This document shows, piece after piece, positions 1 through 64,000 of a stretch of 64,000 nt of DNA. The stretch's first letter is position 1, and each line of letters starts with the position of its first letter. The stretch is from NCBI GenBank assembly GCA_902525735.1, contig CABZIF010000001.1, positions 178,036 to 242,035 on the forward strand, in the 5' to 3' direction. The stretch comes from an uncultured SAR86 cluster bacterium. GTDB lineage: Bacteria; Pseudomonadota; Gammaproteobacteria; Magnimaribacterales; AG-339-G14. A model generated the notes under the pieces. It was not told the DNA's origin and made no database searches. It worked only from the letters and a program-made list of their open reading frames with translations. The translations under genes were made by a program, and so were the position numbers.

Positions 1-1099
1 GAAAGAAAAGTTATTTTTTCTAGAGACCGACGGTAAAAAAAATATAATTAGCGAAAATGAAATCAATAATTTTCCTAGGGTTCAAAAAAGTTTTTTTTTA
101 ATATCTGATTTATTTAATTCATTTGAAATAAAACTTCCTGATACAAGTCTAGCAAATCAAAAAAAAGCTTTACCATTTCTCATAGAAGATCAATTAGTTG
201 ACGATGGTGAAAACTACTCAAAGTATTTGAACAACAAAGAGGGAATTTTGTTGTTAGCAAAAAAAAATAATTTGGAAGAACTTATCAAAAATATTGATTT
301 ATTTTCTACTTCGTCTTTGCAACCTATAGAAGCATCCTTTGAAGAAGATAAATTAATAATTATCAGAGATAAAGTAATCGTAGCTTTAAATAAAAAATGG
401 TATTGGTCGGGAAATTTAGAAATTTTTGAATCTTATTTGCCTCATCTAGAGGAATATTCAAAAAATCAGCCAATTCAATGTCATGTTTTAGAAAAAATTC
501 CTGAGTCTTTAAAAAGTAAAAATTTTTTAAAGTTTAAATTGCACAAAGATATCCAATCTCTTTGGAGTGAAAACATGCCTGATATTAAAAAAGAAATTAA
601 CATTTTAAAAGGAGTCTTTGAGCCTAAAATAGATTGGTTAAAGAAATTTAAAGAATGGAAAATTCTTTTTTATACTGGTGTAGCAGTTTATTCAATTTTT
701 CTACTTTCAGCTTTAATTCAAATTAGCGCTTTATCAATTTCAAATTATCAATTTAAAAATCAACTTTCTGGAATATTTAATGAAAAGTTTCCCAATGAAA
801 CTTTAAAAAATGACTTAATTTCTCAGGTAAATAATTTAGTAAATATAAATTCATTCACAAAAAAAAACTTAGATTTGCTGGAGCTTATAGCTAATGAAAT
901 TTCCATAATGGATAATATTAGTCTGATCTCAATTAATTCAGATTCAAATAAATTATCTATCGATGTAGAGGCCATTGATTACCAAGAAATTGAAAATTTG
1001 GTAAGGCTTATGGCTAATTCAGGTGTCGATATATCTATCGGTAGTTCGAGACGTTCAAATAACTTGCTTATAGGGGAGTTGGATGTTGAAAATTTTTAA
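1..1099 (+). CDS. gspL: Type II secretion protein GspL (5' end cut by window edge)
   Basis: The frame of ORF 227..1099 is open back to position 2 (KEKLFFLE...KALPFLIEDQLVDD, GspL-like motif); the G at position 1 may be the end of the ATG. Single TM followed by periplasmic domain; precedes gspM/N-like genes. Confidence 0.8.
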   Translation, partial: KEKLFFLETDGKKNIISENEINNFPRVQKSFFLISDLFNSFEIKLPDTSLANQKKALPFLIEDQLVDDGENYSKYLNNKEGILLLAKKNNLEELIKNIDLFSTSSLQPIEASFEEDKLIIIRDKVIVALNKKWYWSGNLEIFESYLPHLEEYSKNQPIQCHVLEKIPESLKSKNFLKFKLHKDIQSLWSENMPDIKKEINILKGVFEPKIDWLKKFKEWKILFYTGVAVYSIFLLSALIQISALSISNYQFKNQLSGIFNEKFPNETLKNDLISQVNNLVNINSFTKKNLDLLELIANEISIMDNISLISINSDSNKLSIDVEAIDYQEIENLVRLMANSGVDISIGSSRRSNNLLIGELDVENF

Positions 1100-1541
1100 A
1101 AATATGTTCAATATAAAACTCACAAGATTGCACCAAATAATTCTTTTTGGAACTTTCGTTTTTATAAGTTTTTACTTTTTAATTTCTATAATTTTTGCTT
1201 TAAATAAAAGTATTTATGATCTAAAAAAAGAAAATGAAATTACTATTAGCAGAATAGAATTTTTATCTTCAATAAAGGATCAAGAGATAATTTCAAGATC
1301 AAATTTTTCAAGTAATTTTGCATCTTCAATAAATACATCCGCATTGAATAAGAATCTTAAGATTGATCGTTCTTTACCATTGTCAGATGGCGAAATATCC
1401 ATTTGGATAAATGAATCTAATTTTGTTGATTTATTTAATTGGCTTTTAGAGATTAATAATAATAATGTTGAGATTACAAAAATGAATATAAGAAGAGTTT
1501 CCGGAGATACAGTTAGTGCTCAGTTAACTTTTAAATCTTAA
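1083..1541 (+). CDS. gspM: Type II secretion protein GspM
   Basis: N-terminal TM, coiled segment, C-terminal ISIWINESNFVDLFNWL ferredoxin-like domain; position after gspL. Confidence 0.75.
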   Translation: MLKIFKNMFNIKLTRLHQIILFGTFVFISFYFLISIIFALNKSIYDLKKENEITISRIEFLSSIKDQEIISRSNFSSNFASSINTSALNKNLKIDRSLPLSDGEISIWINESNFVDLFNWLLEINNNNVEITKMNIRRVSGDTVSAQLTFKS

Positions 1542-1545
1542 TCAA

Positions 1546-2271
1546 ATGAAATATTTTATTTTTTTTATTGTTTCCAGTCTTTTTATAACTCTCTTCGTAG
1601 TGACTATTAACTTGCCACTTAGTGTTATAAAACCGCTATTGTCTGAAAATTTTCCAGAGATAACTTATAGCAAAATTGAAGGAACTATCTGGTCAGGAGA
1701 AATTTCTGATTTATCTTTTGCTAATGAATATCTTGGAGATCTCAAAACCGAAACCGATTTGAGAAGCTTAGAATTTTATCTTAATGATAATGAAGTTCTA
1801 GTAGAGGGAAAGCTTAATTTAATTGGCACATTAATTGAGAGACGTATCAATCTTAGAGAAGTTAATTTTGAAATTGGATCTAGAAGGTTTTTACAAAGAA
1901 TACCTTCTATTTCCTCTTTCTCAGGCAATAACATCAATATGACTTTTGATATAGACGGTTGCTACGAAGCTTCAGGCAATCTTTTTGCTGACTTGGATAG
2001 GCGCGGGCTTTTGAATCAAGCAGTAACTACAGAAATGGAAGTTATCTTGGGATGCAAAGATAAAAAATTAATTGGTGATTTTTACAGCACACCAAATCAA
2101 GATATTTTGAAGGGAAATTTCAACGTGGACAATGAGTTAAACTATGTATTAGTAGCCAATTCGGCAATGGTTATATCAAAAATCTCAAAACTCATAACAA
2201 AGCCGCTGAGCCGTGCGCCTGACGTTAAAATTAAGGGAAATTTGTATAATTTTTTTTACGGAGATAATTAA
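1546..2271 (+). CDS. gspN: Type II secretion protein GspN
   Basis: N-terminal TM and EGTIWSG motif typical of GspN; position after gspM. Confidence 0.75.
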   Translation: MKYFIFFIVSSLFITLFVVTINLPLSVIKPLLSENFPEITYSKIEGTIWSGEISDLSFANEYLGDLKTETDLRSLEFYLNDNEVLVEGKLNLIGTLIERRINLREVNFEIGSRRFLQRIPSISSFSGNNINMTFDIDGCYEASGNLFADLDRRGLLNQAVTTEMEVILGCKDKKLIGDFYSTPNQDILKGNFNVDNELNYVLVANSAMVISKISKLITKPLSRAPDVKIKGNLYNFFYGDN

Positions 2272-3152
2272 TGCTCATTGGAAATAACCCGCTCAACGAG
2301 AAACCTGAATGGTTTAAAAAAAATATAGAGATTATCCCTCAATCTAAGCATGTTGAAGTTGAAAATAAAAAAATTAAATATTTCATTTGGGGCGATGAGT
2401 CTTTACCAAAATTAATTTTTCTCCATGGTTTTAATGCTCATAGTTATTGGTGGAGTCATATTGCTCCTTTTTTTAATACCAAATATTGTGTCGTTGCTTT
2501 GGATTTTAGTGGAATGGGAGAAAGCGAGCATCGAGAAGAATATTCTCAAGCGATGTATTCAAAAGAAATTAAAGCTGTTGTTGATGAGATGGAATGTACT
2601 AAACCAATTTGTTTAGCTCACAGCATGGGAGGAGCTATTGCAATGTTCAGCACGTCAATGTTTCCAGACCTTTTTTCTAAAATCATTTTGTTGGATTCGG
2701 TTGTAGTTTTGCCACCTGAAAAAGCAGAAATGATGAAATCTAGAAGACCAAAATCAAGAATGGAGATAGCTTCTGATTCAATCGATAATGCAATATCTCG
2801 ATTCAGATTAATGCCTCCTCAACCTTGTGCGCAAGAATATGTCTTAGAATATATTGCAAAAACATCCTATAGAGAAACGGAGCAAGGTTGGATATTAAAA
2901 TCTGATCCAAAAATTTCCAGCACATATAAATACAATGATTTGCATGAGATGATGATGAATCCAAAAACAGATCTTGAAATTATTTATGGTCAACTTAGCC
3001 AGGTATTCACCGCAGATGTTCTTGACTATATGAAATATGCAGGACAACTAGATGAAACTAAGATTCATAGATTAGAAGGAGCGATGCATCATTTGTTTTT
3101 AGATAGACCTTTGGAATTTAAAGATTTAGTTTTAAAAATTTTAGAAAATTAA
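2271..3152 (+). CDS. Alpha/beta hydrolase
   Basis: LHGF oxyanion motif, AHSMGG nucleophile elbow, C-terminal HH. Confidence 0.85.
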   Translation: MLIGNNPLNEKPEWFKKNIEIIPQSKHVEVENKKIKYFIWGDESLPKLIFLHGFNAHSYWWSHIAPFFNTKYCVVALDFSGMGESEHREEYSQAMYSKEIKAVVDEMECTKPICLAHSMGGAIAMFSTSMFPDLFSKIILLDSVVVLPPEKAEMMKSRRPKSRMEIASDSIDNAISRFRLMPPQPCAQEYVLEYIAKTSYRETEQGWILKSDPKISSTYKYNDLHEMMMNPKTDLEIIYGQLSQVFTADVLDYMKYAGQLDETKIHRLEGAMHHLFLDRPLEFKDLVLKILEN

Positions 3153-3155
3153 TAA

Positions 3156-4343
3156 ATGAGCGTAAACGGATATTGCGATCCTAAATTTATTGAATTAAGA
3201 GAGTATTTCGAAGAATCCATAAATTCAAAATTCGAACTTGGTGCAGCTATTTCCATTGAAATAGAAGGGGAAAGCGTTATTAATCTATGGGGTGGCTACC
3301 AGGATGCCAACAGAAGGCGCGCTTGGGAAGAAGACACTTTGTGCAATACTTTTTCTGTATCTAAAGCTATGACTTCTGCTTGCATTCTTAAACTAATAGA
3401 AGAAAGAAAAATTGATTTAAATGAAAAAGTATCTTTCTACTGGCCAGAATATGGTTGCAATGGGAAAGAAGATACTAAAATTATTGACCTACTAACTCAT
3501 AGAGCTGGAATGTTCGCTTTTGAAGATAATTTTACAATTACCAATGAAGACTGGACTAATTGGAACTTGTTTGTGACCAAATTAGCAAAACAAAAACCTT
3601 TTTACACCCCTGGCTCTGCCCAAAGCTATCATGCTTTAACCTTTGGCTTTCTCGTTGGGGAGGTTGTGAGAAGAGTAGATGGAAGATCTCTGGGTACCTA
3701 TTTCAAGGAGAAGATTGCAGATGCTTACAACATAGATTTTATATTCGGACTAAATAATGAGGACATCAAACGCACTTCGGACATTGTCATGTCAAAAATA
3801 AGATCACCAATTTTAGCAAAAGCTTTTTTTAGTATGCCTACTTGGCTTCTTCCAAAAAGGATCAGACCTGTTGTAAGTCTCCTAAAAGAAAGTGATTTTC
3901 AGAAAGCATTTTTTAATACGCAAACAGAAAAAAATTCTGTAAATAGCGACGCTTGGAAAAAAGCTGAGATTCCGGCTGCTAATGGATTTGCTTCAGCAAA
4001 AGGTATTTCAAGATTTTATAGCGTTTTGAGCGATTTGAATGACAACTCCTTTATTAAAAGGGAAACTCTTGAACAAGCTATTAAGGTCCATTCTTCCGGT
4101 CCGGATACAGTTTTATTAAATCTTCCAATTAAATTTGGACTTGGTTTCATGATAGAAAATCCATACTCCCCTATAGGACAAAATCCCGATCTTTTTGGTC
4201 ACTCAGGCGTTGGAGGTTCTGTTGGGTTTGCTGATAAAAAAAGAGGCATTGGATTTGGATTCATAAAGAATTATATGCACCCACCTGGAAAATTATTTAA
4301 ATCGGCTAATGATTTAACAAAGTTATTCTATTCAATTTTGTAG
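3156..4343 (+). CDS. Serine hydrolase, beta-lactamase/family VIII esterase-like
   Basis: FSVSK (SxxK), LLTHRAG, YHALTFG and FGHSG motifs. Confidence 0.85.
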   Translation: MSVNGYCDPKFIELREYFEESINSKFELGAAISIEIEGESVINLWGGYQDANRRRAWEEDTLCNTFSVSKAMTSACILKLIEERKIDLNEKVSFYWPEYGCNGKEDTKIIDLLTHRAGMFAFEDNFTITNEDWTNWNLFVTKLAKQKPFYTPGSAQSYHALTFGFLVGEVVRRVDGRSLGTYFKEKIADAYNIDFIFGLNNEDIKRTSDIVMSKIRSPILAKAFFSMPTWLLPKRIRPVVSLLKESDFQKAFFNTQTEKNSVNSDAWKKAEIPAANGFASAKGISRFYSVLSDLNDNSFIKRETLEQAIKVHSSGPDTVLLNLPIKFGLGFMIENPYSPIGQNPDLFGHSGVGGSVGFADKKRGIGFGFIKNYMHPPGKLFKSANDLTKLFYSIL

Positions 4344-4345
4344 AT

Positions 4346-5101
4346 ATGGTTTTAGAGCCTTTATTTTACGTTGTCGCTCTTCTTTCGGTATTTGTGCATG
4401 GAATGGGAAAGGCTGGATTTGGAATGGGCTTGCCTATTCTAGCAATTCCAATGATGTCTCTTTTCATCTCACCAATACAAGCATTATCAATATTGGTAAT
4501 TCCTTTAATATTTATGGATTTAATTACGATTCATAGATTTAAAGGATTATGGAATAAAGAAATTTTAAAGTTTATTATTCCTTTTTCTCTTCTAGGTATA
4601 GTAATTGGAACAATTACTTTTCAGTATCTCTCTGAGAATTCTTTAAGAGTTATATTAGGACTCATAGCGTTAGGATTTGGGTTAAATTATTTTTTGACAT
4701 CCATTCAAGAGGTAGCTTTTAATTCTTCAAAAAAAATTGGCAGTTTCTGGTCTATTCTTTCTGGATTTACTAGTTTTTCAATTCACTCTGGAGGTTTGCC
4801 AATAAGTTTTTATTTGTTACCCATGCGACTAGACAGAAGAATTTATGTTGCTACAACAGCTGTATTCTTTTTATCTTTAAATTTAATCAAATTAATCCCT
4901 TATGCGTATTTTGGACAAATTAATTTACAAAATTTTTATATCTCTGCCATCCTTCTTCCTTTGGCTCCACTTGGAGTATATTTTGGAGCCTATTTGACTA
5001 ATAAAGTTAGTCAGGATTTTTTTTATAATCTTAGTTATTTTTGTTTGATCCTTGCCGGATTAAAGTTGGTTTATGATGGAACAGGAGTATCATTATTTTA
5101 A
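4346..5101 (+). CDS. TauE/SafE family membrane transporter
   Basis: Multi-TM protein of 251 aa with GMGKAGFG and HSGGLP motifs. Confidence 0.8.
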   Translation: MVLEPLFYVVALLSVFVHGMGKAGFGMGLPILAIPMMSLFISPIQALSILVIPLIFMDLITIHRFKGLWNKEILKFIIPFSLLGIVIGTITFQYLSENSLRVILGLIALGFGLNYFLTSIQEVAFNSSKKIGSFWSILSGFTSFSIHSGGLPISFYLLPMRLDRRIYVATTAVFFLSLNLIKLIPYAYFGQINLQNFYISAILLPLAPLGVYFGAYLTNKVSQDFFYNLSYFCLILAGLKLVYDGTGVSLF

Positions 5102-5844
5102 TGACTAATTTAAGCGTTAATGTAAACAAAGTAGCACTCATAAGGAACTCCCGTAAGGGAGAAGTTCCTTGTATAGAAAATTTTTCTAGAATTTGTATTC
5201 AAAACGGAGCTAAAGGAATTACAGTTCACCCGAGACCAGATCTAAGACATATTCGTCCTTACGATCTTGAATTATTATTCAAGGTTACAAACGAACTAGA
5301 CGTGGAATTTAATATAGAAGGAAATCCATTTGAAGGAAGTTCAGGCGATTATCCAGGATTTATGAACTTGGTAGAAAATTTTACTCCTACACAATGCACT
5401 TTAGTTCCTGATGCAAGCGATCAATTAACTTCAGATCATGGATGGAATATTTTATCTGAAAAAAGAAGATTGACCCCAATCATTCGACAATTGAGCTCAC
5501 TTAAGATTAGAACAGTTCTTTTCATTGATCATGATATCGATCAACTTGAGGCTGCCAAGGAAATTGGAGTTGATCGGGTTGAAATTTATACTGGCCCATT
5601 TGCAAAAGCTTTTAAAGACAATGATTTGAAAGTTATTAATGACTACCAAGAAGCGATAGATTTTGCGAAAAGTATTAACCTAGAGCTTAATGCTGGCCAC
5701 GATTTGAGTTTGTTAAATTTAGAAAAATTCTTAAGTCTAGGGGATATTGAAGAAGTTTCAATCGGGCATGCTTTAGTCTCAGAAGCCTTGATTTCTGGGC
5801 TAAGTCACACTATAAAGAACTATATGAAACTTACAAAAAAATAA
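5101..5844 (+). CDS. pdxJ: Pyridoxine 5'-phosphate synthase
   Basis: LSVNVNKVALIRNSR, GITVHPRPDLRHI, NAGHDL, EVSIGHAL. Confidence 0.95.
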   Translation: MTNLSVNVNKVALIRNSRKGEVPCIENFSRICIQNGAKGITVHPRPDLRHIRPYDLELLFKVTNELDVEFNIEGNPFEGSSGDYPGFMNLVENFTPTQCTLVPDASDQLTSDHGWNILSEKRRLTPIIRQLSSLKIRTVLFIDHDIDQLEAAKEIGVDRVEIYTGPFAKAFKDNDLKVINDYQEAIDFAKSINLELNAGHDLSLLNLEKFLSLGDIEEVSIGHALVSEALISGLSHTIKNYMKLTKK

Positions 5845-5846
5845 TT

Positions 5847-6173
5847 ATGAGCACAGAAGAAAGAATTAAAAAACAAATTTCAGATAATTCAATCCTATTG
5901 TTTATGAAAGGATCTCCAGATAAGCCCCAATGTGGGTTTTCTCAGAGAGCTACTCAAATTCTCATGGCTTGTGGTAAAGAATTTTCTTTTGTTGATATTC
6001 TTAGTAACCAAGACATAAGAGAAACTTTGCCTTCAATATCGAACTGGCCAACTTTTCCACAACTTTTCATCAATGGAGAATTAATTGGTGGAAGCGATAT
6101 TATGATGGATATGTATCAAAGTGGAGAAATGCAAAAAGTTATAGACGAAGCGACAGAAGAGAGCTCAGATTAA
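5847..6173 (+). CDS. grxD: Monothiol glutaredoxin Grx4
   Basis: PQCGFS, WPTFPQL and GG motifs. Confidence 0.95.
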   Translation: MSTEERIKKQISDNSILLFMKGSPDKPQCGFSQRATQILMACGKEFSFVDILSNQDIRETLPSISNWPTFPQLFINGELIGGSDIMMDMYQSGEMQKVIDEATEESSD

Positions 6174-6884
6174 CTATTCTATTTTTTCATTTATAAATTC
6201 TATAGTTTTATTGATCTTTAAAAAGTAATATTCTTTTCCCCAATCGCCTAAAACATATCTAGTTCCGTATTTTTCTTGATGAATTTTTGGTCTATGAGTA
6301 TGACCATGAATTAAAATATCATTCTTAAATTTCTGAAAAATCTCGTTTACTGTCATTAGATTAACATCCATTATTTCGTATGCTTTATCCTTATTTTCAA
6401 CCTTACTAACTTCTCTAAGGCTTTGCGCTAATTCAATTCTTTCTGAAATTTCTTTTTTTAAAAAATCATTTTTCCATGTTTGATCTCTGACCACTGTTCG
6501 AAATGATTGATAATCTAAGTCGTCTGTACAGAGAGAATCTCCATGCATCAGAATGACTTTAAAATGATTGATTTTTATTGTTGTTGGATCATCTAATAAT
6601 ACTCCTCCAATTTCATGGCAAAATTTATCCCCAAGAAGAAAATCTCTATTACCATGCATCAAATAAATTTTTTTACCGAGGGACGCATATCTTTTTAGTT
6701 CAAACTTAACTTCTGCAATAAAATCATTTTCGTAGTCATCTCCTATCCAAGCCTCAAATAAATCTCCTAATATGTATAGAGAATCAACATTTGCTGCATG
6801 AGAAACAAGAAATTTTTTAAATGCTTTGGTTAATTCCGGTCTATTTTCTTGTAAATGTAAGTCAGAAATTAAGCACGCAGACAT
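6174..6884 (-). CDS. lpxH: UDP-2,3-diacylglucosamine diphosphatase
   Basis: ISDLHL, GDLFEAWIGDD, GNRDFL, HGHTHRP; canonical ppiB-lpxH/cysS synteny. Confidence 0.95.
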   Translation of the reverse strand: MSACLISDLHLQENRPELTKAFKKFLVSHAANVDSLYILGDLFEAWIGDDYENDFIAEVKFELKRYASLGKKIYLMHGNRDFLLGDKFCHEIGGVLLDDPTTIKINHFKVILMHGDSLCTDDLDYQSFRTVVRDQTWKNDFLKKEISERIELAQSLREVSKVENKDKAYEIMDVNLMTVNEIFQKFKNDILIHGHTHRPKIHQEKYGTRYVLGDWGKEYYFLKINKTIEFINEKIE

Positions 6885-7379
6885 TTATTTTTTTTCTACA
6901 CTGATTATGTAAACGTCTTCTATAGGAACATCTTGATGATATCCTGCATTAGCTGTTTCTACTTCAGCAATTTTATCAATGACTTCGAAGCCGCTGATCA
7001 CTTTTCCGAAAACTGCATAACCTCCCATCGAAGGATAGTCCAAAGACTTATTATCAGTTAGATTTATAAAAAATTGAGAAGTAGCAGAGTTTGGTTCACT
7101 TGTTCTTGCCATAGATAGCGTATATTTTTCATTTTTCAAGCCATTATCAGCTTCATTAACGATTGGCTCTTTAGTAGGTTTTTGTTGCATTCCAATTTCA
7201 AACCCTCCTCCTTGAATTACAAAACCTGGAATCACTCGATGAAAAAGAACGTTTTCAAAAAAGCCTTCTTCTGCATATTCAAGAAAATTTGCTGAAGTGA
7301 CTGGCGCTTGTTCAGGATAAAGTTCTATTTCAAAATTTCCCAAAGAAGTTGTTAAAGCTAAAATAATTATTTCATTCAT
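6885..7379 (-). CDS. ppiB: Cyclophilin-type peptidyl-prolyl isomerase
   Basis: FHRVIPGFVIQGGG, MARTSEPNSATSQFFIN; ATG at 7379 preferred over GTG at 7385. Confidence 0.9.
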   Translation of the reverse strand: MNEIIILALTTSLGNFEIELYPEQAPVTSANFLEYAEEGFFENVLFHRVIPGFVIQGGGFEIGMQQKPTKEPIVNEADNGLKNEKYTLSMARTSEPNSATSQFFINLTDNKSLDYPSMGGYAVFGKVISGFEVIDKIAEVETANAGYHQDVPIEDVYIISVEKK

Positions 7380-7417
7380 ATTCACGCAGTATAATACTTA
7401 TTAGACAATTTAGATAA

Positions 7418-8800
7418 ATGAAAATTTTTAATTCTCAATCAAGTCTCAAAGAAGAATTTAAGTCCATAAAAAAAGGAAAAATTAACATGTATGTTTGCGG
7501 TATGACAATTTATGATTTTTGTCACATCGGACATGCTAGAACTTTTTTTAGTTTTAATGTGATGGTAAATTTTTTTAAATTTTTGGGATATGAAGTTTAT
7601 TACGTAAGAAATATTACAGACATCGATGACAAAATAATCGAAAAAGCTAAAGAAGAACAAGTACCTTTCAATTTGATAACAGATAAATTTATTGAAGCTA
7701 TGAATGATGATTTCAAAGCTTTGGATATACAACCACCCAGTTTAGAACCCAAAGTGTCTGAACATATCGAAGATATTCTTAAAATGATCGAGAATTTGGA
7801 AGTTAATGATTTTGCCTACTCTAAAGAAGATTCAGATGTTTACTTTGACATAGAAAAGTTTCCTGATTATGGAAAACTCTCTAATAGAGTTCAAGATGAT
7901 TTAGATTCAGGTTCGAGAGTAGAAATTGATAAAAATAAAAAAAATCCAAATGATTTTGTTTTGTGGAAAAAAACAAATGCAGAACCATCGTGGAATTCAA
8001 AGTGGGGTCCTGGCAGGCCAGGGTGGCATATAGAATGTTCTGCAATGAGCAATAAATATTTGGGTGCAAATTTTGATATTCATGGCGGTGGTTTAGATTT
8101 AAAGTTTCCTCATCACGAAAATGAAATAGCTCAATCAGAATGTGCCAACAATTCTGATTTTGCAAATTATTGGATTCATGTTGCTCCTTTAAACGTAGAT
8201 GGAAAGAAAATGTCTAAGTCTCTTGGTAATTACCTCACCATTAGGGACTTTCTCAATGATTATCACCCAGAGGTCTTAAAGACCTTTTTTCTTTTAACTC
8301 ACTATAGAAAACCAATCAATTTCACAAATGATTCGATTAAGGAATCAAAAAATATTTTAGATAAATTATATGAATCTTTAAAAGATGTAAAAAAATTTAA
8401 TTCTTCAGAAGTTGATAAAAAGATTATCGATTCATTTAAATCTGCTCTTAAAGATGACTTCAACACTTCAAGGGCTCTTAAAATTCTTCAAAAAATCTCT
8501 CAAGGAATTAATTCAAACAAATCAGACAAAGAAGCGAAAGAAAAGCTTACAAATAGTCTGAAAGTTTTGGGAAATCTTTTGGGTATTTTAAATAATTCTT
8601 CTCAAGATTATTTTCAATATGATTCAAGTAAAAAAATATCTAACGAAGACATTGAATTGATGATCAAAGAAAGAAACCAAGCAAGACTTAATAAAGACTT
8701 TAAAAAAGCAGATTTGATTAGGGAAAAACTTTTTTCTCTAAATATTGCCTTAGAAGATGATGGCGAGAACACTATTTGGAAAAAACTAGTTCAAAAATAA
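7418..8800 (+). CDS. cysS: Cysteine--tRNA ligase
   Basis: HIGH, GRPGWHIECS and KMSKS motifs. Confidence 0.97.
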   Translation: MKIFNSQSSLKEEFKSIKKGKINMYVCGMTIYDFCHIGHARTFFSFNVMVNFFKFLGYEVYYVRNITDIDDKIIEKAKEEQVPFNLITDKFIEAMNDDFKALDIQPPSLEPKVSEHIEDILKMIENLEVNDFAYSKEDSDVYFDIEKFPDYGKLSNRVQDDLDSGSRVEIDKNKKNPNDFVLWKKTNAEPSWNSKWGPGRPGWHIECSAMSNKYLGANFDIHGGGLDLKFPHHENEIAQSECANNSDFANYWIHVAPLNVDGKKMSKSLGNYLTIRDFLNDYHPEVLKTFFLLTHYRKPINFTNDSIKESKNILDKLYESLKDVKKFNSSEVDKKIIDSFKSALKDDFNTSRALKILQKISQGINSNKSDKEAKEKLTNSLKVLGNLLGILNNSSQDYFQYDSSKKISNEDIELMIKERNQARLNKDFKKADLIREKLFSLNIALEDDGENTIWKKLVQK

Positions 8801-9721
8801 ACTTGCTTGATAGTAAAAAGTCCAGATGATAAGACCCAAACCTAAGAAAGGATAAATTAATTTTTTTATTCTATTTTGGTTTTCACCAAAAGTTATAAAA
8901 ATTACAAAAATTGCTGTAAAAAGACTCATTAAAAGAAAGTCTCTTTCGAATATCTTTGAATCTAAGATGACTTTTGTTGCAAAACCTATTATCGGAAAAA
9001 TTAAAACTAGGTTTAGGATATTAGATCCAATTATATTTCCAATAACCATATTGCCCTTTTTTCTTTTTAATGCAGAAAATGAAGCTGCCAACTCAGGCAA
9101 GCTTGTTCCAATAGCAACAAGGGTAAGTCCTATAACTGTATTAGACACTCCGAAAGCTAAAGCAAGATTTTTTCCACCATTAACTGTTAATTCTGATCCT
9201 GAAAGTAAGATAAATAGACTCAAGAGAATAAAAAAAATGTTTTTTCCTATTCCATCTTCTTCAGGATCATTTTCATCATTAGATTTCTGCCTAATTAGGT
9301 GGAGTACGAAAAGAATTAAGAAACAAACTAATATGAATGAATCACTTTTAGAGATTGAAAAATCAAAGATGACATAACCTGAAATTAAAACCGATAAGAT
9401 TAGTAAAAATATATCTCTTAAATTAATATCAAGAACTGACTTAGAAAGAAAAAAACAACTGAACCCAAAAATTAGACCAATATTTGCTATGTTTGAGCCA
9501 ATTGAATTTCCAACTGCTAATTCAGGTGAATCATTAATAATGGATGAAATACTTACAAACACTTCTGGAATAGAGGTTCCGAGAGCAACTACGGTTATTC
9601 CAAGAAACATATCATTTAATTTTAACTTAGCTCCTAGTTTTGACGTGTTGGAAACAAAATACTCCGCGCCAAGCACCAATAAACTTAGACCGGATATTAA
9701 AACTAGGAAATTTATTAACAT
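8786..9721 (-). CDS. Calcium/sodium antiporter (YrbG family)
   Basis: Two GTSxPE alpha-repeats and GNxIGSN motifs. Confidence 0.9.
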   Translation of the reverse strand: MLINFLVLISGLSLLVLGAEYFVSNTSKLGAKLKLNDMFLGITVVALGTSIPEVFVSISSIINDSPELAVGNSIGSNIANIGLIFGFSCFFLSKSVLDINLRDIFLLILSVLISGYVIFDFSISKSDSFILVCFLILFVLHLIRQKSNDENDPEEDGIGKNIFFILLSLFILLSGSELTVNGGKNLALAFGVSNTVIGLTLVAIGTSLPELAASFSALKRKKGNMVIGNIIGSNILNLVLIFPIIGFATKVILDSKIFERDFLLMSLFTAIFVIFITFGENQNRIKKLIYPFLGLGLIIWTFYYQASLFLN

Positions 9722-9724
9722 GTT

Positions 9725-10441
9725 TTATAAATTAGCTTTTTTAACATATCTACAGTATTCACAATTTGGGCTTTGTTCTGGAATTTCTTCAGTATTTAAA
9801 ACTTGATAAATTTTTTTAATAGTTTTATCTAACCACGAATCATCTCCTTTGTGAGGTATGATTTTAACTTTAAATTTCAATTCATTATTGAATAAAACAT
9901 TTTCTTTTATACCGTTGCAATAAACAAAATATCCAATATTTTGAACATCAAATCCATTTTTTCTAAACAACCATTGGTATATTTCTATTTGTCTTTTATA
10001 AGAAATCTGCCATGGCGCATTTAAAGTTACTTCTCCCTTTTTTGAGGTGGCTTTGTAATCTACTAATATCAATTGATCCGTTTTTGTATTAATCCAAACA
10101 TCATCTACTAAGCCGTAAAAATATAAATTTGTTTCTTCGTCTAAAAAGCCAATGCCTTTGTTTCTAGTTCGCCAATCTTCTATATCAGGATGATCAAAAG
10201 GCTTAGCATCTAAGCCATTTTCTTCGATATATGGATGATTTTTATTAGTGCCTCTGAAGGAATCAAATTCTTCCTTTAATAATTCATCAACCGCATTATT
10301 TAAATTAAAGGGGAAGGAAGCAGGCCTTGAGATTCCTAATTTTTCTTCTAGGAAGAAACATTTTTTGCATCGACAAAAATTTTCTATCCTTGTTCTACTA
10401 AGTTTATAAGGGTCTGTGGTATCTTTATTATAAATAGGCAT
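9725..10441 (-). CDS. PD-(D/E)XK nuclease, Cas4/AddB-like
   Basis: GLVDD...VDYK, RQIEIY, N-terminal CRCKKC and C-terminal CEYC. True start is ATG 10441 (MPIYNK); the longer ORF call runs through the tRNA. Confidence 0.8.
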   Translation of the reverse strand: MPIYNKDTTDPYKLSRTRIENFCRCKKCFFLEEKLGISRPASFPFNLNNAVDELLKEEFDSFRGTNKNHPYIEENGLDAKPFDHPDIEDWRTRNKGIGFLDEETNLYFYGLVDDVWINTKTDQLILVDYKATSKKGEVTLNAPWQISYKRQIEIYQWLFRKNGFDVQNIGYFVYCNGIKENVLFNNELKFKVKIIPHKGDDSWLDKTIKKIYQVLNTEEIPEQSPNCEYCRYVKKANL

Positions 10442-10449
10442 TTTTGAGC

Positions 10450-10525
10450 TGGCTCCGCGAGCAGGGCTCGAACCTGCGACCCAATGATTAACAGTCATTT
10501 GCTCTACCAACTGAGCTATCGCGGA
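10450..10525 (-). tRNA. tRNA-Asn(GTT)
   Basis: Reverse complement TCCGCGATAGCTCAGTTGGTAGAGC...ACTGTTAAT...GGTTCGAGCCC...GCGGAGCCA, 76 nt with encoded CCA. Confidence 0.97.
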
Positions 10526-10560
10526 AAACGAGGTGTATTATAAGCAAAAAAGTATGAAAT

Positions 10561-12558
10561 ATGAGTAAAACATTTGAAATAAAATCAGATTTTAAGCCTG
10601 CTGGAGATCAGCCTAATGCGATTTCAGAACTTGTTAAAGGCTTAAATGATGGTCTTTTAAATCAGACACTACAAGGCGTAACAGGATCTGGAAAAACCTT
10701 TGCTATGGCCAATGTAATTCAAGAAGTACAAAGACCGGCAATAGTAATGGCACATAACAAAACTCTTGCAGCACAGCTTTACGGCGAATTTAAAGAATTT
10801 TTTCCTAATAATGCAGTTGAATATTTTGTATCTTATTATGATTACTATCAGCCTGAAGCATACGTACCCACCTCAGATACTTTCATTGAGAAAGATGCTT
10901 CTATTAATGAACACATCGAGCAGATGCGTCTTTCAGCAACAAAGGCGATTATGGAAAGAAGAGACGTTGTGATTGTTGCATCAGTATCTGCAATCTATGG
11001 TCTTGGTGACCCTAAATCTTATCTTCAAATGGTCCTTCATTTAGATAGAGGGGATGAGATAGATCAAAATGTTCTACTACTAAGACTAGCTGAACTTCAA
11101 TATAAAAGAAACGACATTGAATTCACTAGAGCAACTTATAGAGTGAAAGGAGATGTAATAGATGTATTTCCTGCAGAATCTGAAGCAGAGGCCCTTAGAA
11201 TAGAGCTATTTGATAATGAAATAGAATCGTTAAAAATGTTTGATCCTCTCACGGGCGAAATTTTTAAAGAGGTTCCTAGAATTACAATTTTTCCTAAAAC
11301 GCATTACGTGACTACTCGAGAAATTATGTTGAACGCCACCAAAGAAATTAGAAGTGAAATGCGGGAAAGAGTGAGATTTTTCAAAAAAAATGAAAAATTT
11401 ATAGAAGCCCAAAGAATTGAAGAAAGAACAAAATATGACATTGAAATGATAAAAGAACTTGGATTTTGTTCGGGTATAGAAAATTATTCAAGATATCTTT
11501 CTGGAAGGAAAGAAGGAGAATCACCCCCCACTCTCTACGAATACTTACCGGAAGATGCAATAGTTTTTGTTGATGAATCTCACGTTTCTTTACCTCAAAT
11601 AAAAGGAATGTATCGAGGTGATAGATCAAGAAAAGAAACTTTAACAGAATATGGTTTCAGACTGCCAAGTGCATTAGACAATAGACCCTTAAGATTTGAC
11701 GAATGGGAATCGATTTCGGGTCAAAAAATATTTGTTTCAGCAACTCCAGGAGAGTACGAAGAAAATAATATGGAACAGAAAGTAGATTTGATTGTTCGCC
11801 CAACTGGATTAGTAGATCCAACTATAGAAATAAGACCTGCAACCAATCAAGTCGACGACTTGATGTCAGAAATAAGTGAAAAAGTTAAGAAAAAAGAAAG
11901 AGTTTTGGCAACTGTTTTAACCAAAAGAATGGCTGAAGATCTAAGTCAGTACTTATTTGAAAGAGATATCAATGTAAGATATCTTCATTCTGATATTGAT
12001 ACCGTTGAAAGAATTGAAATCTTAAGAGATTTGAGACTTGGTAATTTTGACGTATTAGTTGGTATTAATTTATTAAGAGAAGGCCTAGATCTTCCAGAAG
12101 TCTCTCTTGTCGCAATTCTTGATGCGGATAAAGAAGGGTTTTTAAGATCTGAAACTTCAATAATTCAAACTATAGGAAGGGCTGCAAGACATATCAACGG
12201 ACATGCTATTTTATATGCTGACAAAGAAACAGGATCAATAGAAAGAGCAATCAAAACAACTAAAAAGAGAAGAAAGATTCAACTCGAATTCAATAAAAAA
12301 AATAAAATTATTCCTACGGGAATAATTAAACCAGTTTCAGATGTCATGGAAGGTTCAAAAAACTTTACCAAAAAGGAGTTTATTTCTGAAATGGATAAAA
12401 AAATAGAGGAAGATTATTTGTCTCCTAAAGAGTTAGCTAAACAAATTGATTCATTGGAAAAATTAATGATCGAGCATGCTAATAAATTAGAATTTGAAGA
12501 AGCCGCTAATATGAGAGACAAAATTACTGAACTTAAAAATAGATTATTTGCTGCCTAA
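10561..12558 (+). CDS. uvrB: Excinuclease ABC subunit B
   Basis: [23 protein letters not shown]-terminal UVR domain. Confidence 0.98.
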
Positions 12559-12608
12559 AATTCAAATTAAGTTTGCAACTCAGTTATAATTATTTTTTTC
12601 TAATCTAA

Positions 12609-15600
12609 ATGTTAGATATTTATCAAATTAATCCCTATTTAATTGGTCTTTTAGGACAGGAAACACTGACTGATTTTGAATTAAAGAATCTTTCTATAGA
12701 AATAGAAAAGACATCCAATAATAAACTAAAAGAAATTAGAGATTTTTATCTTTTAGAGTTATCAATGGAGTGGAAAAAACTTTCCGAAGAAAAAAAGGCG
12801 CAAATTTTTAAGTTGCTTCAAGCAGAGGGCGACTTAAAAAAAACATGAATTGAAAGAATTTTATTTTTCATCTCCAAGAAAGGGAGTGCAATCTCCTTGG
12901 GCAACTAAAACTTTAAATATTTTTGAGAGCTGCGGATTAACTGAAGTTATTAAAATTGAAAAATTAAAAGCTATAAAATTTTCGAGGGAGCTTGTAAATG
13001 AAACGAATTTAAAAAAAACCCTCTTTGATCCGTTGACTGAATCCTTTTTTATGGATTTCAAGTTTTTAAAAGAATTATTTTCTGACTTAGAAAAAAAGAA
13101 AACTAAATTTATAAAAATTAATAAAAATGAAAAAAATTTAAATACTTTGAATTCTTCAATGGGCTTAGCTTTGAATGAATACGAAATAAATTATTTAATT
13201 AAAGGTTATGAGCTTTCAAATAAAGAAGCTTCAGATACTGAGTTGATGATGTTTTCTCAAATAAATTCAGAACACTGTCGTCATAAAATATTTAACTCAA
13301 CATGGACTTCGAATGGAAAAGATAAGAAAGATAGTCTTTTTGACATGATAAAAAGTACTTATAAAAATTATTCAACGGATGTTTTATCAGCTTATAGTGA
13401 TAATGCTGCCATTATCTCGGGCTTGGGTAAAAAAAGGTTTTATCCAGATCCTGATACTAGAGAATATAAGTCTATAGATGAAAAAAATAACTTTTGTATA
13501 AAAGTAGAAACTCATAACCATCCAACGGCTATATCACCTTTTTCTGGAGCAGCGACTGGTTCTGGAGGAGAAATTAGAGATGAAGGAGCAACTGGTAGGG
13601 GAGCTAAACCCAAAGCTGGATTATGCGGATTTTCTGTTTCTTATTTAAGAATACCAAATGAAAATGAAGAGTGGGAAGGACAGGAGGATAAACCTAGCAG
13701 AATAGCTGGTCCTTTAGAAATTATGATAAGTGGACCAATAGGAGCTGCCTCCTTCAATAATGAATTTGGAAGACCAAACATTTTGGGTTATTTCAGATCT
13801 TACGAATACAGAGCTGAAAATTTATATTTTGGTTTTCACAAACCTATCATGTTGGCAGGAGGTCTCGGAAATATTAAGCCCATGCATACCAACAAAGCAA
13901 AAGTATCAAGTTCAGCAAAAATAATTATTTTAGGAGGACCGGGTTATCTTATTGGATTAGGAGGGGGCTCAGCATCTTCAGTTGAATCTGGTAAATCTAG
14001 TGAAGATTTGGATTTTGCATCAGTTCAAAGATCAAATCCTGAAATGCAAAGAAGATGTCAGGAAGTCATAGATCAATGTTGGCAGCTTGATGAAAAAAAT
14101 CCAATTGCATTTATTCATGATGTAGGTGCAGGAGGCCTGTCAAATGCTATTCCAGAGTTAGCAAAAGATTGTGATTTAGGTGCTGTTATAGATTTAAATA
14201 AAATACCAATAGTAGATAAATCCATGAGTTCATTAGAAATTTGGTGCAATGAATCTCAAGAGAGGTATGTGCTAGCTATAGAAAAAGATGATATAGAAAA
14301 TTTTCAAATTATTTGTATGAGAGAAAATTGTCCTTTTTCAATAGTCGGAGACTTTACTAAACAAAAAAAACTCAAACTAATAGATAAAAACTTAAATGAA
14401 AATTCTATTGATCTTGATATGGATTTTATTTTTGGAGCTAAAGAGCAATTAAAAAGATCTCTAAAGGACTTTTCTAAAAACAAACCCGACAATATTAACT
14501 TTGATTTAAATATAAAAAAATCTATTTTAGATGTTTTAAGACATCCCACAGTAGGAAGTAAAAATTTTTTGATTACTATTGGGGACAGAAATGTTGGAGG
14601 TCTGACATATCGCGATCAAATGGTGGGGCCATATCAAGTTCCAGTAGCCGACAATGGTATTACAATGTCTCATTTTGATTCTATAGAAGGAGAAGCAATG
14701 TCTATAGGAGAAAGATCTCCAATAGCTATTTTTGACGCTCCAGCCTCAGGAAGGGTTGCTATAACTGAAGCTTTGACAAACATTCTCTCCTCGGGAGTAG
14801 AGGAAATATCCAAAGTAAAATTATCGGCAAATTGGATGGCTTCGCCGAATAATGATTCTAATGATTATGATTTGTATGAGACTGTTAAAGCGATTTCTAG
14901 AGATCTTTGCAATAAATGGAACCTAACAATTCCAGTAGGAAAAGACTCTTTATCAATGGAAACTGCTTGGGAAAACAAGAAAAATACTTCTCCACAATCG
15001 TTGATAGTTTCTGCGTTTTCACCAATCCCAGATGTTACCAAAAGTATTACCCCTGATTTAAGCCATAATCCAGATTTAGTAGTTTTGAGAATTAATTTCA
15101 ATTCAAAAAATTACAGATTAGGCGGTTCAATTTTATCTGAGACTTTAAAAAAAGATTTAGGAGAAGTTCCTGATATGGAAGCGATTGAAGAATTTCCTAA
15201 GATTTTCAATTTTGTTGCAAAATTAATAAAAGACAGAAAAATATTCTCTTACCATGATATTTCTGATGGAGGCCTCATTGCCTGTTTAGTAGAAATGATA
15301 ATTTCTAGTAACTGTGGCTTTGATTTAAAAACAGAGTTATCAAAAAAAGATCTTCAGGATTTTTTATTTTCAGAAGAACTAGGGTTCGTAATACAGGTTT
15401 CTAAAGAAACCTTCAATGAGATAGAAGTTTTTATGAAAGCTATTAGAGCAGAAGAAATGCTAACTATTCTTGGGAATACAAATAAAAAAAATGGTATGAC
15501 TATTTCCTCAAACGAATTTAATGAAACAATCAATTTAGAAACATTAATTTCAAATTGGACACACGTATCAACAAAAATTAAATCTCTGAGAGACAATCCA

Positions 15601-16479
15601 ATATCTGCTTTAAATGAGTCAAAATCTTTTATTGAAAGAGAAAAAAATAAATTAAATCAAAAAACTCATTTCAAAAGTTCAAACTTTAAAAATATCTCTT
15701 CGATTAAGCCAAAAATCGCAGTTATAAGAGATCAAGGAATTAATGGGCAAATTGAAATGTCAGCTGCTTTTTCGAGAGCTGGATTTAAGGTTTTTGATGT
15801 TCATATGACCGATTTAAAAAATAAAATTTTTTGTTTAGATGATTTTAAAGGCTTAGCTTTTCCTGGAGGTTTTTCATACGGAGACGTTCTCGGAGCTGGT
15901 AGAGGATGGGCAAATTCAATCTTAATGAATAATGAATTAAGGGATATTTTTGAAAATTTTTTTAATCGATCTGATACTTTTTCTCTTGGAGTATGCAATG
16001 GATGTCAGGTCTTATCCGAATTAAAGGAAATAATTCCTGGTGCAGATGAATGGCCTATTTTAAAAAAGAATCTTTCAAATCAATTTGAAGCTAGATTAGT
16101 TCAATTAAAAGTTAATGACTCAAGATCTATATTTTTCCAAAACATGAAAGATTCCCAACTAATTGTTCCAGTGGCTCATGGCGAAGGAAGAATGGAATTT
16201 TCCAATTCATCTAATTTAGAAAAATTAATTTCAAATAATCAAATTCCTTTGCAATATGTTGATTCAGAAGGTGAAATTGCCACCAGTTATCCTTCTAATC
16301 CAAATGGCACAACTGAAGGTATTTCTTCTGTTTGCAATACTGATGGAAGAGTAACCATTCTTATGCCACATCCCGAAAGGGCTTTTTTAAATAAGCAACT
16401 TTCATGGACAAATAGTGAAGATTCGGGTTTTAGTCCTTGGTTTGAAATGTTCTTAAATGCAAGACAATTTATAAATTAA
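12609..16479 (+). CDS. purL: Phosphoribosylformylglycinamidine synthase (large PurL), read across a +1 frameshift at the A8 run 12836-12843
   Basis: 12850..16479 has NSEHCRH, ETHNHPT, HDVGAGG, GVCNG and PHPER. ORF 12609..12848 resembles the missing PurL N-terminus. Confidence 0.9.
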
Positions 16480-17015
16480 CTCTTTTTTCTTACTATATCT
16501 TCAACATGGAGATTAAAAGCTTTTTTTTCTAAACACTTATAGTAATGTTTAATAGTTTTTGGCACGAATGGAAAAGCAAGTTCTTTCCAAGGAATCTCAT
16601 CATAAGAAAATAGTTTTACATCTAAACTTTCAGATGTTGGTCCGAAAGAGTTATCTTCAATATCTGCAAGGTAAATAACATAAATTTGATTTATTTGAGG
16701 AATGTTGAATATCGTAAAGATATCTCTCATATCTACTTCTGCTTGAGTTTCTTCTTTTGTTTCTCTCCAAGCTCCTTCTAGCAATGATTCTCCATTTTCT
16801 AAAAAACCTGCAGGCACTGTCCATAATCCCACCCTAGGTTCTATAGCTCTTTTACAAAGAAGAATTTTATCTTCAAAAGTAGGCAAAGTACCTACAACTA
16901 CATTTGGATTTGAATAATGAATTGCTCCACAATTAGTACAGACATATCTTTCTCTATTATCACCTTCAGGGACTTTGAGAATAACTTTTCCTGAGCAAAA
17001 AGAACAATAATTCAA
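16476..17015 (-). CDS. Nudix hydrolase with N-terminal zinc ribbon
   Basis: CSFC...CTNC and Nudix box GFLENGESLLEGAWRETKEE. Confidence 0.9.
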   Translation of the reverse strand: MNYCSFCSGKVILKVPEGDNRERYVCTNCGAIHYSNPNVVVGTLPTFEDKILLCKRAIEPRVGLWTVPAGFLENGESLLEGAWRETKEETQAEVDMRDIFTIFNIPQINQIYVIYLADIEDNSFGPTSESLDVKLFSYDEIPWKELAFPFVPKTIKHYYKCLEKKAFNLHVEDIVRKKS

Positions 17016-17074
17016 GATAAATTTAATTAATTAAAAAGAATCAGAAGTATAATTGATCTTTGATACCTTTAAAA

Positions 17075-17644
17075 ATGATATCTACCCTTAAATCAAAACT
17101 TGAAAATTATGCACCGAATGGGTCTTTAAAAGATCATCCTCAAGCAGCCGTTTTGATTATTTGCTATGAGGCTGATGGAGAATTATTTATCGTGATGACT
17201 CAACGGTCAAAAAATCTCCCAAGTCATCCTGGTGAAGTAGCTTATCCAGGAGGTAAAAGAGAAAAAAATGATGCATCGCTCATACAAACAGCTTTGAGAG
17301 AGGCATCCGAAGAAATTGATTTAGACGAAAGTAAAATTAAAATAATAGGAGAAATTGATTCTTTAAAATCTAGATTTGGTTTAAGCGTAACTCCTTTTAT
17401 AGCTGTTGCTGATGAAAAATTAATTCTTAAAGCAAATTCGAATGAAGTTGAAGATATTTTTTATATTCCTTTATCATTTTTTAAAAATGAACCAAATATT
17501 TCGCAAAAAGTAACTAATTTTAAGGGGGAAACTTTTAAAACTCCTGTATTCAATTTTGAAAATTATAAAATTTGGGGGCTTACCTTAGCCTTTACAATTA
17601 ACTTTTTAGGCTTATTAGATATAAAATTCGATTATGATTTATAA
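17075..17644 (+). CDS. CoA pyrophosphatase (NudL-like Nudix)
   Basis: [10 protein letters not shown]...ALREASEE and IWGLT motifs. Confidence 0.88.
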
Positions 17645-18161
17645 ACTAGGCGAATACGAAGTATCGACCGATGGTAATAATTTTTTTATTGCGCCGTCTG
17701 CTTCAGTTATGGGTAGAGTTTTTCTAGCAAAACACGTAAGCGTATGGTTTGGCGCTGTTTTAAGAGGAGATGTAGAAGAAATAAAAATAGGAGAGAATTC
17801 TAATGTTCAAGATTTATCTGTTTTGCATGCTGATCCAGGACATCCTCTTATAATTGGCAAAAATGTTACCGTAGGGCACAAGGTTATGTTGCATGGATGC
17901 TCTATTGGAGATAATTCTTTAATTGGAATTAATAGCGTAGTTCTGAATGGAGCTAAAATAGGTAGAAATTGTTTAATTGGAGCAAATTCTCTAATTACAG
18001 AAGGAATTGAAATTCCAGATAATTCACTAGTCATGGGATCACCTGCAAAAATTAAAAAAAAACTTGACCCCTCAATGAAGGACATTTTAATTGGTAGTGC
18101 AAGTCACTACGTAGAAAATTATAAAAGATTTAAAAAAGACTTAATGGAGCAAAAAATATGA
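17634..18161 (+). CDS. Gamma carbonic anhydrase family protein
   Basis: Hexapeptide repeats, [17 protein letters not shown]. Confidence 0.9.
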
Positions 18162-18859
18162 AAACAGAAAAAATAACATACCAATCTGGAGATAAATCAT
18201 TTGAGGGATTTTTGGCGCAACCAGAAGGTGATTCAAACCCTTGTGTGTTAATTGCGCACACTTGGGCAGGAAGAGATGCTTTTGTTGAAGAAAAAGCTAA
18301 ATTATTAACCGAACTTGGATATGCCGCATTTGCGATAGATATGTATGGAGATGGAAAAATTGGAACATCAAATGAAGAAAATGCAGGCATGATGCAACCA
18401 TTGCTCGATGACAGAGAAGAGCTGGCAAGGCGAGCTCTGGCTTCTTTGGATGCTGTTTCTAAAATTGATAGTATCGATGCAAGTAAAATTGTAATCATGG
18501 GTTATTGTTTCGGGGGATTAGTTTCAATGGATCTTGCTAGAACAGGAGCTGACATCAAAGGCGCTGTTAGCTTTCACGGTTTTCTTGCTGGTCCTGAAAA
18601 TTCAACTAACGAAATAAAAGCAAAACTTTTAGCCCTTCATGGCGATTCAGATCCTATGGTAGGTCAAGATCAAATTGAATCTTTCAGACAAGAAATGACA
18701 AGTAAAAAGGTCGACTGGCAGTTGCATGTTTTTGGAGGTGCAATGCATTCTTTTACTAATCCTGAAGCAAATGACCCAGACTTTGGAGCTATGTACTCTA
18801 AAAATGCTGATGAAAGGTCATGGAAAATTTTTACAGATTTCCTTATGGAGCTTTTTTAA
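18158..18859 (+). CDS. Dienelactone hydrolase family protein
   Basis: GYCFGG, HGDSDP, HSFTNP. Confidence 0.9.
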
Positions 18860-18867
18860 ACTAAATA

Positions 18868-21453
18868 ATGAATTCTTCTGAAGTTCGGAAAACTTTTCTA
18901 GATTTTTTTAAAGAAAAAGATCACGAACTTGTTAAAAGTTCGCCGTTAATTCCTCAAAACGATTCAACTTTATTGTTCACAAATGCTGGGATGATTCAGT
19001 TTAAAGATGTGTTTCTTGGTGCTGAAAAAACTACTCTTAAAAGAGCCACTTCATCTCAAAAATGTATTCGAGCTGGTGGAAAACATAATGATTTGGAAAA
19101 TGTTGGATACACCTTGAGACATCATACTTTTTTTGAGATGTTAGGAAATTTTAGTTTTGGAGATTATTTTAAAGAAGATGCGATCAAGTTCGCATGGGAG
19201 TTGTTAACAGAAAGATTTAAATTACCCCAAGAAAAATTATGGATAACAGTCCACATTGATGACGATGAATCTGAAGATATCTGGCTTAACAAAATTGGGA
19301 TTACAAAAGAAAGAGTTAATAGATTAGATGAAGATAATTTTTGGTCGATGGGAGACACAGGTCCTTGCGGCCCTTGTTCAGAAATATTTTACGATCACGG
19401 AAGCGATTTTTTAGGCGATCCACCTGCAGAAGGAAATGAATCAGGAGACAGGTATATAGAAATTTATAATCTAGTTTTTATGCAATATGACAGAGATGTG
19501 AAAGGAAATATGACTCCTTTACCCAAACCATCAGTTGATACTGGAATGGGCTTTGAAAGAATTACAGCGGTAATGCAAAACACGAATGATAATTATAAGA
19601 CTGATATTTTTGACAATTTAATAAAAACTATTGCAAACAAATTGAAAGTAAATGACATATCAGACCCGTCTCTGAGGGTTATTGCAGATCATTTAAGATC
19701 TTCATCGTTTCTTTTATCAGATGGAGTAATAATTGGAAATGAAGGAAGGAGCTATGTCTTAAGAAGAATTATCAGAAGAGCGCTAAGACATGCTTATAAA
19801 TTAAATTCAGAAGAAAATCACATTTTATCTAAATCAGCCAAAGAGTTAATCGATAACCTAGGTGGCGCTTATCCTGAGTTAATTAAAAATAGAAATCTTA
19901 TAAAAGATTCTCTTGAAAATGAAGAGAATCAGTTTAGTAATACGCTTCGAACGGGAATGAGCTTACTTGAAGAAAAATTAAATTCTTTAAAAGAAAAAAT
20001 TATTCCCGGTAAATTAGCTTTTAAACTGTATGACACTTATGGCTTTCCACTAGATATGACACTGGATTTAGCTAGAGAAAAAGATCTTGAAGTAGACGTA
20101 GATGAATATGAAAACCTTATGGAAAATCAAAGAAAGAGAGCTAAAGAAGCAAGCTCTTTCGAGTCTCTGCTTCCTTCTTCAATTGATTTAGATAAGGAAA
20201 CTAACTTTTTAGGATACCAACAAGATGCTTGTGAAGCTCAAATAAGATTGATTTTCAAAAACGGTTTAGAAGTAGAAGAAGTTGATTCTGGAGAATTTTT
20301 ATTCATAACAGATAAAACTCCCTTTTATGCAGAATCAGGAGGGCAAGTTGGAGATTCCGGTTTCATAAAAGCAGACATAGGACTCGCTAAAGTTAAAGAT
20401 ACGCAAAAAACCGGTGGTCATTTTATTCATTTTGCAGAAGTAGAAAAGGGTTCTTTTAAAAAATCCCAAAATGTTCTAATGGAAATCGAAATTGATAAAA
20501 GAAAAAAAATAGTCTCTAACCATTCTGCCACTCACTTAATGCATGCTTCATTAAGAAATATTTTGGGAAAGCATGTTGAGCAAAAAGGTTCTTTAGTAAA
20601 TGAAGAAAAATTAAGATTTGATTTTTCCCATCATAAAGCTTTAACAAAGAAAGAAATCATAAAAATTGAAAATCAAGTTAACGAAATTATTAGTAAAGAC
20701 ATTAAAACAGAAGTTTTTGAATCCACTTATGATGAAGCTATAAAATCAGGTGCTCTGGCTTTTTTTGGTGAAAAATATGGCGATATTGTAAGAGTCTTAA
20801 AAATTGGAGGAGACTTTTCCATTGAACTATGTGGTGGAACTCACGTCAAAAGCACAAGTGAAATTAAACTATTTAAAATAATTTCTGAATCGAGTATATC
20901 TTCAGGTGTCAGAAGAATTGAAGCTGTTTCTAATTCTTTGGCCGAAGATTTCGTTGATAACTTAAAAAATGAAATTATTGATCTATCAAAGTTTTTAGGA
21001 ACTGAGGTAAATAACATCCCAAATAAAATGAAAAATTTAGGGCTTCGTTTAAAAAAATATCAAGAAAGGTTTAAAAAAATAGAACAAAAGCAAAATGAAA
21101 ATTTGATTTTAAGTTTTAAAGAAGATTTTAAAAAAATTAAGGAAATGAATGTCCTTGTTAAGAGAATAGATGGGATAAATTTGTCAAATTTAAGAGGACC
21201 TTTGGATTCATTAAAAAATTCTACTGGAAAAGCAGTTATTGTGCTTTCAGGAGAGTTTCAATCAAAAGCAACGATAATTGTTTCTATTTCAAAGGACTTA
21301 TTAGATAAGATAGACGCAAGAAACTTGTTAAAATCTTGCTCAAAATTGATCGATGCTAAAGGCGGAGGAAAAGAAGATTTTGCTCAAGCAGGCGGCGGTG
21401 ATCCTAAAAAAATAGATCTAGCACTGACTGAAGCAAACAATTTTTTAAGTTAA
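18868..21453 (+). CDS. alaS: Alanine--tRNA ligase
   Basis: LLFTNAGM, HHTFFEMLGNFSFGDY, HSATH, ELCGGTH. Confidence 0.98.
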   Translation: MNSSEVRKTFLDFFKEKDHELVKSSPLIPQNDSTLLFTNAGMIQFKDVFLGAEKTTLKRATSSQKCIRAGGKHNDLENVGYTLRHHTFFEMLGNFSFGDYFKEDAIKFAWELLTERFKLPQEKLWITVHIDDDESEDIWLNKIGITKERVNRLDEDNFWSMGDTGPCGPCSEIFYDHGSDFLGDPPAEGNESGDRYIEIYNLVFMQYDRDVKGNMTPLPKPSVDTGMGFERITAVMQNTNDNYKTDIFDNLIKTIANKLKVNDISDPSLRVIADHLRSSSFLLSDGVIIGNEGRSYVLRRIIRRALRHAYKLNSEENHILSKSAKELIDNLGGAYPELIKNRNLIKDSLENEENQFSNTLRTGMSLLEEKLNSLKEKIIPGKLAFKLYDTYGFPLDMTLDLAREKDLEVDVDEYENLMENQRKRAKEASSFESLLPSSIDLDKETNFLGYQQDACEAQIRLIFKNGLEVEEVDSGEFLFITDKTPFYAESGGQVGDSGFIKADIGLAKVKDTQKTGGHFIHFAEVEKGSFKKSQNVLMEIEIDKRKKIVSNHSATHLMHASLRNILGKHVEQKGSLVNEEKLRFDFSHHKALTKKEIIKIENQVNEIISKDIKTEVFESTYDEAIKSGALAFFGEKYGDIVRVLKIGGDFSIELCGGTHVKSTSEIKLFKIISESSISSGVRRIEAVSNSLAEDFVDNLKNEIIDLSKFLGTEVNNIPNKMKNLGLRLKKYQERFKKIEQKQNENLILSFKEDFKKIKEMNVLVKRIDGINLSNLRGPLDSLKNSTGKAVIVLSGEFQSKATIIVSISKDLLDKIDARNLLKSCSKLIDAKGGGKEDFAQAGGGDPKKIDLALTEANNFLS

Positions 21454-21464
21454 AAATTTCATAA

Positions 21465-22682
21465 ATGATTTCAAATTTAGTTATACAAAAGTTTGGTGGT
21501 ACTTCTCTGGCTAACATCGAGAGAATTCAAGCTGTAGCACATTTAATAGAGCAATCAGTTCGAGATGGAAAAGAGGTTGTGGCTGTTGTGTCTGCAATGG
21601 CAGGAGAGACACAACGTTTAATTGATCTTGCTAAAGAAGTTCAATCAGAACCTGATCCTAGGGAGTACGATGCACTTATTTCTTCTGGAGAACAAGTATC
21701 AGTAGCTCTTTTAGCAATGGCTCTCAAGGAAAAAAACTTTCTATCAAAATCTTACACTGCTTTTCAATTGGGTTTAAAAACCGATCAAATTCATGGTAAA
21801 GCTAGAATTAATTCTATAGATACGAGTGTGTTACATGAGGATTTAAAAAAAGGAATAGTTCCAGTTATAACAGGATTTCAGGGAATTAATGAATCAGGTG
21901 ATATTACTACTCTCGGAAGAGGAGGATCAGATACTTCTGCTGTTGCTTTAGCAGTAGCTTTAAAGGCTAATGAATGTCAGATATTTACTGACGTAGATGG
22001 AGTTTATACGACTGATCCAAGAGTCTATGCAAAGGCAAAAAAAATAGATAAATTATCTTTTGAAGAAATGCTAGAACTTTCTAGTTTAGGTGCTAAAGTT
22101 CTCCAAATAAGAGCAGTTGAGTTTGCAAGTAAATTCAATATGCCAATAAGAGTTTTATCTAGTTTTAATAAAGGAGAAGGTACTTTGATTGATAAAGAAG
22201 ATGAAAATTTAGAGGATGCTTTAATTTCTGGAGTGACTCACACGAAAAATGACTCTAAATTAATCATAAGACAAGTCCCTGATGTGCCTGGGATTGCTGC
22301 CAAAATATTATCTCCCATCAGTAATGTGGGAATTGAGGTCGATGTAATCGTTCAAAACGTTGCAGAAGATAAAACTACGGATTTTACTTTTACAGTTAAG
22401 GATGAAGATGCGGACAAAGCTGCAAAAATTTTGAATGATTTATCTGATGAATTGGGAGGCGGAAGTGTTGAGCTAGCTAAAGAAATAAGTAAAGTGTCTG
22501 TTGTAGGAGTAGGAATGAAATCTCATGCTGGAGTAGCAACGAAAATGTTTTCGGCTCTTGCAGATAAAAATATTAATATAGATATGATATCTACTTCAGA
22601 AATTAAAATTTCTGTTGTGGTTTCAAGAGAAAGCGCTGAAGATGCTGTCAAAGCTTTGCATGATGTTTTTGAATTAGGCTAA
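21465..22682 (+). CDS. lysC: Aspartate kinase
   Basis: QKFGGTS, TTLGRGGSD, two C-terminal ACT domains. Confidence 0.95.
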   Translation: MISNLVIQKFGGTSLANIERIQAVAHLIEQSVRDGKEVVAVVSAMAGETQRLIDLAKEVQSEPDPREYDALISSGEQVSVALLAMALKEKNFLSKSYTAFQLGLKTDQIHGKARINSIDTSVLHEDLKKGIVPVITGFQGINESGDITTLGRGGSDTSAVALAVALKANECQIFTDVDGVYTTDPRVYAKAKKIDKLSFEEMLELSSLGAKVLQIRAVEFASKFNMPIRVLSSFNKGEGTLIDKEDENLEDALISGVTHTKNDSKLIIRQVPDVPGIAAKILSPISNVGIEVDVIVQNVAEDKTTDFTFTVKDEDADKAAKILNDLSDELGGGSVELAKEISKVSVVGVGMKSHAGVATKMFSALADKNINIDMISTSEIKISVVVSRESAEDAVKALHDVFELG

Positions 22683-22683
22683 C

Positions 22684-23241
22684 ATGAATACGATAGACGC
22701 ATTACTTACTCGGAATTCTGCACCAAGGTTAACGACTCCAATCCCTACGGAGAATCAACTCGAAATTGCATATAAGTGCGCATTAAGAGCACCAGATCAT
22801 GCTTGGATAAGACCATGGAAATTTATTCAAATTTCTGGAAAAGGTTTAGATAAACTCTCAAAAGCTTTTGTAAATACGGCAAAAAAATTAGACAAAAATG
22901 TTGATCCTGAAATTTTAAAAAAATATAAAGAAGCGCCTTATAGGGCTCCACTCATAATAGTTTTAGTAGCAGATACTAAAGAACATCCAAAAGTTCCTGT
23001 TATTGAGCAGCAATTATCGACCGCAACCGCTGGGCAAAATCTGTTATTAGCTTTTCATGAAATGGGTTTTGGCGGTATTTGGAGAACAGGAAAATTTTCA
23101 TTCAACAAGGAAATATCTATGGAACTGAGTCTTAAAGAAAATGAGATAGTTATCGGTTACTTATATATAGGAACAGTTGAAGGTAAAACAAAAAGAATTC
23201 CAGAATTGAACTCAAAGGATTTTGTTATAACTTGGGAATAA
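22684..23241 (+). CDS. Nitroreductase family protein (YdjA-like)
   Basis: RAPDHAWIRPWKF and WRTG motifs. Confidence 0.88.
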   Translation: MNTIDALLTRNSAPRLTTPIPTENQLEIAYKCALRAPDHAWIRPWKFIQISGKGLDKLSKAFVNTAKKLDKNVDPEILKKYKEAPYRAPLIIVLVADTKEHPKVPVIEQQLSTATAGQNLLLAFHEMGFGGIWRTGKFSFNKEISMELSLKENEIVIGYLYIGTVEGKTKRIPELNSKDFVITWE

Positions 23242-23244
23242 AAA

Positions 23245-24183
23245 CTAACTTTCAAAAGTTTTTAACATTCTAGTAGAGATTTCATTCATCAATTCTTCTG
23301 GTAACTCATGGCCAACCCCTTCCATGACGTATAATTCTGAATTAGTGATGCCTTCCGAAAGAGCAAATGCGTGATCTATCGGAATTAAAGGATCTTCAGA
23401 GCCATTTATTATTAAAGTAGGGATCTTAATATTTTTAAGCTTGTCCAAATAGCTTGGAGTTTTCTCTATGGCTTTAGAATGGAAAGCATAAGTATTAGTT
23501 CCATGATCATCTACCGTATTAAATAGTTCTTCAATTACGACGTCATCGTAGGAAAATCTGGAACCTATAGAAGCTTTAAAAGTTTTTAACATAGCCTCTT
23601 TTTGGTTATTTTTAATCATCATTAACACAGATTCAGTCATTCCATCTAAAAATATAGGGTCAGGCTTAGATAATCTTTCATCTCTTATTCCAGGTGAAGT
23701 GACCATTAAAGTTAGTGAGCTGACTAATTCAGGATTGTTTAATGCAATTGTTTGAGCTATCAACCCTCCCATTGATGCACCTACTAAGTGGGCCTTTTTA
23801 ATTTTAAGATATTTCATTAAAGCCATGACATCGTTAGCCATATCATTTAAATCATAGGGAGATTTTACAGTTTCAGGATTAGGTGTTTTTTTATAATTTG
23901 ATTGAATCACATATCTAATTAAATATTTAAGAATAAAACTCGGTACAAACTTTATTAGATTTTCAAAAAAATTTCGCTTTCCAAACCAAGTACTTTTTCC
24001 TGAGTCTCTGTTATCGAATCTTACAACATGATAATTATTTTGAACTAAAAGATTGATTAAACTCATAGGCCAAGCTTGAGAATTTGTGTAGGCTCCCATG
24101 ATAAATACAACAGTAGGATTTTTTGAATCACCAAAATCCTCCCACCAAATATCAATGTCGTTAACCTTTGCTAAATCCCCCAT
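23245..24183 (-). CDS. Alpha/beta hydrolase
   Basis: RFDNRDSGKS, GASMGG, GSEDP and GH. Confidence 0.88.
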   Translation of the reverse strand: MGDLAKVNDIDIWWEDFGDSKNPTVVFIMGAYTNSQAWPMSLINLLVQNNYHVVRFDNRDSGKSTWFGKRNFFENLIKFVPSFILKYLIRYVIQSNYKKTPNPETVKSPYDLNDMANDVMALMKYLKIKKAHLVGASMGGLIAQTIALNNPELVSSLTLMVTSPGIRDERLSKPDPIFLDGMTESVLMMIKNNQKEAMLKTFKASIGSRFSYDDVVIEELFNTVDDHGTNTYAFHSKAIEKTPSYLDKLKNIKIPTLIINGSEDPLIPIDHAFALSEGITNSELYVMEGVGHELPEELMNEISTRMLKTFES

Positions 24184-24259
24184 TTTTTTAGTATATTTCT
24201 TTGTAATTAATCGGTAAATAAAATATATTTAAATGCCGTATATACATGGAGAGAAAGAT

Positions 24260-25885
24260 ATGGAAAAAAGTTTTGATTATGTAGTTGTTGGTGCAGGAAG
24301 TGCAGGTTGTGTCATGGCAAATAGACTTTCTGAAAATGGTAAAAATACTGTATTAATTTTAGAAGCTGGAGGCAAAGACAGAAATTTTTTTATTCATATG
24401 CCATCAGGCTATTCTCAAATCGTTCCAACTAAAAGTAATCTTAATTATGCTTTTGAAACTGAACCAGAATCAACTACTAGTAATAGAAAACTTTATTGGC
24501 CAAGAGGTCGCGGCTGGGGTGGCTCCTCGTCAATAAATGCAATGATTTACATAAGGGGTCATTCACATGATTACGATTTGTGGAGACAAATGGGAAATAG
24601 CGGCTGGTCTTATGATGATGTATTGCCGTACTTTAAGAAAGCTGAATCATTTAATGGCGATGGAGATAAAGATTACCATGGCTTTGATGGTCCATTGAAT
24701 GTTAAAAAATCTGAAAGAACTGACGATGAATTATTAGATGTTTATGTCGAAGCTGGAAAACAAGCTGGTTTTCCAATAACCAAAGATTTCAATGGAAAAA
24801 GTCAAGAAGGATTTTCAAGATATGAACATACTATGCATGATACGAAATTAGGCCCTAGAAGATGGAGTTCTGCGAGGGCATATCTACATCCAGCTTTGAA
24901 AAGAAAAAATTTAAGTACAGAGATTAATGTGCAAGTGAATAAAATTTTATTCGAAGGTAAAAAAGCGATTGGCGTAGAGTATCTTCACAAAGGGAAAATT
25001 TCAACTGTAAAAGCGAGTAAAGAAGTAATTCTTTCTGCAGGAGCGATAAATTCTCCTCAAATTTTAATGAATAGTGGGGTAGGGGACTCTAAAGAATTAG
25101 GGAAACATGGAATAGATGTGGTTCATGAATCTAAGGGCGTAGGAAAAAATTTGCAAGATCATTACGCAGTTGTGCATTCTTTCAATTGTACTAAACCCGT
25201 AACTCTTCATAGATCTGCAAGTTTTTTAAGAACTCAACTTTCAGGATTGCAATATTTACTGCTTGGTACTGGAGATGCAGCCAATCCTCCTTCAAGTGCT
25301 GGAGCATTTTTTAAATCGAGTCCTGAGAAAGATATTCCTGATACTCAAATTCATTTTGCTTCATACCAAACAGATGATCTCCATGGAAGAGAGGGCATAG
25401 GAGCTGAACACGGTTTTAGTGCAGTTATTTGTATTTTAAGGCCACAAAGTAGGGGGCATTTGGAGCTTAAAAGTGCTGATCCAAGTGAACCGCCTTTAAT
25501 GTATCCAAATTATCTCTCTGAAGAACAAGATATCATTGATACAAGAAATGCTTTTAGAGAATCAAGAAGAGTCTTTATGCAACCCGCATTTGATGACTAT
25601 CGTGGAGAACAATCTAAACCCAGTTCCGATGTAAACGTCGATAATGATGACGAAGTTGATCAGTGGGTACGAGACACGGGCGAAACTCTTTATCATCCAG
25701 TCGGCACTTGCAAGATGGGTAATGATGACATGGCCGTTGTAGATGACAATTTAAAAGTAAGAGGTATAGATAACTTAAGAGTTGTTGATGCATCAATAAT
25801 GCCTACTTTGATAGGAGGTAACACTAACGCTCCTTCGATCATGATAGCTGAGAAAGCTTCAGATATTATTAGACAATCTGTGTGA
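24260..25885 (+). CDS. GMC oxidoreductase (choline/alcohol dehydrogenase-like)
   Basis: GAGSAG, GGSSSINAMIY, YHPVGTCKMG, GNTNAP. ATG 24260 follows GGAGAG (alternative ATG 24233). Confidence 0.9.
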   Translation: MEKSFDYVVVGAGSAGCVMANRLSENGKNTVLILEAGGKDRNFFIHMPSGYSQIVPTKSNLNYAFETEPESTTSNRKLYWPRGRGWGGSSSINAMIYIRGHSHDYDLWRQMGNSGWSYDDVLPYFKKAESFNGDGDKDYHGFDGPLNVKKSERTDDELLDVYVEAGKQAGFPITKDFNGKSQEGFSRYEHTMHDTKLGPRRWSSARAYLHPALKRKNLSTEINVQVNKILFEGKKAIGVEYLHKGKISTVKASKEVILSAGAINSPQILMNSGVGDSKELGKHGIDVVHESKGVGKNLQDHYAVVHSFNCTKPVTLHRSASFLRTQLSGLQYLLLGTGDAANPPSSAGAFFKSSPEKDIPDTQIHFASYQTDDLHGREGIGAEHGFSAVICILRPQSRGHLELKSADPSEPPLMYPNYLSEEQDIIDTRNAFRESRRVFMQPAFDDYRGEQSKPSSDVNVDNDDEVDQWVRDTGETLYHPVGTCKMGNDDMAVVDDNLKVRGIDNLRVVDASIMPTLIGGNTNAPSIMIAEKASDIIRQSV

Positions 25886-25906
25886 AAAACTTACAATTCC
25901 TCTTTC

Positions 25907-25997
25907 GGAGAGGTGGCTGAGTGGTTGAAAGCGCTCCCCTGCTAAGGGAGTATGTGGTAATCCTGCATCGAGGGTTCGAATCCCTCCCTCTCCGCCA
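25907..25997 (+). tRNA. tRNA-Ser(GCT)
   Basis: GGAGAGGTGGCTGAGTGG...CTCCCCTGCTAAGGGAG, long variable arm, GGTTCGAATCCC...CCGCCA. Confidence 0.97.
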
Positions 25998-26026
25998 AGT
26001 ATAAGTAAATACTGTAAAATTAAGGT

Positions 26027-27010
26027 GTGTACATTATGAGAATATATTTAGTAGTTGTTATGTTTTTATCTGGCTTAGTTGCTTCTGAAAAAAATATTGA
26101 ATCTTACGAAGTTAAAATTATTGAAGAATTTAAAATTAATAAATTATTACCTGGAAAAATTACGCCAAAAAGACAATCCATTCTTGGTTTTGAAATTTCT
26201 GGAAAATTGAAGAAAGTAGTTGTTGATATTGGTGATGAAGTTAATGCGGGAGATCTGTTAGCAGAACTTGAAGATTCTGAGGCTTTAGCTAACTATAACG
26301 AAGCAAAAGCTAAATTTTCCATGTTTGAAAAAATCTTTGAAAGATCTTTATCTTTAAATAAAGATAATTTTGTCTCTGATCAAGAGTTAGAAAAAGCTGA
26401 GTCTAATTTTTTAGTTGCACAAGCTCAATTTGATAAAGCTTTGATCAAATTTCAACAAACTAAAATTTTAGCTCCTTATGACGGGATTATACAAAATAGA
26501 TTTTTAGACGAAGGTTCTATAATTAACGCCAGTATTCCTATAGTAGAAATCCTTGATTCGAAATTTGTCGAAGCAAAAGTTTCTTTACCCAAGTCATTAG
26601 TAAATATTTTAGATATAGGTAAAGAGTATGAATTTTTGATTGAAGATAAAGAATACACAGGCAAATTAACTAGAATCGCTCCCATGTCAGAAAAAGGTAC
26701 AAACAATAAATTAGGATTATTCGAATTTAATGATTTTTTTAATCCTGGTGCTACAGCAAGACTAGTTCTAAGCACTACCGAATCAAGAAAAGGAGCCTGG
26801 GTCCCTTTAAATTCTCTCTCTCAATCGGAACAAGGCCTTTGGAATTTATATACCGTTTCATCAGGCAATTTGGCACAAAAAGATTACGTTGAACTAATTC
26901 ATATTGAAAACAATATGGCTTATGTGTCTGGAACAATTAAGAATGGAGATTTAGTTATTATTGGCGGAGCTTCTAAAGTCGCAGAAGGACAAAATATAAA
27001 AATTAACTAA
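26027..27010 (+). CDS. RND efflux periplasmic adaptor (MFP)
   Basis: Lipoyl-like GDEVNAGDLLAEL and APYDG motifs, helical hairpin; start may be ATG 26036. Confidence 0.88.
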   Translation: MYIMRIYLVVVMFLSGLVASEKNIESYEVKIIEEFKINKLLPGKITPKRQSILGFEISGKLKKVVVDIGDEVNAGDLLAELEDSEALANYNEAKAKFSMFEKIFERSLSLNKDNFVSDQELEKAESNFLVAQAQFDKALIKFQQTKILAPYDGIIQNRFLDEGSIINASIPIVEILDSKFVEAKVSLPKSLVNILDIGKEYEFLIEDKEYTGKLTRIAPMSEKGTNNKLGLFEFNDFFNPGATARLVLSTTESRKGAWVPLNSLSQSEQGLWNLYTVSSGNLAQKDYVELIHIENNMAYVSGTIKNGDLVIIGGASKVAEGQNIKIN

Positions 27011-30000
27011 TGAAAAAAATAGTTGATTTATATTTAGATCGACCAAAAATCTTTCTTCTTTTTTTGCTATTTGTTGTAGTTGGAGGATTATTATCCTTTG
27101 ACTCGTTACCAAGACAAGAAAATCCTCAATTGGCTGAAAGGTGGGGCGATATCACAGCTGTTTTACCAGGCGCGTCACCTGAGCGAGTAGAAACTCAAAT
27201 TTCGGATATCCTAGAAACAGAACTTAGAGAGATTGATGAAATAAAAATATTAAGTTCAAACTCATCTACCGGGGTTGGATTAGTGGGAATCGAGCTCAAA
27301 GAAACTGTCAGTAAAGCACAAACAGACGAAGTTTGGTCGAAAATAGAAAATAAATTAAGAGAGACTTCTAATTTAGTTCCAGAAGGCACGAGAATTGGTC
27401 TCAGTCATAGTGGACCTCCCACAACTCTTCTTTTCGCTCTTCAGTGGCTTGGAGACGGTGAACCTCAGATGATCATTCTCTCTCGCTTGGCAAGTCAATT
27501 GAAAAGAAAGTTAGCAAATATTTCTAATTCAGAAAAATCTGTTATTTATGGCGACACTAAAGAAGAAATTTATATTGGAGCAAACTTAGATTTATTAGCA
27601 GATGCTGGAATGAATATTCAAGATATAGCTAATGCGGTAAATCAATACGATAGTAAACAAGCTTTAGGAAACATAACTGGCGCCAAATCAGAATTTAGAA
27701 TTCAAGCTCAAGACAATATATCTTTAGTAAATGATCTAAAAAAACTACCATTAAAAATAATAGGAGACTTCCAAGCCTTGAGATTGGAAGACGTTGCGAC
27801 AGTTAATAAACTGCCAGTCGATCCTCCTATAGAGTTTGTTGAATTTAATGGTACACCGTCCGTTTTTGTTGAAGTGAGAGGAATTTTTTCTCAAAGAACT
27901 GATTTATATTCTGGTTCAGTTTTAAGAATTACTGATGAATTTAAAAGAGAACTACCGGAAGAAATAGGACTAAAGCTAGTTTTTAATGAGGCAGATTTTG
28001 TTGAAGATAAATTTTCTTTTTTACTGCAGAGTATTTTAATTGCAACGTTTTTGGTTTTAGCCTTAAGTTATATTTCACTTGGTCCAAGATCAGCAATAAT
28101 TGTGAGCGCGGTGGTCCCTCTTACGATTCTTCTAGTTTTAGTATTGTGTAGTATTTTTAGTATTCCGTTACACACCACCTCAGTTACTGGCATAATTCTA
28201 TCTCTTGGGCTTTTAATTGATAACTCCATCATCGTAGTTGAAGATTATAAATTTAGAAAAAGTAAAAATTTAATTAATCGTGAGGCAATATATGCCTCAA
28301 TAAGACATTTATCCTTACCTTTGCTTGCTGCAACCGTTACCACTGGCCTTGCATTTATGCCTATGGCGGCAGGGAAGGGAGCAAGCCCTGAATTTGTCGG
28401 AGAAATGGCAATCACAATTATTTTCGCTGTTTCCTCTTCTTTATTATTAGCTTTAACAGTGGTGCCAGTCTTATTAAAAATAATGGAAGAGAAAAATTTC
28501 TTTAATTTGAACAATTCAAAAAATTCAGGCTTTAGTAATGACAAAATATATAAAAATTATGAAAAGTTTTTAAAGTGGAGTTTTCATAAACCTTTTAGGG
28601 CACTGATTCTTGCTTTAATACTTCCTCTGACAGGATTTATTTCTTTCAATTTTCTTGACACTGATTTTTTTCCTAATCAAGGAAAACCAATGTTTAAAGT
28701 TGAAGTGGAGTTAGATAAAAACGCTTCTATTTTTGCAACGAAAGAAAGAGTAAAAAGTATTAGAGAACAAGTTTTAATGGAAGACTACATAGAGTCTGAT
28801 ATGTGGTGGATTGGAAGAAGGCTGCCTAGACTTTTATACAATGTCATTGGAGGTTCTTCTGGAGAAGGCTCAGATAACTTAGCTACAGGTGTTTATTTCA
28901 CAAACTCATATTCTGAAATGGATAGAAGTTTAGAGGATTTGGCTAAAAACTTGGAAAAAGATCATGCTGATGTAAGAATTAGAGTTAGTAAATTTACTAA
29001 TGGACCACCGGTAGAATTCCCTGTACAGCTAGCTATCTTCGGGGACGACAATCAAGTATTAAAAATTTTAGGAGAAAGGCTCAAAGCAATAATCTCCAAG
29101 TCTCCCCAAGTGAGTGATGTTTTTGCCGATCAATCTGCAAGTATTACTGGATTAGAATTAAAGTTAGATGAAATAGATTTAGCTTTTTCTTCAAAGTCTT
29201 CAAGAGAAATCTTAAACGAAATTTCATCTTCAACAAGAGGAATGTATATAAGCTCTATGCTTGATGGTAATAAAGAAATTCCGATTAGGATAAAAAATAA
29301 CAATATTGAATCAAAAGAGATAAATCAAACTTCTCTGTTAGCGATACCTGGAAGGAATGGATACGAATATGTGGAAAATTTTTCAGATATTGAATTTAAA
29401 AGTGAAATTAATCAAATTAATAGATATCAAGGATCGAGATTGAATTCTGTCAAAGCAGCTGTTTATCCAGGTCGTCTAGCATCCATGGTTTTAAAAGACG
29501 TTGAAAAGGAACTGAAAGTTTTTGAAAATTCTTTGCCCGCCGGTTATTCAATGCGACAGTTTGGAGATGCAGATGAAAGAGCAAGATCTTTTGGACAATT
29601 GTTCAGTACTTTTTTCCTATTCCTAGGCTTAATAATCCTTACTCTGGTAATGATACTAAATAGTTTTCTTCAAGCTAGTGTAATTTTGTTGGTCGGTTTT
29701 CTTTGTGTAGGTTTGGGATTTTTAGGAATGTTTCTAGGCTTTCAAAATTTTGGATTTATAGGATTGGTAGGGATTGTTGGTTTAGCAGGCCTCGCAATTA
29801 ATGATGCCATAGTAGTTTTATCTCATTTAAATGAAGAGGCTGCAGATGGTAAATTATCCAAAGACGAATTAATTTTCACAACCATCAGATCAACAAGACA
29901 TATAGTTACTACTTCCATTACCACGGTTGGTGGTTTATTTCCTCTTTTATTCGATACTTTTTTTGAGACTTTAGCGTGGGCAATGTGCTTCGGTGTGATT

Positions 30001-30069
30001 GGTTCCGCTCTGATTGCGCTTTTATTAATTCCCTCTATGTACTGTTTTTTAGGGCGAGTTGAAGTTTAA
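27010..30069 (+). CDS. RND efflux permease (AcrB/AcrD/AcrF family)
   Basis: 1019 aa, PGASPERVE, GLLIDNSIIVVE, RND two-repeat TM layout. Confidence 0.92.
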   Translation: MKKIVDLYLDRPKIFLLFLLFVVVGGLLSFDSLPRQENPQLAERWGDITAVLPGASPERVETQISDILETELREIDEIKILSSNSSTGVGLVGIELKETVSKAQTDEVWSKIENKLRETSNLVPEGTRIGLSHSGPPTTLLFALQWLGDGEPQMIILSRLASQLKRKLANISNSEKSVIYGDTKEEIYIGANLDLLADAGMNIQDIANAVNQYDSKQALGNITGAKSEFRIQAQDNISLVNDLKKLPLKIIGDFQALRLEDVATVNKLPVDPPIEFVEFNGTPSVFVEVRGIFSQRTDLYSGSVLRITDEFKRELPEEIGLKLVFNEADFVEDKFSFLLQSILIATFLVLALSYISLGPRSAIIVSAVVPLTILLVLVLCSIFSIPLHTTSVTGIILSLGLLIDNSIIVVEDYKFRKSKNLINREAIYASIRHLSLPLLAATVTTGLAFMPMAAGKGASPEFVGEMAITIIFAVSSSLLLALTVVPVLLKIMEEKNFFNLNNSKNSGFSNDKIYKNYEKFLKWSFHKPFRALILALILPLTGFISFNFLDTDFFPNQGKPMFKVEVELDKNASIFATKERVKSIREQVLMEDYIESDMWWIGRRLPRLLYNVIGGSSGEGSDNLATGVYFTNSYSEMDRSLEDLAKNLEKDHADVRIRVSKFTNGPPVEFPVQLAIFGDDNQVLKILGERLKAIISKSPQVSDVFADQSASITGLELKLDEIDLAFSSKSSREILNEISSSTRGMYISSMLDGNKEIPIRIKNNNIESKEINQTSLLAIPGRNGYEYVENFSDIEFKSEINQINRYQGSRLNSVKAAVYPGRLASMVLKDVEKELKVFENSLPAGYSMRQFGDADERARSFGQLFSTFFLFLGLIILTLVMILNSFLQASVILLVGFLCVGLGFLGMFLGFQNFGFIGLVGIVGLAGLAINDAIVVLSHLNEEAADGKLSKDELIFTTIRSTRHIVTTSITTVGGLFPLLFDTFFETLAWAMCFGVIGSALIALLLIPSMYCFLGRVEV

Positions 30070-30070
30070 A

Positions 30071-31549
30071 TTAAAAATTGTATTCGGTAATTATGCCTAA
30101 TATGTTTTTGTCTAAATTTTTATCTAAAAACGGAAGTTTTTTGTCCGTCAAAGTAAGAATTAATTCCATCGATAATTTTTTTGAGAATTGAGTTTTATAT
30201 TTAGTTTTCAAGCCATAAAAAAGTTCTCCAGAAGAACCCCAAACGCTTGGTCCACTTCGATCCACGTTTGGTTCTGCATAAAATAAATCAATTTTAAAAT
30301 GAGAATTGTCACTGATTTCTTTTAAGAAAGATAACTGAGTATATTTAGAATCAGCATCTATAAAAGCCCCTATTGGTAATCCTCTATACCTATATCCAGA
30401 TTGATAGATACTATGCCTATAAGTAACATTATATTTTTGATATGCGTAATTATCCTCGGTAGAAGTTTTGGACGATTCCAGAATGATTGAATTCAATAAA
30501 TCATTTTTAAGAAATTTAAATTCTGCTCCAAAAGTAGATATATAAGACGATATTAGGCTTGTGCTGCTAGTGTCAGAGTCTTCCCCAATTCTTTGAAAAT
30601 AAATAGTAGTAATATTTTCATTAAATTTTATATCGTATTTAATGTCATAACCTCCCAACTGATTTGACAAGTTTGTTCCAATATATTCTCCTCCAATCCT
30701 TTCATATTCTCCTGACCCTCCTCCTGCTTCAAAGAAAGCTTTGTAAAAGGAATTAAAACTTTCACTTCTGCCTTCTCCCCCTATCATAATGGTTCTTGAA
30801 AGCCCTAGATAAAGATTATTAAACGGATTAAAAGTAACCCTTGTACCTAACAAAAATGGATTTGGAACATGTCTATTTTTTTCAAGCCTGTTTATAAAAA
30901 GGGAAAAATCAATTTTACCCAAAGGGGCTAAAAACCTATTTGAAAAATCAAACCCTTTTAATGAATTAATAAATATTCCTAGAGGAGGTTTAGCGTAGTT
31001 TGAAAGAATCAAATTATTATCATGAGTGGGTCCCCACCAACGATCAATAAATCCAATCCCAAAAATTAAGTTCCATTTTGAAAATGAGATATGAGATCCA
31101 TTATAAAGAATTTTTTTTTCATCATATGAATCTTCAATAAAATGAAGGTTTAGATTTAAAGAAAAATTTTTATTTGTATAACTGTTTTTAAGAACAATAG
31201 AATTTTTGCTCGTCCAATTATCATCTAAGTTTTTGATCACTAAATCATCAGAAAAAATATTAAAAGAAATAGATGAATTAAATTTTTCAGTTTTTTTAAA
31301 ATATTTATCAACGAGTGAGTTTATTTCAATTTTATCGTCTAAAAATGAAGCTTCGTAAATTGTAGAATTTTTTAAAGAATTTAAATTTAACGGATAGGTT
31401 GTTGTTCTAATATTTGTATTATTTTTTGCGGTGTAAAGCTCAAGTTTTTTTATCTTTAATTCATCTTCTGGTTCAATCCAAATAGAAGATAAAAAATAAT
31501 TTGAAAAAAGTATTATTACTAATAGATAAAATTTTTTAAAATACAACAT
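30071..31549 (-). CDS. Capsule assembly Wzi-family outer membrane protein
   Basis: Signal peptide, DRWWGP...NLILSNYA, NQLGGYD, YRHSIYQSGYRY, C-terminal YxF. Confidence 0.8.
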   Translation of the reverse strand: MLYFKKFYLLVIILFSNYFLSSIWIEPEDELKIKKLELYTAKNNTNIRTTTYPLNLNSLKNSTIYEASFLDDKIEINSLVDKYFKKTEKFNSSISFNIFSDDLVIKNLDDNWTSKNSIVLKNSYTNKNFSLNLNLHFIEDSYDEKKILYNGSHISFSKWNLIFGIGFIDRWWGPTHDNNLILSNYAKPPLGIFINSLKGFDFSNRFLAPLGKIDFSLFINRLEKNRHVPNPFLLGTRVTFNPFNNLYLGLSRTIMIGGEGRSESFNSFYKAFFEAGGGSGEYERIGGEYIGTNLSNQLGGYDIKYDIKFNENITTIYFQRIGEDSDTSSTSLISSYISTFGAEFKFLKNDLLNSIILESSKTSTEDNYAYQKYNVTYRHSIYQSGYRYRGLPIGAFIDADSKYTQLSFLKEISDNSHFKIDLFYAEPNVDRSGPSVWGSSGELFYGLKTKYKTQFSKKLSMELILTLTDKKLPFLDKNLDKNILGIITEYNF

Positions 31550-31601
31550 TTTGAAAAAAATATATTGAGGGAAGTATAATGTATATAAATATTAAAACTT
31601 A

Positions 31602-32663
31602 ATGAAAAAAACCCTTATTTTCTTGCTACTGATAATTTTATTATTTGCTATTGCCGGCTATTTTTCTTTGAGCAATCAATATGTTCAAAATTTTCTCCTC
31701 AAATCATTATTTGAATCCCGAATGCAAGCACTTTTCGCAGATAGTGAATCTGTAAATTCTGATGAATTAGAAATTTTTTTCTGTGGTTCAGGTTCGCCAT
31801 TGTCTATGATGCCCGAAGGAGCTCAATGTATGGCATTTGTTATAGGTTCCGATATTTATGTAATAGACAATGGAGAAAATAGTTTTGCTAAAATTTCAAA
31901 TAACTATCCTCCACAAAATATCAAAGCGGTTTTTATCACCCATGCCCATTCAGATCATATTGGAGATTTAGATGAATTAAACTTAAGAAGATGGATTAGT
32001 GGAGCTGAAACACCTTTAGAAGTTTATGGCAGTTCTGAAATTATTAATGTTGCAGAAGGAATAAATTTAGCTTATCAAAATGATGAAAACTATCGGGTTG
32101 ATCACCACGGAGTTGAATTTGTTCCGCCGGAAAACAGACCAATGATTCCTATAGTGCACAAACCTACAAACTCTCCTCAATTAATTTTTGAAGATGAAAA
32201 TTTAAAAGTTGAATCCTTTCTTGTTGATCATCATCCAGTCAAAGAAGCACTGGGATTTAGGCTTTTCTTTGGCAATAAGCAAATCATAATTTCTGGCGAT
32301 ACTGAGATAACAGATAATGTATTTTCCTTGGTAAATGGAGCAGATATTTTGATTCACGACGGAATGATTAAAGATCATGTAAGACTTCTTGAAAAAGTGG
32401 CTAAGGAAAATAATGTTTATAGAGCGGAAGTAGCGTTTCACGACATTTTAGATTATCACGCTGATGTCATTGATATAAAGAGTAACTTAGAAAATAAAGA
32501 CTTGGGATTGTTGATAATTAATCACTTGGTTCCTGCCAAGAATCCAATTGGAATAAGATATATGGAAGACTTATTTTCTGATGTTTCTTATGATTTTCTG
32601 TTGGCTAGAGACAATGATAAAATCATTGTCTCCAAGAATTCAGATGAAATAATTATTAACTAA
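31602..32663 (+). CDS. MBL-fold metallohydrolase (RNase Z/AtsA-like) with N-terminal membrane anchor
   Basis: CGSGSP, THAHSDH, SGDT, NHLVP. Confidence 0.85.
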   Translation: MKKTLIFLLLIILLFAIAGYFSLSNQYVQNFLLKSLFESRMQALFADSESVNSDELEIFFCGSGSPLSMMPEGAQCMAFVIGSDIYVIDNGENSFAKISNNYPPQNIKAVFITHAHSDHIGDLDELNLRRWISGAETPLEVYGSSEIINVAEGINLAYQNDENYRVDHHGVEFVPPENRPMIPIVHKPTNSPQLIFEDENLKVESFLVDHHPVKEALGFRLFFGNKQIIISGDTEITDNVFSLVNGADILIHDGMIKDHVRLLEKVAKENNVYRAEVAFHDILDYHADVIDIKSNLENKDLGLLIINHLVPAKNPIGIRYMEDLFSDVSYDFLLARDNDKIIVSKNSDEIIIN

Positions 32664-34102
32664 TCTATTTCGTCAGGCTTGTATCCTAATACAGCTTTAA
32701 TTTCTAAAAATTCTTCAAATCCAAAAACTCCCCATTCTCTTCCATTTCCAGATTGTTTAAAACCTCCGAAAGGATCGTTTATACCTGTTGGCGCGTTATT
32801 TATATGAACGTTTCCACTTCTAATTCTTCTCGCAACACTTAAAGCATGTTCAGGATCTTCGGAAGATATATATCCTGATAATCCATAAGGAGTATCATTA
32901 GCAATTTTAATAGCATCTTCTTCATCTTTATAAGGAATCATGCACAAAACTGGACCGAATATCTCTTCTCTAGCAATTGTCATATCATTTGATACGTTTG
33001 CAAAAACCGTGGGTTTAACAAAATAACCTTGATTCAATCCTTCTGGTTTTCCTAAACCTCCAACAACAACTTCAGCACCTTCCTCAATGCCTTTTTCTAT
33101 TAAGCCTTGAATTTTATTAAATTGAACATCGCTCACTACAGGACCCATGACTGTTTCCTCTGAAGAAGGATCTCCAACTTTTAACTCATCAGCAACCTTT
33201 TTAGCAGCTTCTTTTGCTTCAGCTTGTCTACTTGCAGGAACCAACATTCTTGAAGGAGCGTTACATGATTGACCAGTATTGTTGAACATGTGCTTGGTAC
33301 CTCTGCTCACTGCATTAGCAAAATCTGCATCATCTAAAATTATGTTTGCAGATTTTCCTCCGAGCTCTTGATGAACTCTCTTTACTGAATCAGCGGAACC
33401 TTTAGCAACAGCTACTCCGGCTCTGGTAGATCCTGTAAAAGACATCATGTCAATGTCTGGATGAGCAGACATCGCTTCTCCCACAGTAGGCCCATCTCCA
33501 TTAATTAAATTAAATACTCCTTTTGGCAATCCTGCTTCATGTAAAACCTCAGCTAATAAGATCGCATTCAAAGGCGCTATCTCTGTTGGCTTTAATACCA
33601 TTGTGCAACCGGCTGCAATAGCAGGACCAACTTTGCATGAAATTTGGTTTATGGGCCAATTCCAAGGAGTTATCATTCCTACTACGCCAATAGGTTCTTT
33701 TCTGATGACCGTCTCGCCTCTAATTTCTTCAAAATTATAATTTTGTAAAGTTGCTAGAGCAGTTGCGAAATGACCTATGCCCGATGCCGCTTGTGCGTTT
33801 CTAGATAGAGTTATAGGAGAACCATTTTCTATAGAAATCATTTCTGCAATTTCTGCAGATCTAGTCATGTAGATCTCAACAATTTTTTGAAGAATTTCAA
33901 TTCTCTCTTCTCTAGTAGTTTGTCCAAATGTTTCGAAAGCATCTTTTGCAGCTTTAACTGCTGCGTCAACATCATCAGAGTCACCCATAGCAATGGTTCC
34001 AATAACATCCTCAGTTGCAGGATTTATAACATCCAACGTTTTTAATTTATTAACAGGATTTACCCATTCACCATTGATATAAAATTGTTCGTATTTATTC
34101 AT
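32660..34102 (-). CDS. Aldehyde dehydrogenase
   Basis: PWNWP, FTGST, ELGGKS, GQSC, EEIFGP. Confidence 0.95.
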   Translation of the reverse strand: MNKYEQFYINGEWVNPVNKLKTLDVINPATEDVIGTIAMGDSDDVDAAVKAAKDAFETFGQTTREERIEILQKIVEIYMTRSAEIAEMISIENGSPITLSRNAQAASGIGHFATALATLQNYNFEEIRGETVIRKEPIGVVGMITPWNWPINQISCKVGPAIAAGCTMVLKPTEIAPLNAILLAEVLHEAGLPKGVFNLINGDGPTVGEAMSAHPDIDMMSFTGSTRAGVAVAKGSADSVKRVHQELGGKSANIILDDADFANAVSRGTKHMFNNTGQSCNAPSRMLVPASRQAEAKEAAKKVADELKVGDPSSEETVMGPVVSDVQFNKIQGLIEKGIEEGAEVVVGGLGKPEGLNQGYFVKPTVFANVSNDMTIAREEIFGPVLCMIPYKDEEDAIKIANDTPYGLSGYISSEDPEHALSVARRIRSGNVHINNAPTGINDPFGGFKQSGNGREWGVFGFEEFLEIKAVLGYKPDEID

Positions 34103-34120
34103 ATTTCTCCTTAATAATTA

Positions 34121-35650
34121 TTATTTTATATGTAATCTTGCCTTCAATTGAGGCTGAACCTTCTCAATCCACCCACAAAGATACTTTCTAGTTTCGCTGG
34201 GGTCAATAATTTCATGCACGGAAAAGCTTTCTGCTTTTGAAAAAGGATTTTGTTTTTTTGCCATTTCTTCTTCAATTTCCTTTCTTTTTTCATCTGGATT
34301 ATCAGCATTTGCAATTTCTCTGGCAAATGCAACTGCAACCCCTCCTTCTAATGGTAGTGCTCCTGATTCAGAGGACGGCCAAGCTAGAACATAAGGATTA
34401 TTCCCAAAATGTGCAGCAGCAGCAACCCCAAAAGATTTCCTTACCAAAACAGTAGCCCATGGCACTGAAGTTTCATTTACGGCAAGAACCGCTTCGGTAC
34501 CGTACAAGATAGTTGCCTCTTTCTCTGCTTCCGGACCAATTAAAAAACCAGGTTCATCCACAAAAGTAATAATGGGTAAGTGAAATGTGTCGCAAAGTTT
34601 TACAAATCGAGATGTCTTCTTTGCATTATCCGCAGTCATTGAACCAGCGTAAAAATTACTATCATTAGCAAAAACTCCAAAGGAGAAACCATTCAACCTT
34701 GCAAAGCCGGTGATTATGCCTCGACCATAAAAATTAGTCATTTCAAAAAAACTATTCTTATCAAATACTAGATTTAATATATCTCTCATTTCATAACTTT
34801 TATTTCTTTCTTTTGGAATAATAGATGAAAGGGCAGATTCAGTTCGTTCCGGAGAGTCGCTAGATACTATAGAGGAAGGAATTTCGTAAACATTTTGAGG
34901 GAAGTAAGATAAAAAAGTTTTGATTTGCTCTAAAGCTTCTTCTTCAGTATTAGCAATATTATCTGTCACACCATTTTTTTTGTGAACATCTGAGCCTCCC
35001 AATTCGTCTTTAGTAAATTCTTTTCCGAATGCTCTTGAGACAACTTGCGGTCCTGCAACTAATATTTGAGAATTTTTTTTTGTCATTACTCTAAAATGAG
35101 AGCCTACAAATCTTGAAGCAGGAAGACCAGCAACTGGTCCAAGCGCAGCGCTAGCTACTGGCACTTCTTTCAAAGAGTCAGCAACGGATTTGAATCTAGA
35201 TCTTGTAAAGACCGGATCTGCACTAGAGCCTGATTTTGGTCCAGCTACTGAGCCACCACCACCTTCGTGAAGCCTGACTAAAGGCAATTTGTATTGAATA
35301 GCCAATTCTTCAGTGTAAACACTTTTTCTTAAACCAGCTGAATTTGGCGAGCCACCTTTAACTGTAAAATCTTCTCCGCCAACTATAATTTGTTTTCCAT
35401 TTATTTTTCCAAAACCTAAAATAAAATTTGCAGGAGTCATTGATTTGAAGTTTTCTTCTTCATCTTTTTCTACTCCTCCTGCTAATTCTCCTATTTCTTC
35501 GAAGGAGTCTTTATCTAGAAAAATATCGATTCTTTCTCTCAAAGTTAGTCTTCCTTTTTTATGGTGAAGTTCCACTGCTTCTTTACCTCCTTGAGCTTTT
35601 GAGGCTTTTTTTCTGATACCGATCTCTTTAATTTCTTTTTTCCAAGACAT
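34121..35650 (-). CDS. Acyl-CoA carboxylase, carboxyltransferase subunit
   Basis: EDFTVKGGS, ELGG and DEPGF motifs. Confidence 0.9.
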   Translation of the reverse strand: MSWKKEIKEIGIRKKASKAQGGKEAVELHHKKGRLTLRERIDIFLDKDSFEEIGELAGGVEKDEEENFKSMTPANFILGFGKINGKQIIVGGEDFTVKGGSPNSAGLRKSVYTEELAIQYKLPLVRLHEGGGGSVAGPKSGSSADPVFTRSRFKSVADSLKEVPVASAALGPVAGLPASRFVGSHFRVMTKKNSQILVAGPQVVSRAFGKEFTKDELGGSDVHKKNGVTDNIANTEEEALEQIKTFLSYFPQNVYEIPSSIVSSDSPERTESALSSIIPKERNKSYEMRDILNLVFDKNSFFEMTNFYGRGIITGFARLNGFSFGVFANDSNFYAGSMTADNAKKTSRFVKLCDTFHLPIITFVDEPGFLIGPEAEKEATILYGTEAVLAVNETSVPWATVLVRKSFGVAAAAHFGNNPYVLAWPSSESGALPLEGGVAVAFAREIANADNPDEKRKEIEEEMAKKQNPFSKAESFSVHEIIDPSETRKYLCGWIEKVQPQLKARLHIK

Positions 35651-35652
35651 AT

Positions 35653-36513
35653 TTATTCAAATTCTCTTTCATCCCACCATGGAAAAAAACTTGGCATATC
35701 TTTTGAAACTTTTCCAGGGAAAGTAGGGGGACGCTTTTCTAGAAATGAATTCACTCCTTCAATTGCTTCTCCTGATTGGCCCAGTTCAAAAACTGCTCTT
35801 GAATCAATCTTATGTGCTTCCATAGGATCGTCAGCACCGAGCATACGCCACATCATCTGTCTGGTAAGCGCTATAGAGATTTGTGAACTCTCAGCAGTAA
35901 ATTCTTTGGCTATTTCAAGGGCCCTTTCAATTAATTTATCTTGGTTTAATATCTCAGAAACCAATCTGATTTCTTTGGCTTCATCAGCAGAGATTACCTT
36001 TCCGGTATAACAAAGTTCTAAAGCTTTATCAATACCAATCAATCTTGGAAGAAACCAACTCGATGCTGCTTCAGGGACAATACCTCTTTTAGCAAAAACA
36101 AAGCCGAAGCGAGCTTGATCAGAGCAAATTCTGGTATCCATAGGAAGTAGCATAGTTGCTCCAATTCCAACAGCAGCACCATTGACAGCCGCAATTAGAG
36201 GTTTTTTACATTTAAAAAGTCTTAATGTGAGCAATCCACCAGAATCTCTAACAACATCGTTAGTTCTCTCTCTTCCTTTTCTATTATCGAAGGTATCTCC
36301 TCCAGAAGACAAATCTGCTCCTGCGCAATAAGCTTTTCCGTCGCCGGTAAATATAATTGCTTTTATGTCATCATTTTCTTCGGCATCATCTAAAACTTTT
36401 ACTATTTCTTGTTGCATAGTAAGAGTGAAAGCATTCATTCTTTCTTCTCTTGATAAGAAAATAATTAAAGAATTTTCTCTAACCTCTGTTCGGACTGTTT
36501 CTAAATTTTTCAT
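35653..36513 (-). CDS. Enoyl-CoA hydratase/crotonase family
   Basis: CAGADL, AVNGAAVGIG, GIVPE. Confidence 0.92.
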   Translation of the reverse strand: MKNLETVRTEVRENSLIIFLSREERMNAFTLTMQQEIVKVLDDAEENDDIKAIIFTGDGKAYCAGADLSSGGDTFDNRKGRERTNDVVRDSGGLLTLRLFKCKKPLIAAVNGAAVGIGATMLLPMDTRICSDQARFGFVFAKRGIVPEAASSWFLPRLIGIDKALELCYTGKVISADEAKEIRLVSEILNQDKLIERALEIAKEFTAESSQISIALTRQMMWRMLGADDPMEAHKIDSRAVFELGQSGEAIEGVNSFLEKRPPTFPGKVSKDMPSFFPWWDEREFE

Positions 36514-36556
36514 AAAAATGGTTGATAATTATAAATTAATTTGGTTTTATATACCT

Positions 36557-36607
36557 AGCGTTGATTTATCTGACTTGCAAACGCTTTACAAATTTTGCTA
36601 AACAAGA
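36557..36607 (+). ncRNA. SAM-II riboswitch aptamer
   Basis: AGCGTT-GATTT-ATCTGA-CTTGC-A-AACGCT-TTAC-AAAT-TTT-GCTAAA-CAAG follows the SAM-II consensus (P1, GAUUU, UUGC, AAAU, GCUAAA); lies directly upstream of a methionine-biosynthesis gene. Confidence 0.85.
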
Positions 36608-36615
36608 CTTTTAAG

Positions 36616-36646
36616 ACCTGTTTAGCGAAAGCAAGCAGGTTTTTTT
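36616..36646 (+). terminator. Intrinsic terminator in the metY leader (riboswitch expression platform)
   Basis: ACCTGTTT-A-GC-GAAA-GC-AAGCAGGT stem-loop followed by a T run. Confidence 0.78.
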
Positions 36647-36668
36647 ATTTTTAGTTACAGGAGAAAAA

Positions 36669-37973
36669 ATGGCTTACGAAGGAAAAAATTTAGAAACTAT
36701 CGCGCTTCATGCGGGATGGAGAAACGATGAAAATACAGGATCAGTAGCGGTTCCAATTCATCAAACTACAAGCTATCAATTTAATGATACTACTCACGCA
36801 GCGAGTCTTTTTGGTTTGCAGGAGTTTGGAAACATTTACACCAGAATAATGAATCCTACTTGTGATGTGCTTGAGCAAAGAATGGCTGCATTGGATGGTG
36901 GAGCAGCAGGGCTTGCAGTTGCTTCTGGGCAAACGGCATCCGCTTATTCGATTCAAAACTTAGCTAGAGCAGGGGATAACATTGTTTCTTCTTCTCACTT
37001 ATATGGTGGAACATATAATCAATTCAAAAATAATTTGAAAGAGATGGGTATCGAAGTGAGATTTGTAGATCCCACTGATCCAGAAAATTTTGAGAAGGCA
37101 ACCGACGATAAAACAAGAGCCTATTTTGCAGAAACATTGCCAAATCCAAAACTTCATGTCTTTCCTATCTCTGAAGTAGCAGAAATTGGAAGAAAACATG
37201 ATATTCCATTAATTGTCGATAATACTGCAGCGCCAGTCCTATGTAGGCCTTTTGATCATGGTGCCGCCATTACTACTTATTCAACTACTAAGTACATTGG
37301 CGGTCACGGAACTACTATTGGAGGTTTGATTGTGGATGGCGGTAATTTTGATTGGGGCAAAGCAGGCGCTGATAGGCAGCCAGCTATGAATACTCCAGAC
37401 CCTTGTTACGGTGGAGTAGTTTGGGATGAACAAGTGACAAAAAATATGGGACTCCCTTTTGCCTATTTGCTTAAATTGAGAACTACTTTGCTAAGAGATC
37501 TAGGTGGTGCTATGAGTCCTTTCAATGCTTGGATGTTCATTCAAGGACTAGAAACTTTACCATTGAGAATGAGAGAACATGCAAAAAATGCCCAAGCAGT
37601 TGCTGAAGCTCTCGCAGCCAATAAAAAAGTACAATCAGTAACTTATCCTGGACTATTCGAAGGAGCTGAAAAAGAAAAGGCTGACAAATATATGACTGGC
37701 GGTTACGGTGCTTTAATTGGTTTTGAATTACCTGGTGGAAAAGAAGCGGGTAGTAAGTTTATTGACTCTTTGGAGCTTCTGTATCACGTTGCTAATATTG
37801 GAGATTCAAGATCTTTGGCTATTCATCCTGCAACTACAACGCACAGTCAATTAGCTCCAGAAGAACAACTTTCTGCTGGTGTGACACCTGGCTATGTCAG
37901 ATTATCTATCGGAATTGAGAATGTCGAAGATATTATTGCTGATATTAATCAGGCAATAGATAAAGCTAGTTGA
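36669..37973 (+). CDS. metY: O-acetylhomoserine aminocarboxypropyltransferase/sulfhydrylase
   Basis: GNIYTRIMNPT, STTKYIGGHG, ANIGD, HPATTTHSQL; SD AGGAG. Confidence 0.93.
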   Translation: MAYEGKNLETIALHAGWRNDENTGSVAVPIHQTTSYQFNDTTHAASLFGLQEFGNIYTRIMNPTCDVLEQRMAALDGGAAGLAVASGQTASAYSIQNLARAGDNIVSSSHLYGGTYNQFKNNLKEMGIEVRFVDPTDPENFEKATDDKTRAYFAETLPNPKLHVFPISEVAEIGRKHDIPLIVDNTAAPVLCRPFDHGAAITTYSTTKYIGGHGTTIGGLIVDGGNFDWGKAGADRQPAMNTPDPCYGGVVWDEQVTKNMGLPFAYLLKLRTTLLRDLGGAMSPFNAWMFIQGLETLPLRMREHAKNAQAVAEALAANKKVQSVTYPGLFEGAEKEKADKYMTGGYGALIGFELPGGKEAGSKFIDSLELLYHVANIGDSRSLAIHPATTTHSQLAPEEQLSAGVTPGYVRLSIGIENVEDIIADINQAIDKAS

Positions 37974-37985
37974 AATCAAATAAAC

Positions 37986-38013
37986 AAAAAACCCAGCTAA
38001 GGCTGGGTTTTTT
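37986..38013 (+). terminator. Intrinsic terminator after metY (symmetric)
   Basis: AAAAAACCCAGC-TAAG-GCTGGGTTTTTT perfect hairpin. Confidence 0.9.
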
Positions 38014-38032
38014 ATAATTTGCAATTCCTAGA

Positions 38033-39034
38033 ATGTATCTAATTTCAAAATTATATGCTTTAGATAAAAGCATTAATAACAAAGAAAAGTATTCTTTATC
38101 AAAAAATGTTATCTGGGCCTCACCCAAAGGTTTTGATTTGGCTATGGACATATATTCACCTACTAAGGAAGGAGACTCTTTCCCTGTGTTGGTAATGTTT
38201 CATGGCGGTGGTTTTTTATTGAGGAGAAAATACATCATAGAAAACATGGCTCAATATATTGCTAGTAATTATGATTATGTCGTCTGTAATGTAGATTATC
38301 GATTATTGAGAGATCAAAAAAATACCGTTACCTTTGATGAGCTCATTGGAGATACATTCGGGGCCATGTTATGGATCAAGGAAAATATTGCCAATTATAA
38401 AGGGAACAGAAACTTAATAGCAGTGACTGGCGACAGTGCAGGAGCCTATATTTCAGCAATGATTGTTAATTCAGGAAATAAACTTGCGACAAGTGGAAGT
38501 TTTTCTGAACATTTATGTATAAAGCCATCTTACTTACCAGAATCAATAACTTTTGACGAAATTAAAAAAGAAAATCCTCTCAATATTCAAGCAGCTGTAC
38601 TTAGTTACGGCCGTTACGACTTGTACAATCCCGCTGTTGAAGGCATTCTTGAGACAAGAAAAAATCCTTTTTGGACTCTTGCTTTTTCTAAACCAAGAGG
38701 TATTTTCGGTAAAAATTTTAATGTAAAGAAGAATCCTGAAATGTATAAAGCGATTTCTCCTATTTATAATATCCCTAATGTAGATGAAAGAAAATTGCCA
38801 CCACAATTTATAACTTCAGCAAGTGAGGATAGAGTAACTCCGGTTCATGCTATCGAGGAATACGTTAAAGCTTTAGAAGATGCTGGCCAAGATGTCACCT
38901 ATTGGGAATACAAAGATCAAAGGCATGCTTATTTAGATTCTGGTAAAACTTTTATATCAGGAAATGATTTTAAAAGAGATGCTATTCCCGCTCTTAAAAA
39001 GATCATGAATTTTTTAAATTCTAATATTCTTTAG
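38033..39034 (+). CDS. Alpha/beta hydrolase, HSL-like esterase
   Basis: HGGGF and GDSAG motifs. Confidence 0.88.
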   Translation: MYLISKLYALDKSINNKEKYSLSKNVIWASPKGFDLAMDIYSPTKEGDSFPVLVMFHGGGFLLRRKYIIENMAQYIASNYDYVVCNVDYRLLRDQKNTVTFDELIGDTFGAMLWIKENIANYKGNRNLIAVTGDSAGAYISAMIVNSGNKLATSGSFSEHLCIKPSYLPESITFDEIKKENPLNIQAAVLSYGRYDLYNPAVEGILETRKNPFWTLAFSKPRGIFGKNFNVKKNPEMYKAISPIYNIPNVDERKLPPQFITSASEDRVTPVHAIEEYVKALEDAGQDVTYWEYKDQRHAYLDSGKTFISGNDFKRDAIPALKKIMNFLNSNIL

Positions 39035-39112
39035 AAACTGATAATGAAGTTTCAGTAAATTATGCTTAATTTTAGCCCTTTTATATATTAACAAGCTTAT
39101 GTCTAATTCTTT

Positions 39113-39188
39113 TGGTGCCCCAGCCAGGACTCGAACCTAGAGTTGCCACTTAGGAGGCGGCCGTTTTATCCAGTTAAACTACTAGGGC
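39113..39188 (-). tRNA. tRNA-Arg(CCT)
   Basis: Reverse complement GCCCTAGTAGTTTAACTGGATAAAAC-GGCCGC-CTCCTAA-GTGGC...GGTTCGAGTCC...GGGGCACCA, 76 nt. Confidence 0.95.
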
Positions 39189-39193
39189 AATAA

Positions 39194-39652
39194 TTAAAGA
39201 ACGGTTGGGTTGTCTTGACCTTCGTAAACCTCTTCAGGATCAAAAACTTTTTTCGTCTCAGTAAAAACTAGCTCATTTTTACCTTCTAATGATCTATAAA
39301 AGCATGATTTATAACCAACGTGACAACTGGCTGCCATTCCACCAAGTTCAACCCTAAAAATTAGACAATCTTGATCGTCGTCAATGAGTATTTTTTTTAT
39401 TGTTTGATTCAAGCCACTGGTTTCACCTTTTTTCCAGATTTTTTTTCTACTTCTACTCCAATAATGAGCTTGGTTGGTTTCGATTGATTTAAGCAAAGCT
39501 TCCTTGTTTGAGTAGCCATGCATAAGTATTTCACTAGTGCTGTCTTCTACTGTTATCACGGGAATTAAGCCTTTTTCATCAAATTTAGGCGCGAAAGAGG
39601 TTCCTTCTTCTACCTCTTCTATACTTATTCTCTTTCCAAAATCGTCACTCAT
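39194..39652 (-). CDS. hisI: Phosphoribosyl-AMP cyclohydrolase
   Basis: YWSRSRKKIWKKGETSG, DDDQD, CHVGYKSCFYR. Confidence 0.93.
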   Translation of the reverse strand: MSDDFGKRISIEEVEEGTSFAPKFDEKGLIPVITVEDSTSEILMHGYSNKEALLKSIETNQAHYWSRSRKKIWKKGETSGLNQTIKKILIDDDQDCLIFRVELGGMAASCHVGYKSCFYRSLEGKNELVFTETKKVFDPEEVYEGQDNPTVL

Positions 39653-39729
39653 TCTAAAGTCCTTAATTTTATAATTAGTTATAATATTAACTTAAAACGG
39701 TTAAATATTTAATTTAACCAACCTCAGTC

Positions 39730-40335
39730 ATGTTAAAAGTCGATAATTTATCATATGCCTATACGGATAAATATCTATTTGAAAATCTTAACCTTTACTT
39801 AGATATTAAAACCATTACAAAAGTTTCAGGCTCTAATGGGTCTGGAAAAACTACTTTTTTAAAAAATATCTCTGGAATTTTGCAAGATTACGAAGGAGAA
39901 ATTTTGTATTTAAATGAAAATATCAAAGATATTTCTTCGCCAAATATTTTCTACGCCGGACATAAGAACGGATTTAAAGATAATCTAACAGTAGGAGAAA
40001 ATTTAAAAAATGATTTGAGAAATCCAGAATTTGATTTGGATAAAATTAAAAACTATTTAAGTGATTTTGGTTGCGAGATCTCTTTCTCAACTCCTCTTGG
40101 TAATTACTCAGAAGGCCAAAAGAAAAAAATTTTATTGTGTTTGTTTGCTTCTGTTAATGCTGATTTGTATGTCTTAGACGAGCCTTTTTCAAATTTAGAT
40201 GATGAAGGAATAGATTGCTTGAATGAAATATTTCGGCAAAAAGCTTCTGAAGGGAGCTCAATAGTTTTTACTTCTCATGAGAATCAAGGAAAAAGTTCTC
40301 AAGAAATAAATATAGATGATTTTAAAAATGACTAG
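39730..40335 (+). CDS. ccmA: Heme ABC exporter ATP-binding protein
   Basis: GSNGSGKT, SEGQKKK, LDEPF; first gene of the ccm operon. Confidence 0.9.
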   Translation: MLKVDNLSYAYTDKYLFENLNLYLDIKTITKVSGSNGSGKTTFLKNISGILQDYEGEILYLNENIKDISSPNIFYAGHKNGFKDNLTVGENLKNDLRNPEFDLDKIKNYLSDFGCEISFSTPLGNYSEGQKKKILLCLFASVNADLYVLDEPFSNLDDEGIDCLNEIFRQKASEGSSIVFTSHENQGKSSQEINIDDFKND

Positions 40336-40990
40336 ATTGGCAAAAAGAATATTTTATAAAGAGCTTGTTTCTTACAAAAAGAGGTCAAGCACTTACTTGA
40401 GCCCAATAGTATTCTTTCTGATTACCATTGCGCTTTATCCTCTTGCATTGTCTAATGATCCAGCAGATCTAGCTTTTTTGGCTCCAGGCATAACTTGGAT
40501 TTGTGTTCTCTTATCAACTTTATTATCCATTCAAAATATATTTAATGAAGATTTTGAGGACGGTTCATTAGATATATTCTTTTCATTAAGAGTTTCAACT
40601 CTATCTTTGGTTATAGTAAAAATTTTGGTTAACTGGATTTTCAGTTCCTTGCCAATAATAATATTGTCATCAACAGTTGTATTTTTATTATTTCTACCCA
40701 GCGAGGCCTTAGTAATTTTGTTGACAAGTCTTTTGATAGGAACGCCCGTCATATCTCTTTTTGGAGCTTTGGCAGGAGCATTGTCTCTAGGAAAAAGTAG
40801 TATTTTAGGCCCTGCAATTGTTTTGCCATTAAGTCTGCCTATATTGATATTGGGAACTTCTGCGGTTAGTTCTTTTTTGAATGGAGAAAATCCGAGCTTT
40901 TACTTCTTAATGATGTTGGCAATATTTATTTTTTTGTTACCTTTGATCTGTTACGCATGTATTGGTGCTTTGAGATTGCATTATGAATAA
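40328..40990 (+). CDS. ccmB: Heme exporter membrane protein
   Basis: LAPGITW, EDFEDGSLD, LPLSLPILI. Confidence 0.92.
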   Translation: MTRLAKRIFYKELVSYKKRSSTYLSPIVFFLITIALYPLALSNDPADLAFLAPGITWICVLLSTLLSIQNIFNEDFEDGSLDIFFSLRVSTLSLVIVKILVNWIFSSLPIIILSSTVVFLLFLPSEALVILLTSLLIGTPVISLFGALAGALSLGKSSILGPAIVLPLSLPILILGTSAVSSFLNGENPSFYFLMMLAIFIFLLPLICYACIGALRLHYE

Positions 40991-41729
40991 GACTTTTAGT
41001 AATTTAAAAACTTTTTATCACAAACTGGGCTCTTCGCCTTGGTTTTACAAAATTTCTGGAATCACTATTCCCTATGTTGCTCTGTTCTCATTTTTATTTT
41101 TATCTATTGGTATTGTATGGGGAGTCTTTTTTTCTCCAACAGACTTTAAACAAGGAGATGTTTACAGAATTATCTATATGCATGTGCCTGCGGCCTCAGT
41201 ATCTCAAGCTATCTATTACACCATGACGGTTGCTGCCGTTGTATCAATGATTTGGCGAATGAAAATGGCTGGTATCTTTATTAAATCTATGGCTCCGATT
41301 GGAGCATCCTTTACCTTTTTAGCTTTAATAAGCGGTTCCATATGGGGACAACCAACTTGGGGAACTTGGTGGATCTGGGATGCGAGACTCACATCTACTC
41401 TAGTACTATTTATTTTCTATATTGCCATTATTAGTTTGTATTCGTCTTTTAGTGAAAAGAAATCTGCTGATCAGGCAGTTTCTATTCTTACTTTAGTAGG
41501 GGCAGTTAATTTACCGATTATTAAAAAGTCTGTTGACTGGTGGAATACTCTTCACCAACCAGCAAGTATTAAATTTACCGAAAGTTCTTCAATCTCTCCT
41601 GAGATGTTGTACCCACTCATAATTTCTATATTTGGTTTTTATTTAGTTGTTCTTCTATCAGGCTTGATGGCAATGAGAGCTGAGATTGCAAAACGAGAAA
41701 TTAATAAGGAATGGTTTAAAAATTATTAA
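40983..41729 (+). CDS. ccmC: Heme exporter protein CcmC
   Basis: HVPAA, WGQPTWGTWWIWDARLT, WWNTLHQ. Confidence 0.96.
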   Translation: MNKTFSNLKTFYHKLGSSPWFYKISGITIPYVALFSFLFLSIGIVWGVFFSPTDFKQGDVYRIIYMHVPAASVSQAIYYTMTVAAVVSMIWRMKMAGIFIKSMAPIGASFTFLALISGSIWGQPTWGTWWIWDARLTSTLVLFIFYIAIISLYSSFSEKKSADQAVSILTLVGAVNLPIIKKSVDWWNTLHQPASIKFTESSSISPEMLYPLIISIFGFYLVVLLSGLMAMRAEIAKREINKEWFKNY

Positions 41730-41733
41730 AAAG

Positions 41734-41874
41734 ATGATTTACGATTTTAATGATTATAATTTTCATGTTTGGTTAGTTTTATTAATAACCGTTGCTCTTA
41801 TAAGTCTTAATTTAATAGTTCCTAAAATTAGACTTAATAAAATAAATAAATTAAAAAAAATTGATAAAAATTAG
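41734..41874 (+). CDS. ccmD: Heme exporter protein CcmD
   Basis: Short single-TM protein (YNFHVW) with basic tail between ccmC and ccmE. Confidence 0.75.
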   Translation: MIYDFNDYNFHVWLVLLITVALISLNLIVPKIRLNKINKLKKIDKN

Positions 41875-42286
41875 AAAAAATCGTCTTTACGCAGTTTTAT
41901 TTATATTCGGCTCTTCATTGTTGGCAACTGTTTTAGTCCTGACAGCGCTCAATCAAAACATCAACCTTTTTTATTCTCCCTCAGATTTGTTTGCCTCTAA
42001 TCCCTCACCAAATAAGTCAATACGTGTTGGTGGATTAGTTCAAAAGGGCTCACTGATAAGAATACCTGATTCGTTAGAAATAAATTTTACAATCACTGAT
42101 TTAAAAGAAGAAGTTACAGTTAATTATTCAGGTATTTTACCCGACTTATTTAAAGAGGATGCGGGAGTGGTTGCAACTGGATATTACGATCAAATTAACA
42201 ATAGTTTTCAAGCTTTTGAAATCTTGGCTAAACACGATGAAAATTATGAACCAAAAGAAGTAGTTCAAGCTCTGGAGGGAAAATGA
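41861..42286 (+). CDS. ccmE: Heme chaperone CcmE
   Basis: ILPDLFKE and LAKHDENY. Confidence 0.96.
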   Translation: MIKIRKNRLYAVLFIFGSSLLATVLVLTALNQNINLFYSPSDLFASNPSPNKSIRVGGLVQKGSLIRIPDSLEINFTITDLKEEVTVNYSGILPDLFKEDAGVVATGYYDQINNSFQAFEILAKHDENYEPKEVVQALEGK

Positions 42287-44175
42287 TTCCTGAAGTAGGC
42301 AATATTTTTCTGATAATATCTTTTGTTCTAGCTGTTACTATTTTTTGTCTAGCAAGCTATTCGTACTACCTTAATAGAGAAATACTTAATTTATCAAATT
42401 TAGTTTATTTCAAGTTTGTTTCTATTCTCATGAGTTTTATTGCACTAGAGATATCATTCTTATCTGATGATTTCAGTGTGCTTTATGTAGCAAGCAATTC
42501 CAATCCTTTTTTACCAATTTATTACAAGTTTTCAGCCCTTTGGGGTGGACACGAAGGCTCGATGCTTTTATTTATTTTGATTCTTTCTTTATGGATCGTT
42601 TTATTCTCATTATCTACAAATTATCAATCTGTTAGAGACAAGAACTACCTTCACGGCTTTACCTCTTTAATTTTTTTAAGCTTTGCAGGTTTTACCATAT
42701 TCACATCTAATCCTTTCGAAAGATTGCTGCCAATTTCTCCTTTAAATGGAACAGATCTAAATCCTTTATTGCAAGATTTTGCTTTTACCATTCATCCTCC
42801 GATGCTTTATTTAGGCTATGCAGGTTTGGTAATTCCATTTGCTATCGCGTTAGGCCGTTGCGTCGGTGTGATGGAAGCTTGGGCTATGAGAATAAAAAAA
42901 TGGACAACATTAGCCTGGAGTTTTTTAACACTCGGGATTGCGCTGGGGAGTTGGTGGGCTTATTACGAGCTTGGTTGGGGCGGTTGGTGGTTTTGGGATC
43001 CCGTAGAAAACTCCTCATTGGTTCCCTGGTTAATTGCCACAGCATTAATACACTCAGCGATTGTTACTAATAAAAGAAATATTTTTATTAACTGGACTAT
43101 TCTATTATCGGTTTTGGCGGTAATTGGAAGCTTTATTGGCATGTTTTTAGTTAGGTCTGGAATCTTAACCTCAGTTCATACTTTTGCTCTTGATCCAGAA
43201 AGAGGATTGATTTTGTTGATGTTAACTTTTTTGATATCTATTTATTCTTTTTATCTATTTTTTAGGGCAGACATAATCTCAAAAGAAGCAGCAGATTATT
43301 CTTTTTTTTCAAAAGAATTTTTCTTGTTAATCAATAATGCTTTATTGCTCATATTAGCCATTGTGATCTTGTTTGGAACAATATACCCAATTATTTACGA
43401 TATCTTTACTGGTGGTAAGAGTATTACAGTTGGAGCACCTTATTTTAATTTAACAACTGTACCAATTGCTTTTTTTATAGCCTTTTTTCAAGGTTATGGA
43501 ATCTTAACTTTTTGGGGAAAATCTAAAAAAGATAATTATTTTTATTTAACTTGTTTAGGTTTAGTTTTTATTCTCACTTTTTTCTTCACTTACACTTTGT
43601 TTAATTATCCAGATATTTTTTCCACGGCTAGTTATTTGATGTTCGCTGCAATTATTTCTGGATTAGTAGTCTATATTTATAGAAATTCAAAAAACTCAAT
43701 TTTACTATTTAATAATTTAGGCATGGTTACGGCACATTTTGGGATTGCCGTAATGATTTTAGGTATAGGTGTCGTTTCTTCTTTTTCGCAAAATAAAGAA
43801 GTAATAATTGGAAAAGGAGAATTCACTAATTTGAATAATTACAATATAAAGTTGGTTGATGAGGGGAAGCAAGATTTCTCAAATTACTATGCTCAAGTTG
43901 TTCAATTCGAAGTTTTAGATAATACAACTAAAAATAAAATAGATTTAAAACCTGAAAAAAGCTTTTATCCAGCTTCTAATAATGTGATGACCGAATCTGA
44001 TATCTATGTAAGTCCGAAAGAAGATTTATACATTAGTCTTAGTGAAAAATTGGATTCAGGCAAATGGATAGCAAAAATACAGATCAAACCCTTTGTAAGA
44101 TTAATTTGGTTAGGCGCATTAATTATGACAATTGGAGGATTTTTAGCAGTCTTTAGAAGAACAAAGTATGAATAA
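42283..44175 (+). CDS. ccmF: Cytochrome c heme lyase CcmF
   Basis: WGGHEGS, IHPP, WGGWWFWDPVEN. Confidence 0.97.
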   Translation: MIPEVGNIFLIISFVLAVTIFCLASYSYYLNREILNLSNLVYFKFVSILMSFIALEISFLSDDFSVLYVASNSNPFLPIYYKFSALWGGHEGSMLLFILILSLWIVLFSLSTNYQSVRDKNYLHGFTSLIFLSFAGFTIFTSNPFERLLPISPLNGTDLNPLLQDFAFTIHPPMLYLGYAGLVIPFAIALGRCVGVMEAWAMRIKKWTTLAWSFLTLGIALGSWWAYYELGWGGWWFWDPVENSSLVPWLIATALIHSAIVTNKRNIFINWTILLSVLAVIGSFIGMFLVRSGILTSVHTFALDPERGLILLMLTFLISIYSFYLFFRADIISKEAADYSFFSKEFFLLINNALLLILAIVILFGTIYPIIYDIFTGGKSITVGAPYFNLTTVPIAFFIAFFQGYGILTFWGKSKKDNYFYLTCLGLVFILTFFFTYTLFNYPDIFSTASYLMFAAIISGLVVYIYRNSKNSILLFNNLGMVTAHFGIAVMILGIGVVSSFSQNKEVIIGKGEFTNLNNYNIKLVDEGKQDFSNYYAQVVQFEVLDNTTKNKIDLKPEKSFYPASNNVMTESDIYVSPKEDLYISLSEKLDSGKWIAKIQIKPFVRLIWLGALIMTIGGFLAVFRRTKYE

Positions 44176-44674
44176 AATAAATCTTTTTCTATTTTCCAGT
44201 CTCTTTATAGGAATTCTTTTTCTTATTTTCATTGTTACATTGTTAAACCCTAATGAAAAAACAATTGAGGTTTCTAGTTTTCCAGCTTTTGAGATGAACG
44301 AATTAAATGAAGAGCCAATCAATCAAAATTCATTTCAAGAGGGCGAGTATAAATTAATTAATGTATGGGCTACTTGGTGTGTTAATTGTAAATTAGAACA
44401 TGGTTTCTTAATGAGTCTGCAGAATAAAGGAATAAAAATTTTTGGATTGAACTACAAAGATGACAAAGAAAAAGCTCTTAGATGGCTTGATCAATTTGGT
44501 AACCCTTATTGGAAAACTATTTATGATCCAAGAGGTAATTTTGGATTAGAAATTGGAGTTTCTGGAGCACCAGAAACCTATTTAATAGATAAAAGAAATA
44601 AAATTGTTCAAAAACATATTGGCATAATTGATGAAAAGGTTTGGGTGAATAAATTTACAAATTTAATAGAATGA
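44168..44674 (+). CDS. ccmG: Thiol:disulfide interchange protein CcmG/DsbE
   Basis: WATWCVNC and GAPET. Confidence 0.93.
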   Translation: MNKINLFLFSSLFIGILFLIFIVTLLNPNEKTIEVSSFPAFEMNELNEEPINQNSFQEGEYKLINVWATWCVNCKLEHGFLMSLQNKGIKIFGLNYKDDKEKALRWLDQFGNPYWKTIYDPRGNFGLEIGVSGAPETYLIDKRNKIVQKHIGIIDEKVWVNKFTNLIE

Positions 44675-45060
44675 AATTTTTCTCTTATTTTTTATTATTT
44701 GTTTCATATTTTGTTTTTACTCAAGAAGCTTTGAACTTATACTCTTTTTCATCCGAAGATCACGAACAAAGGTTTTATTCTTTGGCTGAGGAAATAAGTT
44801 GCCCGTTATGCGAAGGTTCAAGCATCAATGGTTCTACATCTCCAATAGCTAAAGACATGAAAAATATTATTTTTAATATGATTCTCGAAAATAAGAGCGA
44901 TGATCAAATTAAATTTTTTTTAACTGAAAAATTTGGTGACGATATTCTTTACATGCCTCCAGTAAATAACTTTTCTTATTTACTTTTTTTCTTTCCAATA
45001 ATTTTAATTTTATTATCAGCTTATTTTCTTTACTTGGTACTTCAAAAAAATGACAAGTAG
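44671..45060 (+). CDS. ccmH: Cytochrome c biogenesis protein CcmH
   Basis: Signal peptide, ISCPLC, FGDDILYMPP, C-terminal TM. Confidence 0.9.
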   Translation: MKFFSYFLLFVSYFVFTQEALNLYSFSSEDHEQRFYSLAEEISCPLCEGSSINGSTSPIAKDMKNIIFNMILENKSDDQIKFFLTEKFGDDILYMPPVNNFSYLLFFFPIILILLSAYFLYLVLQKNDK

Positions 45061-45634
45061 AATTCTTTTATTGATTTCAGTCATTACTGCTTTGTTAATT
45101 TATTTATCTATTGGTGGTTTTGATAATTTAACTAAACAGTCTTTTAGTTCTTTTTATAAAGGCGAAAAAGACGAAAATTTTATTTTAAATTTAAATACTA
45201 GAACTGATGAATTATTAAATTTGAATAGTTTGTCTGCGTCTGAATTGAATTTACTTGCTATGAATTTACTTGCGGATGGACACTATGATCAGTCATATAA
45301 GGTCTTAAATAAATATATTGCCGTTTACCCGGATCAAATTGATGCCGAAATTTATGCTGCCTATGCAGAGGTTCAATATCTTATTAACGATCTATCCTTC
45401 AACGCAAATATCTTAAAAAATTTGGAAAAATCTCTTTACCTTGACCCATCAAATCATAAAGCCCTTACAATGAAAGGGCTTTATTTATTTAGTCAAAGTG
45501 AATTTGAACTAGCTCTAAAAAGTTGGTCCGTTGCTCTAGAAAATGTAGATTCTGAAGACGAAAAAAAGTCTTTAATTTTAGTGATGAATACAGCTCTTAA
45601 AGAGTTAGAAATTAAAAAAAACAACAGTAAATAA
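45050..45634 (+). CDS. TPR protein, short CcmI/CycH-like
   Basis: TM with YLSIG, TPR-like helices (LDPSNHKAL); last gene of the ccm operon. Confidence 0.7.
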   Translation: MTSRILLLISVITALLIYLSIGGFDNLTKQSFSSFYKGEKDENFILNLNTRTDELLNLNSLSASELNLLAMNLLADGHYDQSYKVLNKYIAVYPDQIDAEIYAAYAEVQYLINDLSFNANILKNLEKSLYLDPSNHKALTMKGLYLFSQSEFELALKSWSVALENVDSEDEKKSLILVMNTALKELEIKKNNSK

Positions 45635-45671
45635 GTCTTAAATCGTTTAAAATATAGCTTAGAAGCTAAAT

Positions 45672-48104
45672 ATGCGATTAAAAAATATTAGTCTTTCAGG
45701 TTTTAAATCTTTCGTTGATCCAACGAAAATTAGCTTCCCCTCCAGTATGTCAGGCGTCGTAGGTCCAAATGGGTGTGGTAAATCAAACATTATTGATGCA
45801 GTTCGATGGGTGATGGGTGAAATTTCAGCAAAAAACCTAAGAGGAGAATCAATGGCCGATGTAATTTTTAATGGATCTTCATCTAGAGCCCCTTCAAGCA
45901 GAGCTTCAGTAGAACTTCTGTTTGATAATGATCAAGGCAGGATAGGGGGTGAATATTCTTCCTATTCAGAAATTTCAGTAAAAAGAGTATTAGATTTAGA
46001 CGGGAAATCTACTTATTCATTAAATGGATCTGAATGCAGAAGAAAAGACATAACCGACATATTTTTAGGAACCGGATTAGGTCCTAGAAGTTATGCCGTG
46101 ATTGAACAAGAAATGGCAACGAAATTAATAAGTTCAAAACCAGAAGAGTTGCGAGCTTATATAGAAGAAGTTGCTGGAATATCGATATACAGGGAAAGAA
46201 AAAAAGAAACAGAGTCGAGAATAAAAAAGACTAGAGAAAATCTTAATAGGGTTTCTGATATTCGCGATGAAATAGAAAGAGCTTTACTCAAACTCAATCA
46301 ACAGGTTAAGTCAGCTGAAAGATATAACTTTCTTAAGGAAAAAGAGAAAAAATTTAATGGTTTATTGAAAGCATTTAGTTGGCAAGCAAGAAATGAAGCT
46401 GCTTCAAAACTAGATTTAAGTGTTAAACAAACTGAATTAGAAATTGAAAAATTACAAACTGAAAAACAAAAGTTAATCAGTTCGATTGATGTCTTTAGGT
46501 CACAACAAAATGACTTACAGTCAGAAATAGATTCAATACAAGAAGATTTTTATTCAAGTGGAGCAAATCTTTCAAAGTCAGAACAACAACTAGTTTTTTT
46601 AAAAGATAAAAAAAATCAATTATCGATCGAACTAGAAACACAAAAAGAAAACCAACAAAATTTATCCGATAGAAAAGTTTCTTTTGTAAAAGAAATAGAA
46701 GATTTAAATACTGAACTTAAACAAAAAGAGCCTAAATTAGAAAAAATGGATGCATCCATTTCAAAACTTGATGGAGCTTTGTCTCCAGTATTTATTTTAA
46801 AACAAATTATGATCGAACAATCTAGCTTGATGAATAGTCTTGATGATTTCAAATTAAATTTTAACTCTAAGAGCAGTCAAGATTTAGACCCAATTATTAA
46901 TGATTTAAAAAAGTTTGAAGACAAACTTTCTCAGTTAAATGAAATACTAGAAAAACAAGAAGATTATCAAGAAGAAAAGTTTTTATCTCAAAAGAATGAT
47001 CTCTTAAAACTTAGCGGCGAGATAACAAGTCTCAAAGTAAAGATTGCGACAATATCTAGAGACATTGCTTCTATAGATGAACAAGAATATTTTGTCAGAG
47101 AGGCTTTTGAATCAAATACAAATCAACTTAAAGAATTAGAGCAGCCAATTCTTGAATTAGAAAAAGAGATGAAGCCTTTGTTAGATTCAAGGGCAAATGT
47201 AGAAGATGATTTAATAAATAGAAGATCAAAATTTGCTGAAATTTCTGATGAAATCAGACAATGTGAAAGAAGATCGCATGAAGTTGACATCTCCATTGAA
47301 AAAATCAGAACTGATTCTCAAGATTCAAAAGTTACCAGACAAGGATACCTGTCTGAAGCAGAGGTATATTTAAAACAATTAGAAAAAGACGATTTCGTTT
47401 TAGGAGATTTATTAAAAGAACTGGCCAATGATGAAACCGAAGAAAATCTCATTAATGAAATTTCTAAAATTGAGTCATCCATTTCAAGAATAGGGCAAAT
47501 AAATTTAGCTGCGGCAGAAGAATATAAAATTGAGGAAGAGAGGAAATTAGAAATAGAATCTCAATTCGCAGAATTAGAAAAGGCATTGACAACTTTACAA
47601 AACGCTATAAAGAAAATTGATTTGGAATCAAAAACCAAATTCAAAGACACCTTAGACCAATTGAATGTAAAAGTTGCTGAGTTGTTTCCCAAGCTTTTTG
47701 GAGGTGGACATGCCAGCCTTGAGTTAACTAGTGAAGACCTTCTTGAGTCAGGTGTTTTCTTTCGAGCAATGCCTCCGGGTAAAAAAAATGTAAATGTGTC
47801 TCAACTATCTGGTGGAGAAAAAGCACTTTCAGCAATTGCTTTGGTTTTCTCATTTTTTGCCCTCAATCCAGCTCCTTTTTGCATTTTGGATGAAATTGAT
47901 GCTCCACTGGATGATTTTAATACTGCTAGATTTATTTCCATGGTTAAAGAAATGTCAGATAAAGTCCAATTTATTTTCGTAACTCACAATAAGATCTCCA
48001 TGGAAAAAAGCAAGCATCTATTAGGAGTAACAATGCAAGAACCAGGTGTTTCTAGACTGGTATCTGTTGATGTAGACGAAGCAATAAAGTTAGCAGCCGT
48101 ATAA
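45672..48104 (+). CDS. smc: Chromosome segregation protein SMC, short form with no recognisable hinge
   Basis: GFKSF, GPNGCGKSN, LSGGE, ILDEIDAPLDD, VTH; smc-zipA-ligA synteny. Confidence 0.92.
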   Translation: MRLKNISLSGFKSFVDPTKISFPSSMSGVVGPNGCGKSNIIDAVRWVMGEISAKNLRGESMADVIFNGSSSRAPSSRASVELLFDNDQGRIGGEYSSYSEISVKRVLDLDGKSTYSLNGSECRRKDITDIFLGTGLGPRSYAVIEQEMATKLISSKPEELRAYIEEVAGISIYRERKKETESRIKKTRENLNRVSDIRDEIERALLKLNQQVKSAERYNFLKEKEKKFNGLLKAFSWQARNEAASKLDLSVKQTELEIEKLQTEKQKLISSIDVFRSQQNDLQSEIDSIQEDFYSSGANLSKSEQQLVFLKDKKNQLSIELETQKENQQNLSDRKVSFVKEIEDLNTELKQKEPKLEKMDASISKLDGALSPVFILKQIMIEQSSLMNSLDDFKLNFNSKSSQDLDPIINDLKKFEDKLSQLNEILEKQEDYQEEKFLSQKNDLLKLSGEITSLKVKIATISRDIASIDEQEYFVREAFESNTNQLKELEQPILELEKEMKPLLDSRANVEDDLINRRSKFAEISDEIRQCERRSHEVDISIEKIRTDSQDSKVTRQGYLSEAEVYLKQLEKDDFVLGDLLKELANDETEENLINEISKIESSISRIGQINLAAAEEYKIEEERKLEIESQFAELEKALTTLQNAIKKIDLESKTKFKDTLDQLNVKVAELFPKLFGGGHASLELTSEDLLESGVFFRAMPPGKKNVNVSQLSGGEKALSAIALVFSFFALNPAPFCILDEIDAPLDDFNTARFISMVKEMSDKVQFIFVTHNKISMEKSKHLLGVTMQEPGVSRLVSVDVDEAIKLAAV

Positions 48105-48766
48105 TGACTTTTAGTGAAATCTTAGTTTTATTTTTGGCTTTAGTAATAGCAATTACATTAGTACTAATGTTGAGAAAACTTTTTTTTGGCAGAAAAACAA
48201 AAATTCAAATTGATAAGAAAGTTAACTCTAGAGAACTCTTTGAGCCAGTTGGATCTGAGAATTCTGAAAAAGAAATTCCTCAAGATGATAATTTAGACGA
48301 ACTTGCTGAAGAAGGAATTTTAGATTCAAGTCCAGAAGGAGAAATTGAAAATGTTAAGCCTGAGATGCTTACTCTCCACCTTCAAAATACTGAAGAGTCA
48401 AAATTTTCTTACGATGCAATTAAAAAGTTTCTCGGTTCTAGCAGTATTGAATATAGTGATGAAGGGGGTTGGTTTAAAATTTCTATAGATGAGGATGACT
48501 CTTTTTTATTAGTCAACGGATTGAATCCAGGAAAGTTTGTTCCTGAGGACGGTTTGCTAGAAACCCAAGTCATGACTTTGATTTATTCTTTTAAACCTAA
48601 GGCCAATTCAGTGAGCGCTTTTTCCAAGATGATAGATATCGCTCAATTAATGGCAGAAAATTTTCAAAGTAAAATATTAGATTCTGATCGTAATAATTTA
48701 ACCAAACAAATGGTAGATCATTATTCGCAAATTGCAGAAGAGTATGATTTAAATAATCTCGCCTAA
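48104..48766 (+). CDS. zipA: Cell division protein ZipA-like
   Basis: N-terminal TM, acidic linker, C-terminal NPGKF...AFSKM...ILDSDRNNLT; located between smc and ligA. Confidence 0.8.
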   Translation: MTFSEILVLFLALVIAITLVLMLRKLFFGRKTKIQIDKKVNSRELFEPVGSENSEKEIPQDDNLDELAEEGILDSSPEGEIENVKPEMLTLHLQNTEESKFSYDAIKKFLGSSSIEYSDEGGWFKISIDEDDSFLLVNGLNPGKFVPEDGLLETQVMTLIYSFKPKANSVSAFSKMIDIAQLMAENFQSKILDSDRNNLTKQMVDHYSQIAEEYDLNNLA

Positions 48767-48768
48767 TC

Positions 48769-50811
48769 ATGGCAGCTAAAAAAGAAATCAAAGAAATATA
48801 CAGCTCTTTGAAAAATGAGATAAACCATCATAATTTTCTTTATCACAACAAAGATCAACCAGAAATTACAGATGTTGAGTATGATCAATTATTTCAAAAA
48901 CTTTTAAAACTTGAAGATGAATATCTTTTTTTAGACAAAAGTGATTCTCCAAGCTCTAGAGTTGGAGACACTCCTCAATCAGATTTGAAAGAATTCCTTC
49001 ATGAGGTACCTATGTTATCTCTAGATAATGCCTTTGAGTCTGAAGATTTATATGATTTTGAAAAAAGGGTTTTTAACAAAATAAAAAAACAAAAGCTTCA
49101 TTATTCTTGTGAGCCAAAAATAGATGGTGTTGCAGTTAGCTTAATTTATGAAAAAGGAAAATTTATCAAAGCAGGAACTAGAGGCGATGGCGAACAGGGA
49201 GAAGATATTACTCATAATGTTAAAACAATAAAACAAATTCCTTTAACCTTAAATGGAAATAATTTTCCAAAAAAAATAGAAATAAGAGGTGAAATATATT
49301 GCGAAAAGACAGCGTTTGATAAATTTAACAAAGAGTATTCCAAGTCTGACCAAAAGACCTTTGCAAATCCAAGAAATTTTGTAGCCGGGAGCATTAGACA
49401 ACTCAATCCTGAAATAGCGGCAGCAAGGCCATTAAAAATTCAATTGCATAGTTTAGGTTATGTGGATCAAAAAAATTTCTTCAAATCTCATCACGAAATG
49501 CTTGATACCTTTCTAAGTTGGAATTTACCGATTAATCCTGATATTGGCCTAGTTGATTCAATTGATGCAGTTATTTCATATTGTGAAAAATTAACAAATA
49601 AAAGAGAAGCTTTAAACTATGAAATAGACGGAGTAGTGATAAAAATTGATGACGTGTCTCTTCAACAAGAGCTTGGTTTTTCATCAAGATCTCCCAAATG
49701 GTCAATTGCCAAAAAATTTAAAGCTGAAGAAGGCACAACTGAAGTATTGTCAGTAAATTTTCAAATGGGAAGAACTGGAGCTTTAACACCAGTTGCTAAT
49801 CTAAAACCAGTTAAATTAGGCGGTGTAACAATTTCAAATGCAACACTGCATAATATGGATGAAGTTGAAAGGCTAGACATAAGAATAGGAGATTTTGTCA
49901 AAGTAAAAAGAGCTGGGGATGTAATTCCCAAAGTTATTAAAGTAGAAAAAAATAAAAGAAAGGGTAAAAATAAAAAAATAATACAACCAACTCATTGTTC
50001 AAGTTGCTCGAGACCTCTAAAATTTTTCGAAGGATTAACTCCTAATTTAGATCTATCAAAATTAGAGAACGAGGATCAAAGTTGTTATGGCTATAGCCAA
50101 TTTAAAGAAACTTTAAAACACTTTGTTTCAAGACAGGCAATGGACATAGATGGCCTTGGTTCAAAAACCATTGATCAAATGGTTGATAAAGGAATAATTA
50201 AATCTATAAAAGATTTATACCTTTTAAAAAAAGAAAGCTTTGTTGAGTTAGATGGTTTTGCAGAGAAATCTATCAATAATTTGCTCAGTTCTATAAATAA
50301 AAGCAAGAACATTAGGTTAAGTAATTTTATATATGCTTTAGGCATTAAAGAGATTGGTCTCGAAACTTCAAAAAATTTATCAAAAAGATTCTTAAAAATT
50401 GAAAATATTTTTTCAGCTTCAGTAGATGATTTTATATCAGTAGACGACATAGGCGAAGTTGCATCAGCTAATCTGCATGCATTTTTTTCAGACAAACTTA
50501 ATATTAAGTTTTTAGAAGAAATTATTAATTTAGGTTTTAAACTTGAGGCAGAAAAGGTTACCTCTCAAACTTCTAAACTCGGCGGTAAAAAAATTGCTAT
50601 CACAGGAAAACTATCTTTCATCTCAAGAGATGAATTGAAATCTAAATTAGAAGATCTTGGCGTGAAAGTTGTGAATTCGATTTCAAAAAATACAGATTAT
50701 GTAATTGTTGGATCTGATGCTGGCTCTAAATTAGAGAAAGCAAGATCTCTAAACATTGAAATAATATCAGATAAAAATTTGGACACTTTTTTGAAGCAAA
50801 ATGAAAATTAA
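48769..50811 (+). CDS. ligA: NAD-dependent DNA ligase
   Basis: PMLSLDN, EPKIDG, TRGDG, RAGDVIP, C-terminal BRCT. Confidence 0.97.
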   Translation: MAAKKEIKEIYSSLKNEINHHNFLYHNKDQPEITDVEYDQLFQKLLKLEDEYLFLDKSDSPSSRVGDTPQSDLKEFLHEVPMLSLDNAFESEDLYDFEKRVFNKIKKQKLHYSCEPKIDGVAVSLIYEKGKFIKAGTRGDGEQGEDITHNVKTIKQIPLTLNGNNFPKKIEIRGEIYCEKTAFDKFNKEYSKSDQKTFANPRNFVAGSIRQLNPEIAAARPLKIQLHSLGYVDQKNFFKSHHEMLDTFLSWNLPINPDIGLVDSIDAVISYCEKLTNKREALNYEIDGVVIKIDDVSLQQELGFSSRSPKWSIAKKFKAEEGTTEVLSVNFQMGRTGALTPVANLKPVKLGGVTISNATLHNMDEVERLDIRIGDFVKVKRAGDVIPKVIKVEKNKRKGKNKKIIQPTHCSSCSRPLKFFEGLTPNLDLSKLENEDQSCYGYSQFKETLKHFVSRQAMDIDGLGSKTIDQMVDKGIIKSIKDLYLLKKESFVELDGFAEKSINNLLSSINKSKNIRLSNFIYALGIKEIGLETSKNLSKRFLKIENIFSASVDDFISVDDIGEVASANLHAFFSDKLNIKFLEEIINLGFKLEAEKVTSQTSKLGGKKIAITGKLSFISRDELKSKLEDLGVKVVNSISKNTDYVIVGSDAGSKLEKARSLNIEIISDKNLDTFLKQNEN

Positions 50812-51406
50812 TCTGATTTTAATAACTTCAATTATGTTTGCCAGTTGCGCAGTATCTCCGCCATCTAAAACCTCTAATATTTGTGATATATACGATGAAA
50901 AGAGAAGTTGGTATAGGGCATCACTCAGAACAGAAAAAAAATGGGGCATTGCTCCAGAAGTCACTATGGCTTTTATCAAACACGAATCTAGTTATCAACA
51001 AGGAGCAAAACCTGAAAGAACAAGAATATTTTTTGGGCTGCTACCCGGAAAAAGAAAGAGTACAGCGTATGGTTATGCCCAAGTCACTGATGGAACATGG
51101 GAATCTTATAAAAAGGCAACGGGTTATAGATTTGTTTCTAGAAGAGATTTCAGTGATGCAGTTGATTTTATTGGTTGGTACAACGACAGAAGTAGCAAAA
51201 AATTAGGAATTCCTAAAAATAATGCGCGTTTACTTTACTTAGCGTATCACGAAGGAATGAATGGGTATAAAAAAGGATCTTATCGAGCCAAACCTTGGCT
51301 GCTTTCCGTATCAACTAATGTTCAAAACACAGCTAATATGTATAGCAGCCAATTTGAAAAATGTAAAAAGAGACTTGGCAGTCGTTTTTACTTCTTATTC
51401 AATTAG
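50801..51406 (+). CDS. Lipoprotein with transglycosylase SLT-like domain
   Basis: Lipobox-like FASC, HESS, STAYGYAQ...TW, YLAYHEG. Confidence 0.75.
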   Translation: MKINLILITSIMFASCAVSPPSKTSNICDIYDEKRSWYRASLRTEKKWGIAPEVTMAFIKHESSYQQGAKPERTRIFFGLLPGKRKSTAYGYAQVTDGTWESYKKATGYRFVSRRDFSDAVDFIGWYNDRSSKKLGIPKNNARLLYLAYHEGMNGYKKGSYRAKPWLLSVSTNVQNTANMYSSQFEKCKKRLGSRFYFLFN

Positions 51407-52635
51407 TTTTTTGATCCAGTAGGAATCTCGTTGAATGGAACATTTTTATCCACTCTAACATCCTGAGGCATTCCTAAAACTTGTTCAGCTATGATATTTT
51501 TTAGAACTTCATCTGTTCCACCAGCTATTCTAATTAGCGGTGCACCTAGAAGACTGCCTTGAAAAAGGGCAGAAGTGTCATCATCTCTAACAATTGAACC
51601 ACTATCCATTAAGTCCATTCCAAAGTTTGCAATATCTTGTAACTTATTTGCGCTAACTATTTTTGTGATAGATGCTTCCGGACCAGGTGTACTTCCTTGA
51701 GATAAGGCAGAGATATTTCTCATTTTAGTGTATTTCAATCCAGATTGCTCACAATACCAATCAGCGAGTTTTTCTCTTACAGAACCGTTTTTAATTGCTT
51801 GGTCACCGTTGAAATCTTGCTCTTTTGCTAGATCAAAAATTTCTTGAAAATCTACACCTGAGGCATCACCTACAGCTAGTCTTTCGTTCATAAGCGTGGT
51901 TAGAGAAACTTTCCACCCATCACCGACTTCTCCGAGTCTTTGGGAATCAGGAATTTTTACATCTGTAAAATAAACTTCGTTGAAGCCAGATCCACCTGTG
52001 ATTTGTTTGATAGGTCTAATTTCTACTCCAGGAGATTTCATGTCTAAGAAGAAATAAGTTAAACCTTTGTGTTTGGGCGCTGAAAAATCACTTCTAGTAA
52101 CTAAAATTCCATAGTCACTAAATTGCGCACCTGAGGTCCAAACTTTTTGACCATTGATAGTCCAAGTATCCCCATCTAATTCTGCTTTAGTTTTGATACC
52201 AGCCAAATCAGAACCAGCTCCAGGTTCACTAAACAATTGACACCAGACTTCTTCACCTTTAGCCATTGGCGGCAGATATCTTTGTTTTTGTTCCTCAGTT
52301 GCATAAGTCATGAGAACAGGGCCAGCCATTCCTTGTCCTATTTCAAAATATCCACCTGGAACTTTGTATTTAGACATTTCTTGACTCCAAATAACTCTTT
52401 CCATAGGAGAAGCATCTCTTCCGCCGTAATCTTTTGGCCAATGTAGACAAGCCCAACCAGCTTCATATAATTTTTCTTGCCATTTTTTGGCATCTTCTAA
52501 TGCAGATCCATCACCAGGTACACCTGACGCTTTATAAATATCTCTAGCATGTTGTTTCTTTTCAGCGTTTTCGCTCAACCAAGTGTTAACTTCCTCTCTA
52601 AATTGAGCTTCGTCCTTAGTATCGTTAAAATCCAT
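51403..52635 (-). CDS. Acyl-CoA dehydrogenase
   Basis: CQLFSEPGAGSDLA, GQKVWTS, FNEVYF, IAGGTDE. Confidence 0.93.
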   Translation of the reverse strand: MDFNDTKDEAQFREEVNTWLSENAEKKQHARDIYKASGVPGDGSALEDAKKWQEKLYEAGWACLHWPKDYGGRDASPMERVIWSQEMSKYKVPGGYFEIGQGMAGPVLMTYATEEQKQRYLPPMAKGEEVWCQLFSEPGAGSDLAGIKTKAELDGDTWTINGQKVWTSGAQFSDYGILVTRSDFSAPKHKGLTYFFLDMKSPGVEIRPIKQITGGSGFNEVYFTDVKIPDSQRLGEVGDGWKVSLTTLMNERLAVGDASGVDFQEIFDLAKEQDFNGDQAIKNGSVREKLADWYCEQSGLKYTKMRNISALSQGSTPGPEASITKIVSANKLQDIANFGMDLMDSGSIVRDDDTSALFQGSLLGAPLIRIAGGTDEVLKNIIAEQVLGMPQDVRVDKNVPFNEIPTGSKN

Positions 52636-52657
52636 AATAATCTCCTAAAAATGTATT

Positions 52658-53767
52658 TTATGCCGGTGAATTGCTTTTTTCCAGCGATGTAATTAATTTA
52701 TCTTTCCATATTCCTTGACTGCCTATATTGCTTGAAAGAAGCCTTGCTCTCCTGTAATAAAGATGACAGTCAAATTCCCAGGTGGCTCCCATACCACCAT
52801 GAGTTTGAATATTTTCTTTGGAACACTCGTAAAAAGCCTTTGTAGCACTTACTCTTGCAGTTGCAGCTGCTGTAGGAAGTTCAGAAGAATCATTACTTAG
52901 AGCCCAAGCACCGTAGTAACAGTTTGATCTCGCGAGTTGAAGAGACACATACATATCAGCTACTTTATGTTTTATTGCTTGAAAAGATGCTATAGCTCTT
53001 CCAAAAGCATATCGACCCATCGCATATTCTTTAGCCATATTCATTGCTGCTTCTGCACCACCGACTTGTTCAAATGCAAAAAGAACCGCTGATTGATCAA
53101 GTAATTTTTCTATTGATGTCCAAGCATCATCTTGCAGTAAAACTGCTTCAGCATTTTCAAAAGTTACGTTTGCATGAGATCTAGATGGATCAAAAGTATC
53201 TAAAGTTTCAATGGTTACCTTATCGTTTTTTAAGTTAACTAAATAAAGCCCTACATTTTTTCCGCTTGTTGCAGATACTATTGCAAAGTCGGCAATATCG
53301 CCGTCAGGAACCGCAATTTTTTGACCAGAAATTTTATTGCCATTAGCAGATACAGTTATGCCTGATTCGTCTGGAAAAGATGTTTTTTCTGAATGTGCAA
53401 AAGTACCAATAATTTCTCCACCAGCTAATTTAGGCAGATATTCTTTTTTTAAATCTTCGTTTGATGAATTTAAAATAGCAGTAGTAGCTAGATATACACT
53501 TGAAGAAAAGGGGACTGGTGCAATACCTCGACCTAATTCTTCAGCAATAACACACAATTCTAAAAAACCCATTCCAATTCCACCATATTCTTCAGGAATG
53601 GTAGTGGCAGTTAAACCCATAGCCACAAGAGACTTCCAAAGTTCTTCATCAAACTTTTCTTCACCCTCCAAAATTGTTCTATTTCTTTTAACAGAATTTT
53701 CTTTATCAAGAAGTTTTTTTACTTCCTCTTGCATTAATATTTGTTCATTTGAAAAACTAAAATTCAT
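52658..53767 (-). CDS. Acyl-CoA dehydrogenase (short partner subunit)
   Basis: FGRAIASFQAIKH and QTHGGMG. Confidence 0.9.
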   Translation of the reverse strand: MNFSFSNEQILMQEEVKKLLDKENSVKRNRTILEGEEKFDEELWKSLVAMGLTATTIPEEYGGIGMGFLELCVIAEELGRGIAPVPFSSSVYLATTAILNSSNEDLKKEYLPKLAGGEIIGTFAHSEKTSFPDESGITVSANGNKISGQKIAVPDGDIADFAIVSATSGKNVGLYLVNLKNDKVTIETLDTFDPSRSHANVTFENAEAVLLQDDAWTSIEKLLDQSAVLFAFEQVGGAEAAMNMAKEYAMGRYAFGRAIASFQAIKHKVADMYVSLQLARSNCYYGAWALSNDSSELPTAAATARVSATKAFYECSKENIQTHGGMGATWEFDCHLYYRRARLLSSNIGSQGIWKDKLITSLEKSNSPA

Positions 53768-53843
53768 CTTTTCTCCCTTTTTATAAGATTTTCACCTTAC
53801 TTAACTAGTTACAACCAATCAAAGAAAATTTAAAATGTCTTAA

Positions 53844-54494
53844 TTGGCAGATAAATTTACAATGAATCAAGACGAATTAAAAGATAAAAAGTCTGACAGA
53901 AGTCTCTCCACTAGAAAAATATTAGTATCTAGTCAGGTACCACCTAGTCAGTTCTTTTTTTATTTGGTTGTAGCAGTTATCGTTTTGGCAACTTTCTCTT
54001 GGACTTATTTCGGTATTTCATCTCAACAGGATAACTTGGTTAAGATAAACAATAGATTGATAACCCTCGAAGAAAATGTTCAATCTACTTCTGATTCATC
54101 TGAAGAGAATATTGAAACTTTATTAGCAGATTTAAAAATAATAAATAGAGAAATAAGAAAGCTCTGGGATTTAAGCAATAAAAGAAATAAAAAAAATATT
54201 TCAATTCTCACAGAACAAAACAAGGTGATTAGCGATGAAATATTTGAAGTACAAAATAGTTCGGCATCAAATACCAAAACTTTAGAAGAAATTGACTCTT
54301 CGTTAAAAAATATAAAAACCAGACTAGCAAAACTATCTTCCTTTGAATTAAATAGCAGTGGTTATTCTGAGAGATTGGCCGAGTTAGAAGAAGCAATGCT
54401 ATCGATCGATGCTTATAGAAAACAAACTAATCAATCAATTTCCGAGATAAAAAAAGAATTAAGTGCAGATCCTGTCTTGATCGAGGCGCAATAA
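53844..54494 (+). CDS. Hypothetical membrane-anchored coiled-coil protein
   Basis: One TM followed by a long heptad-rich region with EIRKLW. Confidence 0.7.
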   Translation: MADKFTMNQDELKDKKSDRSLSTRKILVSSQVPPSQFFFYLVVAVIVLATFSWTYFGISSQQDNLVKINNRLITLEENVQSTSDSSEENIETLLADLKIINREIRKLWDLSNKRNKKNISILTEQNKVISDEIFEVQNSSASNTKTLEEIDSSLKNIKTRLAKLSSFELNSSGYSERLAELEEAMLSIDAYRKQTNQSISEIKKELSADPVLIEAQ

Positions 54495-54520
54495 TGTTTA
54501 AACTTGTCGAATCTTCAAAT

Positions 54521-54605
54521 GCGCATATGGTGGAATTGGTAGACACGCTGGTTTTAGGTACCAGTGCCGCAAGGTGTGGGGGTTCGACTCCCTCTATGCG
54601 CACCA
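54521..54605 (+). tRNA. tRNA-Leu(TAG)
   Basis: GCGCATATGGTGGAATTGGTAGACACG-CTGGT-TTTAGGT-ACCAG, variable arm, GGTTCGACTCC...GCGCACCA. Confidence 0.97.
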
Positions 54606-54620
54606 AGAATATATCTATAA

Positions 54621-55322
54621 ATGCCTAAAGACAGACACATCATTGCCATTGGCGGCGGGGGATTTGGGCGGAATCCGGGTGAAGGCATTATTGAAGAATA
54701 CATTCTCAAGCAGACCAAAAAAAAGAAACCAAACATTTGTTTTATTCCAACAGCGACTGGCGATAATGAAGCTTACAAAGTTAATTACTATGCAACCTTT
54801 TCCAAACTCAATTGTAATCCCTCGCACTTGGATTTTTTTAAAAGAACTCCAGATCTAAAAAAACTAATTTTTTCTCAAGATGCTATCTTCGTGGGTGGCG
54901 GCAATACAAAAAGTATGTTGGCTGTCTGGAATGAATGGGGTTTAGATAAGATTCTTAAAAAAGCTTACAAAGATGGAATCGTCATGAGCGGTGTAAGCGC
55001 CGGCGCTATTTGTTGGTTTAAAAACGGCATTACAGATTCTTGGGATTCAAATTTAAAAGTAATGCCTTGTATGAATATTATTAAAGGAACTTGTTGCCCA
55101 CATTATGATGAAGAGCCAGAAAGAAAGCCTACAGTTAAAAAATTAATTGTTTCAAAGAAGTTAAAGAATGTTTACGCCGTTGACGGTGGAGCAGCTTTGC
55201 ACATTAAAAATGAAAAACAATTTAAATCTGTAGTTTTTAAAAAGGACAAAAGCTCTTATGAAGTTAGTTTAGATAAAGAAAACTTTGTCGAAACAAACTT
55301 TAAGAAAATTTCTTTAATTTAA
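54621..55322 (+). CDS. Peptidase E (S51) family protein
   Basis: FIPTA, VGGGNT, GVSAGA, PHY. Confidence 0.88.
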   Translation: MPKDRHIIAIGGGGFGRNPGEGIIEEYILKQTKKKKPNICFIPTATGDNEAYKVNYYATFSKLNCNPSHLDFFKRTPDLKKLIFSQDAIFVGGGNTKSMLAVWNEWGLDKILKKAYKDGIVMSGVSAGAICWFKNGITDSWDSNLKVMPCMNIIKGTCCPHYDEEPERKPTVKKLIVSKKLKNVYAVDGGAALHIKNEKQFKSVVFKKDKSSYEVSLDKENFVETNFKKISLI

Positions 55323-55354
55323 TCGAATCCAATAATTCAAAACCCTTGATATCG

Positions 55355-55459
55355 TTAACACGTCAACAAATCAACATGATTCGACCACTTACAAGCTAAC
55401 TCTCTTTTCTCATCTTGATAGTCATAGAAGGCATAATTTGCCGAAGCAATTTTGATCAT
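55355..55459 (-). pseudogene. Possible C-terminal remnant of a tyrosine integrase (34 codons)
   Basis: MIKIASANYAFYDYQDEKRELACKWSNHVDLLTC resembles the Y-x-x-Y-D-Y-x-D-E-K-R...W tail of P4-like integrases; close to tRNA-Leu. Confidence 0.5.
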
Positions 55460-55460
55460 T

Positions 55461-56225
55461 TTACTTTAAATGCTCTACCAGAAGGGTAGGTATCTTAATT
55501 TCATCGAATTTGACGGTCGCAACCAAAGTATCTTTTTTTCTTCCATCTTTAACATCGCTTACGTTGAAACCATTTTCGACAAGATATTCTCTTTTTTTTC
55601 TAATATCTTTTGTTTTCCAAGCTAGACCCCAAAATTGATCGTTGCCCTCAACTTTATTGTCAATAACTTCAATAGTTGCCTGACCAGTTCTGAAAAAAAG
55701 CATTCGACCTCCCCATTTTTCAACAAATTGATCTAACGCAAGTCTAATGCCTAGTTCTTTTTCATATAGGTTAATCAAAGCATCGCTTTTATTAGTTGTC
55801 AGAACTAGATGATCAAGGGCAAATAAATTATTTTCGTTTGATAGATTCATATCAAAATCTTCATATTCATTCACAGAAAGTTGGAAGTCTGGCGACTGTT
55901 TTATATCCATGCATTTAACTAATTGAGCTTTACTATCAGATTCTTCATTAATTTCATTTTCATCATATGCAGTAGAGATATTCAGACGAGTTATATCATC
56001 GGATAATAAAGAAAAACCATACAATTTATCTTCTTTAAACGAGCCATCATTTTTTTTAATAATTTCAAAATGCATGTTTTCGAAGCCATAAAGCATTGAT
56101 TCATAGTTTCGATCCTTTGAAATTACTTTCTTCAAGGGCTTTGCATCAAAAAAAGCTGAAAAAGTTTTCTCGGCTTCCTCTAGTGAACTCGTAAGATAAG
56201 AGATTCTATCTAGGGACTTAATCAT
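55461..56225 (-). CDS. VOC/glyoxalase family protein
   Basis: Two-domain layout, LDHLV, IEVI, FWGLAW...GRK. Confidence 0.8.
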   Translation of the reverse strand: MIKSLDRISYLTSSLEEAEKTFSAFFDAKPLKKVISKDRNYESMLYGFENMHFEIIKKNDGSFKEDKLYGFSLLSDDITRLNISTAYDENEINEESDSKAQLVKCMDIKQSPDFQLSVNEYEDFDMNLSNENNLFALDHLVLTTNKSDALINLYEKELGIRLALDQFVEKWGGRMLFFRTGQATIEVIDNKVEGNDQFWGLAWKTKDIRKKREYLVENGFNVSDVKDGRKKDTLVATVKFDEIKIPTLLVEHLK

Positions 56226-56325
56226 TTAAATATTCCAATTCATTAAAATGTAATATTTATCTTACTAAAAGTTCATGAAAGATGTAGAATTTTGATACTA
56301 AACAACAGGTACAAAGGAGAAAACA

Positions 56326-57588
56326 ATGGATTTTGAACATTCAGCAAAAACGAAAGAACTCTTAGGAAAAATACAACAATTTATGGACGATCACCTTTAT
56401 GAAGGTGAAAAAACTTATCACCAACAGCACGAAGAAATGAGTGCAAACGGAAAAAGATGGGAACAACCTCCAATTTTAGACGAACTCAAAGCCAAAGCTA
56501 GAAAAGCAGGTCTTTGGAACTTATTTTTACCAGAATCTGAATATGGCTATGGTTTGACTAATCTTGAATACGCTCCTTTATCAGAATTAATGGGCACAGT
56601 AGGAATTGCATCAGAAGTCTTCAATTGCTCAGCTCCAGATACAGGAAATATGGAAGTAATAGATAAATATGGAACAGATGAGCAAAAAAGAGAATGGCTA
56701 GAGCCATTACTAGCAGGCGAAATAAGATCTGCTTTTGGTATGACTGAACCAAATGTTGCTTCATCCGATGCAACTAACATTGGTAGCTCTATTGTTGAAG
56801 ATGGCGATGAATACGTTATCAATGGAGAGAAATGGTGGACTTCCGGAGCAGGTGACCCCAGATGCAAAATTATTATCTTTATGGGTGTATCTAATCCAGA
56901 TAATCCTAAACACCAAAGACAATCTCAGATTTTAGTGCCAATGGATACTCCAGGTGTTGAAATATTGAGAATGATGCAAGTATTTGGAAACGATGATGCT
57001 CCTCACGGGCATGCGCACATGAAATTTACCGATGTGAGAGTACCAAAATCTAATATGATTCTTGGCGAGGGAAGAGGTTTTGAAATTGCTCAAGGGCGAT
57101 TAGGTCCAGGACGAATTCATCACTGTATGAGAACAATTGGTGTTGCTGAAAGAGCTTTAGACCTTTTGTGTAAAAGATCATTAGACAGAATCGCGTTTGG
57201 TAAACCTTTAGCAGAGCTAGGTGGAAACTATGACATCATTGCTGATTGCAGAACTGAAATAGAAATGTGCAGACTGTTGACTTATCGTGCTGCTGATCGT
57301 ATGGATAAATTGGGTAACAAAATTGCTAAGTCTGATATTGCACAAATCAAAGTTGCGGTTCCAAAAATGGCACTGGCAGTAATCGATAAGGCTATTCAAA
57401 TTCATGGTGGTGGAGGAGTTTCTCAAGACACTCCATTGGCTAGAATGTATGCAGGAATGAGAACTTTGAGACTGGCCGATGGACCAGACGAAGTTCACCG
57501 TAGAACTATTGCAAGAATTGAACTTAGTAAGCACCAAGCAGCTAGAGTTACTAATATTGAGGAAAAAGCTACCGCAGCAAAAGCTTAA
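56326..57588 (+). CDS. Acyl-CoA dehydrogenase (ACAD10/11-like)
   Basis: [42 protein letters not shown]; SD AGGAG. Confidence 0.94.
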
Positions 57589-57602
57589 CAATAGTTTTCT
57601 AA

Positions 57603-58610
57603 ATGTCTCAAGATCTTACTGAAGGATTTGTTTGTTCAAATCTTTCAGATGATCTTAGCGGCTTATCTTTTAAGGAAATTAAACTTTCCGAGATGTCTGA
57701 AAGTTTTGTAAAAATAAATATCAAAGCTGCTTCTTTAAATTTTCCTGATCTTTTAATGAGTCAGGGAAAGTACCAAAACAAACCAGAATTACCTTTTGCT
57801 TTGGGCATGGAAGGCTCTGGAGTTATTTCCGAAATAGGTTCAAAAGTAGAAACTTACAAAATTGGTGATGAAGTAATGTTCGGCGGTTGGGGGCATGGCG
57901 CCATAGCAAAATCCATCGTCGTTGCAGAGTCGATGATTTCACCAAAACCTGAAGCATATTCTTTTGAAGAAGCTGCTGCATTTAAAACAGCTTATCTAAC
58001 GGCTTATGTAGGCTTAATAAGAAGAGGACAGCTTCAAAGAGGTGAAACTTTATTAGTGCATGGCGCTTCTGGAGGAGTCGGGATGGCAGCTGTTCAACTA
58101 GGAAAGTTATATGGCGCAAAGGTTATTGCTACAGGCACATCCGATGAGAAATTAGAAATAGTTAAAAGTTGGGGAGCAGATGAAGTGCTCAATATTTATG
58201 AAAATGAAAAAGTTAATTTCAAAGACAGAGTCAAAGATCTTACAAACGGTATGGGCGCTGATGTCATTTATGATCCCGTAGGCGGAGAAGTTTTTGATCA
58301 GTCAATTAGATGTATAAATTGGGGTGGTAGATTATTAATAATAGGGTTTGCTGGGGGAACAATTCCGACATTACCTGTTAATTATCCTTTGATCAAAGGA
58401 TTTTCAGTCGTTGGTGTTAGAGCTGGTGAGTTCGGAAGAAGGGCGCCAATTCTTGGAAAAGAAAATATAGATATTATTAATTCTTTGGCAGATGACAATA
58501 AGATAAGACCACACATCTGCAAGGTTTTTGATTACAAAGAGTCTAAAGAGGCCTTAGAGTATTTGGAAAATAGAAAATTAATTGGGAAAGTAGTAATTTC
58601 TATTAACTAG
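57603..58610 (+). CDS. NADPH:quinone oxidoreductase family (MDR)
   Basis: LNFPD, GASGGVG, YDPVGG. Confidence 0.9.
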
Positions 58611-58734
58611 CTTTTTTATTTCTTCTGCATTTTTCTGAACAGTAAATGACATTTTCCCAATCCCTTTCCCATTTTTTTCGCCAACTAAATGGTTTATTAC
58701 AAACTTTACAAATCTTAGTTTCTTTGTTTTTCAT
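58603..58734 (-). CDS. DUF2256 family small Cys-rich protein (not in ORF track)
   Basis: [43 protein letters not shown]; ATGA overlap with the photolyase stop. Confidence 0.88.
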
Positions 58735-60224
58735 TTTGCTGTGTACAAATTTATAAAATTATCAGCTTCATTAAAAATCATTTCTTTTCGCTCTGGTTTC
58801 ATTCTATCCAATGATCTTGGCAAAATAGATAGCCTTGGATTCGATGCAAAAAAATCTCTGTTATCATTCATAAACTGCCAATACAAACCATCAACTACAT
58901 CGCACCAAGGACCTTTTTTGTAATTGCTCATTTTTAACAAATAATTAGAGCCACATGAATAAGGTTTGGTAGCAAAGATTCCACCATCGGCAAAAGTACC
59001 CATACCAAACACATTAGGAACCATCACCCATTCAGAAGAGTCGATAAACATTTCCATAAACCACTTATATATTTCTTCTGGATGAATACGAGATAAAGTC
59101 ATTAGATTGCTAATAATCATTAGTCTTGGGATGTGATGTGTATAGCCATAAGCTAGACAATCTTTTATCGCTTTATCAAGAGGAGGAATACCAGTTTCAC
59201 CCGTATACCAGGCCTCAGTTAATTTATTTTGATGATTAAAAAAATTTGATTCTCTTTCTTCTTTACCTTTCAAATAATATGTCCCCCTAATAAATTCTCT
59301 CCAACCTATTACTTGTCTAATAAAACCCTCTAGTGAATTTAAAGGAACATCATTTTTTTTAGAGTAGTTCAATACTTCATTGATTATTTCTTTCGGAGTC
59401 AATAAGCCGATGTTAAGTAAAGGACTTAAAGCACTATGAAATATAAAATTATGTTCTGAATCTACTGCGTCTTCGTAATCTCCGAATAGAGAAAATCTAT
59501 TTTCTAGAAAATTCTTTAACCATTTTAAAGAATCTGACCTATTTGTTGGAAACCAAACATTCTTTATCTCACCTGGATGATCACTAAACTTTTTTTCAAT
59601 TATTATCGATAAATCTGAAACATGTTCTGAAGTTTTTAACTTTGGAAGATCAGGGATTTCAATGCCTTTGGGTAGTTTTTTTCTATTTTCAGCATCAAAA
59701 GACCATTTGCCGCCTTGTGGTTTTTCACCATCCATTAACAAATCAAGTTTTTTTCTCATCATTTGGTAAAAACTAACCATACGTAGATTTTTATTACCAA
59801 AAAAATCTTTGAATTCATCCCTGCCACAGAGAAACATTGGCGATTTAAATTCTTGAATATCTATCTTTTCATCTTCGATGAAATCTATAAATTTTGTTTG
59901 AAATTCATCATCTTCAATTTCAAAGTATGCAAGATTAGATACTTTGTTTTCTTTGATTTCTTTTTTTAGCACTTTCAGATATTCCAATTCAAAAGATTTA
60001 TCACTTATTGAGTGATAAATAACCTCATACCCATTCTTCAACAAGAGGTCTCTGTAGTGCCTCATGGCTGAAAGAAAAAAAAGGATCTTTAGTTTATGGT
60101 GTTTGTAGTTGGTGCAAAGACCAAGGTCTTCTTTCATGAAGACTTTCTTTATCTTAGTTTTCTTTATTTCTTCTATAGGAAATAATTGGTTGCCAAGAAT
60201 TATCAGTAAGCTATGATCTGCCAT
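58731..60224 (-). CDS. Cryptochrome/photolyase family protein, PhrB-like bacterial (6-4) photolyase
   Basis: [47 protein letters not shown]. Start set at ATG 60224 (MADHSL). Confidence 0.9.
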
Positions 60225-60254
60225 TATTTTTTTAATTAAATATTTGTTCATCAT

Positions 60255-60734
60255 ATGAAAAATAAGTTTCCATATAAAGGCAATATAGTAACTGTGACTA
60301 AGGATATGTGTGATATGAATGGTCATATGAACGTATCCTACTATTCCAAAGTTTTTGATGAGGGTGGTTTTGAATTATATAAGGATCTTGGATTTTCTTG
60401 GGACAATGAGACTATCAGATCTGAATTTTCTACTTTCACTCTCGAAGAAAATATTAGATATCTTAAAGAAAATTTATTGGGGGAAAAAATAATTCCTTGC
60501 TATCGAATTGTTAATGTAAACAGAAAATTAATTCATCAAGCTGCTGTCCTTCTCAACGAAAAAGAGGAAGTTTCAGCTATTTCAGAAGTCTTATTGATCC
60601 ACATTGATATGGTCAAAAGAAAATCTACACCTTTTTCAGATGATTCTTTTGAACGAATAAAAGGCTTAAAAGAAGCTCATGACAAATTAGGCGACTTAGG
60701 TATTGATTACAGGTTAAAGATTAAGAACCCTTAA
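60255..60734 (+). CDS. Thioesterase (hotdog fold)
   Basis: DMNGHMNVSYY motif. Confidence 0.85.
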   Translation: MKNKFPYKGNIVTVTKDMCDMNGHMNVSYYSKVFDEGGFELYKDLGFSWDNETIRSEFSTFTLEENIRYLKENLLGEKIIPCYRIVNVNRKLIHQAAVLLNEKEEVSAISEVLLIHIDMVKRKSTPFSDDSFERIKGLKEAHDKLGDLGIDYRLKIKNP

Positions 60735-61482
60735 AATTTGGCTCTTTTCTCTGTAATGAAGCTTTAATTCCTTCTTTAAAATCATCAGTCTCTCTAAGTC
60801 TGTTTTGTTCAGACAGCTCCCATTTAATAATTTCTGCAATTTGATCAGCAATACCCTCATTAACGGTAAATCTTATAGCTTGAACTCCTAGGGGGCCGGC
60901 TGAGTTAATTTCATCAGCGAGCTCTTTAGCTTTTTGCAATAAACTTTCTTTATCAACCAAATAATCCGCTAATCCAATTTTGTAAGCTTCTTCTCCATTT
61001 AATCTCGCACTAGTAAGCAACATCCATTTTGCTTTTTGTTCGCCAACTACCCTTGGCAAGGTAATTGATGTCCCAAATCCTTGATGAAACCCTAGTTTAG
61101 AAAAATTAGCACTAAATCTAGCTTCCGGACATGCTATTCGAAAATCAGCAGCCAAGGAAACCCCAAGACCACCACCAACAGCAGCACCCTGAATTGCAGC
61201 AATTATAGGTTTCTTTGTTCTGAATAATCTTACAGCCTGTTCATACAAACTAGCGTAAGCATCAGATTCTTCTTTAAAACTTGATCGAGTGAAATCAGCA
61301 CCAGCACAAAAATGTTTTCCTTCAGAATGTAAAATTATAGATCGACATTCTACATTGTCGTCTTGTTCTTCAAGAAAATTAGCAATCTGAGATATTAGCT
61401 CAGAATCAAAATGATTATTAGGCGGACGATTTATTTTTATAAATGCTGTATGTCCTTCAACTGATGTTACTAAATCTTCCAT
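60721..61482 (-). CDS. Enoyl-CoA hydratase/isomerase
   Basis: FCAGADF, GAAVGGG, ADFRIA. Confidence 0.92.
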   Translation of the reverse strand: MEDLVTSVEGHTAFIKINRPPNNHFDSELISQIANFLEEQDDNVECRSIILHSEGKHFCAGADFTRSSFKEESDAYASLYEQAVRLFRTKKPIIAAIQGAAVGGGLGVSLAADFRIACPEARFSANFSKLGFHQGFGTSITLPRVVGEQKAKWMLLTSARLNGEEAYKIGLADYLVDKESLLQKAKELADEINSAGPLGVQAIRFTVNEGIADQIAEIIKWELSEQNRLRETDDFKEGIKASLQRKEPNFKGS

Positions 61483-61568
61483 AAATATATCGATTTTAAG
61501 TTCTTAAAATGAAATACAATACTCTAAAAAATAGTTAATGAGCAAGATTAAAAGAAATTTTCTAGTTT

Positions 61569-61778
61569 ATGAATTTAATCAATAGAGTACTTAACAAGAT
61601 AGATGTAACACTTTTTGTTATTTATGGATTTATGGGCATTGGAAGTGTTTATTTGGGAGCTTTCATTAGAAGCCAAATAGATATGGATTTTTGGTCAGAG
61701 ATTTTTATCTGTATCTTGGTTATTTCACCTATTTATTTTTTAGTAAGATTGGCTAAGAAAAAATATATGCCTAAGTAA
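61569..61778 (+). CDS. Small hypothetical two-TM protein
   Basis: 69 aa with two hydrophobic stretches; fills the gap before the rhodanese gene. Confidence 0.6.
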   Translation: MNLINRVLNKIDVTLFVIYGFMGIGSVYLGAFIRSQIDMDFWSEIFICILVISPIYFLVRLAKKKYMPK

Positions 61779-61779
61779 G

Positions 61780-62145
61780 ATGAAAACATTTATAGAAATA
61801 CTAAATGAAGCTGCAAAAGAAGTTAATGAGATTGATATTTTTCAATTAAAAAAACTTCTCGATGAAGATTATCAATTTAAATTGATAGATATTAGAGAAG
61901 ATAATGAGCTTTTAAATGGCAAAATTAATTCTGCACAACATATTGGTAGAGGAGTATTGGAAAAAAATATAGAAGCTAATGTCCCTAATAGAGAAGAAGA
62001 AATAATTTTATATTGCGCAGGAGGAGTGAGATCAGTACTAGGATGTAAATCGTTGCAAGATATGGGATATAAGAAAGTCTATTCATTAAGGGGAGGCGTT
62101 GGAGAATGGATAAATGCCGATTTTCCGCTAGCCCCTAATGATTAA
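61780..62145 (+). CDS. Rhodanese-like sulfurtransferase
   Basis: IDIRE, YCAGGVRS, LRGG..W. Confidence 0.9.
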   Translation: MKTFIEILNEAAKEVNEIDIFQLKKLLDEDYQFKLIDIREDNELLNGKINSAQHIGRGVLEKNIEANVPNREEEIILYCAGGVRSVLGCKSLQDMGYKKVYSLRGGVGEWINADFPLAPND

Positions 62146-62193
62146 GTTGTATGAAAAACTGAAGACTTTAGTCTTTTTGTATTAAAATAAGAT

Positions 62194-63654
62194 ATGGAAA
62201 ATGAATTTGATGTAGTTGTTGTTGGTGCGGGAATTTCCGGAATCGGAGCTGGAGCTCATTTGAACTTAAAATGTCCTGATCAAAGCTATGTAATTTTAGA
62301 AGGCAGAGAAAAATTTGGAGGAACTTGGGATCTATTCAAATACCCTGGAATAAGATCAGATTCTGACATGCATACTCTTGGGTATTCGTTTAAACCTTGG
62401 GTGCATAAAAAATCTATCGCCAATGCACCTGCAATCATGGAATACCTTGAAGAGACAATTGATGAATACGAATTACACCAACATATTAGATACAATCATC
62501 ATGTTGAAACAGCTAATTGGTGTCCTAAAGAAGGTAAATGGATAGTTTCAGTCACTGATAAAGTTAATAACAAAGCAATTACTTTTAAAGGCAAATTGCT
62601 TTACATGTGTTCTGGATACTATAAGTATGCTCACGGATATGAGCCAGAATTCGAAGGATCAGAAAATTTTGAAGGGCAGATTATCCATCCTCAAAAATGG
62701 TCAGAAGATGTTGAGTATGAAAATAAAGAAGTTGTAGTTATCGGAAGTGGAGCTACTGCTGCAACTTTAGTCCCTGAATTGGCAAAAAAAACGAAACATA
62801 CAACTATGCTTCAAAGATCTCCTACCTATTTTGTTTCTGCTCCCGATGAAGATTATCTAGCTAATAACCTAAGAAGGTTTATTCCTGACAGGTTGGCTTA
62901 TTTTCTTATAAGAATAAGAAACATTTCTTGGCAACGATTCTTTTTTAAGAGAGCAAGAGCTTATCCTGAACAAGTAAAAGAGCGAATTCTTAACATGGTC
63001 AAAGAAGAACTACCTGAAGATATAGTAAATGAACATTTTACCCCTTCTTATAATCCTTGGGATCAAAGAATATGCCTCATACCAAATAGTGATTTTTTTG
63101 AGTCTATAAAGGCTAAGACTTCCTCTGTTGTTACTGATCATATTGAAAAAATAGAAGAGAAAGGAATCAGGTTGAAATCAGGAAAGTTTTTACCGGCAGA
63201 CTTAATCGTTACCGCAACTGGTTTAATATTGGAATCTTTTGGTGGAGTTAAGATGAGTGTTGATGATAAACCTATTGAAGCTTCCGATACTTATACATAC
63301 AGAAGTCTTATGTATAGTGGCATCCCCAATCTTGTAAGTTGTTTCGGTTACATTAATGCCTCTTGGACATTGAAAGCTGATCTTACAAGTGAATACGTTT
63401 GTCGTTTAATTAAACATATGAAGAAAAATGATTTTGAAGTTGTATGTCCAAAATTTGAAGTTGATATTGAAGAATCTGATGACTTTTTAAATGGTTTTTC
63501 ATCTGGTTATATTAAAAGGGCTGCTGATGCTCAACCAAAGCAAGGTAAAGAGAAACCTTGGATTAATCTTCAAGACTACTTCAAAGACTGGATAGATATA
63601 AAGTATAAGAAGTTGGATGATGGTTATCTTAATTTTTCTAAATTAGAAAAATAA
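62194..63654 (+). CDS. FAD-dependent Baeyer-Villiger monooxygenase (EthA-like)
   Basis: GAGISG, GGTWDLFKYPGIRSDSDM, FEGQIIHPQKW, GSGATA. Confidence 0.92.
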   Translation: MENEFDVVVVGAGISGIGAGAHLNLKCPDQSYVILEGREKFGGTWDLFKYPGIRSDSDMHTLGYSFKPWVHKKSIANAPAIMEYLEETIDEYELHQHIRYNHHVETANWCPKEGKWIVSVTDKVNNKAITFKGKLLYMCSGYYKYAHGYEPEFEGSENFEGQIIHPQKWSEDVEYENKEVVVIGSGATAATLVPELAKKTKHTTMLQRSPTYFVSAPDEDYLANNLRRFIPDRLAYFLIRIRNISWQRFFFKRARAYPEQVKERILNMVKEELPEDIVNEHFTPSYNPWDQRICLIPNSDFFESIKAKTSSVVTDHIEKIEEKGIRLKSGKFLPADLIVTATGLILESFGGVKMSVDDKPIEASDTYTYRSLMYSGIPNLVSCFGYINASWTLKADLTSEYVCRLIKHMKKNDFEVVCPKFEVDIEESDDFLNGFSSGYIKRAADAQPKQGKEKPWINLQDYFKDWIDIKYKKLDDGYLNFSKLEK

Positions 63655-63724
63655 AAATTTATAACAATTTCAAAGAGGCATTTCCATGACCTAGGATTCT
63701 CTCCAAATCATATTTCTCAAAAAA

Positions 63725-64000
63725 ATGAACTCTACACACCTCAAAAAGACCAACATTTTAGGTAAAACTCTGCCTGAGATGGAAGAGCTTTTGGTTAATC
63801 TTGGTCAGAAGTCATACAGAGCTAAACAAATTTTAAAATGGATTCACCAAAGAGGGATTTGTAATTTTGATGATATGACAGACTTGTCCAAAGAACTAAG
63901 AAACATTATGCAGGATAATTTTATCATTGAAGCACCTAAGATTTCTTACGAAGAACTTTCTGAAGATGGAACAAAAAAATGGATTTTGGATGTAGGAAAC
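63725..64000 (+). CDS. rlmN: 23S rRNA/tRNA m2A methyltransferase RlmN (5' part, cut by window edge)
   Basis: MNSTHLKKTNILG...YRAKQILKWIHQRG..NFDDMTDLSKELR...SEDGTKKW. Confidence 0.9.
   Translation, partial: MNSTHLKKTNILGKTLPEMEELLVNLGQKSYRAKQILKWIHQRGICNFDDMTDLSKELRNIMQDNFIIEAPKISYEELSEDGTKKWILDVGN

Follow-up and report, generated by a model that had tools for sequence, protein, structure and literature searches.

SMC proteins are in part defined by their hinge, for which roles in dimerisation, in DNA binding and as a gate for DNA have been proposed. RecN dimerises through the end of its coiled coil. Passages of PMC5344682 place the mode of natural arm lengths at 238 aa and report that a B. 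subtilis Smc with the Rad50 zinc hook in place of the hinge is functional, and parts of PMC5526789 describe the Smc joint and document that arm-arm contacts contribute to the dimerisation of hinge-less B. subtilis Smc. A literature search returned a single printed description of a natural hinge-less SMC, an abundant oceanic cluster assigned to Actinomycetes (Environ Microbiome 2025; PMC12153180). As given in passages of that paper, its members have an SMC head and coiled coil with neither a hinge nor a CxxC hook, are not found alongside a regular SMC, and branch with actinobacterial seed sequences. Neither 'SAR86' nor 'Gammaproteobacteria' occurs in its main text, and ScpAB, ParB, synteny and a dimer model are not mentioned in section 15 or in the passages that discuss the 'hinge'.

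The window, the whole stretch of 64,000 nucleotides analysed here from an uncultured SAR86 cluster bacterium, an assignment that its small genome, ~30% GC and marine origin would fit, contains an smc gene that is real, intact, hinge-less, conserved and constrained, and whose partner genes are present in the genome. The initial annotation regarded the gene as the best candidate in the window for an undescribed system. This holds in part: a hinge-less oceanic SMC is already in print, but the published cluster belongs to the Actinomycetes and, in the passages cited above, comes with no genomic context. The new elements are a further lineage, within the Gammaproteobacteria, together with its partner genes and a dimer model.

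The smc gene and its orthology

An unbroken ORF at 45672–48104 (+), with its stop codon at 48102–48104, encodes an 810-aa SMC. It is followed directly on its 3′-side by zipA (48104–48766, +; 220 aa; Pfam ZipA_C, E 2e-14) and ligA (48769–50811, +; 680 aa; NF005932, 800 bits), the canonical smc-zipA-ligA arrangement that had been recognised from the letters. The protein matches NCBIfam SMC_prok_B (TIGR02168) at the equivalog level, with 791.3 bits relative to a cut-off of 567.35, and the alignment consists of two stretches, profile positions 1–424 and 791–1181, with 425–790 unmatched. Pfam reports SMC_N alone, over residues 3–794. The N-terminal half of the ATPase head (residues 1–169; 45672–46178, +) carries Walker A (G31–S38, GPNGCGKS) and the Q-loop (Q146), and the head-proximal C-helix and C-terminal half of the head (residues 614–810; 47511–48101, +) carry LSGGE (L712–E716), Walker B (L739-D740-E741), a D-loop and the H-loop (H772). 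The ORF call, the translation and an alignment of 27 sequences, in which the head motifs, as read from the translation, are without variation, all confirm the earlier description of an uninterrupted frame with a complete set of head motifs. The top PDB sequence matches are Smc heads (E 5e-98). Residues 1–354 are 49% identical to residues 1–354 of a 1169-aa full-length SMC, and residues 491–810 are 48% identical to its residues 850–1169.

The gene order is also that of full-length loci, with ligA downstream of smc in 67 of 80 gammaproteobacterial cases. A search for smc-matching loci returned SMC loci of other Gammaproteobacteria alone and none from the order, with matches mostly of ~3.5 kb, and full-length SMCs in the phylum sample range from 1129 to 1523 aa. 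In a tree obtained by a quick search, unrooted and with many rows of skewed composition, 13 short SMCs constitute one side of a branch and 28 full-length SMCs the other (SH-aLRT 98). The short sequences were 13 of the 24 in hand, and the full-length sequences were picked from 89 candidate loci, 3 of them fetched whole, 6 from hinge-negative genomes of the class and 80 from the related-locus search; L056, L102, L118 and L133 had no ORF with the pattern used and were left out. By these sequence comparisons the 810-aa SMC groups with gammaproteobacterial SMCs and, because it does so, its hinge was likely lost independently of the loss in Actinomycetes. The 810-aa protein is the sole SMC of the organism and a true orthologue of gammaproteobacterial smc.

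Absence of the hinge

SMC_hinge (PF06470) was not found in the 810-aa SMC by a Pfam scan, nor was any hinge found when residues 340–500 were scanned alone (E ≤ 10), and there is no free hinge anywhere in the genome (PF06470, E ≤ 1). Taken alone, residues 340–500 gave sub-threshold helical Pfam families and chance-level PDB matches (E ≥ 0.16) to viral fusion-protein coiled coils. With cysteines at positions 35, 122, 531 and 737, the protein has no CxxC hook. The absence of both a globular hinge and a hook, as first read from the sequence, is thus borne out. The Pfam model can, however, miss divergent hinges; among 32 hinge-negative genomes of the class, 18 were checked for SMC and 7 of these had an SMC of 1156–1230 aa. 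The decisive evidence is therefore the 359 residues that the 810-aa SMC lacks. Between the two collinear regions there are 136 residues where the 1169-aa relative has 495, and the alignment, a check of the kind proposed beforehand, identifies the deleted segment as the hinge plus ~100 aa of each distal arm strand. There are 12 proline and glycine residues in total within residues 170–650, and the proline-containing breaks near the midpoint, SKLDGALSP at 364–372 and SQDLDP at 402–407, lie where they had been placed. A crude scan along the arms for hydrophobic periodicity gave no clear pattern.

Conservation across the order

None of 251 genomes of the order, a tally that takes in two unpublished genomes (G079 and G180), has a hinge match above cut-off, whereas 118 of 151 genomes sampled from the class do. 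Four weak PF06470 matches (E 0.025–0.09) to 274–290-aa frames in one genus of the order were treated as noise; in the case inspected, a 272-aa ORF directly follows a 253-aa ORF and the two were read, without a family scan, as ApaH and RsmA/KsgA. The short architecture is present in 39 of 41 relatives, with single-contig genomes among the carriers, and its length is fixed by family: 810 aa in all nine family 1 genomes extracted, which span four genera, 821–827 aa in family 2 and 730–736 aa in families 3 and 4. There is also a 995-aa form that arose by duplication of the arm hairpin. Of the 120 metagenome cluster representatives listed, 104 have a length of exactly 810 aa, which none exceeds. 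The gene occurs in runs of marine or seawater metagenomes, and contigs were taken from four of the 24 listed. In two DNA studies, contigs span 30 of 30 bins of smc with no indel or joint; in one RNA study, the contigs of two libraries span 27 and 25 of the 30 bins, coverage that is not evidence of transcription. A full-length smc was found neither in relatives nor in the contigs of the public runs.

Relative to the closest relative (G008), dN/dS is 0.008–0.023 in the heads, 0.024–0.057 in the arms and 0.093 in the apex. These values are those of the one pair, as synonymous sites are saturated in the pairs with G006, G009, G024, G010 and G013, and the pairs with G014 and G017, out of register in the ungapped alignment (identity 0.32), were disregarded. 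The gene is under purifying selection. The genome assembly consists of 16 contigs and is an estimated 91.8% complete, which might suggest misassembly of the short gene or its decay into a pseudogene; this is refuted by the same architecture in single-contig genomes and most relatives, by the uniform metagenome lengths, by DNA contigs free of indels and joints, and by an intact frame with invariant head motifs and low dN/dS throughout, and it can be given practically no credence.

Predicted structure of the apex

AlphaFold2 predicts an unbroken N-terminal arm helix (residues 170–363; 46179–46760, +), collinear with the 1169-aa SMC as far as residue 354, and a C-terminal arm helix (residues 433–572; 46968–47387, +) that, from residue 491, is collinear with the full-length protein from 850 onward. 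The apex between them (residues 364–432; 46761–46967, +) occupies the place of the distal arms and hinge and is modelled as a break at SKLDGALSP, a helix (373–395), a tip loop (396–401), a second helix (402–425) and a further break (426–432), with modest confidence (pLDDT 45–69 across residues 361–450). The 810-aa and 734-aa forms are both predicted to have this succession of N-helix, break, short helix, loop, short helix, break and C-helix, and there is no beta hinge in either model. Together with the aligned missing segment, the predicted helical apex supports the original proposal that the distal arms and hinge were replaced by a short helical hairpin. Closer to the head, the coiled coil is interrupted over residues 573–613 (47388–47510, +) by predicted breaks at 573–576, 584–589 and 608–613; this region is probably the Smc joint, and the best Foldseek match is 5xei, an Smc head with coiled coil and joint.

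A homodimer of residues 320–480 predicted with ESMFold2 scored 0.54 (runs 0.54, 0.59 and 0.50), the best control scoring 0.00. In calibration, 20 of 30 proteins whose solved structures are pairs of one chain attained this mark, as did 1 of 23 whose solved structures are single chains; these counts hold approximately, as a custom alignment was used for the homodimer. Contact agreement between runs was at least 47% and partner pLDDT at least 71. The predicted interface covers residues 372–427, with residues 433–474 also included, and the most confident contacts centre on the tip helices, 373–425, with residues 376–394 of one chain predicted to meet 402–423 of the other. The prediction was made for family 1 only and from a fragment, in which the cut coiled coils expose hydrophobic seams that may pair spuriously. 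It supports binding without demonstrating it, and suggests an apex dimer in the form of a four-helix bundle of tips with parallel arms. Of the two geometries envisaged at the outset, a RecN-like apex contact and an open V, the apex contact is favoured, with the qualification that the predicted arms are parallel and side by side and not end-to-end as in RecN.

The apex sequence is not conserved. There are no invariant columns between residues 305 and 510 in the 27-sequence alignment and the apex differs by indels among the four families, so any dimerisation module that they share would be conserved in shape only. These features, and the low pLDDT of the apex, would fit tips that do not dimerise, with the chains joined by ATP-engaged heads, a ScpA bridge and weak arm-arm contacts, DNA confined to the head/kleisin compartment, and the arms serving as levers or spacers with no closed ring. 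Both ScpA and ScpB are kept, and part of PMC5526789 gives a precedent for the arm-arm contacts in B. subtilis. Non-dimerising tips are nevertheless an unlikely, if serious, alternative given the homodimer score, far above the best control and centred on the tip helices, the purifying selection on the apex (dN/dS 0.093) and the length of exactly 810 aa across four genera, which argues that tip geometry matters.

Partner genes and other SMC-type proteins

The genome has adjacent scpA (279 aa) and scpB (210 aa) genes on contig C5, and also parAB, so that all the partner genes that the initial annotation suggested looking for are present. ScpB was found in 39 of 41 relatives, including 29 of 29 of high quality. 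A separate full-length smc was looked for in the genome and not found, and the genome has no second SMC and no MukB. A hinge match, a full-length smc in relatives or contigs and a second smc, the three observations named beforehand as speaking against a hinge-less SMC, have all failed to appear. RecN (TIGR00634) was found neither in this genome nor in any of the order's 41 genomes searched, among which six are single-contig assemblies. The other SMC_N proteins found in the genome are a 341-aa frame, probably RecF, and weak matches in frames of 220–942 aa. With RecN not found, and an architecture of head and shorter coiled coil without a hinge that resembles RecN's, the 810-aa SMC might have abandoned the condensin role for that of a RecN-like repair or cohesion factor, or might do both jobs. 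The loss of RecN may, however, be mere genome reduction, and the protein scores as an SMC equivalog with RecN not among the 22 NCBIfam families that it matches (E ≤ 0.01), is encoded in the smc-zipA-ligA locus, and has its condensin partners ScpA, ScpB and ParB kept order-wide; such a change of role appears quite improbable.

Proposed mechanism and its meaning

On balance, we consider it rather probable that the 810-aa SMC forms a working Smc-ScpAB condensin in which a helical tip dimeriser replaces the hinge; tip dimerisation, ring closure and condensin activity are what we infer. An ancestor of the whole order would have lost the hinge domain and ~100 residues per distal arm strand, leaving a full ATPase head, a probable joint and an antiparallel coiled-coil arm, estimated at ~235 residues per strand, that ends in a helix-loop-helix tip (helices 373–395 and 402–425). 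Packed together, two tips would make up a four-helix bundle, their arms lying next to each other, and the bundle would do the one seemingly indispensable job of a hinge, joining two SMC chains far from the heads. ScpA would bridge the heads, with ScpB bound to ScpA and ParB-parS as the loader, and the whole would act on a chromosome of 0.9–1.8 Mb as an Smc-ScpAB condensin of reduced size. The estimated arm of ~235 aa in family 1 fits the natural mode of 238 aa, whereas the ~198 aa estimated for the 730–736-aa forms does not. More tentatively, and with rather more doubt than confidence, the hinge may be dispensable in nature and a zinc-free four-helix-bundle tip may take its place, with hinge loss independent of that in marine Actinomycetes and, if short SMC_N clusters of other small-genome phyla, so far mere leads, are counted in, recurrent in genome streamlining. 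An abundant marine order of Gammaproteobacteria may thus have relied on its sole Smc-ScpAB complex in this form over a long evolutionary time, and the protein may also cover the role of RecN.

A natural and constrained hinge-less Smc-ScpAB, fixed across an abundant ocean order, would mean that none of the roles proposed for the hinge needs the hinge fold itself, and that at most a small dimeriser is needed in its place. The protein offers a natural test of whether the hinge is needed to hold SMC pairs together. At 810 aa, and 730–736 aa in two families, it is compact enough for structural and single-molecule work, its apex is a ready-made module to swap into B. subtilis Smc, and the fixed length classes and the 995-aa form provide natural data on arm-length rules. 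If the model is true, the protein is a purifiable counter-example to those models of loop extrusion or DNA entrapment in which the hinge is essential for DNA binding or as a gate.

Comparison with known systems

The oceanic cluster of PMC12153180 shares with the 810-aa SMC a marine origin, a head and coiled coil, and the absence of a hinge, a CxxC hook and a regular SMC, but it is actinobacterial whereas the 810-aa SMC groups with gammaproteobacterial SMCs; as the supplements of that paper consist of OM-RGC gene ids alone, the comparison is by description and not by sequence. Short SMC_N clusters are also present in the Atlas, from Actinomycetota (736 and 882 aa), Minisyncoccota (747 aa), Spirochaetota (872 and 919 aa) and Pseudomonadota (798, 817 and 905 aa). 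They count as leads only, since no more than three Pfam families are displayed for each and a hinge could escape that listing.

The Mini-Smc and Smc(zinc-hook) chimera of B. subtilis, as described in passages of PMC5344682, resemble the 810-aa SMC in having shorter arms and, in the case of the chimera, a small dimeriser of foreign origin where the hinge would be. They are, however, laboratory constructs, the hinge being retained in Mini-Smc and a zinc hook serving in the chimera, whereas the 810-aa SMC is natural and has neither.

RecN likewise has an SMC-type head, a shorter coiled coil and no globular hinge, but it is not among the NCBIfam families matched, the arms of the 810-aa SMC are much longer than a protein of the length of the 563-position RecN model would have, and its tips are predicted to meet in parallel and not end-to-end, with kleisin partners kept. 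Rad50/SbcC shares an ABC-type head and a long antiparallel coiled coil, and has no hinge but a small dimeriser at the apex, as is predicted for the 810-aa SMC, which differs in having no CxxC zinc hook and in having ScpAB, not Mre11/SbcD, as partners; the Rad50 NCBIfam models give it 40–50 bits against cut-offs of 700–1087.

With canonical Smc-ScpAB (B. subtilis type, TIGR02168) the system shares the ATPase head with all motifs, the probable joint, the antiparallel coiled-coil arm, the ScpA, ScpB and ParAB genes and, as in other Gammaproteobacteria, the smc-zipA-ligA position. It differs in having an SMC of 810 aa, as compared with 1129–1523 aa, that is without the hinge and ~100 residues of each arm strand, and whose distal end is, as predicted, a helix-loop-helix.

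An smc gene encoding a protein without a hinge

The smc gene at 45672-48104 (+) is an unbroken ORF that encodes an 810-aa protein, as the initial annotation had described. Its Pfam matches are SMC_N, at residues 3-794, and generic AAA families. The hinge model (SMC_hinge, PF06470) has no match in the protein, none in residues 340-500 searched alone, where only chance-level matches were returned, and none at E ≤ 1 in the genome, in which a second SMC was also looked for and not found. The NCBIfam SMC equivalog TIGR02168 is matched with 791 bits (cut-off 567), in two parts: residues 2-434 align to profile positions 1-424 and residues ~413-810 to positions 791-1181, and ~366 mid-profile positions have no counterpart. 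With BLASTP, residues 1-354 align to residues 1-354 (49% identity), and residues 491-810 to residues 850-1169 (48% identity), of an 1169-aa gammaproteobacterial SMC, so that a middle of 136 residues is present in place of the relative's 495. The proline-containing breaks noted initially are where they were claimed to be, SKLDGALSP at residues 364-372 and SQDLDP at 402-407, and residues 170-650 contain only 12 prolines and glycines. There is no CxxC, hence no Rad50-type hook, the four cysteines being at positions 35, 122, 531 and 737.

The gene lies downstream of ccmF-G-H and is followed directly by zipA and ligA. A 194-aa TPR protein, encoded 3′ of ccmH at 45050-45634 (+), ends 38 bases before smc, and its match to the CcmH/CycH TPR domain is under the Pfam cut-off (29.5 versus 42 bits). 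The zipA gene (48104-48766, +) encodes 220 aa that include the C-terminal FtsZ-binding domain (Pfam, 54 bits); as the full ZipA model gives 30 bits, far under its cut-off of 120, this ZipA seems to be greatly reduced in length. Where gammaproteobacterial loci have a full-length smc, ligA is located ~1 kb 3′ of it in 67 of 80. The intervening gap is the zipA site, although tblastn gave only four zipA hits, as the gene is too divergent for this search in most loci.

Conservation and length classes within the order

The genome that contains this smc has 1.18 Mb in 16 contigs, is an estimated 91.8% complete and has ~30% GC. The short gene is not an artefact: contigs from public runs of two DNA studies cover 30 of 30 smc bins, free of insertions, deletions and joints, and relatives share the architecture. 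In a sample of 41 genomes of the order, from four families and twelve genera and including several single contigs, 39 have an SMC match; where one frame contains the N-terminal as well as the C-terminal match, its length is 733-843 aa, apart from a single frame of 1006 aa. None of 251 sampled genomes of the order has a hinge match above the Pfam cut-off. Four weak matches, in frames of 274-290 aa, were treated as noise; one such frame is a 272-aa ORF directly 3′ of a 253-aa ORF, a pair that we take to be ApaH and RsmA/KsgA.

The extracted SMCs form fixed length classes: 810 aa in all nine genomes extracted from family 1 (four genera), to which the window's protein belongs, 821-827 aa in family 2, 730-732 aa in family 3, with 995 aa in one genus, and 732-736 aa in family 4. 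A metagenome search with the apex region returned 232 proteins; 104 of the 120 listed are exactly 810 aa, none listed is longer and the 16 shorter ones are mostly from short contigs. One homologue on a 1.2-Mb contig, P0050, is called as 561 rather than 810 aa, perhaps because the gene was called differently or because the copy is broken.

A quick maximum-likelihood tree, unrooted and built for a sequence subset (13 short and 28 full-length SMCs, each represented by its first 350 and its last 320 residues), places all short SMCs on one side of a single branch (SH-aLRT 98). Within these, family 3 is sister to family 4 (about 733 aa), and family 1 to family 2 (810-827 aa). The simplest reading is that the ancestor of the order lost the hinge once. 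The 995-aa form, protein P0123 (L003:1498-4482; genome G035, family 3, genus 11), also lacks a hinge. Its stretch 326-659 is a repeat of the part that spans residues 209-539 in the 732-aa form (31% identity), and this is a secondary elongation by nested duplication of the arm hairpin, with ~131 residues added per arm strand.

Selection and partner genes

Relative to the closest relative (95% identity), dN/dS is 0.008-0.023 for the heads, 0.024-0.057 for the arms and 0.093 for the apex, values from this one pair, as others were saturated or out of register and were dropped. In a 27-sequence alignment, the invariant columns include every head motif. The scpA, scpB and parB genes are all present in the same genome as this smc, with scpA (279 aa) adjoining scpB (210 aa) and parA-parB adjoining an ATP synthase A-chain gene. 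ScpB was found in 39 of 41 relatives, including all 29 of high quality. A search for MukB found none, and RecN (TIGR00634), matched in control genomes, was found neither in this genome nor in any of the 41 from the order, several of which are single contigs. The only SMC of the order lacks a hinge, and selection maintains it alongside ScpAB and ParB.

Taxonomic restriction of the hinge-less form

In the samples searched, the hinge-less SMC is restricted to the order. Across the class, 118 of 151 genomes (a tally that includes G079 and G180, two genomes flagged unpublished) have a hinge above the cut-off, in frames mostly of 1150-1260 aa. The SMC was checked in 18 of 32 hinge-negative genomes; in seven the SMC is 1156-1230 aa long, which indicates that some hinges escape the Pfam model, and in none of the 18 was a short SMC matched at both ends. 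Two have partial matches only, G050 at a contig start and G105. In G105, from another family (98% complete, 1.5 Mb), a 379-aa frame at G105:C5:51513-52622 has the C-terminal match only (profile 807-1181) and no N-terminal half was found at E ≤ 1e-10; smc may be split or truncated in that lineage. Small genomes elsewhere in the class (1.4-1.5 Mb) retain the hinge, in frames of 1170-1193 aa, so that a small genome is not by itself a sufficient explanation for hinge loss.

In a sample of the phylum, an SMC match at E ≤ 1e-60 is present in 69 of 121 genomes. The frames are of 1129-1523 aa; the only exceptions are the frame in the window and one gene that is divided between contig ends. A profile from 27 short SMCs was searched against 1.84 billion representatives, and the best 150 matches comprise the five length classes of the order (810, 827, 995, 732 and 736 aa), 144 proteins of 1132-1220 aa and one of 990 aa. 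The last, P0165, is a close relative in which a hinge is retained at residues 436-532 (26 bits with PF06470), so that SMCs with short arms and a hinge are also found near this SMC family. The ESM Atlas lists short SMC_N clusters, which are no more than leads, from Actinomycetota (736 and 882 aa), Minisyncoccota (747 aa), Spirochaetota (872 and 919 aa) and Pseudomonadota (798, 817 and 905 aa).

A helical apex predicted to dimerise

In the AlphaFold2 model of the 810-aa SMC (mean pLDDT 73), an unbroken helix at residues 170-363 ends in a break, followed by a tip of two helices, 373-395 and 402-425, joined by a loop at 396-401. After a second break, a helix at 433-572 leads through an interrupted stretch, 573-613, that is taken to be the joint, to the head. 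When the whole model is compared with known structures, 5xei, an Smc head with coiled coil and joint, matches best. A 734-aa family-4 protein has the same predicted layout (170-333, 343-360, 368-389 and 394 onward), despite there being no invariant apex residue across families. The structural reading offered initially, hinge loss with a helical apex, was largely right.

A homodimer prediction for residues 320-480 (ESMFold2 with our own alignment) scored 0.54 (runs of 0.54, 0.59 and 0.50), whereas the highest-scoring of three controls gave 0.00. Of proteins solved as pairs of one chain, 20 of 30 reached the mark applied, as did one of 23 solved as single chains; these counts hold only approximately, because our own alignment was used. 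At least 47% of contacts are common to the runs, with partner pLDDT of at least 71. The prediction supports, but does not show, binding. The most confident contacts are between residues 376-394 in one chain and 402-423 in its partner, the numbers of paired residues adding up to ~798, and residues 433-474 of both chains are also in predicted contact. From this contact list, the tip would be a four-helix bundle with its two-fold axis along the arms, and the two arms would therefore lie side by side, resembling the rod form of Smc (PMC5526789). A smaller Smc-ScpAB condensin, closed at its far end by this helical tip bundle, is the most likely mechanism, one that we favour with moderate confidence. 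The main rival, in which the chains are joined solely at their heads and along their arms, is less likely.

Comparison with known SMC proteins

With head boundaries estimated by analogy with an 1186-aa Smc, each arm strand of the 810-aa form has ~235 residues. For prokaryotic SMC arms, a mode at 238 aa, to which this value is close, is reported beside the main mode at 341 aa (PMC5344682). This agreement is weak evidence, because the 730-736-aa forms, with ~198 aa per strand by the same kind of estimate, match no reported mode. Engineered Mini-Smc proteins are functional at certain arm lengths only, and an Smc chimera in which a Rad50 zinc hook replaces the hinge is called functional in a figure legend (PMC5344682).

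The initial annotation had regarded the short SMC as a candidate for an undescribed system, and this stands only in part: an SMC without a hinge has already been published from the ocean, for another phylum. In a full-text literature search, the sole description found of a natural hinge-less SMC was PMC12153180 (2025), which reports a small but very abundant oceanic SMC cluster without hinge or CxxC, assigned to Actinomycetes and not found alongside a regular SMC. The main text of that report contains neither 'SAR86' nor 'Gammaproteobacteria', and its hinge passages are silent on ScpAB, ParB, synteny and dimer modelling. As its supplements give gene ids only, the window's SMC is set beside that cluster by description. 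To that cluster, the present analysis adds a second, gammaproteobacterial lineage, partner genes, fixed length classes and a dimer model, with which the question becomes testable.
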